Assembly (NCBI GenBank): GCA_958295495.1
Contig: OY282352.1
Span: forward strand, 4,222,049-4,286,048
DNA from: an uncultured Latescibacterota bacterium
GTDB taxonomy: Bacteria > Latescibacterota > UBA2968 > UBA8231
DNA length: 64,000 nt
Direction of reading: 5' to 3'
The notes beneath the pieces were generated by a model, which worked only from the letters and a program-made list of their open reading frames with translations, ran no database searches and was not told the origin of the DNA. Within the stretch, counting starts at the first letter, position 1; each line of letters begins with the position of its first letter. This document shows positions 1 through 64,000 of the stretch, in pieces. A program made the position numbers and the translations under genes.

Positions 1-686
1 TGGTCACGCGCGGACTTGACCCGGACGTGCCCCTCAAACCCACCGGCGTCGAGTGGCTCGGCGAGGTGCCGGCGCATTGGGAAGTGCGGCGGCTGAAACA
101 AGTATGCTCAAGGTCCTCACTTTACGGTGCGAATATAGCCGCGACTTACTACCAAGAGACGGGGGTTCGTTTCCTGCGTACAACGGACATCACGGACGAG
201 GGAGAACTCAGAGAAGGTGGTGTATTTCTGCCCCAAGAACTCGTTGGTAACTATGTACTAGAAGATGGAGATATACTCATATCAAGAAGTGGCACGGTAG
301 GCAGATCATTTCTCTATCAATCGCATTTACACGAGCTTTGCGCTTATGCCGGATATCTTGTTCGTTTCGTTCCAAGTATAAGCGTGTTGCCAAAGTACAT
401 TTTCCTATTTACCAAGACGCAGGCTTTCGAGGGATTTGTGCGTACAATGTCTATCTCATCAACTATTGAGAACGTCAACGCAGACAAATACGCTAATGCC
501 CATTTGCCCATCCCACCCCTCGCCGAGCAAGCCGCTATCGCCGCGTATCTCGACAAACAGACCGCGGCCATCGACGCCGCCATGGCCCGCGCCCGGCGGG
601 AAATTGACTTGTTGAGCGAATACCGCACTCGCCTAATCGCCGACGTGGTCACAGGCCAAGTGGATGTGCGGGAGGTGGCTGACTGA
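1..686 (+). CDS. hsdS: Type I restriction-modification specificity subunit (HsdS), C-terminal half; the 5' end lies outside the window
   Basis: The frame of ORF 27..686 is open to the window edge (the listed M is an internal GTG). The translation reads ..GLDPDVPLKPTGVEWLGEVPAHWEVRRLK.., then a variable TRD-like middle. It ends with the conserved HsdS helix LPIPPLAEQAAIAAYLDKQTAAIDAAMARARREIDLLSEYRTRLIADVVTGQVDV. Confidence 0.8.
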   Translation, partial: VTRGLDPDVPLKPTGVEWLGEVPAHWEVRRLKQVCSRSSLYGANIAATYYQETGVRFLRTTDITDEGELREGGVFLPQELVGNYVLEDGDILISRSGTVGRSFLYQSHLHELCAYAGYLVRFVPSISVLPKYIFLFTKTQAFEGFVRTMSISSTIENVNADKYANAHLPIPPLAEQAAIAAYLDKQTAAIDAAMARARREIDLLSEYRTRLIADVVTGQVDVREVAD

Positions 687-695
687 GATCTGACT

Positions 696-1028
696 ATGCT
701 AGTGCCCCCTCAGCCAAAGATATACCATATTGTTCATCTGGACCGGCTCAAATCCATTATTGCAGACAACTATCTCTGGTGCGACGCGGAGATACTTAAA
801 CGCCAGCCTCCCGGCACCACGATTGGCATGAACAACATCAAGCAGCACCGCCTCAAGAAGCTCCTGAGCAGTCATCCAGACCTGTGCGTAGGCGACTGTG
901 TGCCATTCTACTTCTGTCCGCGTTCTGTTATGCTCTACGTGATTTACCGTGCGAATGACCCGGCATTGACCTATCGCGGCGAACAAGACCCCATCGTTCA
1001 TCTGGACATACCTGATTGGTATTATTGA
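696..1028 (+). CDS. darT: DarT-like (DUF4433) ssDNA ADP-ribosyltransferase toxin, half-length copy (110 aa), probably inactive
   Basis: KIYHIVHLDRLKSII and VPFYFCPRSVMLYVI match the N-terminal half of DUF4433/DarT. Family members are about 200 aa, so the C-terminal half is absent. It lies directly upstream of a DarG-like macrodomain gene. Confidence 0.65.
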   Translation: MLVPPQPKIYHIVHLDRLKSIIADNYLWCDAEILKRQPPGTTIGMNNIKQHRLKKLLSSHPDLCVGDCVPFYFCPRSVMLYVIYRANDPALTYRGEQDPIVHLDIPDWYY

Positions 1029-1047
1029 CAGCAAAAGGAGGAGGACC

Positions 1048-2136
1048 ATGATCAAATACAAGACCGGCGACATCCTCGCGGAAGATGCCGAAGCTCTGGT
1101 CAACACCGTCAACTGCGTCGGGGTCATGGGGCGCGGCATCGCGCTACAGTTCAAGCGTGCCTTTCCCGAGAACTTCAAAGCCTACGCCGCCCGGTGCAAG
1201 CGCGACGAAATGCAGCCGGGGCAGGTGTTCGTATTTGAGACGGGGCAACTTATCAATCCCCGTTACATCATCAACTTTCCCACCAAACGGCACTGGCGGG
1301 GCAAAAGCCGCATGGAAGATATCGAATCCGGTTTGGTAGCACTCGCAAAGGAGATACGGGTGCGCGGTATCCGCTCCATTGCCATCCCCCCGCTCGGTAG
1401 CGGACTGGGCGGCTTGGACTGGCCGGAAGTTCGCTGGCGAATGCAGGCAGCTTTGGAGAAACTTGACGACGTGCAGGTCGTCGTGTTTGAGCCGGGCGGA
1501 GGCCCGGTGGATAAAAGGGCCAATCGTTCTCGTGCGGTCCCGAAAATGACAGCGGGCCGGGCCGCGCTTATCGGGCTAATGGACCGCTACCTTCGCGGTC
1601 TGTTGGATCCATTCATTACCCTGCTGGAAGTACACAAGCTCATGTACTTCATGCAAACCGCTGGCGAGCCGTTGAGCCTGCGATTCGCCAAAGGCGATTA
1701 CGGACCTTATGCCGAAAACCTCCGGCACGTCTTGCATGCCCTTGAAGGACACTTTGTGTCCGGCTACGCAGACGGAGGCGATGCTCCCCACAAAGAATTG
1801 GAACTGGTGCCGGGTGCGCTTGAGGATGCACACACCTTGCTCGCAAACGCCCCCCAAACGTCCGCCCGCTTTGAAAAGGTGTCCGCGCTCGTTGAGGGAT
1901 TCGAGTCGGCCTTCGGCTTGGAATTGCTAGCCACCGTCCATTGGGTTGTTCGCGAGGAGCAAGCATCTACCTTTGCCGAGGTCGCCGAGCGAACCTATAC
2001 GTGGAACGAGCGAAAGAGACAGTTCACCCGCCGACAACTCGGCATTGCCCTTGACGTGCTCACCGAGAAGAACTGGATACTTGGCGTCAAGCGTTGTATG
2101 ACGGGATTTGAGCCGAGTGAGAGACCGAAACCCTAG
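1048..2136 (+). CDS. darG: DarG-like antitoxin (N-terminal macrodomain plus C-terminal DarT-binding-type domain)
   Basis: Macrodomain signature TGDILAEDAEALVNTVNCVGVMGRGIALQFKRAFPEN...IAIPPLGSGLGGLDW, followed by a C-terminal extension of about 200 aa. A strong RBS (AAGGAGGAGG) precedes ATG 1048. It sits 19 nt after the DarT-like ORF. Confidence 0.8.
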   Translation: MIKYKTGDILAEDAEALVNTVNCVGVMGRGIALQFKRAFPENFKAYAARCKRDEMQPGQVFVFETGQLINPRYIINFPTKRHWRGKSRMEDIESGLVALAKEIRVRGIRSIAIPPLGSGLGGLDWPEVRWRMQAALEKLDDVQVVVFEPGGGPVDKRANRSRAVPKMTAGRAALIGLMDRYLRGLLDPFITLLEVHKLMYFMQTAGEPLSLRFAKGDYGPYAENLRHVLHALEGHFVSGYADGGDAPHKELELVPGALEDAHTLLANAPQTSARFEKVSALVEGFESAFGLELLATVHWVVREEQASTFAEVAERTYTWNERKRQFTRRQLGIALDVLTEKNWILGVKRCMTGFEPSERPKP

Positions 2137-2138
2137 TT

Positions 2139-4694
2139 TTACCCCCGCGCCCAGTGGACCAACCCCATTTCCAAGGGATTTTGCAGGTCGGGGTGCGAGG
2201 GCACCACGCGCAGGGTGTAGCCGTGCGAGCCGGCCGCCGCGCATGTGAAGGTGCCGACGAAGTGGTAGGTGCCGTCGCCGTTGTGGCCGGCCAATTTCAG
2301 CGGGTACACCTCGGTCTGGGCGAACTCGCGCTGGGCGTTGAGGCGGCCGGCGTAGATCTCGACGCGGACATCCTCAGGCGCTAGCTCGCCCAAGGCCACC
2401 GCCGCGCACAACGGCACCTGCATCCCCACCTTGAGCAGCCGCGGAAATTCAGCATCCACCGCGCCGATCTGGACCTGCGCCCACTTGGAGCGCACGTGCG
2501 ACTTCCAGTGGGTCAGCCGCTGGACCCGCTCGCGGTCGGCCGCCAATTCTTCAAAGCGGGCTTGCCCAGGCAAGTAGAACCCCTCGACGTACTCGCGCAC
2601 CATGCGATGCGCGTTGTACTGCGGCGCAAGCTGGGCGATGGTCTCCTTCATGCGGCCGATCCAACCGCCGGGCAACCCGTCCGCATCGCGCTGGTAGAAG
2701 AGCGGAATCACCTCGGTCTCTAGTAGGTCGTAGAGCGAGTTGGACTCGACCTCGTCTTGGTAGTGCTCGTCGTCGTAGTCCTCGCCGCGGCCAATGGTCC
2801 AACCAGCGTGCTTGTCGCAGGCTTCGTCCCACCAGCCGTCGAATACGCTGACGTTGAGCACGCCGTTGACCGCGGCCTTCATGCCAGACGTGCCCGAAGC
2901 CTCCAAGGGGCGGCGGGGGTTGTTGAGCCAGACATCGCACCCTTGCACCAAGTAGCGGGCGAGGTTCATGTCGTAGTCTTGCAAAAAGAAAATCCGGCCA
3001 TTAAAGGGCGCTTGCCGTGCGAGGTGGACGATTTGGCGGATCAGCTCCTTGCCAGCGTCGTCGCGGGGGTGGGCCTTGCCGGCGAAGAGAATCTGCAAGG
3101 GCTGCTGCGAGTCGGAGAACAGGGCCTTGAGCCGCTCGATATTGCGGAAAATCAGGTTGCCGCGCTTGTACGTGGCAAAGCGGCGGGCAAAGCCAATGGT
3201 CAGCACCTCGGGGTCGAGCCGCGCCAGGGCCCGTTCAATTTTGGCGGCCGGCGCGCCATAGCTTTGCATCTGCTGGCGCAGGTGATGGCGGGTTACGTCA
3301 ATCAGCCGCTTGCGCCGGTGCTGGTGCGTGTCCCACAGGGCGCGGTCGGGGATGTGATAGACCGGGTCCCAATCGCGCTCGTGGGCCGATGCAAAGTGCC
3401 AAGCGTCGCCGAGATGGCGGTCCAACAGTTCGGCCATTTCCAGCGAAACCCACGTGTGGAGATGGACGCCGTTGGTGACGTGGGCAATGGGGATCTCGTG
3501 CTCTGAAAAGTCGGGCCACAGGCCCTGCCATATACGGCGGCTAACCGCGCCGTGCAGGCGACTGACGCCATTGGCCCGACCTGAGAGCCTGAGTGCCAAG
3601 ACCGTCATGCAGAAGTCGGCGTGGGAATCGCGGGGGTCAACCCGGCCCAAGCCGATAAATTCCTCGTGCGACAGGCCGAGCCACTCGCGAAAATGGCCCA
3701 AGTGCGCCTCGACCAAGTCCGCCGGGAACCAGTCGTTGCCCGCCGCGACCGGGGTGTGCGTGGTGAACACATTGCCCACTATGCTGGCCTCGCGGGCCGT
3801 GGCAAACGAATAGCCGTGCTCGGCCATTAGCCGGCGAATCCGCTCTAGAGCTAAAAAGGCCGAGTGCCCCTCGTTGATATGGCAAACGGTGGGTTCGACG
3901 CCCACGGCTTGGAGGGCGCGCAGGCCGCCGATGCCGAGGAGGATCTCCTGCTGGATGCGCATGGCCGCGTCGCCGCCGTAGAGGCGGGCGGTAATATCGC
4001 GGTCCGCAGGGGCGTTTTCGTCGAGGTTGGTATCGAGCAAATAGAGCCCCACCCGGCCCACCTGCACCTGCCAGAGCCGCGCCTGCACCAAGCCGTGGGC
4101 AAAGGGAACCTCAATGGTCAGGTGCTCTCCGTCGCGGGCGTGGACCGGCTGCACGGGCATCTGGTAGAAGTCGTTTTCCGGGTTTTGCTCTATCTGCCAG
4201 CCGTCGGCGTTGAGAGCTTGGTGGAAATAGCCCTCGCGGTAGAGCAAGCCGACCCCGACGAGGGGGACGCCTAGGTCGCTAGCGGCCTTGAGGTGGTCGC
4301 CGGCGAGTACGCCCAAGCCCCCAGAATAGATGCGGAGACTCTCGGTCAGGCCGAATTCCGCCGAGAAGTACGCAACCTGTAACGGGCTCTCGCCGTGCGT
4401 CTGGCCAAACCACGCCGCATCTGACAAATAGCCCTCGAATTGTTCGCGGACGCGCTCGATGCGACCCCGCAGTTGCTCGTCGGCGATAAGGGCGTCGAGC
4501 TGGTCCGGCCGCAGGGAAGCCCAAAAGCGCAGGGGATCGCGCTGGCTCTCGGTCCAAGTTTCCGGGTCGAGCTGGTAGAGGGTGCGAATGGTTTCCTTGC
4601 TCCAAGTCCACCAGAGGTTGTGCCCCAGCTCCCACAGCGGCGTCAGTTGCTCGGGCAGGGACGGAACGATATTGAGGCGATATAGAGGCTTCAT
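2139..4694 (-). CDS. glgP: Alpha-glucan (glycogen/maltodextrin) phosphorylase, GT35 family with DUF3417-type N-terminus
   Basis: From ATG 4694 the product reads MKPLYRLNIVPSLPEQLTPLWELGHNLWWTWS. The PLP-lysine motif EASGTSGMKAAVNG is present. The ORF-track start at 4925 adds 77 non-homologous residues, so I use the internal ATG. Confidence 0.9.
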   Translation of the reverse strand: MKPLYRLNIVPSLPEQLTPLWELGHNLWWTWSKETIRTLYQLDPETWTESQRDPLRFWASLRPDQLDALIADEQLRGRIERVREQFEGYLSDAAWFGQTHGESPLQVAYFSAEFGLTESLRIYSGGLGVLAGDHLKAASDLGVPLVGVGLLYREGYFHQALNADGWQIEQNPENDFYQMPVQPVHARDGEHLTIEVPFAHGLVQARLWQVQVGRVGLYLLDTNLDENAPADRDITARLYGGDAAMRIQQEILLGIGGLRALQAVGVEPTVCHINEGHSAFLALERIRRLMAEHGYSFATAREASIVGNVFTTHTPVAAGNDWFPADLVEAHLGHFREWLGLSHEEFIGLGRVDPRDSHADFCMTVLALRLSGRANGVSRLHGAVSRRIWQGLWPDFSEHEIPIAHVTNGVHLHTWVSLEMAELLDRHLGDAWHFASAHERDWDPVYHIPDRALWDTHQHRRKRLIDVTRHHLRQQMQSYGAPAAKIERALARLDPEVLTIGFARRFATYKRGNLIFRNIERLKALFSDSQQPLQILFAGKAHPRDDAGKELIRQIVHLARQAPFNGRIFFLQDYDMNLARYLVQGCDVWLNNPRRPLEASGTSGMKAAVNGVLNVSVFDGWWDEACDKHAGWTIGRGEDYDDEHYQDEVESNSLYDLLETEVIPLFYQRDADGLPGGWIGRMKETIAQLAPQYNAHRMVREYVEGFYLPGQARFEELAADRERVQRLTHWKSHVRSKWAQVQIGAVDAEFPRLLKVGMQVPLCAAVALGELAPEDVRVEIYAGRLNAQREFAQTEVYPLKLAGHNGDGTYHFVGTFTCAAAGSHGYTLRVVPSHPDLQNPLEMGLVHWARG

Positions 4695-5089
4695 AGTTTT
4701 GTTTTTATTTGCGATGGCCACGCCCGGATTGGATTGTAGATGAAAGTGGTACAACAGAAATAGAAAGAGTACGGGCAAAAACAATAGCTTCAATTCTAAT
4801 TCGGTTGGTTGGCGGTTGGCGACCTTGCGAGCCGGTTCGGAGCCGATGGTAGCTTCGATTCCGGATTCGACAGAAGATAGCCACCATACTACAAGCCCGC
4901 CGACGAGAAGAAGCCCCCAAGGCACCGGCCGCGAGGCGGTTGGCTATTATTGAGCCTGCTCAAATAAAAAAGGAGCGCGTCGCTCGTGTCAATCGCCGGG
5001 GCGTCGCCACCACAAGGTCCGTGCGGCGGGCAAACATTGCGCTAAATTTTTTCAAATTATAGACTTAGATAACTTTTCAGGAGGATTCT

Positions 5090-6100
5090 ATGGACGGTAA
5101 ACCCCATGTTCTCATCAGCGGCTTTGCCGACGAGGGGCCGGCCGACAAAAAGGCCGAAGCCCAGCTAACCATGCTGGCGACGCTGGGCATGTCGCACTAC
5201 AGCTTGCGCTTTGTGGATGTGGGGCAGGGCGTCAAAAACGCGATGCAGCTAACGCGGCCCGAAATAGCGCGGCTGCGCCAATTGCACGGCGAATTCGGGA
5301 TTGCAGTGGCTTCGATCGGCTCGCCGATTGGCAAGGTCAAGCTGTGCGACGTGGAAGACGGCTCGGCCAACGCCTATATCCCATTCGACCAATATTTGCA
5401 ACAGGACGTGCAGCGGGCCGTAGAGTTGGCCGGCGAGTTTGAGACGCGGCTGATCCGCGGGTTTTCGTTTTACCATCCCCGCGGTGAAGATCCAGCCGAT
5501 TACGTGGAGCCGGCGGCCGAGCGGCTGGCGCAAATCGCCGAGGTCTGCAGCCGGGGCGGGGCCATTTTCGGCCTAGAGGTCGAGGCCAATCTCGTCGGCC
5601 AGAATGGGCGGCTTTTGCAAAAGCTCTACGAGATGGTGGCCCACCCCAACCTGTGCCTGATTTTCGACGGCGGCAATCTGTCGAGCCAAAACTTCACCGC
5701 GGTCGAAACCCTAGCCGAGTATCGGGCGATGCGCGAGGGGATTGGCTGGATGCACGTCAAGGACTACAAGATCGACCCAACTCTCCAATGGGAAGGCGTC
5801 GTAGATGAGGAGCGGCTCAAAAACTTTGTGCCCGCCGACCAAGGCGACTCCGGGCACGAGGCCATATTGCGCGACTTCCGCACCCGCATCCCGGCGCTGG
5901 AGCACGAGCTAAAGCAGAAGGGGGTCCCGGGCGTGTTCCTCGACCTAGAGCCGCACCTGAAGGGCGGCGGGCAGTTTGGCGGCTTCAGCGGCGTCGATGG
6001 GTTCGGAGTCGCGCTGCGGGCGCTGCTCAACCTGCTCGACTACGTGGGCATTGGCTACGCCCTGACGGACTACGAGGCCATCGCCCGGCAGCGGGACTAG
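5090..6100 (+). CDS. Sugar phosphate isomerase/epimerase (xylose-isomerase-like TIM barrel)
   Basis: 336-aa ORF with RBS CAGGAGGA. The barrel pattern includes ISGFADE, GLEVEANLVGQ and WMHVKDYK, typical of the AP-endonuclease-2/xylose isomerase-like family. Confidence 0.75.
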   Translation: MDGKPHVLISGFADEGPADKKAEAQLTMLATLGMSHYSLRFVDVGQGVKNAMQLTRPEIARLRQLHGEFGIAVASIGSPIGKVKLCDVEDGSANAYIPFDQYLQQDVQRAVELAGEFETRLIRGFSFYHPRGEDPADYVEPAAERLAQIAEVCSRGGAIFGLEVEANLVGQNGRLLQKLYEMVAHPNLCLIFDGGNLSSQNFTAVETLAEYRAMREGIGWMHVKDYKIDPTLQWEGVVDEERLKNFVPADQGDSGHEAILRDFRTRIPALEHELKQKGVPGVFLDLEPHLKGGGQFGGFSGVDGFGVALRALLNLLDYVGIGYALTDYEAIARQRD

Positions 6101-7326
6101 CGCCCTTGCGCCACCAGCGCCTCGTGTCGCTTTTGGAAGGCCGCGCTGTTGTCGTCCTCAATCACCTGCAAATCGATGCCTTGCTCAAAGCCGGGAATAT
6201 TGCCAGCGTAGAAGGCCCGCTGATAGCGGTCTTCAGCAGTAAATTCCCACTCCCGCGCTTTGCTGTCACCCGGCCAGTACACGCGGAGAATGCGCTTTTG
6301 GGCCAAGTAGCGGTGCTTGGGCGTAGGCTCTGCGGGATCCACTTGGTACGTTGCAATCGCCTCTTCATCCACAAAGACGCCCAAGCCGGGCGCGTCTGGA
6401 ACCGACATGTAGCCGTCGCGGACCTCGATAGGCTCTAGCAGCAGGTCGTCCTCCCACAGCTCGTGGCAGGTGATATAGGGTAGCTGGGCGTGCGAGAGCA
6501 CCGCGCCGAGGTGAGCCGCATAAGCGGTGGTCAAGCCCGCGCCGACGAGCTGGAGCCAAAAGGGCTTGTTGTGGGCGGCCGCAAGGGTGGCCGACCGCCG
6601 GGTCTCGGTCGCGCCGCTGCCGATGACGAAACCATCGCAGCAGTTGTTGCGCAGATATTGGTCTTGGTAGTGCTCGACAATGGGTTTGCGCACCCGCTCG
6701 CGCAAAATCCGCGCCCCATCTACGTCCGAGTGCAGGTAAAACGGGCTTTCGTACATGCCGACATTGGGGTTTTCGTCGAGTTTTTGCAGGATGATTTCGG
6801 CCTTGGCTTGGTTGAGCAAGAAGCCGTTGAAGTCAACGTCGAATTTGTAGTCGGCCGGGACGACCTCGGCGACGGCCTCGGTTTGGGCGATGATGTCGCG
6901 CCAGGGGCGGGCCTTCATCTTAAAGGTGGTGTACCCGCGCCTTAGCGATTCCTCGGCCTCGGCGACCCAGTCTTGGGGCGGCATATCTATATCCCACCAA
7001 GATATGGGGCAGCGGTCGCGGAGCTTGACGCCGAGTAGCTCGTGTACGGGTACGTCGTTGTCTTGGCCCACTAAGTCGAGACAGGCGACTTGCGGGCCAA
7101 AGCCAATCTCATCGCGGTACATTAGGCTGGCCGGATTTTGTCCGACGAGGCCGGCGACCGATGGCTGGCCGTGGCTGTCGGCCCAGCCCACGAGGTCGTT
7201 GTCCGTCTCCAAGCGCACCACCCACACCCGCTCGTCGTGGGTTGAGGCGCGCTGCATGGCGCGGGTGACATGGTCGGCGTAGAAGGGGATGTTGAGGGCA
7301 ATGGATTCAGCGTGGATGATCTTCAT
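6097..7326 (-). CDS. Enolase-superfamily enzyme (mandelate racemase/muconate lactonizing family)
   Basis: The product starts MKIIHAESIALNIPF (capping domain). The barrel segment carries YTTFKMKARPW, FDVDFNG and YESPF. The start is placed at ATG 7326, which has a GGAGG RBS. Confidence 0.8.
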   Translation of the reverse strand: MKIIHAESIALNIPFYADHVTRAMQRASTHDERVWVVRLETDNDLVGWADSHGQPSVAGLVGQNPASLMYRDEIGFGPQVACLDLVGQDNDVPVHELLGVKLRDRCPISWWDIDMPPQDWVAEAEESLRRGYTTFKMKARPWRDIIAQTEAVAEVVPADYKFDVDFNGFLLNQAKAEIILQKLDENPNVGMYESPFYLHSDVDGARILRERVRKPIVEHYQDQYLRNNCCDGFVIGSGATETRRSATLAAAHNKPFWLQLVGAGLTTAYAAHLGAVLSHAQLPYITCHELWEDDLLLEPIEVRDGYMSVPDAPGLGVFVDEEAIATYQVDPAEPTPKHRYLAQKRILRVYWPGDSKAREWEFTAEDRYQRAFYAGNIPGFEQGIDLQVIEDDNSAAFQKRHEALVAQGR

Positions 7327-7431
7327 GGGGGCCTCCGCGGATGATGGGTCATGGGCTAATGGACAGAAGACACGCAAAAACTCGCCGGCGAGCAACCGTT
7401 AATTTAACCTAACGCCAAGAAAGACAAGGCC

Positions 7432-8931
7432 ATGAGCAGGACGTATAAAGCCTTTGTAGAACGCCTCCATGAGCTATCCGACATAGGCCACGCGCAGGGG
7501 CTGATGCACTGGGACCAAGAGACCTATATGCCGCGGCGGGGCGCGGCCATGCGGGCCAGAGCGCTGGGCACCTTGGCCGGTCTGTACCACGAGCGGCTCA
7601 CCGCCCCAGAGTTGGTCGCGCTCGTCGCAGAGCTCAAGGACGCCGCGCTAACAGGCGACGCGGCCGTCAACGTCCGCGAAATCGACCGCCAGCAGAGCCG
7701 GTCGCTCAAGCTGCCCAAGGAGCTGGTCGTCGAGCTGAGCCAGACCGAGTCCTTGGGGCACGAAGCTTGGGTCGAGGCGCGAAAAAAATCGGACTTCGCG
7801 CTCTTCCAGCCCTGGCTGGAGAAAATAGTCGCGCTCAAAAAGGAGGTGGCCGAGCGGGTCGGGTACGAAGGCGCGATGTACAACGCGCTGCTCGACGAGT
7901 ACGAGCCTTATGCGCGGGCCGAGGAGATCGCCCCGGTCTTTGCCCAGCTCAAGGCGCAACTCGTGCCGCTAGTCGAACAGATCGCTGCCACCGGACAGTA
8001 CCCGGCCCGGGGCGTACTCGACCGAGAATACCCCATTGAGCAACAGGAGCTTTTGGGACGGCAGGTGCTGACGGACATGGGCTTTGACATGCAGGCTGGG
8101 CGGCTCGACTTGGCAGTGCATCCGTTTTGCTCGGGTACGTCCCGCGACGATGTGCGGCTGACGACGCGCTACAGTGCCAACTGGCTGCCCGGCGCGCTCT
8201 TTGGCACCATCCACGAGGCCGGGCACGGGCTGTACGAACAGGGCCTACCCGCCGACGCTGGCAGCACCCCGGCCGGCGCGAGCGTCTCGCTGGGGATCCA
8301 CGAGTCGCAATCGCGGCTGTGGGAAAACATGGTCGGCCGCAGCAAAGCCTTTTGGACCCATTACCTGCCCAAGCTGCGAGCACTTTTTCCTCAGCAGCTC
8401 AGCGCGGTTGATCTAGACGCCTTTTACGCCGCGGTCAATCAAGTCGAGCCGTCGCTGATCCGGGTCGAGGCCGACGAGGTGACGTACAACCTCCACATCC
8501 TGCTGCGTTTTGAACTGGAGTGCGACCTGATCGAGGGGCGGGTTGCCGTGGCTGAGTTGCCCGCGGCGTGGAACGAGCGGATGGAGCAATACTTGGGCAT
8601 CCGTCCTCCCGACGACGCCCTCGGGGTACTCCAAGACACGCATTGGTCCTGCGGCCTATTGGGCTATTTCCCGACCTACGCGCTGGGCAACCTATATGCG
8701 GCCCAGTTTTTTCACCAAGCCCACGAGGACTTGCCCGACCTCGAAGGACAAATCGCGCAGGGCGTGCTCGGGCCGCTCAAAACTTGGCTCAACGAAAAAA
8801 TCCACGCCCGCGGCGCCCGGGCAACGGCCAGCGAATTGGTCGAGGAAGTGACGGGCGCGAAGCTGAGTGCCGATTACTTCATCGCCTACTTGTGGGAGAA
8901 GTTCGGGGCACTCTACGGCCTCAGCCGATGA
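7432..8931 (+). CDS. Carboxypeptidase, M32 family (Taq-type metallocarboxypeptidase)
   Basis: HEAGHGLYEQG (HExxH) and HESQSRLWEN motifs, about 500 aa length. Confidence 0.9.
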   Translation: MSRTYKAFVERLHELSDIGHAQGLMHWDQETYMPRRGAAMRARALGTLAGLYHERLTAPELVALVAELKDAALTGDAAVNVREIDRQQSRSLKLPKELVVELSQTESLGHEAWVEARKKSDFALFQPWLEKIVALKKEVAERVGYEGAMYNALLDEYEPYARAEEIAPVFAQLKAQLVPLVEQIAATGQYPARGVLDREYPIEQQELLGRQVLTDMGFDMQAGRLDLAVHPFCSGTSRDDVRLTTRYSANWLPGALFGTIHEAGHGLYEQGLPADAGSTPAGASVSLGIHESQSRLWENMVGRSKAFWTHYLPKLRALFPQQLSAVDLDAFYAAVNQVEPSLIRVEADEVTYNLHILLRFELECDLIEGRVAVAELPAAWNERMEQYLGIRPPDDALGVLQDTHWSCGLLGYFPTYALGNLYAAQFFHQAHEDLPDLEGQIAQGVLGPLKTWLNEKIHARGARATASELVEEVTGAKLSADYFIAYLWEKFGALYGLSR

Positions 8932-9961
8932 CCTGCTGCAGGAGCCGGAGCTGGTTCGCGCCGAGAATTTTGCGGATATCGGCCTCGGCATAGCCGCGGG
9001 CGGCCAAGCCCACTGCAATGTCTGGGAGGCAGGTCGCGTCTTCCAAGAGCAAGCCGCCGCCGTCAAAATCCGATCCCAAGCCGACGTGGTCGATACCAGC
9101 GACGGCGACCGCATGTTCAAGGTGGTCGAGCAGGCTGCCGAAGGTGGGGTTGTGCACGTCGATAAAGTCTGGGACAAAGGTGATGGCCACGACCCCGCCT
9201 TTTTCGGCGAGGGCGCGTAGCTGCTCGTCGCGGAGGTTGCGCGGGTGGTCGCAGAGGGCGCGGCAGCAGCTATGGGTGGCCATAAAGGGAGCTTGGGCCG
9301 CTCGGGCCACATCCCAAAAGCCCGGCTCGTTGAGATGGGATACATCGACGACCACGCCCAACTCGTTCATTTGCGCTAGTAGCTGGCGGCCAAAGCCGGT
9401 CAAGCCGCCGCCGCCCGCGACCTCGCAGCCATCTCCGGCCCAAGAGCGGGTGCTGTGGGTGAGGGTCATGGCGCGGACGCCTAGCTGGTAGAGCAGCGGC
9501 AGGACGTGGCGGCTTCTCTCCAGCGCATCGCTGTTTTCCACTGCCAGTATGGCCGCTAGTCGGCCCTCGGCGCGGGCGCACTCAATGTCAGCCGCGCTGC
9601 GCGCCACGGCAATGCCCCGGCTGTGCTCTTCCACTTCCTGCAAAAAATAGCCCAAGGCGTCCATGCAGTAGAGCAGGTGGTTGCCCCAAGGGCGGGTGCA
9701 ATCAACGGCGAAAAACGCCGCGTCCAGTCCGCCCTCGTGCGCCTTGGGCAAGTCGAGTTGAACGCCGTCGCCCAGCGGCTGGTACTGGCGCAAATAGGCG
9801 ACAGCCCCCTCGCGCTGGTGGAAGTCAGCGCGCTGTGCTCCATCTAAAGACATGCCCCGGCGGATCAGGGCGACGGTGCTGTCGTTGTGCGCGTCGATGA
9901 CCAAGGAGTCTTGGTGCAGGCGACGGGCGGTTTGTTCGTTCATTGGCATTATTGCGTTCAC
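8921..9961 (-). CDS. Membrane dipeptidase, M19 (renal dipeptidase) family
   Basis: Motifs LVIDAHNDS, VDVSHL and GLGSDFDGG. The start is ambiguous (GTG 9961, ATG 9949 or ATG 9943). GTG 9961 overlaps the stop of the upstream DUF4276 gene (GTGA). Confidence 0.85.
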   Translation of the reverse strand: MNAIMPMNEQTARRLHQDSLVIDAHNDSTVALIRRGMSLDGAQRADFHQREGAVAYLRQYQPLGDGVQLDLPKAHEGGLDAAFFAVDCTRPWGNHLLYCMDALGYFLQEVEEHSRGIAVARSAADIECARAEGRLAAILAVENSDALERSRHVLPLLYQLGVRAMTLTHSTRSWAGDGCEVAGGGGLTGFGRQLLAQMNELGVVVDVSHLNEPGFWDVARAAQAPFMATHSCCRALCDHPRNLRDEQLRALAEKGGVVAITFVPDFIDVHNPTFGSLLDHLEHAVAVAGIDHVGLGSDFDGGGLLLEDATCLPDIAVGLAARGYAEADIRKILGANQLRLLQQVIG

Positions 9962-10638
9962 CTCTTATTCAGCGTCTCCAGCCTACAAAGCCATTCGCCG
10001 AAATGCGTACATTTCAATCGCAACGTAGGCAATCCGATCTTCTCTGCAACAATAGGAGCCGCGGATGCTTTCATTCTCTCGTAGGCCGGTATTTCGCCGA
10101 TAATTCGCTTTGATGGGGCGGTGTTGTTTCCATCATTGACGAGCTCCGGCGAATCAAAACTGGCGACCATATCGACAAGTCGCCGTATTCCAGCACTGTC
10201 ATCAAACTGCAAATCGAGTTTCTGAGGGTCAGACAACAATAATGCCTCGAACTCGTGAAGCTGAAAATGCGGGATAAATCGCCGATCAGAAATGTCTTCT
10301 CCCAAAGCGTCCTCCAATACCTTGACCCGTCCGTAGGGGTCGGATGTCTGCTTCGCGTCTGTGTAGCCGGGAAAATTTGTCGGCAAACCGTACACGTCAA
10401 ACATGGTTGTGAAACGCACGTCCGAATTCCGATCTTCCTTTATCCAAGCATTGATATCCTTCCTAGCCTGTCCATAGCTCTCAATACCCCCACGATGCTT
10501 AATGTTGCGCCTCCGACTCGTCAGGACACAGCGAGCCTTCACCCAGACACCAAACCCCGCTAGATGCGGGCTTAAGATCTGTTTCACGAACGCTTCTTCG
10601 GTCTGCCCCTCAACGATGAAATTCAACCTGATGGCCAC
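9958..10638 (-). CDS. DUF4276 family protein (Toprim-like acidic motif), partner of the upstream ABC-type ATPase
   Basis: The translation LNFIVEGQTEEAFVKQIL...FTTMFDVYGL...HEFEALLLSD matches my memory of DUF4276. The likely start is GTG 10638, overlapping the ATPase stop (TAGTG). The longest ORF extends to 10701. Confidence 0.65.
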   Translation of the reverse strand: MAIRLNFIVEGQTEEAFVKQILSPHLAGFGVWVKARCVLTSRRRNIKHRGGIESYGQARKDINAWIKEDRNSDVRFTTMFDVYGLPTNFPGYTDAKQTSDPYGRVKVLEDALGEDISDRRFIPHFQLHEFEALLLSDPQKLDLQFDDSAGIRRLVDMVASFDSPELVNDGNNTAPSKRIIGEIPAYERMKASAAPIVAEKIGLPTLRLKCTHFGEWLCRLETLNKR

Positions 10639-11744
10639 TACGGTCGCCCTCCGAGCACGTTTTTTTCCCACAACTCGGAAAGCGAATAGTCTTCGAGCCA
10701 TTCTTCGAGGGCCTCGGCGTTTAGCTGGCTGAAAGTAGAACTGCGACCTTCGCGCTCGACGACGACTATATCCGCCGGCTCAAAGCAATCAACCAGTGCC
10801 GTGGATTGCGTAGCGACGATGACTTGGACCTTGGTCGATGCGGCGCGTATCAGGCCGCCGACGATGTTAATGGCATAGGGGTGCAATCCAAGTTCTGGTT
10901 CGTCGAGGATCAAAACGTCCGGCAAATCCCGTTCTCGCTGGAGGAGAAGAGTAACGAGCGATAAGACCCGCAACATGCCATCCGACGCCTGCGACACACT
11001 GAATACCTGATCGCTATTTCGCTCGCGCCAGTTCAGGAGAAGACGATTGTACTGTGGCTCCAACGCGAAATCAGAAAAGAAAGGCAGGATCAGCCGAATG
11101 GTATCTACGATCCGCTGATAGCACCTGTTGTCGTCTTCCTGCAAGCGAAACAGAACGGGCGCGATATTGGCAGCGTCCTCCTTCAACCATCGGTTATCAT
11201 CCACAACCCACTTCCCGCGTATGCGAGCAGTGTCTGACGTATTGTGGAATTGATACACGACGATTTTTTGCAGGAGATCTCGAATGACGCGAGCAGTCGT
11301 ATCTTGGCTGGCCTTAACAAGAAGTTGCGGAACGAGATGTCCGGCCCCTGTTTCGCGCCATGGCGCACGAGTAGAGTAATTCTTGTTAGAGAATCGGTAT
11401 CGCTCGTCCGCGAAAATCAACGTATCTCTTGCCGCATAAAAAAGCCGAAATGCGTACTGATTTTCGCCAGCATCGGTCTCAATCGTCAGTTCTGTCTCGA
11501 TCTCTCGGGTTTTAGCTGGGCCATCGTGCAAAAAGGTGCTGGCACCGCCTTGCTGACTCACGTAAAGCTGAAGATGGTCCGGGTCTGATAACGCCCAACT
11601 CATCATGCGAAAAAAAGAGATGAAATTGGATTTTCCAGCGCCATTGGGTCCAATCAGCACGGTCAAGGGACGAGGCTTGAAATCCCTCAGCTCTTGAATG
11701 GTCTTGAACCCTTTGAGGGTTATCGCCTCAAGCCTGTTTCTCAT
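10638..11744 (-). CDS. ABC/OLD-type AAA ATPase (AAA_15/AAA_21-like)
   Basis: Walker A GPNGAGKSN. The N-terminus ITLKGFKTIQELRDFKPRPLTVLIG is SMC/RecF-like. Walker B/D-loop VLILDEPELGLHP. H-loop-like VIVATQS. Confidence 0.85.
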   Translation of the reverse strand: MRNRLEAITLKGFKTIQELRDFKPRPLTVLIGPNGAGKSNFISFFRMMSWALSDPDHLQLYVSQQGGASTFLHDGPAKTREIETELTIETDAGENQYAFRLFYAARDTLIFADERYRFSNKNYSTRAPWRETGAGHLVPQLLVKASQDTTARVIRDLLQKIVVYQFHNTSDTARIRGKWVVDDNRWLKEDAANIAPVLFRLQEDDNRCYQRIVDTIRLILPFFSDFALEPQYNRLLLNWRERNSDQVFSVSQASDGMLRVLSLVTLLLQRERDLPDVLILDEPELGLHPYAINIVGGLIRAASTKVQVIVATQSTALVDCFEPADIVVVEREGRSSTFSQLNAEALEEWLEDYSLSELWEKNVLGGRP

Positions 11745-11820
11745 GTTCTACTTCCTCGAAATTTGTCGCGCGTATCCTCGTAGGCTTGGACAGCACCCAT
11801 TTGAAGCGGTTGGATCCATT

Positions 11821-12637
11821 TTAGCGTTGGTCAAAAGTTTCGCGGTAGAGGACGATGTCGGTCAGCGTTAGGTCGGCGGGGCCGTCGTAGTGGAATAAAC
11901 AATAGACATCTTGGGGCGAGGTCAAAACAAAGCGCAACTCGCTGGCGCGGCCGGCGGCGAAGGGGATTGACAGCCACCAAGGCGGATGGACGCCTTCGGC
12001 CAGCAGGGCCGCCCAGCGCTCGGCACCCAGCCGCGTCAAATAGAGAAAGATCAAGGGGACGCACAGACTAGCCAGCAACACCATGAACAGCGCCGCGGCC
12101 AGACGCGGGAGCCCCACCAGTAGGCAGGCACAAGGGCCGCAGAGAGGCCAATGGGATGTACCGAGTGGACTTTGCCCTCGGGAGAGGCGGGTGCCTTGTG
12201 GACCGCGAATTCGGTGACGTGGAATTCGCCGATATGTTCGGCACCGAGGTTGTTGGCCAGATCCATGTCGCCGTCGTGGAGCAGGCTTTGGGTAACGCGC
12301 AGGTAATGGCCCTCGTCGCCATGGAGCATGGTAATCTGGCAAAAGTAGAGCGCGTAGAGGAAGTAAAGCAGTAAGCACAGAACCAGTAGGGCAGCGCCGA
12401 TATACGCATCGGTGCGGGGGGAAACGCGCCCGCTTTCCGTCGGCAGATGCACATAGCCAAAAAAGACCAGTGCCACGGCCCACAGCGCATGCGGGGACCA
12501 GAGCAGGGTCAGGAAGGGAAAGAAGTAGGTGAGCGGATCACAGAGGGCGAGAAGGCGCAGAGGAGACCAAGCGCCAGCCCCAAGTCAAAGAGAAAGGGGC
12601 GGGCGGAGGGTCGCACGATGGTGTAAAGGGAGATCAA
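11821..12637 (-). pseudogene. Multi-frameshifted membrane protein gene (GT39/ArnT-like N-terminal region?)
   Basis: A sensible hydrophobic translation can only be followed by hopping across three frames. The first frame gives TLLISLYTIVRPSARPFLFDLGLALGLLCAFS. The second gives LTYFFPFLTLLWSPHALWAVALVFFGYVHLP..DEGHYLRVTQSLLHDGDMDLANNL..HPIGLSAALVPAYWWG. The third gives LPRLAAALFMVLLASLCVPLIFLYLTRLG..DIVLYRETFDQR. Confidence 0.4.
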
Positions 12638-12656
12638 AAGAGTCGCACGAAGAAGC

Positions 12657-13649
12657 TCAGTGGGACTCCATGTACTCGTCGAAGTCGATTACAGCGCCTT
12701 GGTCTGACGAGGCCCCCAAGGCGTTGATCAGGCCCACAGTGGCTAGATTGCGCGGGCCGGAGAAGGGAGGCTCCACATCGTTGAGCACAAAGTCGCGGAA
12801 GCCGTCTAAGAGGACTTCTTCGGGATGGGGGTTTTCGTCCATGGGTATGATTTCGTCTGCATCGGTGCCGGGGCGTCGGATCGCCAAGCCGCCGGATCCC
12901 TCTTCGACTGTGCCCTTCTCGCAGTCCAGCCGCCAGCTAGAGCCGCCTTTGTGGGTGGCGAAGGTGCATTGGAAGTTGAACGTGGTGCCGTTGTGGAACT
13001 CGATCCAGCCATCGATGGCCGCGCCGCCGCTGTACGGGCTCCAAGGCGGGTTGAAGCTGTGGCAGAACAGCCGTCGCGGCTCGGTGCTGAGCAGGTAGCG
13101 CAACTGGTCGAAGTCGTGGATGCCGCGCTCCCACAAATAGGCGTGTTGGTCCGCGCCTGAATGGTGAACCCGCGGGCGCCAGCCGTATTTGGTCATCAGA
13201 CCGAAGGAAGGCTGGCCCAATTCGCCGCTTTGGAGCAGGCGGCGGATGGTACGGACCGGCGGGTAGTAGCGAGCGTTTTGTGTGACGGCGACCTTGAGGC
13301 CGCGCTCGGCTGCCTCGGCGACGATCTGCCGCGCTTGGCCGAGGTCTTTGGTGAAGGGCTTTTCAACTAGCACGTGCTTGGAGGCGCGGACCGCCTCTAG
13401 GCATTGACCGGCGTGTAGGTCGGGCGGCGTAATAACGACCACAGCGTCTGCATCAACGGCTTGCAGGGCGTCGGCGAGCGCAGAAAAACACGCCTCTGCG
13501 CCCAAGCCGGTGATCTGCCGCGCCGTGGCGAGGTTTTCTGCGCTGACATCAACTAAGGCGACGGCTTCAAAGTCGGTGCGGTCGCGGAAGCGGTTCAGGG
13601 GCCAGCGGCCGCGGCCACCAGCCCCTACGTGGATCGTGCGAATCGTCAT
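12657..13649 (-). CDS. Gfo/Idh/MocA family oxidoreductase
   Basis: The product starts MTIRTIHVGAGGRGRW (Rossmann fold) and contains the VLVEKPF motif. ATG 13649 overlaps the pepA stop (ATGA). The Arg-rich 119-aa extension in the ORF track is discarded. Confidence 0.85.
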   Translation of the reverse strand: MTIRTIHVGAGGRGRWPLNRFRDRTDFEAVALVDVSAENLATARQITGLGAEACFSALADALQAVDADAVVVITPPDLHAGQCLEAVRASKHVLVEKPFTKDLGQARQIVAEAAERGLKVAVTQNARYYPPVRTIRRLLQSGELGQPSFGLMTKYGWRPRVHHSGADQHAYLWERGIHDFDQLRYLLSTEPRRLFCHSFNPPWSPYSGGAAIDGWIEFHNGTTFNFQCTFATHKGGSSWRLDCEKGTVEEGSGGLAIRRPGTDADEIIPMDENPHPEEVLLDGFRDFVLNDVEPPFSGPRNLATVGLINALGASSDQGAVIDFDEYMESH

Positions 13650-15133
13650 GATGGGCTCCAATCGAGGGCAAGTTGGGTCAACAGGCGCACGCCGATGCCG
13701 ACGCCGCCTCGCGGCACGTAGGGTTTGGCCTTTTCGCACCAAGCGGTGCCGGCAATGTCGAGGTGCGCCCAAGAGTAGTCGGCGAACTCGGCCAAAAGCG
13801 CCGCGGCGGTACTGGCACCTGCTGGCCGACCGCCTGAGTTTTTCATGTCGGCGATGTCGCTGTCGATCTGGTCGCGGTACTCGGGCCACAGCGGCAAGCG
13901 CCAGAGCCGCTCGCCAGTCTGCTCCCCGGCCGCGAGCAGCCGGTCTGCCAAGTCGTCGTCGTTGGCAAACAGGCCCGAAGCATGGTGCCCCAGCGCGGTT
14001 ACGCAAGCGCCAGTGAGGGTTGCCAGATCGACGACCGCGGCCGGCTCGTAGCGGGTGGCGTAAGCGAGTGCGTCGGCCAAGACGAGGCGGCCTTCGGCGT
14101 CCGTACTGATGATCTCGATAGTCTTGCCAGAAAGGGTGCGCAGCACATCGTCGGGGCGGAAGGCGGTGCTGGAGGGCATGTTCTCGGCGGCGGCGATCAG
14201 GCCGACGACCCGTCGCTTGAGGCCGAGCGCAGCCACCGCCTGCATAGCGCCTAAGACGGCAGCAGCACCGGACATGTCGGTCTTCATCGTGCGGATCCCC
14301 TCGACGCTCTTGAGCGAGAGGCCGCCGCTGTCAAAGGTGATGCCCTTGCCGACAAACACCAGCGGCGCACCCTCGCGGGGGCCGTGTTCAAGGACAATAA
14401 AACGCGGCTTGTTGGCACTGCCCTGACCAACGGCCAACAGGGCGTCCATGCCTAGCTCGGCCAAACCCTTGGTGCCGAAAACCCGACAGCGCAAATCGTG
14501 GGTTTTGGCCAAGCGGCGGGCCGTGCGGGCCAAGTAGGCCGGTGTAACTTCGCCGCCGGGGTGGTTGACCAAATCGCGGGCGAGGCAGGTGGCCTCGGCA
14601 AGGGCGCGGCCCCGCCGAACACCGCGCCGCGCCTCTTTGATCTTGGTCGAGTCGAACTCTACGATGCGCAGCTTGGCCAGCGACTGCGGGCGCGGCTGCG
14701 AGCGGTACTCGTCAAAGCGATAGGCCGCCAACAGCGAGGCTTCGGCTGCAGCTTGGGCGGCCGGCTCGACGGGCAGGTTGCCCGCGCCCGTGCCATGGAG
14801 AATGGTGGCCGCGCTTTTGGCACCTAAGCAGTCAAGGGTGCCGATGGCCGTGCCGGCCGCGCAGCGCGCCCGTTCGAGATCAAAGCCCTCCTGCTCGCCC
14901 AAGCCGACGACGAGGACGCGCGGTGCTGGGATCTGGCCGTGCGCGTACAGCAGCAAGGTCTGGCCGGCCTTGCCCTCGAAGTCGCCCAAGTCAATCGCCG
15001 CCGAGATTTGGCCGCCGAGGGCTTGGTCAACCGCACCCGTAGCCCCGCCTCGGCGCGCCTCGGCAAAGAGATTGACCACGAGGACGTCTGCGTCCTGTTT
15101 TTGAATGGCTCCCTGTATTACTTTAATATCCAT
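13646..15133 (-). CDS. pepA: Leucyl aminopeptidase, M17 family
   Basis: Motifs VGKGITFDSGG and STDAEGRLVLADAL (the NTDAEGRL motif), 495 aa. Confidence 0.9.
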   Translation of the reverse strand: MDIKVIQGAIQKQDADVLVVNLFAEARRGGATGAVDQALGGQISAAIDLGDFEGKAGQTLLLYAHGQIPAPRVLVVGLGEQEGFDLERARCAAGTAIGTLDCLGAKSAATILHGTGAGNLPVEPAAQAAAEASLLAAYRFDEYRSQPRPQSLAKLRIVEFDSTKIKEARRGVRRGRALAEATCLARDLVNHPGGEVTPAYLARTARRLAKTHDLRCRVFGTKGLAELGMDALLAVGQGSANKPRFIVLEHGPREGAPLVFVGKGITFDSGGLSLKSVEGIRTMKTDMSGAAAVLGAMQAVAALGLKRRVVGLIAAAENMPSSTAFRPDDVLRTLSGKTIEIISTDAEGRLVLADALAYATRYEPAAVVDLATLTGACVTALGHHASGLFANDDDLADRLLAAGEQTGERLWRLPLWPEYRDQIDSDIADMKNSGGRPAGASTAAALLAEFADYSWAHLDIAGTAWCEKAKPYVPRGGVGIGVRLLTQLALDWSPS

Positions 15134-15204
15134 ATCAGTTTACTCCAGTTTACCCTCGTTTGTTTGGCAACCTAGGTAAGCCCTCAAGTACTGTCAAGAA
15201 TGCC

Positions 15205-15933
15205 ATGGACCTGTTTCTGATCCGCCACGGCGAGTCCACCAACAATGCGCTGGCCGATGCTAGCCAGCGCGTCGCCGACCCCGAATTGACCCCTAAAGGC
15301 CGGGCACAGGCCGAGCGGGTGGCCGCGTATATAGCAGAGGGGTTGCACCTAGCCCCGGCCGAGCGCACAGAGGATCGGCCCTTTCTCGAGCGGCTTTATT
15401 GCAGTGCAATGATCCGCGCCCTGCACACAGCACGAGAAATCGGACGGGCACTGGGAGCAAGATCGGAGATCTGGGTAGCGACTCACGAGATGGGCGGCAT
15501 TTTCCTCGACCACGGCGGGGAGCGGGGAGCCGTTGGCTATCCCGGGCTGACGCGGGCGGAGATTGCCGTGCGTTTTCCCGCCAGCGTCGCATCGGCGGAA
15601 GTCGGCGAGGATGGGTGGTGGGACCAGGGCGTGGAGACGAATCAGCAGGCCCAGCGGCGCGCTATTGGCGTAGCCGCAGACTTGCTAGCGCGGGCGGGGG
15701 AAAAGACGCGCATCGGCTTGGTGACGCACGGCGGCTTTATGAGTCTGCTGCTGGAGGCTCTAGGCAATAGGCTGCGGAGCGCAGGCTTTTACGAGGGCTT
15801 TTACTACGAACACGACAACACGGCCATCACCCGCATTTCCCTGCGCCGCGACCCCGCCTTGGTCCTCGAATATGTCAACCGCACCGAACACCTGCCCGAC
15901 GAGTTGCAGCGACTCCGGCCGCCAAGGGCATAA
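15205..15933 (+). CDS. Histidine phosphatase (phosphoglycerate mutase-like) family protein
   Basis: LFLIRHGEST (RHG motif) and LVTHGGF. The start is moved to ATG 15205. Confidence 0.8.
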   Translation: MDLFLIRHGESTNNALADASQRVADPELTPKGRAQAERVAAYIAEGLHLAPAERTEDRPFLERLYCSAMIRALHTAREIGRALGARSEIWVATHEMGGIFLDHGGERGAVGYPGLTRAEIAVRFPASVASAEVGEDGWWDQGVETNQQAQRRAIGVAADLLARAGEKTRIGLVTHGGFMSLLLEALGNRLRSAGFYEGFYYEHDNTAITRISLRRDPALVLEYVNRTEHLPDELQRLRPPRA

Positions 15934-15947
15934 GGGGGCGCACCGCA

Positions 15948-17327
15948 ATGGATCACGCCGCCCTAATAGGCGATCTCGGCACCTTCCTGCGCCCAGACCA
16001 GTTGTTGACCTCGGACGAGGATTGCAGCGTTTATGCCTTTGACGGGACCGCCCTGCTGCACCAGCGACCCTCGTGCGTGGCCCTGCCGGAGAGCCGGGAG
16101 GAGGTCGCCCAACTCTTGGCCTTGTGCAACCAGCGCGGGGTACCCGCGGTGCCGCGCGGCTCGGGCACTGGGTTGGCCGGGGGGTCGGTGCCCTCGCAAG
16201 GAGGGGTCGCGCTCTGCTTGGTCCGGCTCAACCAAATTCTAGAGCTGGACGCGGCCAACCTAGTCATGGTCGTCCAGCCGGGGGTTCTCACTCAGCAGAT
16301 CGCCGACGCCGCCCAAGCCGCCGGCCTATTTTACCCCCCGGATCCCGGCTCGATCAAAATTTCGACTATCGGCGGCAATGTGGCCAACAATTCCGGGGGG
16401 CTGCGCGGGTTAAAATACGGCGTGACGCGCGACTACGTGATGGGGCTGGAGGTGGTCCTAGCCGATGGGCAGGTCTTGGAGACCGGCAACAAATGCGTCA
16501 AAGACGTGGCTGGTTTCGCGCTCAAAGACCTCTTCGTCGGCTCCGAGGGAATGCTGGGGGTCATTACCAAGATCGCGCTGAAACTGGTCCCGGCACCCAA
16601 GAGCAAGAAAACCTTGCTCGGCCTCTACGACGAGATGACGCAGGCCGCGGCCACGGTCTCGGCGATTGTCGCGCACAAAATCATCCCCTGCACCCTCGAG
16701 TTCCTCGACCGCACTACTATCGAGTGCGTGGAGGCCCACGCCGGCATTGGCCTGCCCACGGATTGCGAGGCCGTGTTGCTGATGGAGGTAGATGGACACC
16801 CGGCATCCGTCGCCGAGCAAGCCGCCCAGATCGAGGCCATTGCCCGCGAGGGCGGGGCCCGCTCGGTGCAGCTAGCCGCCTCAGAAGCAGAGGCTGAGCA
16901 ACTCGCTGCAGCCCGGCGCACGGCCTTTAGTGCGCTGGCGCGGCGAGCACCGACGGTCGTGTTGGAGGACGTCACCGTGCCGCGCAGCGAGCTAGCCGCG
17001 ATGGTGGCCTACGTGCAGGAGGTCGGCCAGCGGCACCAAGTGCGGGTGGGGACCTTCGGCCACTTCGGCGACGGCAACCTGCATCCCACCTTTTTGTGCG
17101 ACGAGCGCGACGCTGCGGAAATGGCCCGCGTCGAAAAGGCCATGGCCGAGGTTTTTGCCCACGCCGTGGAATTGGGCGGGACCATCACGGGTGAGCACGG
17201 GGTCGGCTTGGCCAAAAAGCCCTACTTACCGAGGCAAGTAGGGCCGGTGGGGCTGGAAATTCTCAAGCGGGTCAAGGCCGCCTTCGACCCCAAGGGCATC
17301 CTAAACCCGGGGAACATGTTCGATTGA
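15948..17327 (+). CDS. glcD: FAD-linked oxidase, GlcD/D-lactate dehydrogenase family
   Basis: PCMH-type FAD-binding domain (VPRGSGTGLAGGSVP) and C-terminal GTITGEHGVGLAK. Confidence 0.85.
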   Translation: MDHAALIGDLGTFLRPDQLLTSDEDCSVYAFDGTALLHQRPSCVALPESREEVAQLLALCNQRGVPAVPRGSGTGLAGGSVPSQGGVALCLVRLNQILELDAANLVMVVQPGVLTQQIADAAQAAGLFYPPDPGSIKISTIGGNVANNSGGLRGLKYGVTRDYVMGLEVVLADGQVLETGNKCVKDVAGFALKDLFVGSEGMLGVITKIALKLVPAPKSKKTLLGLYDEMTQAAATVSAIVAHKIIPCTLEFLDRTTIECVEAHAGIGLPTDCEAVLLMEVDGHPASVAEQAAQIEAIAREGGARSVQLAASEAEAEQLAAARRTAFSALARRAPTVVLEDVTVPRSELAAMVAYVQEVGQRHQVRVGTFGHFGDGNLHPTFLCDERDAAEMARVEKAMAEVFAHAVELGGTITGEHGVGLAKKPYLPRQVGPVGLEILKRVKAAFDPKGILNPGNMFD

Positions 17328-18688
17328 GCGACGACGGCCTAAACCTACTCAGCGGTCTGGATTACTCCGCGCTCCAGCAGTGTATGCACTGCGGCCTCTG
17401 CCTGCCGACCTGCCCGACGTACGACGCGACTCTGCACGAGCGCTCTTCGCCAAGGGGGCGGATCGCGATGATGCGGGCGATCGCCGATGGCGATCTGGAG
17501 GCGAGTGCGACCTTTGCCGAAGAGATGTACTTCTGCCTCGGCTGTCTCGCCTGTCAGACCGCGTGTCCGGCCGGCGTGGATTACGCCGCGCTATTTGAAA
17601 ACGCCCGCGCCGAAGTGGAGCGACAGGGCTTGCTCGACGGCGCGGTGCGGAATTTTGTGCGCCGTTGGATCCTCGGCTGGCTCTTTGCCAAACAGACGCG
17701 CCTGCGGGCAGTGGCGTGCTTGTTGCGCACATTCCAGCGCAGCGGTCTGCAAATGCTGGTGCGCCGCAGCGGCCTTCTCAGGCTGCTGCCCTTTGGCTTG
17801 GGGGCCCTAGAGCCGCTGGCACCGCAGATTTCCCCGCGCTTTACCGACCAGCTATATCGCCGCGGCTGCGGCCGGAGCTCAGTCGAAGGTTTGCAGCAGG
17901 CCAATCCGCCCGCACCGCGCTACCGAGTCGCGCTGTTGGCCGGCTGCGTCCAAGACGTATCCTTTGCCGAGGTAAACGCCGATACAATATGCGTCTTGCA
18001 GCACAATGGCTGCCAAGTGCTGCTGCCGGACGGACAGGCGTGTTGCGGCTCGCTGCACGCGCACAACGGCGCGGTCGAACAGGCGCGGCAACAGGCGCGG
18101 CTCAACATCGACGCCTTTGACGCTGAAAATCTAGACGCAATCGTCGTCAACGCCGGTGGCTGCGGCTTGCACTGCAAGCACTACGACCGTTTGCTGGCCG
18201 ACGATTCGGCCTACGCGGAGCGGGCCGTCGCGTGGAGCGAAAAAGTAAAGGACGTACACGAGTGGCTCGCCGACATCGGCTTGCGCCAGCCCCGCGCCGC
18301 AATGCCCCCACAACAGGTCGCCTACCACGAGTCGTGCCACCTCAAGCACGGACAGCGGGTTTCTGCGGCCCCGCGAGAGGTGCTCCAAGCCGTACCCAAT
18401 TTGGAACTCGTGCCGCTGTTAGAGGCCGACTGGTGCTGCGGCAGCGCCGGCATCTACAACATCACCCAGCCCGAGCTGTCTATGAAGTTACTCGACCGCA
18501 AGATGGCGCATGTGCGCGCGACCGGCGCGACCGCAGTAGCCACGGGCAACACGGGCTGCGCTATCCAGCTCCAGTACGGCGTCCGCCGCGCACGAGCGGC
18601 CGTGGACGTCGTCCACCCGGTGTCGCTTTTGGCCGCAGCCTATCGCGCTGAAAACCAAGGAGGAACGCAATGCAGCACTTTGGCCTAA
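17324..18688 (+). CDS. glcF: (Fe-S)-binding subunit, GlcF-like (two 4Fe-4S motifs plus CCG domains)
   Basis: CMHCGLCLPTCP and CLGCLACQTACP motifs, with cysteine-rich C-terminal halves. The TTG start overlaps the glcD stop. Confidence 0.85.
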   Translation: MSDDGLNLLSGLDYSALQQCMHCGLCLPTCPTYDATLHERSSPRGRIAMMRAIADGDLEASATFAEEMYFCLGCLACQTACPAGVDYAALFENARAEVERQGLLDGAVRNFVRRWILGWLFAKQTRLRAVACLLRTFQRSGLQMLVRRSGLLRLLPFGLGALEPLAPQISPRFTDQLYRRGCGRSSVEGLQQANPPAPRYRVALLAGCVQDVSFAEVNADTICVLQHNGCQVLLPDGQACCGSLHAHNGAVEQARQQARLNIDAFDAENLDAIVVNAGGCGLHCKHYDRLLADDSAYAERAVAWSEKVKDVHEWLADIGLRQPRAAMPPQQVAYHESCHLKHGQRVSAAPREVLQAVPNLELVPLLEADWCCGSAGIYNITQPELSMKLLDRKMAHVRATGATAVATGNTGCAIQLQYGVRRARAAVDVVHPVSLLAAAYRAENQGGTQCSTLA

Positions 18689-19014
18689 CCATTGAGCTGA
18701 AGGACGATCCCGAGCTGATCGCCCAGTACAAGGCATACCACGCCGACCCTTGGCCCGAGCCGCTTCAGGGCCTAGGCGAGGTCGGCATCACCGACATGAA
18801 AATTTTTCTCTTGGGGCGGCGGATGTTCATGTACATGACCGCCACCGACGAGTTCGATCCAGCCCGCGACTTTCCGCGCTACGTCGAGCAGAACCCCAAA
18901 GCGAAGGAGTGGGACGAACTGATGCGGGCCTTTCAGCAGCAGGTGCCCGAGGCCAAAGAGGGGGAGTGGTGGGCCACTATGGAACTCGTGTTTGACTTGC
19001 AATTGCACGTGTGA
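18670..19014 (+). CDS. rhaM: L-rhamnose mutarotase family protein
   Basis: The 114-aa product FGLTIELKDDPELIAQYKAYHADPWPE...MKIFLLGRRMFMYM...EWWATMELVFDL follows the RhaM/DUF718 pattern. Confidence 0.7.
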   Translation: MQHFGLTIELKDDPELIAQYKAYHADPWPEPLQGLGEVGITDMKIFLLGRRMFMYMTATDEFDPARDFPRYVEQNPKAKEWDELMRAFQQQVPEAKEGEWWATMELVFDLQLHV

Positions 19015-19020
19015 GAGGCC

Positions 19021-19185
19021 ATGAGCGCGAGAGTTGACATCCCTAAAGAAGAGATCGCCTCCTTCTGCCAGTTCCTAGGGCGGAAGGTAGATTTGCATAC
19101 CTTCGAGGGAGTCGCAAGGAGCCGTAACTGGCTGCTCGAGGAGGAGATACTTAGTTCAGCAGAGGCGGTATATGAGCGGACGTGA
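19021..19185 (+). pseudogene. MntA-type nucleotidyltransferase antitoxin remnant (internal deletion)
   Basis: The 54-codon ORF was read by hand. IPKEEIASFCQ resembles the MNT N-terminus, and LGRKVDLHTFEG...EEEILSSAEAVYER resembles the MNT C-terminus. The catalytic GS..R / DxD centre is missing. Confidence 0.35.
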
Positions 19186-19327
19186 TGACAGAGCAAGCCT
19201 AGTGGACACGCTGAACTGCGCTGAGGAAGCTGTCGTTTTACTCGGCGAGGCCAGCTTGAACGACTTGCCGCCGTTCATTAAGCAACTGAAAGCCATTCCA
19301 ACTTCCGACACAGGAGGCCAACTATGA
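19172..19327 (+). pseudogene. HepT (DUF86/HEPN) toxin remnant
   Basis: The 51-codon ORF MSGRDDRASLVDTLNCAEEAVVLLGEASLNDLPPFIKQLKAIP has a DUF86-like start and an IGEA-like segment. It has no R-x(4-6)-H HEPN motif. It overlaps the MNT remnant and the SDR start. Confidence 0.3.
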
Positions 19328-20085
19328 ACAAGGGTCGGGTCGCCGGCAAGGCGGCCATTGTAACGGGTGCGGCTTCGGGGATCGGAGAAGCCACCGCGCA
19401 GGTTCTGGCGTGCGAAGGCGCGTCCGTCTGCGTAGCGGATGTCAATGCCGACGGCGGCCAGCGGGTCGTCGATAAAATCAAGGCCAGCGGCGGCGAGGCC
19501 ATTTTCGTCCGCACCGATGTGGGCGAGTCCGCCGAAGTCATTGAGATGTTTGAGCGCACCGAAGCCGCCTTTGGCCGCGTGGACATCGTCCACAACAACG
19601 CAATATGGTTCCGCCACGGCCCGGCGACCGAGCTCGACGAAAGGGATTGGGACGGGACGTTGAACATCGGCCTAAAGGCGATTTTCCTCGCCGCCAAATA
19701 CGGTATCCCAGTCATGCGCAAGACCGGGGGTGGGGTGATTATCAACACCGGCTCGGTGCATTCGCTGGTCAGCTTTGCCACGGCCACGGCCTACGACGCG
19801 GCCAAGGCCGGAGTTTTGGGCCTGACGCGGACCTTGGCCATTGACTACGGGCCGGACATCCGCGTCTGCGCCGTGCTGCCCGGGGCCATTCTGACGCCTT
19901 TGTGGGACGATTTGCAAGTGCCGGAGGAGGAGCGCGTGCGCTACTCCAAGATGGTGCCGGCTCAGCGCTTGGGCACGGGCGAGGACATCGCCAACGCCGT
20001 GCTGTTTCTCGCCTCGGACGAGGCGTCCTTTATCACCGGAACCGCACTGACCGTAGATGGCGGGATGCTGGCGCGGACCGAGTAG
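19324..20085 (+). CDS. SDR family oxidoreductase
   Basis: GKAAIVTGAASGIGEA (TGxxxGxG) and YDAAKAGV (YxxxK). Confidence 0.85.
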   Translation: MNKGRVAGKAAIVTGAASGIGEATAQVLACEGASVCVADVNADGGQRVVDKIKASGGEAIFVRTDVGESAEVIEMFERTEAAFGRVDIVHNNAIWFRHGPATELDERDWDGTLNIGLKAIFLAAKYGIPVMRKTGGGVIINTGSVHSLVSFATATAYDAAKAGVLGLTRTLAIDYGPDIRVCAVLPGAILTPLWDDLQVPEEERVRYSKMVPAQRLGTGEDIANAVLFLASDEASFITGTALTVDGGMLARTE

Positions 20086-21231
20086 ATGACCAAGCCAGCA
20101 GTCAGACCGCAAAACCCCTGCTTTTCCTCCGGCCCGTGTGCCAAGCGCCCGGGGTGGAGCCCGGCCGCTTTGGCCGACGCAGCCCTCGGGCGCTCGCACC
20201 GGTCAGCGCAAGGGCGGGCCAAGCTGCAAGAAGTCATCGAGCGGTCGCGGGTGCTGCTGGGCGTACCGGCTGATTACCGCATCGGGGTGGTGCCAGCTTC
20301 GGACACGGGTGCGGTGGAGATGTGCCTGTGGTCCATGCTCGGGGCGCGCGGTGTCGATGTGCTGTCTTGGGAGAGTTTCAGCAGGGGATGGGCGACGGAC
20401 ATTACCCGGCACCTGCGACTGGAGGACGTGCGCGTCTTCGACGCTGACTTAGGCAAGCTACCCGACTTGTCCTTGATCAACTGCGACCGCGACGTGGTCT
20501 TTGCGTGGAACGGCACGACCTCGGGGGTGAAGGTGCCCGATGGCGAGTGGATTGCCGACGACCGGCAGGGGGTGGTGATTTGCGATGCGACGTCGGCAGT
20601 TTTCGCCATGGACCTGCCGTGGGAAAAGCTCGACGTGGTCACGTACTCTTGGCAGAAGGTCATGGGCGGCGAGGCCGCGCACGGGATGCTCATCCTGAGC
20701 CCGCGGGCGGTCGAGCGGCTCGTCAGCTTCACGCCGCCTTGGCCCGTACCCAAACTCTTCCGCATGACCCAAGGCGGCCAGCTCAACGAGGCACTGTTCA
20801 GGGGCGACACCATCAACACGCCCTCCCTGCTGTGCGTGGAGGACGCGCTCGACGGGCTGCGCTGGGCCGAACGCATCGGCGGCTTGCCCGAACTCGTGCG
20901 GCGCACGCGGGCCAATCTGGCGGTGCTAGAGCAGTGGGTGGAGGCCAGCGCTTGGATCGCGTTTTTGCCCGACCGACTGGAGATCCGCTCGCCAACGTCG
21001 ATTTGCCTGCGGATTGACGATGCGTGGTATTCAGAGCTGGGCGAGGACGATCAGCGAGCGAAGGTCAAACAAATGGTCGCGGCGCTGGAGGACGAAGGCG
21101 TGGCCTACGACATCAACGGCTACCGCGCTGCGCCCCCGGGGCTGCGGATCTGGGGAGGAGGCACCGTGGAAACCAGCGACATTGAAGCGCTAGTCCCGTG
21201 GCTGGATTGGGCGTGGGCGGAGGGGGCGTGA
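20086..21231 (+). CDS. serC: Phosphoserine aminotransferase (actinobacterial-type SerC)
   Basis: Motifs [12 protein letters not shown] and [15 protein letters not shown] (putative PLP lysine), 381 aa. Identification is from remembered family patterns. Confidence 0.75.
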
Positions 21232-21233
21232 AG

Positions 21234-21794
21234 TCAGCCCAACAGGTCGGCCGCGGCTAGTTTTAGGCTGGCCAGTGTCGGCGAGGTGAAGGTGGCGTCG
21301 GCTGAGACTTCGACGCGCTGTTGGTACGCCTTGCCTTGGGGGTGGGCGTACACCTCGATGCGGCCTGCTTGCAGATTGATCAGCCACACTTCGGGAATAC
21401 CGGCCTGAGCGTACAGGGGCACCTTGACCTCGCGGTCGTAGCTAGCCGACGTGTCGGCAACTTCGATGGCCAGCAGCACATCGACCGCCGACGGATGAGC
21501 CGCAGCGTAAAAGTCGGCGCGGGGACGGAGCAACACCAAGTCGGGTTCCGGCTCGGAGTACGCATCGAGAGCAATGGGGTCTTGGACGCCGAGTAGCATG
21601 GAATCCCCGACCATTTTTCCCAGCAACAGATTGAGGCGTTTTACACAAGCGGCGTGGCGGCTGCCAATGGGGCTCATGGCGACGATCTGCCCGGCGATAA
21701 GCTCCACGCGGTCCTCCTCAGTAAGGATGTTCGCCTCGGCCATCTGGTAGTATTCGCCGACCGTGAAGGCGCGGCCTTGCCGCTGGGTGGTCAT
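21234..21794 (-). CDS. Uma2 family (DUF820) PD-(D/E)xK endonuclease, tandem copy 1
   Basis: From ATG 21794 the product reads MTTQRQGRAFTVGEYYQMAEANILTEEDRVELIAGQIVAMSPIGSRHA...DLVLLRP...LAIEVADTSASYDREVKVPLYAQAGIPEVWLINL, a typical Uma2 sequence. Confidence 0.8.
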   Translation of the reverse strand: MTTQRQGRAFTVGEYYQMAEANILTEEDRVELIAGQIVAMSPIGSRHAACVKRLNLLLGKMVGDSMLLGVQDPIALDAYSEPEPDLVLLRPRADFYAAAHPSAVDVLLAIEVADTSASYDREVKVPLYAQAGIPEVWLINLQAGRIEVYAHPQGKAYQQRVEVSADATFTSPTLASLKLAAADLLG

Positions 21795-21796
21795 AG

Positions 21797-22360
21797 CTAG
21801 GTCCCCAACAGGTCGGCCGCGGCTAGCTTTAGGCTGGCCAGTGTCGGCGAGGTGAAGGTGGCGTCGGCTGAGACTTCGACGCGCTGTTGGTACGCCTTGC
21901 CTTGGGGGTGGGCGTACACCTCGATGCGGCCTGCTTGCAGATTGATCAGCCACACTTCGGGAATACCGGCCTGAGCGTACAGCGGCACCTTGACCTCGCG
22001 GTCGTAGCTAGCCGACGTGTCGGCAACTTCGATGGCCAGCAGCACATCGACCGCCGACGGATGAGCCGCAGCGTAAAAGTCGGCGCGGGGACGGAGCAGC
22101 ACTAGATCGGGTTCCGGCTCGGAGTACGCATCGAGAGCAATGGGGCTTTGCACTCGCACGATGAAGGCTGGCCCCGGGCGGCGATGCAATAAGCCGTTGA
22201 GCCGATCGACGCAAGCGGCGTGGCGGCTGCCAATGGGGCTCATGGCGACGATCTGCCCGGCGATAAGCTCAACGCGGTCCTCCTCAGTAAGGATGTTCGC
22301 CTCGGCCATGCGGTAGTATTCGCCGACCGTAAAGACGCGGCCTTGCCGCTGGGTGGTCAT
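21797..22360 (-). CDS. Uma2 family (DUF820) PD-(D/E)xK endonuclease, tandem copy 2
   Basis: Starts at ATG 22360. It is near-identical to copy 1 except for a patch of about 25 codons. The 476-aa ORF-track entry is an Arg-rich upstream extension and is discarded. Confidence 0.8.
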   Translation of the reverse strand: MTTQRQGRVFTVGEYYRMAEANILTEEDRVELIAGQIVAMSPIGSRHAACVDRLNGLLHRRPGPAFIVRVQSPIALDAYSEPEPDLVLLRPRADFYAAAHPSAVDVLLAIEVADTSASYDREVKVPLYAQAGIPEVWLINLQAGRIEVYAHPQGKAYQQRVEVSADATFTSPTLASLKLAAADLLGT

Positions 22361-22440
22361 AGGGTACTCCCTTCTAAAAATTGCGCCCAGTTCTCGGCAA
22401 TATAGGACCGGGCGCAACCTGCACGAGGACGCATGGCACG

Positions 22441-23841
22441 CTACGGCCCCTTTTTGTTCCCCGCTTGTAGTTTGTCTGCCGCTCCCACCGAGCCGATATG
22501 CAGCGTGTCGTAGGCCTGTTGCGAAGTCTCGAACGGCCCCTCGTGCGTCTGCGAGCCATGCCATTGCAAATTGGTGTGCATCGGGTTGGTCGCGCCCGTC
22601 TCGCGCTCGCGCTTGGCGATCCAAGCCTCCATCCGCTCCTTCAGAGTGGCAGCGATCCCCGGCTCTTTCTTGGCCAAGTTTTTTAGCTCTAGTGGATCGG
22701 CGACCAAGTTGTAGAGCTCGACTTCGGGCTTGAAGTGGAAGTCCGGCTCTAGCGCGACGATCAGCTTCCACTCCGGGGTGCGCCAGCCGTGCTTGCGCAT
22801 CCAAGTGCATTCCGTGATGTAAAAGTCCGAGTAGTTGGAGGCCCTTTGGCCCGCGATTAGCGGCAGCAGCGACTGGCCATCGAATGCGATGTCCGCACGG
22901 ATGTTGAGGAGCTTGAGTACGGTGGGGACCAAGTCTTGGTGCAGCGCGATGCCCGCGACGCGCTTGCCGGCGGGCAACTTGCCGGGCAGGCGGATGATCA
23001 GCGGCACGTGCAGCGTGTTTTCGTAGAGGCCGTGGTGGTCGTACCAGCATTCGTGCTCGTACAGGGTCTCGCCGTGGTCGCCGTTGATGACGATTAAGGT
23101 ATTGTCGCTCAAGCCCAGCTCTTCGACGCGGGTGAGGATGCGCTGAATGCAGGCGTCCATATAGGCGATGGCACCGTCGTACTGGGCGTCCACGTAGTGG
23201 CGGTCGCGCACCCCGGGCGGCATCCAATCGGCGAAGAAGTCGCAGAAGGGCTCGAAGCTAAACACCGGCTCCATGCTCTTGTTTTTGGGGTCCAATTCGT
23301 TGCCGCTGTAAAACATCCGCTCAAAGGGAGCCGGCGGCAGATAGGGGGCGTGCGGATCCATGTGGCGCAAGAAGAGGAAGAAGGGCTTCTTCGAGCGCGC
23401 GAGTCGTTCCAACTCGGGAATGGCGACTTGGTTGAGGTTTTCGGCCTTGGGGCTGCGGCCTTCGGCAAAGGAGCCCCAACCCGGGTAGTCCAAATAGCGG
23501 CTAAAGCCGCGCGAACTGGGATTGCCCGTAAATCCAACGCACGAGGTGTTGTAGCCGCTGCGGCGGAGGATCTCGGGCAGGGTGCGGATCTTTTCGGGCA
23601 GGCCGCCGCGGTGGCGCAGGGCTACGACGCTGGTGCCAAAGCAGTCGAGGCCGGTGAGCATGGAGGCGTAGGCCGAAGTCGTGGGAATGTGGGCCGAGTA
23701 GTTCTTTTCAAAGAGCACGGCGTCTGCGGCAAAGCGGTCGATATGGGGCGTGGTCTGGCGGTGGTAGCCATAGCAGCTCATGTGATCGGCGCGCAGGCTG
23801 TCGATGCCTAAGACAATGACATTGGTCTTTTTGGCTGGCAT
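22441..23841 (-). CDS. Sulfatase-fold (alkaline-phosphatase superfamily) hydrolase lacking the C/S-x-P-x-R formylglycine motif
   Basis: NVIVLGIDSLRADH matches the metal-site N-terminus. The nucleophile region reads HIPTTSAYASMLTG (Thr, no CxPxR). The remainder has the general sulfatase layout. Confidence 0.75.
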   Translation of the reverse strand: MPAKKTNVIVLGIDSLRADHMSCYGYHRQTTPHIDRFAADAVLFEKNYSAHIPTTSAYASMLTGLDCFGTSVVALRHRGGLPEKIRTLPEILRRSGYNTSCVGFTGNPSSRGFSRYLDYPGWGSFAEGRSPKAENLNQVAIPELERLARSKKPFFLFLRHMDPHAPYLPPAPFERMFYSGNELDPKNKSMEPVFSFEPFCDFFADWMPPGVRDRHYVDAQYDGAIAYMDACIQRILTRVEELGLSDNTLIVINGDHGETLYEHECWYDHHGLYENTLHVPLIIRLPGKLPAGKRVAGIALHQDLVPTVLKLLNIRADIAFDGQSLLPLIAGQRASNYSDFYITECTWMRKHGWRTPEWKLIVALEPDFHFKPEVELYNLVADPLELKNLAKKEPGIAATLKERMEAWIAKRERETGATNPMHTNLQWHGSQTHEGPFETSQQAYDTLHIGSVGAADKLQAGNKKGP

Positions 23842-23883
23842 TAGATCCTCTCGATTAGGGGTAAGGGTCGGGATGTAGCCGGG

Positions 23884-24297
23884 CTATTGAAGGACCGCAC
23901 CCGGCCATTGATCGTCGCTGGCCGTCACATCTACCGTAATGCCGTCCGGGTCTTCGACCTTGAAAGCTCCTTCGCGGATGTCGTGGACATCGACCGGCTC
24001 TTTGCCTCCCAAACCATCGGAAAAAATTTCATAGCCCATGTCCAGCAGGCGGCGGCCGGCCTCTGCGAGGTGGGGCACCCGCACGCCGATGTGGAGGTAG
24101 TCGAGCATCCCGCCAACGTGGGCCGGGCGGGCCGGGCCGTTGTGCTGGAAGACTCGGAAGTTGTGGTGGCCGTCGCTGAGGTCGTAGCAGCTCCCGTGAG
24201 TCGAGACCACGGGCAGGCCGAGGCCGTCGCGCCAAAAGCGGATGGTCTTTTCGAGGTCCGTGGCCCGGACGCCAATGTGAACGAGTACCGTAGTCAT
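23884..24297 (-). CDS. VOC (glyoxalase/bleomycin-resistance/dioxygenase) family protein
   Basis: The product starts MTTVLVHIGVRATDLEKTIRFWRDGLGL. The start is at ATG 24297 with RBS AAGGAGAAAA. Confidence 0.8.
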   Translation of the reverse strand: MTTVLVHIGVRATDLEKTIRFWRDGLGLPVVSTHGSCYDLSDGHHNFRVFQHNGPARPAHVGGMLDYLHIGVRVPHLAEAGRRLLDMGYEIFSDGLGGKEPVDVHDIREGAFKVEDPDGITVDVTASDDQWPGAVLQ

Positions 24298-24529
24298 GGC
24301 TTTTCTCCTTTTTCGTAGGCTCGCAGCCGTTGCGCCATTAGTGCCCATAATGTAACAAACGAAGCCCCGCGAGGCACTATCGCGTTTGCGGGGCGGGACA
24401 ATCCTCGTTTTATCGTTTATTAATGGAAATTTATTAAGCTGAGAAAGTTTTTTTATATCAATAAGTTATTGTTTTTTGGTCAGATGGGAAAAACCCCGTA
24501 AAACCGGGCGAAAAAAGGGGGCAAATTTC

Positions 24530-24567
24530 TTGACTTCTGCACAAATGTTTACTATCTTTTTGTGCAG
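24530..24567 (+). promoter_or_regulatory. Sigma70-like promoter with embedded 9-bp perfect inverted repeat (candidate operator)
   Basis: TTGACT (24530-24535), a 17-nt spacer, then TATCTT (24553-24558). CTGCACAAA (24537-24545) and TTTGTGCAG (24559-24567) are exact reverse complements bracketing the -10. Confidence 0.45.
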
Positions 24568-24642
24568 GTAATCGAAATAAAATGGCCCCTTTTTTGCGTT
24601 GGAAAACAGCACCAAGGACCTCATCGCAAGGAGAAAGACCAG

Positions 24643-24726
24643 ATGCGACGCGAGATCATCAGCGAGGGCCTGATGTACGCCCTCGTCAGCCTCTTCGCAT
24701 TCGCGGTGATGCCGCTTCTCAACTAA
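24643..24726 (+). CDS. Candidate 27-aa hydrophobic micro-protein
   Basis: AAGGAG lies 7 nt upstream of the ATG. The product MRREIISEGLMYALVSLFAFAVMPLLN would be a single TM helix. It is below the ORF-track cutoff and was read by hand. Confidence 0.35.
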   Translation: MRREIISEGLMYALVSLFAFAVMPLLN

Positions 24727-24754
24727 GAGCCGCTGGCCATAGGAGAGCAGAGCA

Positions 24755-24898
24755 ATGAACCCGATTTTCGCGTTTCACGCATTGCGCGAGTTGACCAAAA
24801 ACAAGCGCGCCCAGCGCCAAGTGAGCCGGCTGGGGCCGACGTGTACAGGAGCGGTCTTCGTCATCTGGAGCTTTCCCGCTTTCCGCTATCTCATCTAA
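24755..24898 (+). CDS. Candidate 47-aa small protein
   Basis: AGGAGAG lies upstream of the ATG. The product is MNPIFAFHALRELTKNKRAQRQVSRLGPTCTGAVFVIWSFPAFRYLI. No family was recognised. Confidence 0.25.
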   Translation: MNPIFAFHALRELTKNKRAQRQVSRLGPTCTGAVFVIWSFPAFRYLI

Positions 24899-24944
24899 CC
24901 TTCGGCTGAGCTCAGGTCGAAGCCTTGCACAAAAGGAGAAAATC

Positions 24945-25154
24945 ATGCCGCCGATCGGAAAAGATCGCATCGAACGCGCCGCGCGGATGTACGCCAGCAA
25001 CCACGACGCCGGCTCGGCCTTGGGCATTGCCCCGGGCAGCTTCAGCCGCCTCTGTCGCCGCTACGGCATTGAGACGCCGCAAGCGCGCAAGCGCCGTCAG
25101 CGCAGCGAGTGGCAGCGGGATTACCTCAGCCTGCACAACAGAAAGGAGCAGTAA
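24945..25154 (+). CDS. Small basic HTH-like protein (69 aa)
   Basis: [36 protein letters not shown] looks like a helix-turn-helix, followed by a basic tail. It ends 1 nt before the ssb start. Confidence 0.5.
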
Positions 25155-25155
25155 C

Positions 25156-25581
25156 ATGTCGAGCATCAACAAGGTCTTACTCATCGGCAACTTAGGGTCT
25201 GATCCCGAGACGCGCTTTACCCCCAGCGGCGCTCAGGTCGCCAACTTCAGCTTGGCCACCAGCGAGTCGTGGAACGACAAGAACGGGCAGCGCCAAGAGC
25301 GCACCGAATGGCACCGCATCGTCTTGTGGCAGCGCCTCGCCGAAATCGCTGGTCAGTACCTAAAAAAGGGCAGCAAGATCTACATCGAGGGCAAGCTGCA
25401 AACGCGCTCTTGGGAAGATCAGAAGGGCCAGAAGCGCCAGACCACCGAAATCGTCGCCAACACCATGAAAATGCTCGGCGCAGAACGGGCCGTCGAGGCC
25501 GCTGAGGCTGTTGTGGGCAACGGCCACGCACTCGCCGGTGCCCCTGCGGCCGGCCCCAACCACGACGACCTGCCCTTTTAG
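25156..25581 (+). CDS. ssb: Single-stranded DNA-binding protein
   Basis: OB-fold start [39 protein letters not shown], then TEWHRIVLW, and the acidic C-terminal tip DDLPF. Confidence 0.92.
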
Positions 25582-25686
25582 TCCCGGTTCCATCCCCTGC
25601 TTCCGCCGGGTTGACGCTCGGACGAGATGTATTAGCTTGGTCGCGGTCCGCAAAGGATGCGCGGCCATTTCTTTGGAGGGGAAACC

Positions 25687-26523
25687 ATGGCGTTTGAACT
25701 CAACGCGCCGAGCAAAATAAAGAGCATAACGAGCGCGTACACAGGCCCGCGTTTTCGCGACGGGCGGCCTAAAGTCGATGACGACATCGTCGAGCGGATG
25801 CAGCGGGTGACCATTGAGGAAGCTTGGGGCGTGCTGATGGGCAAGGGGCATTCGTTTCAGTTTGAAGGCGATTGGATCAACCTGCATCCAAGCCGCGTGC
25901 TCGTCGGCCGCGCGGTGACGGCCCGCTATATCCCGCACCGGCCCGACTTCGACGGCGTCGTGCAGGCCGAAGGCGAGCGGCACGGTCGGGTCGGCGGTCA
26001 GAATAGCTGGGTCATCGACACCCTAGTCGCCAACGACGTATTGGTCGTCGATCTGTTCGGCAAGGTGCTGCGCGGGACCTTTATCGGCGATAATCTCGGC
26101 ACGGCGATCGCAGCCAACACCAATGGTACGGGCCTGATCGTCGATGGCGGCATCCGCGACGATCACCGCGTGCGCAAGCTGCCCATCAACGTGCTTTGCA
26201 AAGGGCTGCATCCCTCGGCCATCGGCGAGGTGACCATGGCCGAGGTCAACGGCCCGGTGCGCGTGGGCGCGGCGACCTGTATGCCGGGCGATGTCGTGCT
26301 GGCAACCCCCACGGGCGTGATTTTCGTGCCGCCGCAATATGCCCGCGAGGTCGTGGAGTCGTCCGAAAACACCCGCCTGCGCGACTATTGGGGCAAGAAG
26401 AGCATTGCCGATGGCCGCTATACGCCCGGGGAGGTGGATCGCAAGTGGTCGCCTAAGATGGAAGAAGAATTTGCCGAGTGGCAAAAAACGGCTGACATAG
26501 CGGCGATTTTCGCCGAATTGTAG
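25687..26523 (+). CDS. RraA family protein (RraA / HMG-aldolase-like)
   Basis: GDVLVVD-type LVANDVLVVDLFG, the GDNLGTAIAANTNGTGLIVDGGIRD core, and a C-terminal extension. The start is at ATG 25687 with a GGAGGGG RBS. Confidence 0.75.
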   Translation: MAFELNAPSKIKSITSAYTGPRFRDGRPKVDDDIVERMQRVTIEEAWGVLMGKGHSFQFEGDWINLHPSRVLVGRAVTARYIPHRPDFDGVVQAEGERHGRVGGQNSWVIDTLVANDVLVVDLFGKVLRGTFIGDNLGTAIAANTNGTGLIVDGGIRDDHRVRKLPINVLCKGLHPSAIGEVTMAEVNGPVRVGAATCMPGDVVLATPTGVIFVPPQYAREVVESSENTRLRDYWGKKSIADGRYTPGEVDRKWSPKMEEEFAEWQKTADIAAIFAEL

Positions 26524-26526
26524 AAA

Positions 26527-26560
26527 GCGGGCCGAGGCAAATACAGATGCCCCGGCCCGC
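26527..26560. terminator. Hairpin between convergent genes (candidate bidirectional terminator)
   Basis: GCGGGCCG (26527-26534) and CGGCCCGC (26553-26560) are exact reverse complements with an 18-nt loop. A TTTCT tract follows on the minus strand only. Confidence 0.35.
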
Positions 26561-26584
26561 TGTCGGACGGATGCTTCACTCCAG

Positions 26585-26866
26585 CTAAGGAAAAAGTTTC
26601 AGGATCGCTATAGTCAGAGTTGCAGCAAGGACAATTCCGCCGATCACTCCCCCCAAGCACCAGACCTTTATCTTTTGAATGTCCTCTTTGGTGGCGAGGT
26701 GTTTGATCTCGATTTTGAGCTCTTGCACTGCCTCTTTGGTGGCGAGATACTCGATGCGGGTCTCCAATGCCGAAAGACGCTTTTCAATGTCGCGTCCATT
26801 GCCGCTACCGGATACGCTGGCCGGAGCCTCCCGATCTGCTTGCTTATCACTTTGGGACGAGCTCAT
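26585..26866 (-). CDS. Tail-anchored coiled-coil protein (XhlA/DUF1640-like)
   Basis: From ATG 26866 the product has a low-complexity N-terminus and heptad-like IEKRLSALETRIEYLATKEAVQELKIEIKHLATKEDIQKIK. It ends with the C-terminal TM segment VWCLGGVIGGIVLAATLTIAILKLF. Confidence 0.5.
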   Translation of the reverse strand: MSSSQSDKQADREAPASVSGSGNGRDIEKRLSALETRIEYLATKEAVQELKIEIKHLATKEDIQKIKVWCLGGVIGGIVLAATLTIAILKLFP

Positions 26867-27134
26867 TCCTGCTCTCCGCTTGTTCGAGCCAGTCCCAAAG
26901 TGAGCGTGCGGTGAATCCGGCATAGGAACCATTCAGCCTAAAAACAACGCCGCTAGCCTCCTCAATGCGGTCTTCTCCCTTGATTCCCACAGAAACCGCC
27001 ACGTTTTCCGCAATGAAGTCGCTCTGCACGAGAAAACAGGTCTCCGTCATTTCATAGGCGGCTGGATACTTTTCTCGGATCCGCTTAGCCACCTCATCGT
27101 TCGTCTCCCTCAAGATGATGGCAAACATACTCAT
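26847..27134 (-). CDS. Hypothetical 95-aa protein, overlapping the downstream coiled-coil gene by 20 nt
   Basis: Intact ORF MSMFAIILRETNDEVAKRIREKYPAAYEMTETCFLVQSD..GVVFRLNGSYAGFTARSLWDWLEQ. No family was recognised. Confidence 0.45.
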   Translation of the reverse strand: MSMFAIILRETNDEVAKRIREKYPAAYEMTETCFLVQSDFIAENVAVSVGIKGEDRIEEASGVVFRLNGSYAGFTARSLWDWLEQAESRNELVPK

Positions 27135-27191
27135 CGGACTATTGCCCTCCTTTGCAACAGAGACAGAATGGTCATTCGCCTTTCCCGCTGC

Positions 27192-28283
27192 TCAGCGCGC
27201 CAGCCAAGCGCTGAAGCGCTCGTTCATCTCGTCCATGTTGTCGCTCCACCAGCGCCAGTCGTTGCGCAGCGCACTCGCCGCGTTGGCTGTGGGCATATGC
27301 GGTGCCATCTCCACGCCGGTCTCGGCGTGGACCGAGATCAGATCCATGCCCGAGCGACGCACGGGCGCATAGGCGATGTAGCGGCCCACACCGGCCATGG
27401 ACTCTGGACGCGCCGCAAAGGCGAGGAACTTGCGCGCGGCCTCCAAATTCGGCGCACCCGCCGCGATGACAAGCTGGCCCGTGTCCAGTATTTGGCCGTC
27501 CCAGACGATAGTAAACGGCTGCTTTTCCAAGATCTGCGCGTTGAAGATGCGCCCGTTGAACGCCGTGGTCATCACCACTTCGCCATCTGCAAGCATCTGC
27601 GGCGGCTGTGCGCCCGTCTCCCACCAAACCACCTGATCCTTGATGGTGTCGAGCTTGCGGAATGCGCGACTGACTCCTTCGGGCGTGTCGAGGGTGGCGT
27701 ACACCTCGTCCCGGGGCACTCCGTCGGCCATCAGGGCGAACTCTAAGTTGACGGCCGGTATGCGCCGCATCCCGCGTCGGCCCGGGAACGCCTCAAGGTC
27801 AAAAAAATCGGCGATGGTCTCTGGTTTGCGCTCCTTAAAATGGTCCGCGTGGTACGCATAGATGGTTGAGTAGAACAACGTGCCGATGCCACACTCGCCC
27901 ATAGTTTCCGGGTAAAAGTCGTCCTCGGGCGATTCGCCATTCGCCCCAAGAGGCAGCTCAAAGTCCAGCACTTCGAGCAGGCCCTCGTCGCAGCCGGTCA
28001 TGGCATCGGCGAACTCCATACTTATCACGTCCCAATGCACGGCCCCCGCACCCACTTGAGCGCGCAATTGGGCGAGGCCGCCATTGTAGTCCTCCAAGCG
28101 AACCTCAATGCCCGTCTCGGCCGTAAACGCCTCGTGACAACCTTTTGCCCAAGCGCGCGCATACGAACCACCCCAAGACACCGCGGTCAGGGATTTTGCG
28201 TTGGCCGCCGCACACCACATCAACGCGGCCAAGGCACTCGCCCAAGCTAGCCTAGCGAACCAAGTTAAACTCATAGTGTTCAC
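27192..28283 (-). CDS. ABC transporter periplasmic substrate-binding protein (PotD/PotF-like), orphan
   Basis: Signal peptide ..ALMWCAAANA, then SLTAVSWGGSYARAW and a family-1 SBP layout. No permease or ATPase gene is adjacent. The start overlaps the peroxiredoxin stop by 4 nt. Confidence 0.75.
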   Translation of the reverse strand: MNTMSLTWFARLAWASALAALMWCAAANAKSLTAVSWGGSYARAWAKGCHEAFTAETGIEVRLEDYNGGLAQLRAQVGAGAVHWDVISMEFADAMTGCDEGLLEVLDFELPLGANGESPEDDFYPETMGECGIGTLFYSTIYAYHADHFKERKPETIADFFDLEAFPGRRGMRRIPAVNLEFALMADGVPRDEVYATLDTPEGVSRAFRKLDTIKDQVVWWETGAQPPQMLADGEVVMTTAFNGRIFNAQILEKQPFTIVWDGQILDTGQLVIAAGAPNLEAARKFLAFAARPESMAGVGRYIAYAPVRRSGMDLISVHAETGVEMAPHMPTANAASALRNDWRWWSDNMDEMNERFSAWLAR

Positions 28284-28915
28284 CTGTTGGGCTGCGGCGT
28301 GACGCGCAGGTAGGGCTTAACCGCCGTGAAGCCTTGGGGAAATTTCTCGGTGGCTTCCTCGTCCGAGAGGGCCGGGACCACGATGCAGTCGTCGCCGTCT
28401 TGCCAGTTGGCCGGGGTGGCGACCGAGTAATTGGCCGTCAGTTGCAGCGAGTCGATCACGCGCAAAATTTCGTCGAAGTTGCGGCCGGTCGAAGCCGGGT
28501 ACGTCAGCGTCAGCTTGACCTTTTTGTCCGGGCCGATGACGAAAACCGAGCGCACGGTCATATTGTCGAGCGCATTGGGGTGGATCATGTCGTAGAGCTC
28601 GGCGACCTTGCGCTCGGGATCGGCGACCAGCGGGAAGGCGACCTCGGCGTTTTGGGTCTCGTTGATGTCGGCGATCCAGCCCGCGTGGTCGTCAACCGAG
28701 TTGACGCTCAAGGCGATGATTTTGACGCCGCGCTTTTTGAATTCCTCTTCGATATTGGCCACTGCACCTAACTCCGTGGTGCAGACCGGAGTGAAATCGG
28801 CGGGGTGGGAAAAAAACACTCCCCAAGAATCGCCGAGCCATTCGTGAAAGTTGATGGGCCCCGCGGTGGTTGCCGCGCTAAAATCCGGGGCTTCGTCCCC
28901 GAGTTGAATAGCCAT
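28280..28915 (-). CDS. 1-Cys peroxiredoxin (Prx6 type)
   Basis: The product starts MAIQLGDEAPDFSAATTAGPINFHEWLGDSWGVFFSHPADFTPVCTTELG (PVCTTE active site). Confidence 0.9.
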   Translation of the reverse strand: MAIQLGDEAPDFSAATTAGPINFHEWLGDSWGVFFSHPADFTPVCTTELGAVANIEEEFKKRGVKIIALSVNSVDDHAGWIADINETQNAEVAFPLVADPERKVAELYDMIHPNALDNMTVRSVFVIGPDKKVKLTLTYPASTGRNFDEILRVIDSLQLTANYSVATPANWQDGDDCIVVPALSDEEATEKFPQGFTAVKPYLRVTPQPNR

Positions 28916-28988
28916 GATGGTTCTCCTTGTTCCTACTGTGAGAGGGTTTGCAAACGAACCTTAAATATCAAGGTACGTATAGCCGTCG

Positions 28989-29816
28989 TCAATTGGTCGC
29001 CAAAAGCCGCTTGAGATAGCGGGCACTCTCGCGGACAGCGGCTCGAGTGCCTAGTTCGGCCGAGGCCTGATGGACCGTTACATAGCCCTCGTAGCCGACC
29101 GCGTACAGAGCGTCAATCAGCGGCGGAAAGCGAATGCCCCCTTCTTCCCACAAGGAAATCTGGCGAAACCGCACCTTGCCGCGGCACCACGTATCGAGCG
29201 CGTCTGGACCATCGGAGGTCAAGACCTGATTTTGCAGATACACATTGAATAGGTGCGGCGCTAGGCGGCCGATAGCATTGAGCTGATAAGGCTGGCCGCA
29301 TAGTTCTAGGTTGGCCGGTTCGTAAATCAGGCCGAAGTTGGGGCGACCAATGCTCGCCAAAACTTGCAGCGAGCGGTCGATTTCCTCGAAGAGGCTGCGG
29401 GTGTGGCACTGGTGTGCTAGGCGCATAGCGCGCTCGGCGGCTTCGTCGGCCGCCCGGCGGGCCCAAGCGATATCTTCGTCCTGCTTCAGACAGACGCGCA
29501 GCAGCGGAGCGCCGAGCTGTTCGGCCAAATCGAGATAGGGCGTTATATTGCGGAGGGCATCCGGCCCTTGGGCGGAATTTTCGGGGATGGGGAAGTCGCC
29601 GGTGAGCATGGAGACGGTCAGCGAGTAGCGGCCGAGAAGGGCGCGGGCCGCGGCAACCGCCTCTGGCGGGCTGTGCGTGCCCACTTGCGAGGCGCGCATA
29701 CACAGCCCGCTGTACCCGTGGCGGGTGGCGAGGGCGGCCAATTGCTCGAGCGTCATATTGGCTTCGCGCTTGGCGTGGAATTTTTCGGCTACGCGAACCG
29801 AGAGCGAGAGTTTCAT
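28989..29816 (-). CDS. Sugar phosphate isomerase/epimerase (xylose-isomerase-like TIM barrel)
   Basis: From ATG 29816 the product reads MKLSLSVRVAEKFHAK. It contains LRVCLKQDED, LIYEPANLELCG and YVTVHQ. Confidence 0.75.
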   Translation of the reverse strand: MKLSLSVRVAEKFHAKREANMTLEQLAALATRHGYSGLCMRASQVGTHSPPEAVAAARALLGRYSLTVSMLTGDFPIPENSAQGPDALRNITPYLDLAEQLGAPLLRVCLKQDEDIAWARRAADEAAERAMRLAHQCHTRSLFEEIDRSLQVLASIGRPNFGLIYEPANLELCGQPYQLNAIGRLAPHLFNVYLQNQVLTSDGPDALDTWCRGKVRFRQISLWEEGGIRFPPLIDALYAVGYEGYVTVHQASAELGTRAAVRESARYLKRLLATN

Positions 29817-29897
29817 GGGTATCCTCGCTGGTTGAGGGTTGTTGGCGACCTGATTAGGGAACTGCAGGTAATTTGCACAAAGAAAGGACGCAAACCA

Positions 29898-30758
29898 ATG
29901 AGAACGATCCGCGCAGTATGGCTTGCAGTCGTCGCTGGCTGGTTGGCCGTTCCAGCCCAAGCTTGGTGGGGGGATGGACACGGGATTCTGACCGAGGGGG
30001 CGGTGCTGGCCCTGCCGGAGGACGTGCCGGCTTTCTTTCGCCAAGGTGGCAACATGGCCAGCCACGTGGTCTTCGATCCAGATTTGTTTAAGAATCGGGG
30101 CGCCCCCTTGCTGAGCCGCGCCGAGCACGGAGAGCACTATTTCGATCTAGAGTACCTCGGAGGGCGAGCGATTCCGGCAAAGCGCTTTGACTTTATCGCC
30201 TTATGCTTCGAGCTGGACTTGGATCCGACCAAAGTCGGGATGGCCCCCTACGCCATCGCCGAGTGGACCGAGCGGCTAGCCGTGGCCTTTGCCGAGCATC
30301 GCCAGTGGCCGGAGAACGAGGCGATTCAACAGAAGTGCCTCGTCTATGCGGGCATTCTCGCCCACTATGCCGAAGACGTTTGCCAGCCCCTGCACGCGAC
30401 CTTGGACTTCGACGGCAAGAAGCAGGCGGACGGCACGGTGATAGGCAAAGGCATTCACGAAAAGGTGGACTCCTCAGTGGAGCGGCTCGGCTTTGCGCCG
30501 CAGGATTTGGCGGCCGGGCAAGAGGTGGCGGCCTTTGATTCGCTGATGAGGGCCATCGTCGATCAGATCAGAGAAAGCAACGGGCTGGTAGAAGAAGTGT
30601 ACGCGCTGCTGGACCAGTGGGACGACGACGAAGATGCCCAGATGCGTGCCTTTGCCGAGGCGCGGGCGCGGACCGCCGTGCGCTTTACGGCCTCGCTCTA
30701 CCTGACGGCTTGGCACCAGTCTGCCGAAATTCGCTTGCCGGGGTGGTTGCAGCGCTGA
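29898..30758 (+). CDS. Secreted S1/P1-type zinc nuclease-like protein
   Basis: Signal peptide MRTIRAVWLAVVAGWLAVPAQA, then WWGDGHGILTEGAV (the W-G-x-x-G-H start of mature S1/P1). LAHYAEDVCQPLHAT resembles the H..GD..QPLH zinc motif. Confidence 0.6.
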   Translation: MRTIRAVWLAVVAGWLAVPAQAWWGDGHGILTEGAVLALPEDVPAFFRQGGNMASHVVFDPDLFKNRGAPLLSRAEHGEHYFDLEYLGGRAIPAKRFDFIALCFELDLDPTKVGMAPYAIAEWTERLAVAFAEHRQWPENEAIQQKCLVYAGILAHYAEDVCQPLHATLDFDGKKQADGTVIGKGIHEKVDSSVERLGFAPQDLAAGQEVAAFDSLMRAIVDQIRESNGLVEEVYALLDQWDDDEDAQMRAFAEARARTAVRFTASLYLTAWHQSAEIRLPGWLQR

Positions 30759-30789
30759 GGGGGCAGCAGGGTCGCCGAGGTGGTTTGCG

Positions 30790-31590
30790 TCAGTTGTTTA
30801 TTCCCGAAGTTCGAACGGATGCGCGAACTTGGCCCCCGTGTTCGGCAAGCCAAGAGCGGAAGAATTGCAACACTGCTTCGCCGTCTCCCTGCTGCCGTTG
30901 TTTCCGCTGAATGAGCCATAGCTCGATCTCGACGCCTCGCAGATCCGGGTTTAGCCCTCGGGCTTGGGGGCTGCCGTGGAAGTGCTTGAAATCCGGCTGA
31001 TTCTTGTAGAACGAAATCGCGTCGCTATTCTGTAGGAGATCCGAAACGATGATGAGACGCCGCGGCATGTTGCGGCGCTTGATGCTCTGAAAATGCTTTA
31101 TGGCAACCGACTGCACCGACTCCATGATCGGCGACGATTTCGCCTCTTTATTGGTGAGCAGCCTTCTAAGCTCCTCTTCTAAAGGTGCGCGAAATTTCTG
31201 CTGCCAGTTGCGCCGCATGATCGCTTCGGATTGCGTGAGATGATCGACGTTTTCCGGGTCGCCGGGACTACAAACCTTGATAATCGGGTCGAGGCTCCCG
31301 CTATGCGTAGGGTCCACCGCAAAAAGACTGATCTCGTGATTTTCCTCGATCTCATTGAGCAGGTTCCAGATCCGAGTCTCCAGATCGGACTTGGTGGTGG
31401 GCATAAATGAATCCGTGCGATCGAGCAAGATCGCCGTAATCGCCGAGGGGCCCTCCGACCGGCAAAGGGTCTGCGGGTCGCGCTCGACCGACGGCGGCTT
31501 TAGCAACACCAAGACGAGCAAGACAACGATGACCCCGGCGATCATCGCACCGCCTGCTATCGTTTTATTCGATAGCTTACCTTTACTCAT
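30790..31590 (-). CDS. N-terminally TM-anchored protein with vWA-like (DxTxS) domain
   Basis: TM segment IAGGAMIAGVIVVLLVLVLL. AITAILLDRTDSF resembles a vWA beta1 strand plus MIDAS D-x-S/T-x-S. SSPIMESVQSV and RRLIIVSDLLQNSD resemble later vWA elements. ATG 31590 overlaps the upstream stop (TAATG). Confidence 0.45.
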   Translation of the reverse strand: MSKGKLSNKTIAGGAMIAGVIVVLLVLVLLKPPSVERDPQTLCRSEGPSAITAILLDRTDSFMPTTKSDLETRIWNLLNEIEENHEISLFAVDPTHSGSLDPIIKVCSPGDPENVDHLTQSEAIMRRNWQQKFRAPLEEELRRLLTNKEAKSSPIMESVQSVAIKHFQSIKRRNMPRRLIIVSDLLQNSDAISFYKNQPDFKHFHGSPQARGLNPDLRGVEIELWLIQRKQRQQGDGEAVLQFFRSWLAEHGGQVRASVRTSGINN

Positions 31591-32999
31591 TACTTCTCGT
31601 CCTGAGCGCCCCTTGGGCTATTCGGCTGCCGGCGATGCGGAGCCAAAGGTCTCAATTCCTCGCTGCCCATATCGTACTGATTGTGGAGCTCCCGGACGCC
31701 GTTATCAATTTTTATTTCAGCCGCGCTGGTGATCTTCAAGATCTCCTCGCGCGTCAGCATGGCCTTCGGCAAGCTGGTGTCTATTGGCGTTCTCACTATG
31801 CGCCAAGGCTTCTTGAATCGCTCTGGCGCTTCTCCGTCTCGCATCGCCCGGTTGGTATCCCGGTAGAGCTTGAGCAAGTGGTTTCCCGCGTGCTCTAGAT
31901 GCTCTAGATGGTCGTCGAACGATTTGATAAGGCGGCGATGGTCGTCGATGATAGAATCGTGTTGTCGTCCCGCGAGCAAAACGTTTTGCTTGATGACCTC
32001 CAACGCTTGCACCGCCTCATCCGACGTTTTCTTCAATCCCTTTAGGCAGACCTGATAGAGCGCGTTGTATGCTTCGTCGGCCTCCGCGAATACGTGCGCG
32101 CACTTCGCGTAACCCGGATAGCGATCATCCCACAGGATTCCATCGATAAAGCTAATAATCGCAAAGAGAAACCCCATGAAGAACAGGATCCACGATTGGA
32201 AGTCCCCTAGACCCAATGGATTCTCGCCAAAAGCAGCGATGGCGAGTTTGCCTCCTTCGTCGAACACGGTGCCCGTTATCTCCCGATAGTGCGCCACCAT
32301 CAGGTTGAAAAACAACGCAAAACCTATAAACACCACAGCCCCGGCGATGCCCACGGACTTTCTGCTCCAGTGGATGTGGTTGAAATTGGTGACGAGGATG
32401 CCGAGCAAAAAGGCAATACCGAGGTTGACAAATGAGATGACAACCGCCTCGGTGTACGCGCCGAACAGCCCAAACTCGTTGCCCTTGGCCAGAAAGGAGG
32501 CATTGCCGAATGTCTCAATGAGAAAGAGCACGGCGATGATGCCTATGTTAAATATCTTATCGTCCCAGCTGCGGGGTTGGGGCTCGCGGTTGAGGCCATT
32601 TTGGTCCTTAAACTGCTGCAAGTCTTCTTTTTTTCTGCGCAGATCCTGCTGCTCTCTACTCAACTCCACTATGGCCTTATCGACGTGCTGATCGAACTCC
32701 GCGCGTTGCTTGGCCGTTTCAATCTCAATGGAACTTAGTTGCTCGCGGAAATCTAGTGCGACGAGCCGATCTCTGTATGTCTTTAGCTCGCTCTCGCACA
32801 CCTGCTGCGCCTGTGCTTGTGCGCTCTCAATTAGCCCGATAACCTTGCGTTCTGTGGGGTCGAGGTCGTCTTCCGCGCTGTCTAACGCGGGCCGCCCCCG
32901 CCTCGCATTCCTTTGGCTATCTTCTACTATATGCAGTTCTTCCGCGACCTTATTGGTAGCGATCTTCTCAAACGGGTTGGTATGAAGATCGTCTGTCAT
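31590..32999 (-). CDS. Coiled-coil / four-TM membrane protein, family not recognised
   Basis: 469 aa. The first ~150 aa are charged and coiled-coil. Four hydrophobic helices follow (IFNIGIIAVLFLIETF, VVISFVNLGIAFLLGILV, VGIAGAVVFIGFALFFNLMV, SWILFFMGFLFAIISFIDGIL). A helical C-terminal domain of about 170 aa ends the protein. Confidence 0.55.
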   Translation of the reverse strand: MTDDLHTNPFEKIATNKVAEELHIVEDSQRNARRGRPALDSAEDDLDPTERKVIGLIESAQAQAQQVCESELKTYRDRLVALDFREQLSSIEIETAKQRAEFDQHVDKAIVELSREQQDLRRKKEDLQQFKDQNGLNREPQPRSWDDKIFNIGIIAVLFLIETFGNASFLAKGNEFGLFGAYTEAVVISFVNLGIAFLLGILVTNFNHIHWSRKSVGIAGAVVFIGFALFFNLMVAHYREITGTVFDEGGKLAIAAFGENPLGLGDFQSWILFFMGFLFAIISFIDGILWDDRYPGYAKCAHVFAEADEAYNALYQVCLKGLKKTSDEAVQALEVIKQNVLLAGRQHDSIIDDHRRLIKSFDDHLEHLEHAGNHLLKLYRDTNRAMRDGEAPERFKKPWRIVRTPIDTSLPKAMLTREEILKITSAAEIKIDNGVRELHNQYDMGSEELRPLAPHRRQPNSPRGAQDEK

Positions 33000-33115
33000 C
33001 GCGCACTCCTCCTCATGTACAGCGTCTTTTGGGCTGAAAGGCAGGGGATTGAGGGGATTGTATTAAAGATATGCATAACTGCGATTTTCGCCTCCCTATT
33101 CTTTGTTTTTATCCC

Positions 33116-34249
33116 TCACAGCACCACCCTAAATCCCTCTCGATCTTCCATGCCCGGCGCGAAGATGCGCGGGTTGATGTCGAGGCCCGCGCCGGGCGTG
33201 TCGGGCACGTGCAGGATGGAGTTGGCGAGCCGCCAGCCGTCGGTGATCAGCCCGGGCATGGCAGCCGGCGCAGCTTCGAGCAGGCAGAAGTTGGGGATGG
33301 AAGCGGCGAAATGGGCGTGGTGAAAGCGCTCGACATAAGACCCCCAGCAATGGGGGGCGCAGAGCGCGTTCCACTGCTCTAGACGCGCCGCAGTGCTCCG
33401 CCACCACGTCAGGCCCATGGCGCGAAAATCGTGCTGCACCACGTCGATAAATCCCCGTTCTACCAAGTCAAAAAAGTACGGCGGCGGCGAAAATTCCCCG
33501 TCGGCAACGAGCGTGTCCCAGCCATTTTCGACGATGTGCTCCTTAAGCGCTTGGTTGAGCGGGGCGTCTTCGGCAAAAGGCTCCTCAAACCAATAAATGC
33601 CCACGTCCGCGCAGGCGTCCAACAGGGCCATGGCCGTGTTGAGCGTATTGCCCATGTTGGCGTCGATGAGCACCTTGGCCTGCGGGCCCGCGGCCTCGCG
33701 CACCGTGCGAATGACCAGCTCGTCGCGCTTGAGGCCCGCGTCCGTGGGCATCCAGCGCGCGCCGCGGCCGACCTTGATCTTGAAGTGCAAGTAGCCGTGC
33801 TCGTGGCCGGTGGCGACTTCGCGGTGGAAGATGTCTTTGACTTGTTCCTCATCGGTGGCCTCTAAATCGTCGATATAGACCGAGCCGTCGTACACTTCGA
33901 CCTCGCGTTTGCCGCGGGCGCCGAGCAGGCGGTACAGGGGCAAATCCATCATCCGCGCCACCAAATCCCACAGCGGCAGGTCGAGGTTGCGGCCCGCGGG
34001 CCGGCAGCCGTCGGGGAGCTGAAAGAGATCGCCGATCTCCTTGCCGAGGAGCGTGTGCGCTTCGGCCTCGCCAATGCGAGACCACCCCAAGCCCCACGCT
34101 CCGCTGTCCGTGCACACCCGGACGACCGGGTCCGCGATCTGCGCGCCGTGGGCGGGAATGCGGGCATTGAAGCCGATGTAGCGCGGCCGGGTGCCGCGCA
34201 GAACGCATTTTTCAATACAAGCAATTTTCCCTTTGGGGACTTCGTGCAT
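33116..34249 (-). CDS. Enolase-superfamily enzyme (MR/MLE, sugar-acid dehydratase-like)
   Basis: From ATG 34249 (GGAG RBS) the product reads MHEVPKGKIACIEKCVLRG. It contains LPLWDLVARMMDLPLYRLLG, HFKIKVG, VLIDANMG and WFEEPF. Confidence 0.85.
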   Translation of the reverse strand: MHEVPKGKIACIEKCVLRGTRPRYIGFNARIPAHGAQIADPVVRVCTDSGAWGLGWSRIGEAEAHTLLGKEIGDLFQLPDGCRPAGRNLDLPLWDLVARMMDLPLYRLLGARGKREVEVYDGSVYIDDLEATDEEQVKDIFHREVATGHEHGYLHFKIKVGRGARWMPTDAGLKRDELVIRTVREAAGPQAKVLIDANMGNTLNTAMALLDACADVGIYWFEEPFAEDAPLNQALKEHIVENGWDTLVADGEFSPPPYFFDLVERGFIDVVQHDFRAMGLTWWRSTAARLEQWNALCAPHCWGSYVERFHHAHFAASIPNFCLLEAAPAAMPGLITDGWRLANSILHVPDTPGAGLDINPRIFAPGMEDREGFRVVL

Positions 34250-34263
34250 GGCCAAGCTCCTTA

Positions 34264-35364
34264 TCAGGGCGGGGGCAAGAGGCCCTCGCCGTTCCACAAG
34301 CGGGTCTGCGGCCAATAGGACGACCACCCAAACCACATCGAATTATAGGCTGGGATTTGCTCTAGCTGCGCTCCTTTGAGCGGCCCGGCAAGGGCCTCGC
34401 CGAGCATGTTCCACCCGCTGCCGGTCTCCACGTCGGCAAAGGCCAAAGGCCGGTCGCCGGTGCGGCTGAGGATGCGAAAGGTCAAAAGCTGATCGCCGAC
34501 AACGCGGCTGTAGGGAATGGCGGTGGCAGTCTCTGCGTCGTAGAGCACGAGCACGGCGCGGTCGCCGACGCGATCGTTGATGACCGCATTATCGGGCATC
34601 CTGCTGAAAGGATAGGCCCTGCTCTCGCCGGCGTCTCGCAACCCCAAGACCATTTCCTTGGCCGGCAAGCGATCGCTGGGCCGAGTGGTGGTCAGTGGAA
34701 AAATAATCATCTCGTGGTTGCTGCGATAGTCGCCATAAGGGTAGTGGCCATAGGCATCGAGCGGATACATTGCGCGGATATAGTCCGGGTAGTGGTCGAG
34801 GCCGGTCGAGGCTTGGACGACCGTGGTGTGCGGATGGAGCGTGCGCCACAGGTCCCAAGTCGTCTCGACCACGGGCAAGAGTTGGAGGCGCTGCCCTTGG
34901 TGTGCGCCGTTGATGCCGGCGTAGATCATCTGCGGGTACAGGGTTTTCTCGTCGTGCCGGTCGTACAGCACCAAGTTGCTGTTGAGCACCATGCCGGAGA
35001 CGCCAAGTTCGATTTGTCCCGAGTCCGGGGCCGTCGCGTCAAAGACTAGCCCAGTGCTGGTCAGCGGGCAGAACGTGACACTGATGTACTGGCCGCCGAG
35101 CTGGTCGTTGATGACCTCGTGCTTCCAGCCGAGGCGGTGCGGATAGGCCCGCGCGTCCCCGTTGACGACCACGCCGAGGACTAGGTCCAAATCCGCGAGA
35201 TAGTGCGCGTCTGCCGGCGCGACGGGCTGGGGGTTGGTCATGGCCGGGATGCCGTCGCGGGGCACTCCGCCCGAGCGCAGGTGGTGGGTCAGTTCGCCGA
35301 GGCGGTCGTAGATATCGGCGCGGAGGGGAACGGCGATGAAAAGGGCGAGCAGGATGGGGGCCAT
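34264..35364 (-). CDS. DUF3179 domain-containing secreted protein
   Basis: Signal-like MAPILLALFIAVPLRA, then GVPRDGIPAMTNP...LGVVVNGDARAYPHRLGWKHEVINDQLGGQYISVTFCPLTSTG, the canonical DUF3179 pattern. Confidence 0.8.
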   Translation of the reverse strand: MAPILLALFIAVPLRADIYDRLGELTHHLRSGGVPRDGIPAMTNPQPVAPADAHYLADLDLVLGVVVNGDARAYPHRLGWKHEVINDQLGGQYISVTFCPLTSTGLVFDATAPDSGQIELGVSGMVLNSNLVLYDRHDEKTLYPQMIYAGINGAHQGQRLQLLPVVETTWDLWRTLHPHTTVVQASTGLDHYPDYIRAMYPLDAYGHYPYGDYRSNHEMIIFPLTTTRPSDRLPAKEMVLGLRDAGESRAYPFSRMPDNAVINDRVGDRAVLVLYDAETATAIPYSRVVGDQLLTFRILSRTGDRPLAFADVETGSGWNMLGEALAGPLKGAQLEQIPAYNSMWFGWSSYWPQTRLWNGEGLLPPP

Positions 35365-35650
35365 GGCGTCGGGCACTAGGAAAGCGATGCGGGAGGCTCT
35401 ATTATACAAGCAAGCGAGCCACTGCACGTCAAACGACCGCGGCCAGCTTGCGGACTGCTGCGGATCCTCGCCGACCAATCGCCCTGCGCTTCTCAGGCGT
35501 GGTGAGGAAGCGATAGTACGGGATCCAAAAATGGCGCAGGAATAGCTACTAGGTCGCGGTTGACCCGTTGCAGCAGCGGGCGTACTATTCCCCGACCAAC
35601 CCGTATTCCGCACGATCCGCACGAAATAGCTGGCAGGCGACTGAGCAATT

Positions 35651-36193
35651 ATGTCGAGGAAGGGAAGCACTATATTCGAGCGGCCCGATTGGGACGAGTA
35701 CTACATGCACATCGCCATGGCCGTCCGGGCGCGCGCCAACTGCACGGGCAATCGCATTGGCGCCATCTTGGTGCAGAACGATCGGATCATTTCGACCGGC
35801 TACAACGGCACCCCGCACAACATGGTCAACTGTCTCGACGGGGGATGCGACCGCTGCGCCCACCGCGACCTGCACGCTTCGGGCAAGGACTACGATTTGT
35901 GTATCTGCGTCCACGCCGAGCAAAACGCGCTGTTGTCGGCGGCCCGCTTTGGGATCGCCACCGAAGGAGCGGTGCTGTATTCGACGATGCGGCCTTGTTT
36001 TGGCTGTGCCAAAGAAATTCTCCAGGCCAAGATATACGCGGTGTACTACTTGCACGATTGGAGCTATCCCGACGCCGAGCGACAAGCTAGCTACAAGGAG
36101 TTGTTGTCGTTTGTACCCGGAGGCGTACAGGCTGTGGCCATGGACGACCCGGACGCTGTTTGGGCTGTCTCCTCCTTGCGCCAAGACGAGTGA
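35651..36193 (+). CDS. Deoxycytidylate (dCMP) deaminase
   Basis: RPDWDEYYMHIAMAVRARANC start, the HAEQNA zinc motif and PCFGCAKEI. Confidence 0.9.
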   Translation: MSRKGSTIFERPDWDEYYMHIAMAVRARANCTGNRIGAILVQNDRIISTGYNGTPHNMVNCLDGGCDRCAHRDLHASGKDYDLCICVHAEQNALLSAARFGIATEGAVLYSTMRPCFGCAKEILQAKIYAVYYLHDWSYPDAERQASYKELLSFVPGGVQAVAMDDPDAVWAVSSLRQDE

Positions 36194-36195
36194 GG

Positions 36196-37647
36196 ATGAG
36201 GTGCGCTGCTTGGGCCGCGTGGGTGAGCCTGATGGCCGTGGAGGCCGGCGACGCCGAGCCGGTCGCCGTGGTGCCGGCAGGCCACAAGCCAACGCTCGAC
36301 GGCATCTTGGTCGAGTGGGGAGCACCTGAGCGCATCGGCCTAGTCCCCGGGGGGGAGCGCGTGGGTGTGCGCGGGGCCTTTACCGGGTCAGCCGATCACG
36401 AGGCCGACCTTTACCTGATGTGGGACGCCGACTACGTGTACGTGGCGGCCGCAGTAGTTGACGATACCGTAGATGCCCAACAGATTCCCCCTGACAAAAG
36501 CGAATGGCGCGGCCCATCCGGGGAGCGCAAAGACGCGATGTTTTACTACGATCACCTAAAAATTTTCTTGCGCGGCCCGGAGCAGCCCTTGGGACATACC
36601 ATCTGGCTGAGTCCGGCCGACAGCACGCCCTATCTGTGGGGGGGCATGCAGCGCGAGAAGCCTACCGAGCGCGTGCCCGTAGAGGCCGGAGGGGCGCTGC
36701 GCGCTCAGCTCTACACCTTTGAAGTAGGCATTCCTTGGGGTTGGTTGGGCCTCTATCCCCAGCCCGACATGGTGCTCGACGCGCTCTTTCTACTGCCGGA
36801 TTCCGACCAACCCACCAAGGCACTGCGCGATAAGGTGCGGCAGAGCAACAAGTGGATCTGGTGGCAGGGCAAAGTACAGCTCAAGGGGCGGCCACCCGGG
36901 TTGCGCCAACTGCCCAAGGCGCAGACTATCGCGGAGATCGCGGAGAAGACTCGGGAGATTAGCGTGCCGAAGGTCGCCGAGAAGAAACCGGAAGAAGCGA
37001 AGGCTCGGGATGCGCAGGACTCGGTTGCAGTTGGGAAAAGTCTGGGTACACAGCGGGAAGTTCCGCCTGAGGTGGACAGCGGCGATACTGGCACAGTAAA
37101 GACCGCAAGCAGGTCCCAAGAAGCCGTGCAAACTGCGTCGGTGCCTGCGCTTAGATCGCGGCTGAACAGGTCGTTGTTGAGGCGTCCGGCACCGGATTGG
37201 GTGCGGGCGCTCAGGGACGACGAGGGGGTATCGCTGGGCCAAGTCGATTCTCTCTATTATAGATTGACTCATTCGCTGGCGCGCTTGAGCGCAGACCGCA
37301 TTAATGTCCGCACCGACGGGCTTGTCATGGACCTAGCTGAATACGCGGGTACTTGGCGGGCGCAGGCGCGGCACTTCTTGCAAAAACTGCTGGCCAAGAC
37401 GCTCGCCGACCTAGAGCAGAAGCGGCTGCATCCGCAGATCGTCGGCGCGGCGGCCGAGGCCGGCGTGGATGGCGACAAAGCCATCCGCTTAGTGCAAGTG
37501 CTCTGCCGCGAGGCTCTAAAGATATACGCCGAGGGCAAGGTTGCTCATTCCGAAACCCTAATGGACAAGGCGCGGCGGCAGGCCAAACTCTCCGCGGAGC
37601 AGGCGCAAGACCTGCTGGCAGTGCTGGCGGCGGCTATACCCCGATAA
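36196..37647 (+). CDS. Secreted hypothetical protein with CBM9/DOMON-like N-terminal domain
   Basis: The start is placed at ATG 36196, just after the deaminase stop. Signal-like MRCAAWAAWVSLMAVEA. The TLDGILVEWG...DLYLMWDADYVYVAAAVVDD pattern fits family-9 CBM-like domains. The long charged C-terminal half is unassigned. Confidence 0.45.
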   Translation: MRCAAWAAWVSLMAVEAGDAEPVAVVPAGHKPTLDGILVEWGAPERIGLVPGGERVGVRGAFTGSADHEADLYLMWDADYVYVAAAVVDDTVDAQQIPPDKSEWRGPSGERKDAMFYYDHLKIFLRGPEQPLGHTIWLSPADSTPYLWGGMQREKPTERVPVEAGGALRAQLYTFEVGIPWGWLGLYPQPDMVLDALFLLPDSDQPTKALRDKVRQSNKWIWWQGKVQLKGRPPGLRQLPKAQTIAEIAEKTREISVPKVAEKKPEEAKARDAQDSVAVGKSLGTQREVPPEVDSGDTGTVKTASRSQEAVQTASVPALRSRLNRSLLRRPAPDWVRALRDDEGVSLGQVDSLYYRLTHSLARLSADRINVRTDGLVMDLAEYAGTWRAQARHFLQKLLAKTLADLEQKRLHPQIVGAAAEAGVDGDKAIRLVQVLCREALKIYAEGKVAHSETLMDKARRQAKLSAEQAQDLLAVLAAAIPR

Positions 37648-37649
37648 TC

Positions 37650-38708
37650 ATGCCCGCATTTTCCATCGAACACTTGCGCCAAGTCGGCGCAGCCATTTTC
37701 GCGGCAGCCGGCGCGCCGCCCGCGGCAGCCGATGTCGTCGCCAAGCTGCTGGCCGATGCCAATGCCGTAGGGCACGACTCGCATGGCGTCATCCGCATTC
37801 CCCAATACATAAGCACCATCGAAAAGGGGGAGATCGTGCCCCACGCCGAGGTCGAAGTCGTGCGCCAGACCGCTGCTGCGGTTGTGCTCGACGGGCACTG
37901 GGGATTTGGCCAAGTCGTGATGAACCAAGCCGTGGAGATGGGCCTAGAGTGCGCCGACAACTGCGGAGTCGCGGCTATAACCGTTAAAAACGCCAACCAC
38001 ATCGGTCGCCTCGGCAGCTATGTGGAGCGCATCGCCGAGGCGGGCATGATCGGCCTACTCTGCGCCAACTCGCACGGCGGCGGTGCCAGCGTAGCCCCTT
38101 GGGGCGGCATAGCCGGGCGCTTGGGCACCAATCCGCTGGCGGGCGGCTGGCCCGATGGCGAGGGCGGCGCACTCGTACTGGACATCACCACCAGCGTGGT
38201 GGCCGAGGGCAAGGTGCGGGTCAAGCGCAATCGCGGCGAGTCGGTCCCCGAGGGATGGATCATCGACGCGGCTGGCCGGTCCTCGACCGATCCTGCGGAC
38301 TTTTACGACGAGCCGCGCGGCAGCCTCTTGCCCTTTGGCGGCGTCATGGGCCACAAGGGCTACGGACTTGGGGTAGTGGTGGAGCTGTTGGGCGGGGCGT
38401 TGAGCGGAGCGGGTTGTGCGCGGGGCCGGAAGGCGCGGATCGGCAACGGCTGCTTCCTGCTGGTCATCGACATTGGGCGCTTTCAGCCGCTCGCCGAGTA
38501 CGCGGCCCAAGTGCGGGCATTCGCGGCCTATCTGCGGGCCTCTCCCAAGGCCGCGGGCGTCGAGGCCATCCTGCTGCCCGGAGAGCTAGAAAAGCGCGAG
38601 CGACAGCGGCGACAGTCCGGCGTGGTCGTTGAGGAAGAAACTTGGCGGCAAATCCTAGATTGCGCTCACCGGGTCGGAGCCGCCCTACCAAAGGAGAGCT
38701 CCCAATGA
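37650..38708 (+). CDS. Ldh_2 family (malate/L-lactate/sulfolactate dehydrogenase-type) oxidoreductase
   Basis: The product reads MPAFSIEHLRQVGAAIFAAAG...GHDSHGVIRIPQYI...NANHIGRLG..., typical of Ldh_2. Confidence 0.85.
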   Translation: MPAFSIEHLRQVGAAIFAAAGAPPAAADVVAKLLADANAVGHDSHGVIRIPQYISTIEKGEIVPHAEVEVVRQTAAAVVLDGHWGFGQVVMNQAVEMGLECADNCGVAAITVKNANHIGRLGSYVERIAEAGMIGLLCANSHGGGASVAPWGGIAGRLGTNPLAGGWPDGEGGALVLDITTSVVAEGKVRVKRNRGESVPEGWIIDAAGRSSTDPADFYDEPRGSLLPFGGVMGHKGYGLGVVVELLGGALSGAGCARGRKARIGNGCFLLVIDIGRFQPLAEYAAQVRAFAAYLRASPKAAGVEAILLPGELEKRERQRRQSGVVVEEETWRQILDCAHRVGAALPKESSQ

Positions 38709-40339
38709 AAGCGTCCGATCTCTTCGTCCGCACCTTGGAGCACGAGGGCGTGGAATTCCTCTTCGGTATCCCGGGCGAGGAAAACCTCGACCTGCTCGAA
38801 TCGCTGCGCGGCTCCGAGCAGCTCCAATTGATCCTCAACCGCCACGAGCAAGCCGCCGGCTTCATGGCCGCCACGTACGGTCGCCTCACCGGCAAGACCG
38901 GCGTTTGCCTATCCACCCTAGGACCGGGGGCGACCAACTTCGTCACCTCAGCAGCCTACGCCCAACTCGGTGCCATGCCCATGCTGATGATTACCGGCCA
39001 AAAGCCCATCAAGTCGAGCAAGCAGGGGCAATTTCAGATCGTCGATATCGTCGAGATGATGCGGCCCTTAACCAAGTACACCCACCAGATTGTCAGCGGC
39101 GACAGTGTGCCCTCCCGCGTCCGCGAGGCGTTCCGCTTAGCCGAGGAAGAGCGGCCCGGAGCCGTGCATTTAGAACTGCCCGAAGACATCGCCCGCGAAG
39201 AGACCGATACGCCGCTCTTTCCCAAAGATCGAGTGCGGCGTCCCATCCCGGAAGAAAAGGCCATCGCCCAAGCCGCCGCCCTGATCGAGGGCGTGCAAAG
39301 TCCCCTCTTGCTCATCGGGGCCGGGGCCAATCGCAAGCGCACCTCCAAGATGCTGTTCAACTTCATCCGCGACACCGGCATCCCGTTCTTCACTACCCAG
39401 ATGGGCAAGGGCGTCGTTGACGAGCGCGACCCGCTCTTTTTGGGCAATGCCGCGCTGTCGGCCAACGACCCGCTGCACTGCGCCATCGACCGCGCCGACC
39501 TCATCATCAACGTCGGGCACGACGTGGTCGAGAAGCCGCCGTTTTTCATGGAGGCCGGCGGCTTACAGGTAATTCACGTCAATTTCTCTTCGGCCTCGGT
39601 CGATCCGGTCTATTTCCCCCAGCTAGAGGTCGTCGGCGACATCGGCAACAGCATCTGGCAGTTGCTGCTGAGGATCAACCGGCAAAAGACTTGGGACTTT
39701 AGCTATTTCGCCAAGGTCAAGAAGTGGATTGACCAAATCCGCGCGGTCGGCAACGACGATCCGGGCTTTCCCATCGCGCCCCAACGGCTCGTCGCCGATG
39801 TGCGCCGCGCCATGCCCGATGACGGGATTATATGCCTCGACAACGGCGTCTATAAAATCTGGTTCGCCCTCAACTATCGCGCCCACCAGCCCAATACCGT
39901 GCTGTTGGACAATGCCTTGGCGACTATGGGGGCCGGGCTGCCCTCGGCCATGGCGGCGCGGCTGGTGGAGCCGGACAAAGAGGTTATGGCCATCTGCGGC
40001 GACGGCGGCTTTATGATGAATTCCCAAGAGTTGGAGACCGCGGTGCGCCTCGGGATGAACCTCGTGGTCCTCATTCTGCGGGACGATGGCTACGGCATGA
40101 TCAAGTGGAAGCAGGCCGACATGGGCTTTGCAGATTGGGGCCTCGATTACGGCAACCCGGATTTCGTTCAATACGCCGCCAGTTATGGGGCCTACGGGCA
40201 CCGCGTCGGCGCGGCCGACGAACTGCTGCCGACCATGCGCGAGTGCCTCGCCGCTCCGGGCGTCCATCTGATCGAGGTGCCGATAAACTACGCGGTCAAT
40301 CAAGACCTCCTCGAAAAGGAGTTGGTCTGTCCAGAGTAA
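38705..40339 (+). CDS. Thiamine-diphosphate enzyme, acetolactate synthase (AlsS)-like
   Basis: The product reads MKASDLFVRTLEHEGVEFLFGIPGEENLDLL...HEQAAGFMAATYGRLTGKTGVCLSTLGPGATN, with the GDGGFMMN TPP motif. ATG 38705 overlaps the Ldh_2 stop (ATGA). Confidence 0.85.
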   Translation: MKASDLFVRTLEHEGVEFLFGIPGEENLDLLESLRGSEQLQLILNRHEQAAGFMAATYGRLTGKTGVCLSTLGPGATNFVTSAAYAQLGAMPMLMITGQKPIKSSKQGQFQIVDIVEMMRPLTKYTHQIVSGDSVPSRVREAFRLAEEERPGAVHLELPEDIAREETDTPLFPKDRVRRPIPEEKAIAQAAALIEGVQSPLLLIGAGANRKRTSKMLFNFIRDTGIPFFTTQMGKGVVDERDPLFLGNAALSANDPLHCAIDRADLIINVGHDVVEKPPFFMEAGGLQVIHVNFSSASVDPVYFPQLEVVGDIGNSIWQLLLRINRQKTWDFSYFAKVKKWIDQIRAVGNDDPGFPIAPQRLVADVRRAMPDDGIICLDNGVYKIWFALNYRAHQPNTVLLDNALATMGAGLPSAMAARLVEPDKEVMAICGDGGFMMNSQELETAVRLGMNLVVLILRDDGYGMIKWKQADMGFADWGLDYGNPDFVQYAASYGAYGHRVGAADELLPTMRECLAAPGVHLIEVPINYAVNQDLLEKELVCPE

Positions 40340-40350
40340 TGGATACCTTC

Positions 40351-41558
40351 TCAGTGTACAATCTGCATCAACCGCTGCGTCATGGACCCTTCTTGGGTCA
40401 GCGCGTAGATCACGGTGTTGACCGCAAACTGTAGTATGCGGGTCGCATCGCGTTCGGCGGCAAAGCCCAGATACCCCCCGATACCCGAGTTGGCCCGGGG
40501 CACCGCCACCAGTCGCCCCTCGACGAACAAGCCCTTCACCGCATTCCAGTAGTACGGATCGTTAAAACGCGAAGCACCCTGTGCGACGCCGTCCCCCAAG
40601 TCAAAATAGGCCGTGAATATCGGATGGTTTTCCCGCAGGCGTTCGGTATAAAAATCGCGCCCCTTGACCAACCCCCCGTATTTTTCTAGGGCCTCCGTCC
40701 AAAACCCCTCGAAGTCGAATTGCTCGGCCATGACAAAACCCCCCGACAGCAGGTAACGCGCCAGATTCTCCAACTCGTTTTCGTTGGGTTCGCCTTGGGG
40801 AATGATGATCGGCACCGTTAGAAAGCGGTCGTCGTCAAAGGTAAAGCTGCCGACGAACTCGGTGCGCAAGCCGGTCCACTCATTGAGCATATCGCGCAGG
40901 ACGTCGATTTCCCGATTGTTGAACCCGCCATCGACGACATTGGTCTGGGTTTCGGCGACATACGTGGCCGAGACCACGCGGGCAAATTTGACAAAGCCCT
41001 TGAGCCCCTGTCGTTGGGATCCTGTATCACCAAGGCGCGGTAGCGGCCGGTGTCCATGGCATCGACATCCAGCATCTCCAAGCCCAGGTCGATTTTATGC
41101 TCGGGCGTACGGCTGATCCCCAAGTTCGCGGTTAGCCCTATGACCGGTTCCAGTGCCGCTTGGAGCGTTTGTGGGTTGGTCTGTCCGACTTGGAGCATAT
41201 TCGCTAGGCCGGTCGAGCGAGCGATGATGGCGTGCGTGGAGAACGCCGCGGTAGCTTGCACCTGATCCATGCGGGCGGCGGCCGTACGCACTCGGCGGCG
41301 GATCATCGGGCGTTTGCGTTGGGGAATTTTGCGCAGTTCCAGCGCCTTGGTCAGGCGCGGTTGGCGTTTGACGAATTTGGTGGTTAGCGGCCGAGGCGCT
41401 TTTTCCGCCTGCTGCTGGAAGGGGTTGAGCAGGACTAAGATCGCGTTCAGCAGTATGGCGGTCCCCAGCGACAGCCAGAAAAATTGGCGCAGCGGGCTGA
41501 GCAGGGCACTGAGGTCCAAGCTAGCGGTGGTGCGCGCAAAACGCGACGGTCGGTTCAT
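40351..41558 (-). pseudogene. DUF4159 domain protein split by one frameshift (near 41000-41012)
   Basis: ORF 40818..41558 has a TM N-terminus and reads sensibly to ..DTGRYRALVIQDPNDR. ORF 40351..40977 continues in another frame as QGLKGFVKFARVVSATYVAETQTNVVDGGF...PIIIPQGEPNENELENLARYLLSGGFVMAE (DUF4159). A CCCC run at 41005-41008 is at the junction. Confidence 0.6.
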
Positions 41559-41639
41559 CGGTCGTTATTCGGCCTAAGCATCCGCACGAGGCGGCCCTGT
41601 GGTTGGGGGCGCTCGTTTGAATCGTACTGCCAGCGGGGT

Positions 41640-41837
41640 TTTCCCAATATAGAAAATTCTCAACGGAGTCTTAGCAATGTCGTGGAGGGATACGCGCAGA
41701 CAGCGAGCAGGGCTTTTTGCGAGGATGGGCTACGGCAACAGATGCAGTGGCAGGACGGGCGGGATATGGGCGCGTTGCGCGGGCAGCAGGTGCGGCTCAA
41801 GTTTTATATAATCAATGCAACACTCTATTCTTTTTAG
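41640..41837 (+). pseudogene. C-terminal remnant of a secreted glycosidase/sialidase-like gene
   Basis: The tail ..MQWQDGRDMGALRGQQVRLKFYIINATLYSF* resembles the common 'G.pvrLrF.l.dA.LYSF' C-terminal strand of such enzymes. No upstream body is present. The left boundary is arbitrary. Confidence 0.25.
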
Positions 41838-41877
41838 CATCTCATCTTGATCGCCGCGTCCCCTTCCCCTAGATTGT

Positions 41878-41942
41878 CATTCGACAATTGGACGCTCCCT
41901 TAATCGACAATTGGACGCTATTCTAATCGACAAATGGACGCC
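41878..41942 (+). repeat. Three direct repeats with 23-bp period; the third contains the ATPase start codon
   Basis: cattcgacaattggacgct (41878-41896), taatcgacaattggacgct (41901-41919) and taatcgacaaatggacgcc (41924-41942). Confidence 0.85.
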
Positions 41943-43181
41943 GACCGTTCCCTGTTCTCCCGCTCGCTGGCACCCATCCTCCGAGAGGCTTTAGCCGACA
42001 CGCCGGTGGTTTGTCTGCTTGGCCCGCGGCAAAGTGGGAAAACTACGCTCGCGCAAAAGCTCGCGCCCCACCGTGCTTTCATCAGCTTAGACGAGCACAA
42101 CTACTACCAGACCGCCGGGGCCGACCCGGACGGTTTTGTCGCCAGCCTGCCGGAGGCGGTGACCTTGGACGAAGTGCAACGGGTGCCGGCATTGCTCTCG
42201 GCCATCAAACGCGCCGTGGATCAGAACCGCCGTCCCGGGCGTTTCCTGCTGACCGGCTCGGCCAATCTATTGCTGGTGCCGACCGTTACCGAATCTCTGG
42301 CGGGACGGATGGAAATGGCGCAGTTGCACCCATTGACCGAATCAGAAAAAGCACGCCAGCCCGGGCGCTTCCTCAGCGACCTGTTGAACGGCGCGCTCAA
42401 ACCGGGTATCCGGCCCAAGGCCGAGCCTACCGGGCCGTCGCTGCCGGAGCGACTGGTAGCCGGCGGCTATCCCGAGCCGTTGACTCGCACACCTAGCCGC
42501 GCCCGACAATGGCACCGGCAGTATCTACGCAGCATCATCGAGCGGGATGTGCAAGATGTGGCGCGAGTGAGGGATGCCCATGAGTTGGCGCGCCTGCTGG
42601 AGCTGTTGGCCCTGCGCAGTGCCGAACTATTGAACACCTGCAATCTGGCCAACAGCCTCGGCCTGCACCGGGCGACAGTAGATCACTACATCGCCGTGCT
42701 CGAACGGCTCTTTCTGGTGCGACGCCTACCCGCGTGGCACCGCAACCCGGCCAAACGGCTCGTCAAAACACCTAAGGTCCATCTGCTCGATAGCGGGCTA
42801 GCGGCGACCCTCGCCGACCTGACTGCGGCCGATTGGCTCAGCCATCGGCACCGCATGGGGCATCTGTTGGAGTCTTTCGTGGTGCAGCAACTCATGGCCC
42901 AAGCCACGTGGACAGAGCCGGATTTGCGTTTCTGGCACTATCGCGATAAGGATCAGGTGGAGGTTGATGTAGTCCTTACCCGGGGCCGGAAGACGTGGGG
43001 GATTGAGGTCAAAGCCGCTAGTGCGCTCACTCCCAAAGACGGGCAAGGGCTTGTGCGGCTGGCCGATCGCTGCGGCGAGGATTTCGAGTTTGGGGTGCTG
43101 TTCTACACCGGCCGCGACCGGCTTCCGTTGGCCGACGAGCGCCTACTCGCCGTGCCGCTGAGCGAATTGTGGGAGCGGTAG
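41934..43181 (+). CDS. AAA+ ATPase with DUF4143 C-terminal domain (AAA_14 type)
   Basis: Walker A GPRQSGKTT, TLDEVQRVPALL, RFLLTGSAN, and a DUF4143-like C-terminal half. Confidence 0.85.
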   Translation: MDADRSLFSRSLAPILREALADTPVVCLLGPRQSGKTTLAQKLAPHRAFISLDEHNYYQTAGADPDGFVASLPEAVTLDEVQRVPALLSAIKRAVDQNRRPGRFLLTGSANLLLVPTVTESLAGRMEMAQLHPLTESEKARQPGRFLSDLLNGALKPGIRPKAEPTGPSLPERLVAGGYPEPLTRTPSRARQWHRQYLRSIIERDVQDVARVRDAHELARLLELLALRSAELLNTCNLANSLGLHRATVDHYIAVLERLFLVRRLPAWHRNPAKRLVKTPKVHLLDSGLAATLADLTAADWLSHRHRMGHLLESFVVQQLMAQATWTEPDLRFWHYRDKDQVEVDVVLTRGRKTWGIEVKAASALTPKDGQGLVRLADRCGEDFEFGVLFYTGRDRLPLADERLLAVPLSELWER

Positions 43182-43354
43182 GGCAGGAACCTTCCGGCTT
43201 TTGTACATTCTATGGGGCAGGAAACCGGTGCGTGGCCGCCCACTGTCTAGGCCGCAGCATCTTGAGCACGACGCTTGGGGGTCGTTCCCCTGCTAAGATC
43301 GAGAACCGATGAAAGAGATGGGAACGCCCAAGTGCTAAAGAGAGGTATCACTCC

Positions 43355-44773
43355 ATGGACGAGATAACACTCAAGAACTTCCGCTGTTTCCGCGAAGAGC
43401 AGACCGCCCGCCTCGCACCGCTGACGCTGCTCATTGGCGAGAACAGCACGGGCAAAACTTCTTTCATGGCGATGATTCGGGCACTGTGGGATGTCGCCTA
43501 TGGACGAGCCGACCCGGATTTCAAAGAGGAGCCCTACGACCTCGGTAGCTTCGACGAAATCGCCCACCACAGAGGGGGACGGGGTGGCCGGGCGGATACC
43601 TTTGAGGCGGGATTCAAGGTCGCCCCAAGAGCTGTGCGCGGGAAAAGACGACACACCGACCCTAACGAACAACCCTATCTCTTTGAGGTGGCTTTCAAGA
43701 AAAAGGGGACCGTGCCTAGCCCTGTGAAGATGCGGCTTTCTAACGAAGATGCTTGGGGCAAGGTCCTGCTTGAAGACCAATCTTGGCAGGCCAGCCTCGG
43801 AACGTTAAGAGGGGTTTGGAAGTTTCCCGATGCCTTCCCAGACTTATCAGATGCCGGTATCAACTCGACATGGCTCTTTAGCGAATACTATCTAAGACAT
43901 CGGGAGATGGTTGGAGATCGAGAAAGTGAAGCAGAGCCAATCACATTTCAAGGTTCTGAGTTGCCTACTGACAAAGATTGGGAGCTAATTGACCAACTTG
44001 TCGAGATTCACAGACGGAGGCGTGCTGAATATTACAGACAGCGGCCTTACGCCAGTGCCCCCGTCCGTTCCAAGCCCCAACGCACCTACGATCCCGCACG
44101 CCCAACGCGGGACCCGGAAGGCGATTACATTCCGATGTATCTCGCAGATATGTTTTTTCAGGACAAAAGAAAATGGAAAAATTTCAAAGGAGCACTTGAG
44201 AAGTTCGGTCAAGAGTCTGGGCTATTCGATGAGATTTCGGTCAAGTCCTTCGGAGGGAAGGCAAGCGAACCGTTTCAAGTGCAAATCAGAAAATTCAGCG
44301 GCAAGGTCAAAGGACCTCAACGCAACCTGATCGACGTCGGCTATGGTGTAAGCCAAGTTCTGCCTCTTGTCACTGAGTTACTCCATGGCGAGTCCCTCAT
44401 GGATCTGTTCAGCGGCATCCCCCCGTCAATATTCTTATTGCAACAGCCGGAGGTGCATCTTCACCCCAGTGCCCAAGCCGCCTTGGGCAGCTTGTTCTGC
44501 CAAGTCGCCAAGCCAGAACGCCAATTAGTAGTCGAGACCCATAGCGACCACCTGCTCGACCGGGTGCGGATGGACGTGCGCGACGGCACAACGCCGTTGA
44601 AACCCGACGATGTGTCCATTCTGTTCTTTGAGCGTAAGGATTTGGACGTGCATATTCACTCGCTCCGAATCGACGAAGAGGGAAACATCGAAGGCGCACC
44701 CGATGGCTACCGAAACTTTTTCTTGGCAGAAACGGCGCGGTCTCTATGGAAGAGACAGTCTATAGGGACCTGA
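43355..44773 (+). CDS. AAA ATPase (ABC/SMC-like head, DUF3696-type C-terminus)
   Basis: ITLKNFRCFREEQTARLAPLTLLIGENSTGKTS (Walker A), FLLQQPEVHLHP (Walker B-like QPE.HLHP), VVETHSDHLL (H-loop). The C-terminal segment SILFFER...IHSLRIDEEGNI follows. Confidence 0.8.
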   Translation: MDEITLKNFRCFREEQTARLAPLTLLIGENSTGKTSFMAMIRALWDVAYGRADPDFKEEPYDLGSFDEIAHHRGGRGGRADTFEAGFKVAPRAVRGKRRHTDPNEQPYLFEVAFKKKGTVPSPVKMRLSNEDAWGKVLLEDQSWQASLGTLRGVWKFPDAFPDLSDAGINSTWLFSEYYLRHREMVGDRESEAEPITFQGSELPTDKDWELIDQLVEIHRRRRAEYYRQRPYASAPVRSKPQRTYDPARPTRDPEGDYIPMYLADMFFQDKRKWKNFKGALEKFGQESGLFDEISVKSFGGKASEPFQVQIRKFSGKVKGPQRNLIDVGYGVSQVLPLVTELLHGESLMDLFSGIPPSIFLLQQPEVHLHPSAQAALGSLFCQVAKPERQLVVETHSDHLLDRVRMDVRDGTTPLKPDDVSILFFERKDLDVHIHSLRIDEEGNIEGAPDGYRNFFLAETARSLWKRQSIGT

Positions 44774-44776
44774 AGA

Positions 44777-45251
44777 ATGTGTGCCATTGTTGACGCCAAC
44801 GTCGTACATCGTACATGAGGTATTCGGTTCCAATCTACCGCCAGCAGGAGAGAAGTTCTTTGAATGGCTCAACAAAGGAAGTGGCCGGTTGGTGGTCGGC
44901 GGCAAGCTGTTTGAGGAGCTTGAAAGAAGTTCGGCGGACTTTAGGCGCTGGGGACAGCAGGCCCAGCTTGCTGGAAAAATGAGAGTCGTAAATAAAAGTG
45001 AAGTTGACGCAAGGACAGAGCAGGTCCAGAGTGCGGGCGCAATCAGTTCCGATGATCCACATGTCATTGCCTTGGCTCAAGTCAGTGGTGCCCGGTTGTT
45101 GTACTCGAACGATGGCAACTTGCAGCAAGATTTCAAGAACAAGAACCTGATTGACGATCCCCGAGGTAAAGTTTATTCGACGAGTGGGGATGGGAGCTTC
45201 CAGCGCAGGCACGACAGGTTGCTTAAAAATGAAAAGTTATGCCGTCTATGA
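44777..45251 (+). pseudogene. PIN-like nuclease gene disrupted by a 7-bp tandem duplication near its 5' end
   Basis: ATG 44777 gives MCAIVDANVVHRT*. CGTACAT is present twice in tandem (44803-44809 and 44810-44816). Deleting one copy joins MCAIVDANVVHEVFGSN.. to ORF 44781..45251. That ORF carries SDDPHVIALAQVSGARLLYSNDGNL, a PIN-like acidic motif. Confidence 0.6.
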
Positions 45252-45323
45252 TTTTGGGGCTAAAACCCGTATATGAACCAGAGCTCTCAAGGTGGATTGA
45301 CTTCAAGGTAAGGAGATAGGACG

Positions 45324-45560
45324 ATGCCTAACGACAGATCATGGAACGAGACGCTGATTAAAAAAAACGTCACTTACCACATTGAGTTCGATGGGCGGCT
45401 GTTCCTCATTGAGAACGTCCCGGCGCGAGTCAATGTCGAGACGGGTGAAAGGCACTTCTCACCGGAGACCGTTGAGCGCTTGCAGCAAGCGGTGTGGGAC
45501 CAATGCCGACCCGTTCGTACCATCGAGACACCGGTTTATGAGTATGCTGCTCTGGTCTGA
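45324..45560 (+). CDS. YgiT-type zinc-finger-like small protein with the cysteines replaced
   Basis: VTYHIEFDGRLFLIENVPARVNVETGERHFSPETVERL follows the YgiT/MqsA N-terminal pattern (..ENVPA.VC..CGE.YF..). It has N-V-E-T where C-x-x-C is expected. RBS AAGGAGA. Confidence 0.4.
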   Translation: MPNDRSWNETLIKKNVTYHIEFDGRLFLIENVPARVNVETGERHFSPETVERLQQAVWDQCRPVRTIETPVYEYAALV

Positions 45561-45618
45561 AGGATCGGGGCGCAATGCCATTGTATAGTCAACAGCCGGT
45601 TGAAGAAATACTAGCTGA

Positions 45619-45783
45619 CTTGTGGTCGAAACGAAGGCCAGCCAGTTCGCCAGCGATCTCCGCGAAGCCGAAAGAGCCAAGATCAAATGCGGCGAGGCGC
45701 ACTTCGCCGCGCTCAAAGTGAGCGAATCACCGGCGCAGTACCGAACTGCCCGCTCCCTAGGCGACGTATTGGCTCGCAGTTAA
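45619..45783 (+). pseudogene. C-terminal tail remnant of a PD-(D/E)xK restriction-type (Res/HsdR-like) nuclease
   Basis: Hand translation: LVVETKASQFASDLREAERAKIKCGEAHFAALKVSESPAQYRTARSL. The ExK (VETK) and E.AKIKCG..HF.AL pattern resembles tails of restriction helicase-nucleases. A stop lies immediately upstream. Confidence 0.3.
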
Positions 45784-45847
45784 GTCTGCTGACGGATGCA
45801 AGCGCCTCTCGCTCCCCGGCGTCCAATCTATACCAAAGGAATCCACC

Positions 45848-47338
45848 ATGACCGACCGCCCCAACATCCTCGTCATAATGACCGACCAGCAGCGCGCCAC
45901 AGCCAGCCACCTCTACGGCAACACCTTTTGCCAAACCCCGGCGATGGAACGCCTCGCCGCCGACGGGGTGCTCTTTGAGAACGCAATTACCCCACACCCG
46001 CTCTGCGTACCAGCGCGCATCTCGTTTTGGACCTCCCAGTTTCCCCACTCGCACGGCGGCCGGCGCAACCAAACCTCGATGCCGGCCGATGCCACTCACG
46101 CTTGGCAGCTTTGGAAGGCGGCTGGTTACGCCACGGGCCTGATCGGCAAAAACCACTGCTTCCAGCGGGAAGAGGATTTGGCGCTCTTCGACGTGTGGAA
46201 CGCCTTTACCCACGGCGGGCGCGACGAAGGGCCACAAACGCGGGGCATGGATTGGTTCCGGCCGGAAGAAGGTCGCCGCAAGGTCGCGGCCGAGCATCGC
46301 CAGCTCGCCCACCAGAATCCCCGCTTCAGCTACGGCACCTCCGAATTGCCGTTGGAGGACCACTCCACCGGACTGATCGCCGGGCAGGCGACGCGCTTTC
46401 TCGAAAAGCACCAAGACCAGCCCTTTGCCCTGTGGGTTTCCTTTCCCGATCCGCACGAGCCGTGGCTGTGCCCAGCCGAGTACGCGGCCTTGTTTCCGCC
46501 CACGGCCATTGACCTGCCTCCTTGGCGCGACGGCGAATTCGACGACGAGCGCGCCCCCGAGCGCAACCGGGTGCTCTACCAAATGCTGGGAGTGCGCCGC
46601 GATCCGCCCGAAGCTCTCTACGGCGTTATGGCCTCGTACTTTGGCATGGTGCGCTTTATCGACGATGCACTCGGCCAGATACTCGACAAGCTCGACGAAC
46701 TGGGGCTGCGGGAGCAGACGGTTGTGGTCTTTTGTTCGGACCACGGCGACTTTATGGGCGAACACGCCATGCAGTGCAAGGGCGGAGTCTTCTACGACAG
46801 CTTGACGCGGGTGCCGCTGATCGTCTCTTGGCCCGGGCAGGTCGCCGCCGGAGTGCGCGACCAGAGCATGGCCAACCTGATTGACGTGGTGCCGACGCTG
46901 TTGCACTTGCAGGGGCTGGCGCAGCCGCGCTCAATGCACGGAGCACCGCTGCCCACCGCGACCGAGGCCGCACCCCGGGACGCGACCTTTTCCGAATACG
47001 GCAGCGGGGGGCCGCTCTTCACCATGGCCGACTTGGAAAAACTGCCTCAACCTTGGGGCCGCAAAACCCTGATCGACACCTTGCAGTGGCGCGAGGCGGC
47101 CGGCCGGTGCAAGATGGTCCGCACCCGCCAGTGGAAGTACATCCACGACCCAATGGGGGACCGCGACGAACTCTATGACCTAGTCGCCGATCCAGGCGAG
47201 TTGGTCAATGTGATCGACGAGGACCAACACCGCGACGCCCTCGCAGCCATGCGCCTGCGGCTGGCCGACTGGAGCATCAACACTGAGGACGCTCGGCCAG
47301 TGCCCCTGCCCGACCGCGCCCACTACGAGCTGGCCTGA
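45848..47338 (+). CDS. Arylsulfatase (formylglycine-dependent, CxPxR type)
   Basis: The product starts MTDRPNILVIMTDQQRA. The CVPARISFWTS (C-x-P-x-R) motif and GKNHCF are present. 496 aa. Confidence 0.9.
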   Translation: MTDRPNILVIMTDQQRATASHLYGNTFCQTPAMERLAADGVLFENAITPHPLCVPARISFWTSQFPHSHGGRRNQTSMPADATHAWQLWKAAGYATGLIGKNHCFQREEDLALFDVWNAFTHGGRDEGPQTRGMDWFRPEEGRRKVAAEHRQLAHQNPRFSYGTSELPLEDHSTGLIAGQATRFLEKHQDQPFALWVSFPDPHEPWLCPAEYAALFPPTAIDLPPWRDGEFDDERAPERNRVLYQMLGVRRDPPEALYGVMASYFGMVRFIDDALGQILDKLDELGLREQTVVVFCSDHGDFMGEHAMQCKGGVFYDSLTRVPLIVSWPGQVAAGVRDQSMANLIDVVPTLLHLQGLAQPRSMHGAPLPTATEAAPRDATFSEYGSGGPLFTMADLEKLPQPWGRKTLIDTLQWREAAGRCKMVRTRQWKYIHDPMGDRDELYDLVADPGELVNVIDEDQHRDALAAMRLRLADWSINTEDARPVPLPDRAHYELA

Positions 47339-47404
47339 ATTTGACACTAGTGCGACGTGCCCAATCGTTTGTAGCCCATCCTGAGTAGATGAAAGGACAA
47401 CGCG

Positions 47405-47703
47405 ATGACATCAAATCGAGACGAACGAGAAGACGACGGTCGATGGATTGCCGAAATCGTCGAGATGCCCGGTGCTATAGCAATCCTAGATCATTCAAGC
47501 CTGGATGTCACGCCTAAAGGCGCGGTGAAGCCCGCTTGCGCGGGCATGACTTCTCATAGGCAGAAAAGACCGGGCCGATGAACATGCCATGCTTTCAAGT
47601 CATGTAGGATTGCTATATGACATATAGCTCGACCATTGGCGACCGCAAAGTGGACCGGAATTCATCAATTTATCGTTTCAGGCAGCATGAACAGGTGGCC
47701 TAG
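47405..47703 (+). pseudogene. Small HicB/UPF0150-like ORF interrupted by a MITE-like element
   Basis: MTSNRDEREDDGRWIAEIVEMPGA resembles a HicB N-terminus (dG.w.A.i.e.PG). Removing 47478-47617 restores one 52-codon frame ending at TAG 47701-47703. Confidence 0.35.
47476..47617. mobile_element. MITE-like element: 13-bp perfect terminal inverted repeats including TA/TA flanks
   Basis: TATAGCAATCCTA (47476-47488) and TAGGATTGCTATA (47605-47617) are exact reverse complements. There are imperfect subterminal matches and an internal GCCCGC-TTGC-GCGGGC hairpin. No ORF is present. TA at both ends is compatible with a TA target-site duplication. Confidence 0.55.
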
Positions 47704-47733
47704 CACTCGTGCCAGAAGATTTGTAGCTAATGC

Positions 47734-47763
47734 TTGACACAATCGGCGCTCTGCCGGTATTTT
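47734..47763 (+). promoter_or_regulatory. Candidate sigma70-type promoter of the thrS leader
   Basis: TTGACA (47734-47739), an 18-nt spacer, then TATTTT (47758-47763). The predicted start would fall at or next to the leader ATG 47771. Confidence 0.35.
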
Positions 47764-47770
47764 ATACGGC

Positions 47771-47881
47771 ATGATTTCTGCTCTGCTTACAGTCGCGTCC
47801 GCACAGCGCCCCAGCGGTTTCCCGGTGGGACAGGTCCCGTCCCCTACCACTGCTACGACTACGACTATACGCGCTGGATAG
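47771..47881 (+). CDS. Candidate thrS leader peptide (36 aa) with a Thr-codon run
   Basis: Hand translation: MISALLTVASAQRPSGFPVGQVPSPTTATTTTIRAG*. Codons 26-32 are ACC ACT GCT ACG ACT ACG ACT. No Shine-Dalgarno sequence is seen. The ORF ends 32 nt before an intrinsic terminator. Confidence 0.4.
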   Translation: MISALLTVASAQRPSGFPVGQVPSPTTATTTTIRAG

Positions 47882-47912
47882 CGACGGACTAAAGCTCATT
47901 TTGGACCTTTCT

Positions 47913-47945
47913 CCGCTGTCGGCTACGATGACAGCGGTTTTTTTT
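47913..47945 (+). terminator. Intrinsic terminator in the thrS 5' leader
   Basis: CCGCTGTC (47913-47920), a 9-nt loop, GACAGCGG (47930-47937), then T8 (47938-47945). It ends 18 nt before the thrS ATG, and the AAGGAG RBS lies downstream of it. Confidence 0.75.
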
Positions 47946-47962
47946 ATGCCAAGGAGTGCGTC

Positions 47963-49876
47963 ATGTTGATCAAGGTACCGCAAGGACAAGCCATCGAATA
48001 CCCCGGCGAGGGCACGCTCAAGGAGATCCTCGCCCAAGAGAACAAGGCACTGTTGAAGCAATACATCGCCGCCCGCGCCGGCGACGAGCGCATCGACTTT
48101 CACACCCGGCTCGGCAGCGAAGCGGAAGTCGAGCTCATTCCTTGGGATGCAGACGAGGCCGCTTGGATCTACCGCCACAGCATGTCGCATGTGTTGGCGC
48201 AGGCCGTGCTGCGCCTCTTCCCGGACGCGCAACTGGCGATCGGGCCGGCCATTGACGACGGCTTCTACTACGACTTTGACGTGGCCGCGCCCTTTACGCC
48301 CTCCGACTTGCAGAAGATCGAGCGGGAGATGAAGCGGGTCGTCAAGCAAAACCACAAGTTCGAGCGCATCGATGTTGCGCGCCAAGAAGCGGAAGAGCTG
48401 GTTGCCCACGCCCCGTACAAACAGGAGATCCTCGCCGACTTGGAAGAAGGCCAGACCTTGTCCTTTTACAAAGACGGCGAGTTCATCGACCTGTGCCGGG
48501 GGCCGCATATACTCGGCACAGGTCAAGTCAGGCACTTCAAGCTCCTGAGCGTGGCTGGGGCCTATTGGCGCGGCCACGAGAGCCACAAGATGTTGCAGCG
48601 CATATACGGCACGGCCTTTGTCTCCCGCGAGAGGCTCGACCACCATCTGGCGATGCTGGAGGAGGCCAAAAAGCGCGACCACCGCACGCTAGGCAAGCAA
48701 CTGGAGTTGTTCACCTTTGACGACGAAGTGGGGCCGGGTTTGCCCCTGTGGTTACCCAAGGGGGCGGTGCTCATCGACGAACTGGAGGACTTGGCCCGCC
48801 ATACCGAGCGCGCGGCCGGCTATCGGCGCGTGCGCACGCCGCATATCTGCAAGGAGTCCATGTATGAGCGCAGCGGCCACTTGCCGTACTATGCCGCGTC
48901 CATGTTCCCGCCCATGGAGTTGGAGGGGGTCAAGTACTACCTCAAGCCCATGAACTGCCCCCACCACCACAAAATTTTCGCCGCCGCCCCGCGCTCGTAC
49001 CGCGACCTGCCCCTGCGCTTGGCCGAGTATGGCACGTGCTATCGCTACGAGCAGTCGGGCGAGTTGTTCGGCTTGATGCGGGTGCGCTCGTTGCAGATGA
49101 ACGACGCGCACATCTACTGCACCCTCGACCAGTTTGAGGAGGAATTTCTCGCCGTCTGCCAGATGTATTTGCACTATTTCGAGTTGTTCGGCCTAAAGGA
49201 GTACCTGATGCGCTTGAGCACCCACGCGCCCTCGGGCTTGGGGGCAAAGTACGTCGATGACCGCGAGAAGTGGCTCCGCACTGAGGACATGGTGCGCGGC
49301 GCAATGGCGAGGGGCGGGATCAACTACGAGGAGGTACCCGACGAAGCCGCCTTCTACGGCCCCAAGATCGACGTCGAGGTTTGGAGCGCAATCGGCCGGC
49401 AGTTTACGATCGCCACCAATCAAGTCGATTTCGCCGTGCCCAGCCGCTTCGGCTTGTCGTACACCAACGCGGCCGGCGCAGAGGAGACGCCCATCTGCAT
49501 CCACCGCGCGCCGCTGGGTACGCACGAGCGCTTCATCGGCTTCTTGATTGAGCACTACGCCGGTGCCTTCCCGGTGTGGTTAGCACCTGTGCAAGCGGTG
49601 GTTTTGCCCATTGCCGAGCGCCACGCCGAGTACGGGGGCCAGCTCCATCAGCAGCTTCTCGCCGCTGGGATCCGGGCCGAACTCGACGCGGCCAGCGAGA
49701 CCCTCAACAAGCGCATCCGCCAAGCGCAGACGCAGAAGGTGCCCTATATGCTAATCGCCGGGGACCGCGAGGTCGAAGAGGGCAAGGTGGCGATCCGGCA
49801 GCGATCCGGCGCACAACTCGACCCGCTCCCGCTAGCCGAGGCCGTCGCCCTGATCGGCACTGAGATTAGTAGCTAG
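47963..49876 (+). CDS. thrS: Threonine--tRNA ligase
   Basis: TGS-domain start MLIKVPQGQAIEYPGEG, the editing domain with HSMSHVLAQAV, the class II core (RVRSLQMNDAHIY, GPKIDV) and the anticodon-binding C-terminus. Confidence 0.95.
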   Translation: MLIKVPQGQAIEYPGEGTLKEILAQENKALLKQYIAARAGDERIDFHTRLGSEAEVELIPWDADEAAWIYRHSMSHVLAQAVLRLFPDAQLAIGPAIDDGFYYDFDVAAPFTPSDLQKIEREMKRVVKQNHKFERIDVARQEAEELVAHAPYKQEILADLEEGQTLSFYKDGEFIDLCRGPHILGTGQVRHFKLLSVAGAYWRGHESHKMLQRIYGTAFVSRERLDHHLAMLEEAKKRDHRTLGKQLELFTFDDEVGPGLPLWLPKGAVLIDELEDLARHTERAAGYRRVRTPHICKESMYERSGHLPYYAASMFPPMELEGVKYYLKPMNCPHHHKIFAAAPRSYRDLPLRLAEYGTCYRYEQSGELFGLMRVRSLQMNDAHIYCTLDQFEEEFLAVCQMYLHYFELFGLKEYLMRLSTHAPSGLGAKYVDDREKWLRTEDMVRGAMARGGINYEEVPDEAAFYGPKIDVEVWSAIGRQFTIATNQVDFAVPSRFGLSYTNAAGAEETPICIHRAPLGTHERFIGFLIEHYAGAFPVWLAPVQAVVLPIAERHAEYGGQLHQQLLAAGIRAELDAASETLNKRIRQAQTQKVPYMLIAGDREVEEGKVAIRQRSGAQLDPLPLAEAVALIGTEISS

Positions 49877-49881
49877 CGGTC

Positions 49882-50577
49882 ATGTTCCGCCGCATCCGCG
49901 ACATCGCCGGAATTTTCTGGAAATTCCGCTACTATCTCCTCTGCACGGGGCTGGCGCTGGCCTTTTGGGACACCGCGTTGATCAAGCCGTTCCGCTTCTT
50001 TGTGGTGCTGGTGCATGAGGTCAATCACGCGGCCGCAGCCCTGCTCACCGGCGGCGAGGTCGTCGAAATCCGCACCCATTGGAATGAGTCCGGGCACACC
50101 CTGACGAAGGGCGGCTTTTTCCCGCTGATTAGCGCGGCCGGCTACGTGGGGTCGGCACTTTGGGGGGCGTTGCTGATGTACACCGCGCTTTATCCGCAGG
50201 CGCAGCGGTTGGTGTTGCTGGGCATCGGCGCGGCCTGCGCCGGGATGACCCTGAGCTACACGCCGCTGGGGGGCATCGATTCCGTCTTGGGGATCGGCGG
50301 CGGGCTGGTCTTGTGCGTCATGGCCTGCAAGTCGCGGCGGATGGCGCGGGTCGGCGCGGGGTGGATGGGGGTAATGCTCTGCCTGTACAGTCTCTACGAC
50401 TTCCGCACCGACCTATGGTACTATCCAGAGCGGACGGACGCCGGGCTGCTGTCGGCCTATTGGGGGCTGGATCCCTTGCAGGTGCCCTATCTGGCCTATC
50501 TGATTGCCTTGAGCTGGGTGCTGGTGTCGCTGTCGTGCATGTATCGGGCGATGCGCGCCGTGGTTCTCAATCGGTGA
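49882..50577 (+). CDS. M50B-like integral membrane metallopeptidase family protein
   Basis: VLVHEVNHAAAALLTGG (HExxH) within a polytopic hydrophobic protein of 231 aa. Confidence 0.65.
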   Translation: MFRRIRDIAGIFWKFRYYLLCTGLALAFWDTALIKPFRFFVVLVHEVNHAAAALLTGGEVVEIRTHWNESGHTLTKGGFFPLISAAGYVGSALWGALLMYTALYPQAQRLVLLGIGAACAGMTLSYTPLGGIDSVLGIGGGLVLCVMACKSRRMARVGAGWMGVMLCLYSLYDFRTDLWYYPERTDAGLLSAYWGLDPLQVPYLAYLIALSWVLVSLSCMYRAMRAVVLNR

Positions 50578-50687
50578 TTTAGACAATACTACACTGCCGG
50601 CGGCGGGTTTCTTATTGCGAACAGCTTGCAATTGAGTGCAACTGTCCGATGCGCTACGTTCACCTAGCAAAAGAGAGGAATGTAACC

Positions 50688-52457
50688 ATGCGAATGAGTC
50701 GGCTTTTCAGTCAGACCTTGCGCGACGTTACCGCCGACGCGGAGGTCGCCAGTCATCAACTCTTGTTACGAGCGGGCTTTATCCGCCCGCTGGCCAGCGG
50801 CATCTTCAGCTATTTGCCCCTCGCGCAGCGGGCGATGCGCAAAATTGAGGACATTATCCGCCGCGAGATGGATGCCATCGGCGGCGAGGAAATCACCATG
50901 CCGGTGGTGCATCCAGCCGAACTCTGGCAGCGGACCGGGCGTTGGTACGCAGTGGGTGCGGAGATGAGCCGCTTTAAGGACAAAAACGACCGCGACATGG
51001 TGCTGGCGATGACCCATGAAGAAGTCGTAGCCGACTTAGTCAGCCGCGAGATCAAGTCCTACAAGCAGCTGCCCCAGTTGGTCTATCAGATCCAGACCAA
51101 GTGGCGCGACGATCCCCGCCCCCGCTCGGGCCTCATCCGGGTGCGCGAGTTCACCATGAAGGATTCCTACAGCCTCGACGCCGACTGGGAGGGCCTCGAC
51201 AGGCAGTACCGCGCCCATTACCAGCACTATTTCAACATCTTCCATCGCTGCGGCCTCGACGTACTCGCGGTCCGCTCGGACACTGGGATGATGGGCGGTG
51301 AGCTGGCCCACGAATACATGTACCTGACGCCGATCGGGGAAGACACCCTGCTCTTGTGCGACGGCTGTGGCTACGCGGCCAACCGCCAGATTGCCACCTT
51401 TGCCAAACAGGCCAATCCCGCAGAAGCGCCCGCCGCGCCAGACAAGATCGCCACGCCTAATACCACGACCATTGAGGAGCTGACCGCGCTGCTCGGCATT
51501 CCCGCGCACAAGACCGCTAAGGCGCTCTTTGTGATGGCCACCGTCGGCGATGGTCGCGACAAGCAGGACGCGTTTGTACTGGCGGTTGTGCGCGGCGACA
51601 TGGAAGTCAACGAGACCAAGCTGGCCAACGCGGTCGGGGCGCTCGAGATGTGGCCGGCGCGGGAAGAGGAGATACGTGCCATCGGCGCAGAGCCGGGCTA
51701 TGGATCGCCCATCGGCGTCGAGGGAGCGCTGGTCGTCGTCGATGATTCGGTGGCGTCCTCGCCCAATCTGGTGGCCGGCGCCAACGAGCCGGGCTACCAC
51801 CTCGCAAATGTAAACCACGGCCGCGACTACAAGGCCGAGGTGGTCGCCGATATTGCTGTCGCCAGACAAGGCGATGGCTGCCCTAACTGCGGCGCGGCGC
51901 TGCGGGAATCGCGCGGGGTGGAAGTGGGCAACATTTTCCAGCTAGGCACCAAGTTCACCGCGGCGCTGGGCGGGGACTTTCTCAACGCCGAGGGCAAGGC
52001 GCAGCCGGTCGTCATGGGGTCTTATGGGATCGGAGTGGGGCGGTTGCTGGCCTGTATCGCCGAGGAGTACCACGACGAAAACGGCTTGGTGTGGCCCATA
52101 GCCATCGCGCCCTACCCAGTTCACATCGTCCTCCTCGCCAAGGGCGAAGGCGCAGCGCAAGACGCAGCCGAGCGGCTCTACGCCGATCTGCTGAAGCGCG
52201 GTATTGAAGTTCTCCTCGACGACCGCCGAGAAAACGCAGGGGTCAAGTTCAACGACGCCGACCTGATTGGGCTACCAGTGCGGGTGACGGTGGGGGATCG
52301 CGGTTTGCAGCGGGGAATTGTCGAGGTCAAACTGCGGCGCGAAAAAGAGCGGCGCGAAACGCCGGTGGAGCAGGCGGTAGAGTACGTGGTGGAACAGGTG
52401 GAGAGGTTGCAACGCGAGTTGGACGAGCGAGTAGTGGAAGTGGAGTACCAAGAATAA
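50688..52457 (+). CDS. proS: Proline--tRNA ligase (bacterial type with INS editing domain)
   Basis: The product reads MRMSRLFSQTLRDVTADAEVASHQLLLRAGFIRPLASGIFSYLPLA..RVREFTMKDSYS.. The start is moved to ATG 50688 (RBS GAGAGGA). Confidence 0.95.
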   Translation: MRMSRLFSQTLRDVTADAEVASHQLLLRAGFIRPLASGIFSYLPLAQRAMRKIEDIIRREMDAIGGEEITMPVVHPAELWQRTGRWYAVGAEMSRFKDKNDRDMVLAMTHEEVVADLVSREIKSYKQLPQLVYQIQTKWRDDPRPRSGLIRVREFTMKDSYSLDADWEGLDRQYRAHYQHYFNIFHRCGLDVLAVRSDTGMMGGELAHEYMYLTPIGEDTLLLCDGCGYAANRQIATFAKQANPAEAPAAPDKIATPNTTTIEELTALLGIPAHKTAKALFVMATVGDGRDKQDAFVLAVVRGDMEVNETKLANAVGALEMWPAREEEIRAIGAEPGYGSPIGVEGALVVVDDSVASSPNLVAGANEPGYHLANVNHGRDYKAEVVADIAVARQGDGCPNCGAALRESRGVEVGNIFQLGTKFTAALGGDFLNAEGKAQPVVMGSYGIGVGRLLACIAEEYHDENGLVWPIAIAPYPVHIVLLAKGEGAAQDAAERLYADLLKRGIEVLLDDRRENAGVKFNDADLIGLPVRVTVGDRGLQRGIVEVKLRREKERRETPVEQAVEYVVEQVERLQRELDERVVEVEYQE

Positions 52458-53785
52458 TGTTCGTCGAAGGCTACACCGGCGAGCTCAGCTACCGGGCCGG
52501 CGAACAAGTGCGCTTTCACGTGGCCACCAGCGCGGACGAATACGCGCTGGAAGTGGCGCGGATAGGTGCCGAGCGCGAAGTCGTGTGGCGGCAGGATCAA
52601 CTTCCTGGGTCGTCTCATCCAGTGCCAGAAGACGCTTCGTCCAATGGCTGCGGCTGGCCGGTTTCCTGCGAGTTGGAAGTGCCGGACGCTTGGCGCAGTG
52701 GGTATTACGAGTTCGTGCTGCGCGTCAAAGACCAAGGCGGCAAGTTCGTACGGCGGGGACGGCGCACGGCCGAGAGTCGAGGCTTCTTCATCGTCCGCCC
52801 CGCTGGCCCCACAGACGCCCGCATCCTCCTCCAGCTAGCCACCAATACCTACAACGCCTACAACAACTGGGGAGGCTACAGTTTCTACGGCTATCACGGC
52901 CGCGGAGGGTTGCAGGGACATCGCGTCTCCTTCGACCGTCCACTGGCCGGGCTGTTCAACCGCTGGGAGCGCGATTTTGTCGAGTGGGCGGAAGCCGCTG
53001 GATACGCACTCTCCTACTGCGCCAATTCCGACCTCGAATGGTATCCCGAACTGTTGGACAACTACCGGCTCGTGCTCAGCGTGGGGCACGATGAATACTG
53101 GTCGGGGCCGATGCGCGACCACCTCGAAGCCTACATTGCCGCCGGGGGCAATGTCGCGTTTTTCAGCGGCAACTCCGCGTGCTGGCGGGTGCGCAGCGAG
53201 GACGAGGGCCGGGCGCTGGTGTGCTGGAAGCAGCAGTTCAATATGGACCCAGCCTACGCCGCCGGAGACTACGCGAACCTTTCGACCTTGTGGAGCCACC
53301 ACCTCGTAGGTCGGCCAGAAAACGAGCTGACCGGCGTCGGCTTCCTCTACGGGGGCTATCATTTAAGCCACGGGCAATACATGGATGGGTCCGGGGCGTT
53401 TGCGGTCCATCGCCCAGAACACTGGGTTTTTGCCGGGACGGGCTTGCAGCGCGGCGACAGCTTCGGGGGCGAGCACACCATCGTCGGCTATGAGTGCGAC
53501 GGCTGTGAGTACGCGCTGGAAAATGGACTGCCAGTGCCCAAGAGGACCTACGGCACCCCAGCGGACTTTACCATTTTGTGTACCGCCCCAGCGCGGTGGC
53601 ACCCAGACGACAGCGAGTGGTATGAGCGCTGGGAAAAGGGCCGGGAGGGCGCGGCCGTCATGGGCGTCTATACCCGCCGCGGCACGGTGTTCACCGCCGG
53701 GACCACCGACTGGTCGCACGGGCTTAAAGGAGACGCGACCGTCGCCCAGATCACCCGCAATGTCCTCGACCGGCTGAGCCAGTAA
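52457..53785 (+). CDS. N,N-dimethylformamidase beta-subunit-like domain protein
   Basis: ILLQLATNTYNAYNNWGGYSFYGY and downstream segments match my recollection of this family. The function is not inferable. Confidence 0.5.
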   Translation: MFVEGYTGELSYRAGEQVRFHVATSADEYALEVARIGAEREVVWRQDQLPGSSHPVPEDASSNGCGWPVSCELEVPDAWRSGYYEFVLRVKDQGGKFVRRGRRTAESRGFFIVRPAGPTDARILLQLATNTYNAYNNWGGYSFYGYHGRGGLQGHRVSFDRPLAGLFNRWERDFVEWAEAAGYALSYCANSDLEWYPELLDNYRLVLSVGHDEYWSGPMRDHLEAYIAAGGNVAFFSGNSACWRVRSEDEGRALVCWKQQFNMDPAYAAGDYANLSTLWSHHLVGRPENELTGVGFLYGGYHLSHGQYMDGSGAFAVHRPEHWVFAGTGLQRGDSFGGEHTIVGYECDGCEYALENGLPVPKRTYGTPADFTILCTAPARWHPDDSEWYERWEKGREGAAVMGVYTRRGTVFTAGTTDWSHGLKGDATVAQITRNVLDRLSQ

Positions 53786-53847
53786 GACGCTGCTTCAGCA
53801 GGGAGGGCGGATAGATGCTTGCAACTTTCTTAGAGGAGCGCGGCTAG

Positions 53848-54987
53848 GTGAAAATTACCGGGATTAAATCCGCTATGATACAGGGTGTGCCCTGGACGTG
53901 GACGCTGGTCAAAGTCGAAACGGATGAGGGGATCTGCGGCATTGGCGAAGCGCAGTTGCCCATTGGCGTACGGGACATCCTCAGGAACATTGAAAAACTG
54001 CTCGTCGGCGAGGATCCCCGCCACCCGGTCCGGCTGGCGCAAAAGATCTACCGCGGACTGATCGGTGCCGGATCCACGGGGGGCAGTATTGTGCTGGCCT
54101 TGTCCGGGGTTGAACTGGCGCTGTGGGACCTGCACGGCAAGATCACGGGCCTGCCCTTGTGGCAGTTGCTCGGCGGCAAGTACCGGGACCGGGTGCGCAT
54201 CTACGCCGACACGGCCCGGCCCGGCGACCACTCGCCCGCAGCCTATGCCGACGGGGTGCGCCAGCGGGTAGAAGCCGGGTACACCGTCGTCAAGGTCGAT
54301 ATCGACAACAGTGCTCCAGGGGAATACCGCAAGGATCACCACAACCGCGCCCTGTCTAGGGCCGAGGTCGAGTACATGAGTGCCGTCAGCCACGCGGCCT
54401 ACGAGGCCCTGCCCGCCGACGTTGAGCTGTGTCTGGATATGCACTGGTGTTACCAGCCGACGGACGCGCTCCGGGTGGCCCGGAGGCTGGAGGACATCGA
54501 CATCCTGTGGCTCGAAGACCCAACCCCACCGGAAAATCTCGACGCCTTAAAGTACGTGACCGACCACACTTCCGTGCCCATCGCCTGTGGCGAAAATCAC
54601 TGGATGAGTCATGGACTCAGACCCATGATCGAAGACCGGGCCGCGGATATTATCACGCCCGATATCCCTCGCTTTGGCGGGGTACAGGAAGGCAAAAAGG
54701 TGGCCGAGTTGTGCGAGTTGCATTCGCTGGCCTTTGCGCCGCACAACATCTGCACGCCAGTGGGGACCGTAGCTTCGGCGCATGTGTGTGCCAACGCGCC
54801 GAATTTTCTAGCGCTGGAACACCACGGTCTCGACTGTCCATGGTGGGATGATATCGCGCTGGATTGGGGTGGTCCCGTAGTTGATCGCGGGTATATTATC
54901 GTGCCCGACCGGCCGGGGATCGGGGTGGAGTTAAACGAAGAGCTCCTACGTGCCCATCTGGTTCCCGGTGAAGTGTGGTGGGATTGA
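53848..54987 (+). CDS. Enolase-superfamily enzyme (MR/MLE; galactonate-dehydratase-like)
   Basis: GTG start with an AGGAG RBS. The product reads MKITGIKSAMIQGVPWTWTLVKVETDEGICGIGEA. It contains LALWDLHGKITGLPLWQLLGG, VVKVDID, LCLDMHW and LWLEDP. Confidence 0.85.
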   Translation: MKITGIKSAMIQGVPWTWTLVKVETDEGICGIGEAQLPIGVRDILRNIEKLLVGEDPRHPVRLAQKIYRGLIGAGSTGGSIVLALSGVELALWDLHGKITGLPLWQLLGGKYRDRVRIYADTARPGDHSPAAYADGVRQRVEAGYTVVKVDIDNSAPGEYRKDHHNRALSRAEVEYMSAVSHAAYEALPADVELCLDMHWCYQPTDALRVARRLEDIDILWLEDPTPPENLDALKYVTDHTSVPIACGENHWMSHGLRPMIEDRAADIITPDIPRFGGVQEGKKVAELCELHSLAFAPHNICTPVGTVASAHVCANAPNFLALEHHGLDCPWWDDIALDWGGPVVDRGYIIVPDRPGIGVELNEELLRAHLVPGEVWWD

Positions 54988-55158
54988 AGGGACGGGGAAT
55001 CGCGTTAGCAGTTCCAACCCAGTGCCTGAACAGGGGTTTGACCTCGGCGGGCAATTTTGCAAATACCCGCGCTGGTACTAGGGGCACTGTATTCTCTTCA
55101 AGGCCGCCCGCAGTGAGCCGCTTGCGCTCGTCGGAACCCGGCCGCAGGGAGTCCAAGT

Positions 55159-55512
55159 TTAGCCACCAAGGGGCCGTACCTTATCTCCTTCTCCCGACTT
55201 TCCCTCCAGCAACTGATGTTCTTTAGTCGTATCCGACGGGTCGCTCCAGTCCATTCTGGGAAATAGCTGCTGCTTCACCCACTGGCTTATTTTGACAAAG
55301 CACCATCGCTCGTAGATGCCCCAAGTTGGGTTGAGTGGAAGCCAGTCCACCAGTTTCGGTCCGGCGATGCCCCTTCGCAGCGCTTCCCAGCCAACACGCC
55401 AACACTGTGCATACAGCGGATGCGCTGCTACTGCGTTCAGTCCAGCAGCAGTCACTTCTGGCCGCGTCACGTCGCGGAATTCTCCTGTTGGATCCTCTCC
55501 CGAAGTGCCCAT
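55159..55512 (-). CDS. Hypothetical protein; possible fragment of a McrC/DUF2357-type PD-(D/E)xK nuclease
   Basis: LYAQCWRVGWEAL...NPTWGIYERWCFVKISQWV resembles the 'lYE.Wcf..i' segment of such nucleases. It is only 117 aa and lies in an A+T-richer stretch. Confidence 0.3.
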   Translation of the reverse strand: MGTSGEDPTGEFRDVTRPEVTAAGLNAVAAHPLYAQCWRVGWEALRRGIAGPKLVDWLPLNPTWGIYERWCFVKISQWVKQQLFPRMDWSDPSDTTKEHQLLEGKSGEGDKVRPLGG

Positions 55513-56099
55513 GGCAATCGCAACCTCCTACTCACGTTATCCCAGTCACCGGACCTGACGGGGCCGAGCACCTCCTCCAGTCGATCCAAGATTTTTCTGT
55601 GGCGAACCACCACAGAATCTCCTCTAATATCAATATCCATGTTTTTTGCTAGGCGACATAATTCTCCCTCACTAGCGAGACATGTGAAGTTTTCAGGAAA
55701 GAGCGCCGCCAAGGCACGGTACGTGACAAGTTTAGGCCGCTTAGGGGGAATCGAAGAGAATCTGGTCACGCGTTCCAACAAACGGTTTTTGAACTCGCAC
55801 AGCGGCTCGGTACGATCTTGGCTTTCTAACGAACGAATCTCATCGTACTTGGCGTAGAACCAATCGAGAAATCCATCGTCTTGGATTAGCCTGTGAACTT
55901 CAACTTGAGGAGCCTGGCCGCCAGCAAAACAAATTGGGTTGCACCTCCAGCGCCAGAGACGCTTTTGGTATTTCTCACTGAAAAAGCATTTACGCGATGC
56001 GTTGGCAACTTCCTCGACGAAGGTTCTTGTTTTTTCCGAGTCAAAATCTACTGATTCGCATGCACGGCGTAAGCCATCATCCGTCCTCAGATCAACCAT
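55467..56099 (-). CDS. Hypothetical protein; resembles the N-terminal (non-ATPase) region of McrB-like restriction GTPases
   Basis: KRPKLVTYRALAALFPENFTCLASEGELCRLAKNMDI..VVVRHRKILDRLEEVLG pattern. No P-loop is present anywhere in the ORF. Confidence 0.3.
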   Translation of the reverse strand: MVDLRTDDGLRRACESVDFDSEKTRTFVEEVANASRKCFFSEKYQKRLWRWRCNPICFAGGQAPQVEVHRLIQDDGFLDWFYAKYDEIRSLESQDRTEPLCEFKNRLLERVTRFSSIPPKRPKLVTYRALAALFPENFTCLASEGELCRLAKNMDIDIRGDSVVVRHRKILDRLEEVLGPVRSGDWDNVSRRLRLPWALRERIQQENSAT

Positions 56100-56264
56100 T
56101 CCTACCCTCCGTTATTTTTTGGGTTGTAGAGTGTCATTTCGCGGAGACCCTCGCGAGCAAGGTACTGCTAGCCGGATATGCTTGCGAGCTATGGGACGCC
56201 CGCGCTACCCTAAGGCGGGTCGCCAGATTAAGTTCGGGTATCTGGGACATACAATTTTACGCCC

Positions 56265-57128
56265 TTACTCGTCCCACTTTTCCCGTTCCCACTGCTTTTG
56301 CCCAATCCGCTCGACGTATGCCTCCCCCTTGTGCTCGGTCAGCCATCCCTTGAGGGGAACGTCGTCGTCTGTTGGCTGCCACCAGCCTTTGACGTCCACC
56401 CCATCGCCGAGCAATTGCCGGCGTATGGGGCTGCACTTGGCGAGGATTTCAGCGGGCATCAGGTTGTAGTCGAGGCCGCGCAGCCAGCGATAGCTATACC
56501 CCAAAAACAACACTTTCCGGGTCGTCTCCGAGGTATTAATCCCCCGCGCATGCCACATCCGTCGGTCGAACAGCACGGCCGTTCCCGCCTGCACCTGCAC
56601 CTGCATCGCATCGGCAAAATCGGGCGGATGGTCCCGCTTGTGGCTTGCGGGGACAATCCTAATCCCCCCTCTATCCGGCTCGCTAATGTCGGTCAGCCAG
56701 AATCCGACCTTTAGCGACAACCTCGGTTGGGGACGCTCCATTTCGGGGACCGGCCGGCCGCCGTCTTGGTGCCATCCTCCCGGCTTCAGATTGACGCTAT
56801 TCTTGGATTCGGGCGGGTAGTAGATCAAGTGCGAGATATAGTGCTGGACGTTCCAGCCGAGAATATCCCAGATCAGGGGGAAGGTCTTGGGCCAATCGAG
56901 CAGTTCGAGAAAAACGTCATCCTCGACAATAGTCCTGAACCTCGCCATCAGGGCATTGGGTGCCAAGCCACGCGCGGCCCTTTCCTCGGCATCGACGCGA
57001 TCGCCGGCCTCCAGCAGCCTGCCCAGCATGTCATCGTCGAGCGCATCCTCGACGATCAAGTATCCCTGCTGTTCAAAATGATCGCGCTGGGTGTCGGTCA
57101 TGCAGAACTGCAAGCAGCTTGGGTCCAC
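56265..57128 (-). CDS. Phytanoyl-CoA dioxygenase (PhyH) family Fe(II)/2-oxoglutarate oxygenase
   Basis: FEQQGYLIVEDAL, GGWHQDGG (H-x-D) and MWHARGIN (distal His). GTG 57128 has a GAGAGG RBS; the alternative start is ATG 57101. Confidence 0.85.
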   Translation of the reverse strand: MDPSCLQFCMTDTQRDHFEQQGYLIVEDALDDDMLGRLLEAGDRVDAEERAARGLAPNALMARFRTIVEDDVFLELLDWPKTFPLIWDILGWNVQHYISHLIYYPPESKNSVNLKPGGWHQDGGRPVPEMERPQPRLSLKVGFWLTDISEPDRGGIRIVPASHKRDHPPDFADAMQVQVQAGTAVLFDRRMWHARGINTSETTRKVLFLGYSYRWLRGLDYNLMPAEILAKCSPIRRQLLGDGVDVKGWWQPTDDDVPLKGWLTEHKGEAYVERIGQKQWEREKWDE

Positions 57129-57146
57129 GAGTATTACCTCTCTGAT

Positions 57147-57308
57147 TTAGTACAGCCGATTTCGCGCTTGCCAATGTAGGAATCTCGTGCCGCCATACGG
57201 AATTGCCGCCGGAATATGAGCGGTGAACCAAGCTGACACAGCTTCGTGATCGGCGTGATTCTCGTCGAGTAAGGCGATCAGCACATTGACGTCGAGCAAC
57301 GCTCTCAC
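57147..57308 (-). pseudogene. vapC: VapC (PIN) toxin, truncated to 53 codons
   Basis: Hand translation from GTG 57308: VRALLDVNVLIALLDENHADHEAVSAWFTAH.. (canonical VapC N-terminus), then a stop at 57147-57149. It abuts the PhyH gene. The remaining ~80 residues of a PIN domain are absent. Confidence 0.6.
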
Positions 57309-57311
57309 GAA

Positions 57312-57524
57312 TCAAATCCCCAACTCTTCGCGCAACTCATTGACAAGCTCGTTTGTGATGGTGTAGCCGCCTGCTGGTATGGGCTTGAAGCCATACATAT
57401 CCCGCTTAGGCTTACCCGCAACTTCGGATTTCACCCGTGCTGCCAGTGCTTCGCGCATGAGTTCCGACACGAGCTTCCCGGCCGTCTTCTGGTCGCGCTT
57501 GGCGAGTTCGAGGGTGGTGCGCAT
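57312..57524 (-). CDS. vapB: VapB-type antitoxin
   Basis: MRTTLEL...KTAGKLVSELMREAL...GFKPIPAGGYTITNELVNELREE matches the MRTTLDLDD-type VapB family. It lies immediately upstream of the truncated VapC. Confidence 0.6.
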   Translation of the reverse strand: MRTTLELAKRDQKTAGKLVSELMREALAARVKSEVAGKPKRDMYGFKPIPAGGYTITNELVNELREELGI

Positions 57525-57582
57525 TGGGTGCCCCCCTCCGAGATGAGATCACTGACGTTACGCAGTTTTTAGCCTTTGTAGT

Positions 57583-57852
57583 TCATCGAAGGCGCATCGA
57601 ATGGCCTTGAGATAGCGTCGCGACCGCAACGCAACGTGATTGCGTCGATGTTTGATCCGCAAGCTCTCCAAGCGACCGGCCGCATAAATAGCCATAAAAC
57701 AGTGATTGCTTTGCGTGCGTTCGCGCTTGGTCGGCGACCCCAAACGAACGGAGCAGATAATCGCTATATAAGGCTAAGAATTGTTGGTCCATACCGGAAA
57801 GATAACCGAAAAGGATGAACTGCGTAACGTCAGTAACATCAGTAAGGCACAA
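57583..57852 (-). pseudogene. Possible IS701-like transposase N-terminal remnant
   Basis: FLALYSDYLLRSFG resembles the conserved N-terminus of IS701-family transposases. The rest is not readable in any single frame. Confidence 0.2.
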
Positions 57853-57855
57853 CCT

Positions 57856-60800
57856 TTATCGCAGCAGGACGAGCTTGCGCGTCAAAACGCCCTCGGCGGT
57901 CACCAGTCTGTACAGGTACATGCCGCTGGCCAAGGGGCGGCCCTCGGCGTCGCGGGCATTCCAGTGGAAGCGGTGGTAGCCCGCCTGCTGCGGCCCCTCG
58001 CGCAACACCGCCACCCGTTGCCCGGTCACGGTGAACACTTCTAGACGCGCTGGACCAGATTTCGGCAAAAAGTAGGGGAGGATGGTCTGGCTGTTGAACG
58101 GATTGGGCGCGTTTTGCTGCAACTGGGGTTCGGTGGGCAGACCGCTCAACGCCTTGGCCGCGACGGCGTCCGTCGTCCCCATCGACTCGGATACATCCCA
58201 CAGCAGAACCGTGTAATCCGCTGACCCGGACGCCAGGCGCGTCCCATCCGGCGAAAAAGACACCGAACGGACCCAATCCGTATGCCCTTCAAGGGTGGCA
58301 ATGGGTGCGCCGGTTGCCACGTTCCACAGCCGCACCGTGCCATCCGTTGACCCGGACGCCAGGCGCGTCCCATCCGGCGAAAAAGACACCGAACGGACCC
58401 CACCCGTATGCCCTCTCAGGGTGGCAATCACGTCGCCGGTTGCCACGCTCGTATGCCGTTCAGCGGTGAAGATATTTCGTCCCGTCGTCACCTCCCACAG
58501 CCGCACCGTGTTATCCCAAGACCCGGACGCCAGGCGCGTCCCATCTGGCGAAAACGAAACCGATAAGACCCCAGCCGTATGCCCTTCAAGGGTAGCAATC
58601 AGTTCGCCGTTTTCCGCGTTCCACAGCCGCACCGTGTCATCTGATGACCCGGACGCCAGTAGCGTCCCATCCGGCGAAAATGACACCGAATTGACATCAC
58701 TCCTATGCCCCAGGGTGGCGATCTCTTCGCCGGTTGCTACGCTCCACAGCCGCACCGTGTTATCCCAAGACCCAGACGCCAAGCGCGTCCCATCCGGCGA
58801 AAATGACACCGATAAGACCGACTCCGTATGCCCTCTCAGGGTGGCAATCACGTCGCCGGTTTCCGCGTTCCACAGTCGCACCGTGTTATTCTCAGACCCG
58901 GACGCCAAGCGCGTCCCATCCGGCGAAAATGACACCGAATTGACATCACTCGGCCCTGTCAGGGTGGCAATCGCTTCGTCGGTTGCCACGCTCCACAGCC
59001 GCACCGTGCCATCCGCTGACTCGGACACCAGCAGCCTACCATCCGGCGAAAACGACGTCGAATAGACCTGCCCTGTCAGGGTGGCGATCGGTTCTCCGTT
59101 TTCCGCGTTCCACAGCCGCACCGTGTACCTTGACCTGGACACCAGCCGCGTCCCATCCGGCGAAAATGACACCGATAAGACCGAACCTCCATGCTCTTCA
59201 AGGGTAGCAATCAGTTCGCCGGTTGCCGCGTTCCACAGCCGCACCGTGTTATCCTCTGACCCGGACGCCAGGCGCGTCCCATCTGGCGAAAATGACACCG
59301 AAAAGACCGAACGCGTATGCCCTGTCAGGGTGGCGATCTCTTCTCTTGTCGCCACCTCCCATAGCTTCACCGTGCCATCCCCGAACCCGGACGCCAAGCG
59401 CGTCCCATCTGGCGAAAATGACACCGAACGGACCGAACCTCCATGCTCTTCAAGCGTGGCGATCTCTTCGCCGGTTGCCGCGTTCCACAGCCGCACCGCG
59501 GCCCCTGACCCGGACGCCAGTAGCGTCCCATCCGGTGAAAACGACGCCGAAAAGACCTCATCCTCATCCCCTCTCAGGGTGGCAATCGCTTCGCCGTTAG
59601 CGGCGTTCCACAGCCGCACCGTGTTATCATCAGACCTAGACACCAGCCACGTCCCATCCGGCAAAAATGACACCGAAGTGACATCCCTCGTATGCCCTGT
59701 CAGGGTGGCGATCTCTTCGCCGGTTGCTACGCTCCACAGCCGCACCGTGTTATCCTCTGACCCGGACGCCAAGCGCGTCCCATCCGGCGAAAACGAAACC
59801 GAATTGACATAACTCCTATGCCCTTTAAGGGTGGCAATGGGTTCGCCGTTTGCCGCGTTCCACAGCCGCACCGTGCCATCCGTTGACCCGGACGCCAGTA
59901 GCGTCCCATCCGGCGAAAACGAAAACGAAGAGACCAGAGCCGCAGAGGGTAGCAGCGCAACTTCACGAGATGTCGCCACATCGTAGAGCCATATACCTAT
60001 GTTACTTGCCACCGCGAGGTGTTGACCATCCGGCGAAAATGCGGCGCTCCTACCACTAAGCTGGCCTTTTCCCAACCGCATGATTACGCCATCGGGTACA
60101 TGCCACGTCCGGTAATCACCCACCATGCTGATTAGCGCACCTGGCGTTTCAACCCCCACCGCACTAAACATCCCCTCACGCACACCGAGCGATACCCCAA
60201 CAGTGTTTGTTCCCAGAAGGGGACTAAGAGTCAGGATAGCCTCTGCCCGGCCATTGGCATCGGTCCTTACATGCACAACCGACTGCCCATTGAACTTCCC
60301 ATACCCGGCGGGGACCGCAAAGGTGACTTGAACACCTGATAAGGGATTACCATCTTGGTCTCTCACTTCAACGACTAAGGGGTTGGCCAAGGCCGTCCCG
60401 GACCTGCCCTCCTGTTCGTCGCCGGAGACTTTCACCAACTCGGCAGGACGGGGGTCCATCCACTCGGACCCATGCCACAGCCGCACCGTGCCATCCGTTG
60501 ACCCGGACGCCAGTAGCGTCCCATCCGGCGAAAACGACACCGATAAGACCGACTTCGTATGCCCTTCAAGGGTGGCAATGGGTGCGCCGGTTGCCGCGTT
60601 CCACAGCCGCACCGTGCCATCCGTTGACCCGGACGCCAGTAGCGTCCCATCCGGCGAAAACGACACCGATAAGACCGACTTCGTATGCCCTTCAAGGGTG
60701 GCAATGGGTGCGCCGGTTGCCGCGTTCCACAGCCGCACCGTGTCATCCGTTGACCCGGACGCCAGTAGCGTCCCATCCGGCGAAAACGACACCGATAAGA

Positions 60801-62757
60801 CCGACTCCGTATGCCCTTCAAGGGTGGCAATGGGTGCGCCGGTTGCCGCGTTCCACAGCCGCACCGTGCCATCCGTTGACCCGGACGCCAGTAGCGTCCC
60901 ATCCGGCGAAAACGACACCGATAAGACCGACTTCGTATGCCCTTCAAGGGTGGCAATGGGTGCGCCGGTTGCCGCGTTCCACAGCCGCACCGTGTCATCC
61001 GTTGACCCGGACGCCAGTAGCGTCCCATCCGGCGAAAACGACACCGATAAGACATCATCCGTATGCCCTTCAAGGGTGGCAATGGGTGCGCCGGTTGCCG
61101 CGTTCCACAGCCGCACCGTGCCATCCGTTGACCCGGACGCCAGTAGCGTCCCATCCGGCGAAAACGACACCGATAAGACCGACTTCGTATGCCCTTTCAG
61201 GGTTGCCGCGTTCCACAGCCGCACCGTGCCATCCGTTGACCCGGACGCCAGTAGCGTCCCATCCGGCGAAAACGACACCGCTAAGACATCATCCGTATGC
61301 CCTTCAAGGGTGGCAATGGGTGCGCCGGTTCTGTCTGGCACTGGCGGCGTTCCAACCCCCACCGCACTAAACGTCACCAACTCACGCACACCGAGTCCGA
61401 GTGATACTCCAACAGTGTTTGTTCCCAGAAGGGGACTAAGAGTCAGGATAGCCTCTGCCCGGCCATTGGCATCGGTCCTTACATGCACAACCGTGGACTG
61501 CCCATTGAGCCTCCCATACCCGGCGGTGACCGTAAAGGTGACTTGAACACCTGATAAGAGTAAGGGATTACCATCTTGGTCTCTCACTTCAACGGCCAGG
61601 GGGTTGGCCAAGGCCGTCCCGGACCTGCCCTCCTGTTCGTCGCCGGAGACTTTCACCAACTCGGTAAGACGGGGGGGTCCCATCCACTCGGACTCATGCC
61701 ACAGCCGCACCGTGGTATCATAATAAGACCCGGACGCCAGTAGCGTCCCATCCGGCGAAAACGACGCCGAATTGACCGAATTCGTATGCCTCAGGGTGGC
61801 AATGGGTTCGCCGTTTGCCGCGTTCCACAGCCGCACCGTGGTATCATAAGACCTGGACGCCAGTAGCGTCCCATCCGGCGAAAACAACACCGAATAGACC
61901 TCATCCGTATGCCCTGTCAGGGTGGCAATGAGTTCGCCGGTTGCCGCGTTCCACAGCCGCACCGTGTCATCATGAGACCCGGACGCCAGTAGCGGCCCAT
62001 CCGGCGAAAAAGACACCGAATAGACCGAACGCGTATGCCCTTCAAGGGTGGCAATGGGTTCGCCGGTTGCCGCGTTCCACAGCCGCACCGTCTCATCTGA
62101 TGACCCGGACGCCAGTAGCGTCCCATCCGGCGAAAATGACACCGAATAGACCGAACGCGTATGCCCTGTCAGGGTGGCAATGAGTTCGCCGTTTGCCGCG
62201 TTCCACAGCCGCACCGTCTCATCTGATGACCCGGACGCCAGTAGCGTCCCATCCGGCGAAAACAACACCGAATTGACATGACTCCTATGCCCTGTCAGGG
62301 TGGCAATGAGTTCGCCGTTTGCCGCGTTCCACAGCCGCACCGTGTTATCCCAAGACCCGGACGCCAAGCGCGTCCCATCCGGCGAAAACAACACCGATAA
62401 GACCCTATCCGTATGCCCTGTCAGGGTGGCAATGAGTTCGCCGTTTGCCGCGTTCCACAGCCGCACCGTCTCATCTGATGACCCGGACGCCAGTAGCGTC
62501 CCATCCGGCGAAAATGACACCGAATAGACCGACCCCGTATGCCCTGTCAGGGTGGCAATGGGTTCGCCGGTTGCCGCGTTCCACAGCCGCACCGTGCGAT
62601 CCTGAGACCCGGACGCCAGTAGCGTCCCATCCGGCGAAAATGACACCGAACCGACCGGCTCCGTATGCCCTTCAAGCGTGTCCTGAGCGCGGCTGTCCTG
62701 CACCAACAGAACCACGACCAACAAGGGGACGAGATTGAACAATAAAGGCTGTTTCAT
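57856..62757 (-). CDS. Secreted giant WD40-repeat protein (about 30 WD units in blocks of 8, 7 and 15; two Ig-like domains; C-terminal T9SS/FlgD-Ig-like sorting domain)
   Basis: Signal peptide [24 protein letters not shown]. The unit [41 protein letters not shown] is repeated about 30 times. Two copies of [36 protein letters not shown] (Big-like) are present. The C-terminus reads [34 protein letters not shown]...[22 protein letters not shown]. Confidence 0.9.
60475..61338 (-). repeat. Near-identical tandem array inside the WD40 gene: 126-bp period, 7 units (one unit 108 bp)
   Basis: The landmark CCACAGCCGCACCGTG recurs at 60475, 60601, 60727, 60853, 60979, 61105 and 61213. Units differ by only a few substitutions. 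Confidence 0.9.
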
Positions 62758-62883
62758 CTAAAGACTCTCCTTCGGTTGAATACTGTTTTTTAATGACTTA
62801 CGAAATATGGAATCAGCAATGACTCCAAGCACCCAACAGGGCCTGGCCACCGCAGCAAGGCCCCTGTCTGATATGGAATGCTC

Positions 62884-62911
62884 AACATACGCCATAAAAA
62901 CAACGCGTCAA
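62884..62911 (-). promoter_or_regulatory. Candidate promoter of the WD40 gene
   Basis: On the minus strand: TTGACG (62911-62906), a 16-nt spacer, then TATGTT (62889-62884), about 125 nt upstream of ATG 62757. Confidence 0.3.
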
Positions 62912-63323
62912 GAAAATTTACGCTTGCTTGTATAAGAGCCTGCTGCAAGCCCACCTTGAGGCGTATTCAGCCGCGGTCAGGTCTGCACCCACGCGATGGC
63001 TCTCGGCATGTTCAGACCAACGGTTTCGTCAAATGGTCCATCGCCGAGTTTAGCCTGTTGGCCACTAGAGCGCGACCCCGCCGCAGACGGAAATGCGTTA
63101 GCCGATGCCCAGCGCCGCGTCGATTTCGGCTTGGTACGCATAATTGGCCGTGCTCGAGGAGCCGCGACAGCACGAGGCGAGCAGGCCGATTGTCCACCTC
63201 ATCTTCACCGCTCCTCAACTGGTGCCGAATTGGCTGCTGATCCATCCTGTAGAGCGGGAATCGTTCCGGCCTCCCTCGATAGGGCAAGAGGCCTAGGTGC
63301 TTACGACGAGCGGGACCTGCCAA

Positions 63324-63632
63324 TCAGGTGGCCGCTGGCACTCCCTTGGCCCACAACGTCAAGCGAAGTTCATCGCCGAATAGCTCGTACTTTGGGCGTC
63401 GGCCTGAGTGCGCTTCGCCATCCTCCAGAATTTTTCGCACCCCTTCGCCGCGCGATTCGAGGAATACCTGCCCGGTGCGCTTGCTGCGAATCCGCGACAG
63501 GAAGCGCACCAAGAGCTGATTGCGGGTGAACGTGCGGTAGGCCATATCGTCGATCGCGATGGGGTTGGGCAACTTGCCGGGGCTATACAACTTCAGCCGG
63601 TCGGCAAACACCGGGCCGGCGAAAGCAGGCAT
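63324..63632 (-). pseudogene. C-terminal fragment of an AlbA_2/HATPase_c_4 (RecG-like putative DNA-binding ATPase) gene
   Basis: VFADRLKLYSPGKLPNPIAIDDM..TFTRNQLLVRFL...FLESRGEGVRKILE matches the HATPase_c_4 tail pattern (DR.ei.SPG.Lp...RNp.la..l..iE..GsGi.ri). No N-terminal body is present. The downstream wHTH part (63012-63323) is degenerate. Confidence 0.45.
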
Positions 63633-63666
63633 CTAGGCAAGGCCCGTTTGAGGCTAGGGCGCTGGA

Positions 63667-64000
63667 TTACCTCCCCCATTCCTCTTCCGGCACCTCCGAA
63701 TAATCCTGCGGCTCGTACCCAATCGCCCTTTTGCCGTGTTCGACGTCGTAGAGCGGCCAGTTGCTGCCCGACACTCCAAAGACGATTTCAAACTTTACAC
63801 CCGGATGGATCAACGCCTGCTCAAAAACCCGCACGCAGTCGCCGTGGCTGAGATGGTGCGGGTGTTCGGGTTGGTCGCGTTCGAGGTTGAAGTTGCCGAT
63901 GCGCACGCAGACAAATTCCATGTCGTGCTGATGGGCAAAAGAGTGAGCGAGGGCCTCGGCGAAGACCTTGCTGACCGTGTAGATGCCCACCGGCGTGGTA
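63667..64000 (-). CDS. NAD-dependent epimerase/dehydratase family protein, C-terminal part (5' end outside the window)
   Basis: The frame is open to the window edge. GIYTVSKVFAEAL contains the SDR YxxxK catalytic motif. The C-terminal extended-SDR region follows. Confidence 0.7.
   Translation of the reverse strand, partial: TTPVGIYTVSKVFAEALAHSFAHQHDMEFVCVRIGNFNLERDQPEHPHHLSHGDCVRVFEQALIHPGVKFEIVFGVSGSNWPLYDVEHGKRAIGYEPQDYSEVPEEEWGR

Follow-up and report, generated by a model that had tools for sequence, protein, structure and literature searches.

A threonine-codon leader and terminator upstream of thrS in Latescibacterota-type bacteria: a probable ribosome-mediated attenuator

Leaders known to control threonine and synthetase genes

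In Escherichia coli, the thrL leader (Thr_leader, RF00506) combines a short ORF containing Thr codons with alternative terminator and antiterminator structures, and controls thrABC. The pheM-pheST attenuator (RF01859) of the same species is an experimentally established case of a synthetase operon under the control of a leader peptide rich in cognate codons. For thrS itself, other solutions are known. The T-box (RF00230) present on thrS and thrZ of Firmicutes senses uncharged tRNA directly, via a specifier codon and the T-box sequence, without translation. In the E. coli thrS operator, ThrRS binds mimics of the tRNA-Thr anticodon arm located beside the Shine-Dalgarno sequence and acts on translation initiation. 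Attenuation of aminoacyl-tRNA operons was reportedly treated by Lopatovskaya et al. in 2010 (Mol Biol 44:128), and thrS attenuators may have been predicted earlier in other taxa. To our knowledge, almost nothing has been described on gene regulation in the Latescibacterota-type sponge and marine bacteria, a lineage represented only by metagenomes.

In Streptomyces, leader peptides were predicted for trpS and leuS (PMC1262725). RNA-seq in S. lividans placed leader peptides upstream of alaS, thrS, trpS, and leuS, and a leaderless thrL was proposed before thrS; this thrL has only two Thr codons, and a clear U-rich terminator was not found by its authors (PMC8079986).

We analyzed a 64-kb stretch of DNA (hereafter the window) in which thrS is preceded by a short ORF with a run of Thr codons and by an intrinsic terminator. 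As in E. coli thrL, a competing antiterminator is predicted, and the position of the ribosome would decide between both structures. The run is followed by an Ile codon, recalling the mixed Thr and Ile codons of thrL; this Ile is not conserved in the family to which the window belongs. Unlike thrL, which acts on a biosynthetic operon (thrABC), the leader in the window would control a synthetase. RF00506 matches it in neither sequence nor structure. It is probably leaderless, and the 5' strand of its candidate antiterminator overlaps the stop codon. With pheST it would share the response, low charged tRNA leading to more synthetase, but the amino acid, the synthetase, and the phylum are different, and homology to RF01859 is absent in the Rfam scans. 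S. lividans thrL has the target gene and the leaderless initiation that are proposed here, and the leader differs from it by its 6 Thr codons (3 to 13 in relatives), its canonical terminator, and its conservation over many genomes. The lineages are also unrelated, Actinobacteria in one case and Latescibacterota-type metagenome-assembled genomes in the other. The Firmicutes T-box would have the same input (tRNA-Thr charging), output (read-through of a leader terminator), and target (thrS), but the window leader has no T-box match. With the E. coli thrS operator it would share feedback on thrS through the 5' leader, whereas that operator has neither a terminator nor a leader ORF, and the anticodon-loop-like motif is missing in the window leader.

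The first-pass annotation of this DNA regarded the arrangement as unusual for a synthetase gene. It is unusual but has precedents: pheST is known, the Streptomyces trpS and leuS leaders were predicted, and S. lividans thrL was proposed. The mechanism itself is well known; what would be unusual is the gene controlled, thrS, in an uncultured sponge-associated bacterial lineage. Cognate-codon attenuation would represent a well-conserved third solution for thrS, beside the tRNA-mimic operator of E. coli and the T-box of Firmicutes.

The leader ORF, its Thr run, and their conservation

A putative sigma-70-type promoter is found at 47734..47763 of the plus strand, with a TTGACA -35 box (47734-47739), an 18-nt spacer, and a TATTTT -10 box (47758-47763), which match the consensus in 10 of 12 positions (consensus scan). 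The 3' end of the spacer corresponds to a conserved motif, CTGCCGGTA. The promoter is kept in all 13 members of the leaderless family and in relatives bearing a Shine-Dalgarno sequence (L081, L161, L172, and L010). The leader ORF (47771..47881, plus strand) has 36 codons plus UAG and encodes MISALLTVASAQRPSGFPVGQVPSPTTATTTTIRAG. Its ATG is located 7 nt past the -10 box, with no Shine-Dalgarno sequence before it in the window. The same 7-nt distance separates the -10 box from the ATG in 13/13 family members, and in L005 a 12-nt deletion that eliminates the first ATG brings the in-frame ATG of codon 5 to the same distance. This invariant spacing backs the earlier guess of a leaderless ORF, and the mRNA probably begins at or near a 5'-terminal AUG. 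Start signals are of two kinds among the homologous leaders, the leaderless ATG of the 13 family members and a GGAGG or AGGAG Shine-Dalgarno sequence in L172, L161, and L010.

Codons 26-32 of the ORF (47846..47866, plus strand) read ACC ACU GCU ACG ACU ACG ACU, corresponding to Thr-Thr-Ala-Thr-Thr-Thr-Thr, and the next codon is the Ile codon AUA. These 6 Thr among 7 codons are the proposed site of ribosome stalling. The features of the leader exceed chance expectation. A density of at least 6 Thr per 8 codons is found in only two places in the six frames of the 64-kb window, one of them being the leader. Upstream of thrS, the best 8-codon stretch usually contains 2-3 Thr in about 150 unrelated loci versus 6-8 in the relatives of the window.

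The terminator lies between the leader ORF and thrS, on the plus strand. Its 5' arm, CCGCTGTCG (CCGCUGUCG, 47913-47921), together with the first loop bases, forms what we call region 3 (47913..47923). The loop (47922-47928) is followed by region 4 (47929..47945), made up of the 3' arm TGACAGCGG (UGACAGCGG, 47929-47937) and a U8 tract (47938-47945). The stem has 9 pairs, 6 of them G-C, with -14.4 kcal/mol. It ends 17 nt before a long ORF; no other strong hairpin-plus-T-run of the window is placed directly upstream of one, and in none of the others does the T-run exceed 6. The thrS gene with its Shine-Dalgarno sequence occupies 47951..49876 of the plus strand (AAGGAG at 47951-47956; ORF at 47963-49876), and the 637-aa product contains the Pfam domains tRNA_SAD, tRNA-synt_2b, and HGTP_anticodon. 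The thrS ATG follows the U-tract after only 17 nt, with no space for a separate promoter. The gene neighborhood consists of a sulfatase, thrS, and an M50B peptidase. The promoter, the 36-codon ORF, the Thr run, the terminator, and thrS were all at the positions given by the first-pass annotation; the leader stop precedes the terminator stem as reported there, with a gap of 31 nt instead of 32.

One homologous leader was found before thrS in more than 25 related loci, whose ThrS proteins are 60-100% identical to that of the window. It is present in every locus with ThrS at least 82% identical, and also in L010, at 60%; at the thrS of L006, L007, L008, and L082 (ThrS identity of 70-74%) the Thr leader is absent. 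A nucleotide profile made from the 13-member family and used to search relatives matched L172, L081, the L161 group, and L010, with E values from 5e-18 to 2e-4.

The leader ORF shows 8 different lengths in the leaderless family (96-120 nt), with start and stop always in frame. All indels in the ORF are multiples of 3, those outside the run being -12, -6, -15, and +12 (L162); the non-coding spacer has 80-83 nt and indels of 1-2 nt. Since slippage alters the length of an (ACN)n repeat by multiples of 3, the preservation of the frame inside the run is weak evidence when taken alone. Based on the frame kept over the 8 ORF lengths, the indels outside the run, and the conserved start signals, we infer that the leader ORF is translated. 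The peptides are widely diverged (for example MISAMLTVASA...TTTTTTTTTMCAG, MSALFPV...STDSTTTTATTRAG, MSIPLLIASAK...STTATTTALV, and MSFS...TIPTTSTRSTT...). All carry a Thr run 3-4 codons ahead of the stop, except that in L010 the Thr-rich stretch is looser and its distance to the stop is 10 codons. Among relatives the run has between 3 and 13 Thr codons, whose third positions vary freely. This pattern points to a constraint that acts on coding, more precisely on the encoded Thr. The middle of the leader was freely deleted in L181 and L182, and the only conserved parts are the ORF frame, the Thr run, a stop-proximal block, and the terminator. In 13 sequences the terminator has an invariant stem and a variable loop, and in L010 the stem carries two compensatory changes, which suggests that it behaves like a selected hairpin. 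A near-identical strain in runs X1 and X2 carries T47912C and T47938G, generating an extra C-G pair at the base of the stem. The first-pass annotation had proposed testing the run, its frame, and the terminator for conservation in related genomes, and all three are conserved.

Unrelated short leaders with Thr runs (MVMAEFTMTTTTGWR, MIFSVTTTSFE, and MSAGLTTTTF) were found in a separate Verrucomicrobiota clade, each followed by a terminator and then by thrS. The comparison shows an apparently independent origin of Thr-leader attenuation before thrS in this phylum.

Comparison across relatives thus gives strong support to the attenuator reading that had been proposed for the Thr-codon leader and its terminator. 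We consider it likely that a classical ribosome-mediated (leader-peptide) transcription attenuator makes thrS transcription depend on how much charged tRNA-Thr is available. Alternatively, the locus may not sense Thr: it could act as a constitutive, partial terminator, or its upstream ORF could fix the basal level of thrS, the Thr run being a slippage-prone ACN repeat or belonging to a small functional peptide such as a RiPP-like Thr/Cys-rich precursor. We regard this as improbable. The microsatellite-like variation in run length would fit it, but the free third positions of the Thr codons are unexpected for a repeat motif maintained at the nucleotide level. L081 keeps its ORF with just 3 Thr codons and equilibrium folding always favors the terminator, both of which agree with an insensitive element, while the Thr enrichment is found in otherwise very different leaders, always upstream of thrS, including the unrelated Verrucomicrobiota clade. 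Many peptides end in ...TTTMCAG, with a Cys, but no Cys is present in the window, in the L161 group, or in L010, and modification enzymes are absent among the neighboring genes. A RiPP precursor was rejected for two reasons, an unconserved Cys and an unsuitable gene context.

Alternative pairings and the proposed mechanism

Region 2 (GCUGGAUAGCG, 47873..47883, plus strand) is the candidate 5' strand of the antiterminator; it takes in the UAG (47879-47881) and the two sense codons before it. Nascent-RNA folding, in the window and in all relatives, pairs it with positions 47914-47923 (CGCUGUCGGC) of region 3, which would form the antiterminator 3' strand. The block GGATAGCGACGGACTAAA is invariant in 13/13 members. 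For each lineage of the Latescibacterota-type family, the folds put the antiterminator 5' strand directly at the stop codon or no more than about 20 nt away. A ribosome at the leader stop codon would mask 47873-83. Adjoining region 2, the sequence CGACGG (47882-47887) offers a second possible pairing register, and a far-upstream copy, ACAGCG (47803-47808), also pairs with region 3 in silico in the window.

Across lineages, the partners in region 2 track the changes in region 3: G-C becomes A-U at stem position 4, and U-A becomes C-G at position 8. Matching changes also occur at positions 11-13 (G-C versus A-U, and A-U versus C-G), in the terminator loop. These loop positions are not constrained by the terminator pairing itself. 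Within the close 13-member family the antiterminator helices do not vary, so that covariation counts carry little information there. The duplex energies, evaluated lineage by lineage in GC-rich sequence, gave p values from 0.00 to 0.27; they stand out only in L010, L081, L062, and L181, the window having p = 0.11-0.27. At equilibrium, the terminator is always favored by 8-19 kcal/mol, even with a ribosome footprint imposed, and being the more stable structure it implies that the switch must be kinetic. The folding suggested in the first-pass annotation recovered mutually exclusive pairings, in the nascent-RNA folds, but not a switch at equilibrium.

A different antiterminator had been proposed initially, a long-range helix involving CAGCGG (47812-47817) and AGGUCC (47832-47837), the latter pairing with GGACCU (47903-47908). 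These hexamers are present in the window as claimed but are not conserved. CAGCGG is CAGCCG in L001 and was lost with the 15-nt deletion of L181 and L182, while AGGTCC and GGACCT are specific to the window, the site of the latter being GCAACCT in relatives. In addition, CAGCGG and AGGUCC are upstream of the Thr codons, behind a stalled ribosome, and would be exposed with or without stalling, being unable to report it. We rejected this helix on conservation and geometry. The pairing of region 2 (47873-47883) with 47914-47923 appears to be a better candidate.

A candidate region 1 (GUCGCGUCCG, 47792..47801, plus strand, codons 8-11) can pair with region 2 (GCGAC and UGGA). Full-length MFE structures show this pairing for L003 and L181 and, with the register shifted, for the window. 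The share of paired cells in A2 is 97%, L005 contributes one compensatory change (UCUG with CAGA), and the controls were non-significant; L172 and L161 do not keep the pairing. It would favor the terminator on ribosome-free RNA, but its role is uncertain. Region 1 precedes the Thr run by about 45 nt, and one stalled ribosome would leave it uncovered, in contrast to the trp paradigm. Stalling on the final Thr codon would already bring the ribosome over part of region 2.

Under the attenuation model, transcription would start around 47770 from the promoter at 47734-47763, and the ribosome would begin the leader ORF at the 5'-terminal AUG (47771). When Thr-tRNA is plentiful, it would pass the Thr codons, reach the UAG at 47879, and cover region 2 (47873-47887). 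Region 3 (47913-47923) would then be free to pair with region 4 (47929-47937), and the hairpin with its U8 tract would stop RNA polymerase 17 nt short of thrS. If Thr-tRNA runs short, the ribosome would stall within 47846-47866, mainly at the first codons, leaving region 2 exposed. Region 2 could then pair with region 3 once this is transcribed, blocking the terminator, and RNA polymerase would read into thrS. A shortage of charged tRNA-Thr would most likely raise the production of the synthetase. The metatranscriptome and metagenome runs consulted consist of assembled contigs from divergent strains, and transcript 5' or 3' ends at the leader do not show in them.

Stalling could also be sensed with another output, either a loss of transcription-translation coupling that exposes the RNA to Rho or altered mRNA stability or thrS translation. 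The modest antiterminator statistics, the odd position of the candidate region 1, and the fact that no clear antiterminator was predicted in the Verrucomicrobiota leader L184 would be compatible with such outputs. We consider them very improbable, since a canonical hairpin with a U-tract is conserved right after the leader in all lineages, the partners in regions 2 and 3 co-vary, and the thrS Shine-Dalgarno sequence is free in all predicted structures, not being sequestered in any of them.

Known RNA sensors and the length of the Thr run

In the window leader, no T-box, Thr_leader, or other Rfam family was matched with E values up to 10. No relevant match was found at the gathering threshold over the whole 64-kb window, nor at E values up to 1 in 8 relatives. 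The covariance models RF00506 and RF01859 were unmatched in the window leader, in the whole window, and in the 8 relatives, and the same was true of the T-box model RF00230 (stem I with the specifier loop plus the T-box sequence) in the window leader, the window, and relatives. Based on these scans, T-box, Thr_leader, and other known riboswitches were rejected; the first-pass annotation had pointed to a significant T-box or riboswitch match as an argument against attenuation, and the scan it suggested gave none. A YU-NGU-AR motif resembling the tRNA-Thr anticodon loop is absent in 10 representative leaders. The MFE fold of the whole leader, compared with shuffled sequence, has z = -0.5, which indicates that the leader is not one rigid structure. 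A non-ribosomal sensor with an incidental ORF (a divergent T-box, another riboswitch, or a ThrRS operator as in E. coli thrS) would be in line with the established roles of T-boxes and ThrRS autoregulation at thrS and with a GC-rich leader of about 175 nt with several possible hairpins, but it is extremely unlikely given the Rfam results, a fold no more stable than shuffled sequence, the lack of the anticodon-loop-like motif in every lineage, and the free deletion of the leader middle in L181 and L182, with conservation restricted to the frame, the run, the stop-proximal block, and the terminator.

Taken as an attenuator, the locus would draw attention to a regulatory terminator and a short ORF; automated annotation would overlook them or take them for the end of an operon. 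The relatives, with 3 to 13 Thr codons and both leaderless and Shine-Dalgarno starts, offer a natural series in which run length and ribosome position could be tested against the attenuator threshold.

A more tentative possibility, which we find rather unlikely, is that the length of the Thr run is an evolvable set-point, its expansion or contraction tuning how easily the ribosome stalls and the amount of ThrRS in each strain. Together with the leaderless start, this would give a minimal sensor of promoter, ORF, and switch, without a ribosome-binding site, in two unrelated phyla. The leader would then be a contingency-like rheostat inside an attenuator. The (ACN)n tract is prone to slippage, and strains whose ThrS is 86-94% identical to that of the window have from 4 to 13 Thr codons. 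The run is also enriched for the locally rare codon ACU, which represents 9% of the Thr codons in the long ORFs of the window versus 34% in the runs.

The thrS leader and its homologues

Upstream of thrS, with all features on the forward strand, a promoter-like site (TTGACA at 47734-47739, an 18-nt spacer and TATTTT at 47758-47763) is followed by a leader ORF of 36 codons, running from an ATG at 47771, 7 bases past TATTTT, to a UAG at 47879-47881, with the product MISALLTVASAQRPSGFPVGQVPSPTTATTTTIRAG. Then come a terminator hairpin (CCGCUGUCG at 47913-47921, a 7-nt loop and UGACAGCGG at 47929-47937; -14.4 kcal/mol), a U8 tract directly 3' of it (47938-47945), an AAGGAG (47951-47956) and the thrS ORF of 637 aa (47963-49876), a class II threonyl-tRNA synthetase by Pfam with the editing (SAD) and anticodon-binding domains. 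The promoter, ORF, terminator and thrS are exactly as the first-pass annotation described them; the arrangement also stands, with 31 nt between the stop codon and the terminator stem instead of the 32 nt claimed. We consider it quite likely that this leader is an attenuator of thrS.

A six-frame search of the 64-kb window found only two clusters with 6 or more Thr in 8 codons, one of them in the thrS leader. Upstream of thrS at about 150 unrelated bacterial loci, the richest stretch of 8 codons usually contains 2-3 Thr. A scan of the window returned 14 sites with a hairpin and a T-run, most within long ORFs. Of these, the leader terminator alone lies immediately 5' of a long ORF, and no other has more than six T.

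For comparison, thrS upstream regions (loci with L numbers) were gathered from a genome scan, a metagenome scan and contigs encoding ThrS homologues. The nearest ThrS genes (93-95% identity) are in metagenome-assembled genomes, most labelled Candidatus Latescibacterota and one Gemmatimonadetes, and sequence related to the window is present in sponge metagenome runs. The close family comprises 13 distinct leaders (the window, L001-L005, L171, L174, L175, L176, L179, L181 and L182). More diverged leaders were found in L172 and L173 (ThrS 85% identity; MSALFPVAPVRRCVAPPAGKMSAPSTDSTTTTATTRAG), in the marine group L161-L170 (84%; MSIPLLIASAKGGVASPAGKISAPSTTATTTALV), in L081 (82%; MSRIEKKCSLFADSTATVPTCPG) and in L010 (60%; ...TIPTTSTRSTTHVYKAVGPTV), each followed by a hairpin, a U-tract and thrS. 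Since the nucleotide profile of the close family matches all of them (E = 5e-18 to 2e-4), they form with the window one homologous leader family; the profile has no other match within the window.

The Thr leader is absent in L006, L007, L008 and L082 (70-74% ThrS identity), and was evidently lost, or never gained, in part of the clade. In the Latescibacterota relative L006 (2800-3005; ThrS 74%), a homologous terminator (CCCGCTGTC-TGAC-GACGGCGGG-T5) precedes thrS without a Thr-run leader. An ORF crosses this terminator, carrying ACG ACG where the loop and 3' arm lie, and ends in a stop codon that overlaps the thrS start (ATGA). The arrangement may represent a separate design or an attenuator in decay.

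Probable translation of the leader ORF

No Shine-Dalgarno-like sequence was seen upstream of the leader ATG in the window, nor is there one in any of the 13 family members, all of which have the ATG exactly 7 nt past the -10 hexamer. In L005, a 12-nt deletion removes the first ATG and sets the in-frame ATG of codon 5 at the same distance. Such spacing is expected of a leaderless mRNA, whose ATG lies at the transcription start or beside it, and fits the leaderless start guessed at in the first-pass annotation. The diverged relatives retain the same promoter, including a CTGCCG(G/A)TA motif, with a 5' region of 50-130 nt, and L172, L161 and L010 have GGAGG or AGGAG 8-10 nt 5' of the leader ATG. 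A start signal kept in two ways is hard to explain unless the leader ORF is translated. The CTGCCG(G/A)TA motif itself (47749-47757 in the window) abuts the -10 hexamer and is kept in L081, L161, L172 and as far as L010; it is better conserved than expected of a promoter spacer, and could belong to an extended promoter element or serve as a protein-binding site.

Across the close family, the promoter fixes the position of the ATG, and the UAG sits in a block that does not vary (GGATAGCGACGGACTAAA). The ATG-to-UAG distance has eight different lengths between 96 and 120 nt, none of which breaks the frame. Much of this variation comes from the Thr run (47846-47866 in the window), which has 4 to 13 codons. 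That is weak evidence of reading, since an (ACN)n tract changes by multiples of 3 anyway. The indels outside the run, also multiples of 3, are more informative on codon reading: L005 lacks 12 nt at the beginning of the ORF, L001 lacks 6 nt, L181 and L182 each lack 15 nt, and L162 has 12 extra nt. Past the stop, in contrast, the non-coding spacer has indels of 1 and 2 nt, so that the distance from stop to thrS is 80, 81, 82 or 83 nt. Both the Thr run and its frame are preserved from the window to the diverged leaders.

Within the runs, the first two codon positions are fixed as AC and the third varies (ACU 45, ACG 43, ACC 40, ACA 5). Compared with the long ORFs of the window (ACC 50%, ACG 34%, ACU 9%, ACA 7%), the rare ACU is over-represented (34% vs 9%). 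ACG and ACU often alternate in these runs, and therefore two tRNA-Thr isoacceptors would be sampled.

Terminator, predicted competing pairing and proposed mechanism

The terminator stem is invariant in the family while the loop varies (UACGA, CGUGA, UCCAA, UACAA, UGCGA, UGCAA), L010 has two compensatory changes in the stem, and the diverged leaders keep the hairpin and U-tract; the terminator is conserved among relatives. The window form (9-bp stem, U8) is an outlier. In the sequencing runs X1 and X2, a near-identical strain carries T47912C and T47938G, which put a C-G pair at the stem base in place of the U-U mismatch and give a 10-bp stem with a shorter U-tract (T6 or T7), as in all other family members.

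The antiterminator proposed earlier, built from CAGCGG and AGGUCC, was rejected for its poor conservation and because its 5' elements lie 5' of the Thr codons, where they would be free with or without stalling. L001 has a changed CAGCGG, and L181 and L182 have lost it to a deletion; AGGTCC and GGACCT occur only in the window. We suggest that it should give way to a predicted pairing that overlaps the stop codon. When the nascent RNA is folded from just 3' of a ribosome stalled in the run, ending before the terminator 3' arm, the stop-codon region pairs with the terminator 5' arm in the window and in every relative. In the window, GCUGGAUAGCG (47873-47883, region 2) and CGCUGUCGGC (47914-47923, within region 3, 47913-47923) would form a helix of 10 pairs interrupted by one bulge. 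Computed energies of the nascent fold are -15 kcal/mol for the window and -17 to -20 kcal/mol for the other family members, against -14.4 to -17.9 kcal/mol for the terminator. A second, shorter register, CGACGG (47882-47887) with CUGUCG, matches the pairing predicted in L172, L081 and L161. If the fold begins 3' of a ribosome at the stop codon, the region 2 strand is absent and the pairing is gone. Folding predicts a competing structure, from other segments than those first proposed, and the terminator is the equilibrium structure in every case computed.

Taken per lineage, these duplexes are unremarkable for GC-rich RNA (p 0.00 to 0.27), and they show zero variation within the close family. 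Between lineages, each change in region 3 goes with a change in its region 2 partner. L010 differs in all three strands at once at stem positions 4 and 8, and at loop positions 11-13, unconstrained by the terminator, the family has G-C and C-G pairs, L172 has A-U, U-G and A-U, and L081 has A-U, C-G and C-G. These changes appear to be reasonable, not conclusive, support for the stop-codon antiterminator.

A ribosome reaching the UAG would cover 47873-47887, and therefore the terminator would form. One held at the first Thr codons (47846-47857) would leave region 2 free to capture region 3 as it emerges. The predicted geometry fits the standard attenuation model. Because the terminator is always the equilibrium structure, the choice must be made kinetically, as it is by other attenuators. 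Stalling at the last Thr codon would already bring the ribosome onto region 2. Folds of full-length family leaders pair region 2 with GUCGC-N-UCCG (47792-47801), a segment about 45 nt 5' of the run that one stalled ribosome would leave unmasked. This pairing has one compensatory change (L005), and neither L172 nor L161 conserves it. In the folds of L172 and L010, the partner of region 2 is instead the Thr-codon region, the textbook arrangement for attenuators. All 13 family members share the surrounding block ACAGTCGC-N-TCCGCA (47789-47802, leader codons 7-11) down to its synonymous positions, with similar blocks in L172 (GGTCGCGCCCGTA) and L161 (GATCGCGTCCGCA); since the pairing is not conserved outside the family, it fails to explain this conservation.

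Known systems, an unrelated leader and neighbouring sequences

The Rfam search suggested in the first-pass annotation gave no match, T-box, Thr_leader and Phe_leader included, at E up to 10 in the thrS leader or at E up to 1 in eight relatives. The E. coli thrS operator model is inapplicable because the leader has no tRNA-Thr anticodon-loop mimic. The predicted attenuator is in kind a classical leader-peptide one: its codons (Thr) resemble those of the E. coli thr operon leader, and its target, a synthetase gene, is of the kind seen with pheST. It is mechanistically conventional, and well conserved in phyla barely studied. Attenuators have been predicted upstream of trpS and leuS in Streptomyces (PMC1262725), and S. 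lividans has a proposed leaderless thrL upstream of thrS that contains two Thr codons and lacks a clear terminator (PMC8079986).

The design recurs independently in L062, a metagenome-assembled genome labelled Verrucomicrobiota, where we have found an unrelated leader of 15 codons (MVMAEFTMTTTTGWR) followed by a hairpin and U8 about 30 nt 5' of thrS. Two relatives (84% and 80% ThrS identity) encode MIFSVTTTSFE and MSAGLTTTTF before the same terminator. In each of the three, a TTGC-type -35 stands 17 nt from a TAnnnT -10, and the ATG is 6-8 nt past the latter, which suggests that these leaders also start leaderless. Folding predicts a clear antiterminator for L062 and a weak one for L183; none is evident for the L184 leader.

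Downstream (49882-52457 beyond thrS), the gene order in the window is thrS, an M50B-like peptidase and proS; several relatives share the thrS-peptidase order, with proS next also in L174 and L175. Upstream, at 43355-44773, an AAA_15/AAA_21 (AbiEii-like) ATPase that ends in a DUF3696 tail points to a defence-system gene. Between a sulfatase gene and the thrS promoter lies a 142-bp element (47476-47617), present once in the window, whose ends are 16-nt inverted repeats (TATAGCAATCCTAGAT and ATGTAGGATTGCTATA). In X1 and X2, contigs break at its ends, and contig depth over it exceeds that of the flanks about 40-170-fold (760-3481 vs about 20); short contigs over it are abundant in two metatranscriptomes. 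One contig of the sponge-metagenome run X8 skips 47475-47651, roughly the span of the element, suggesting a site without it. The element looks like a high-copy, MITE-like mobile repeat.
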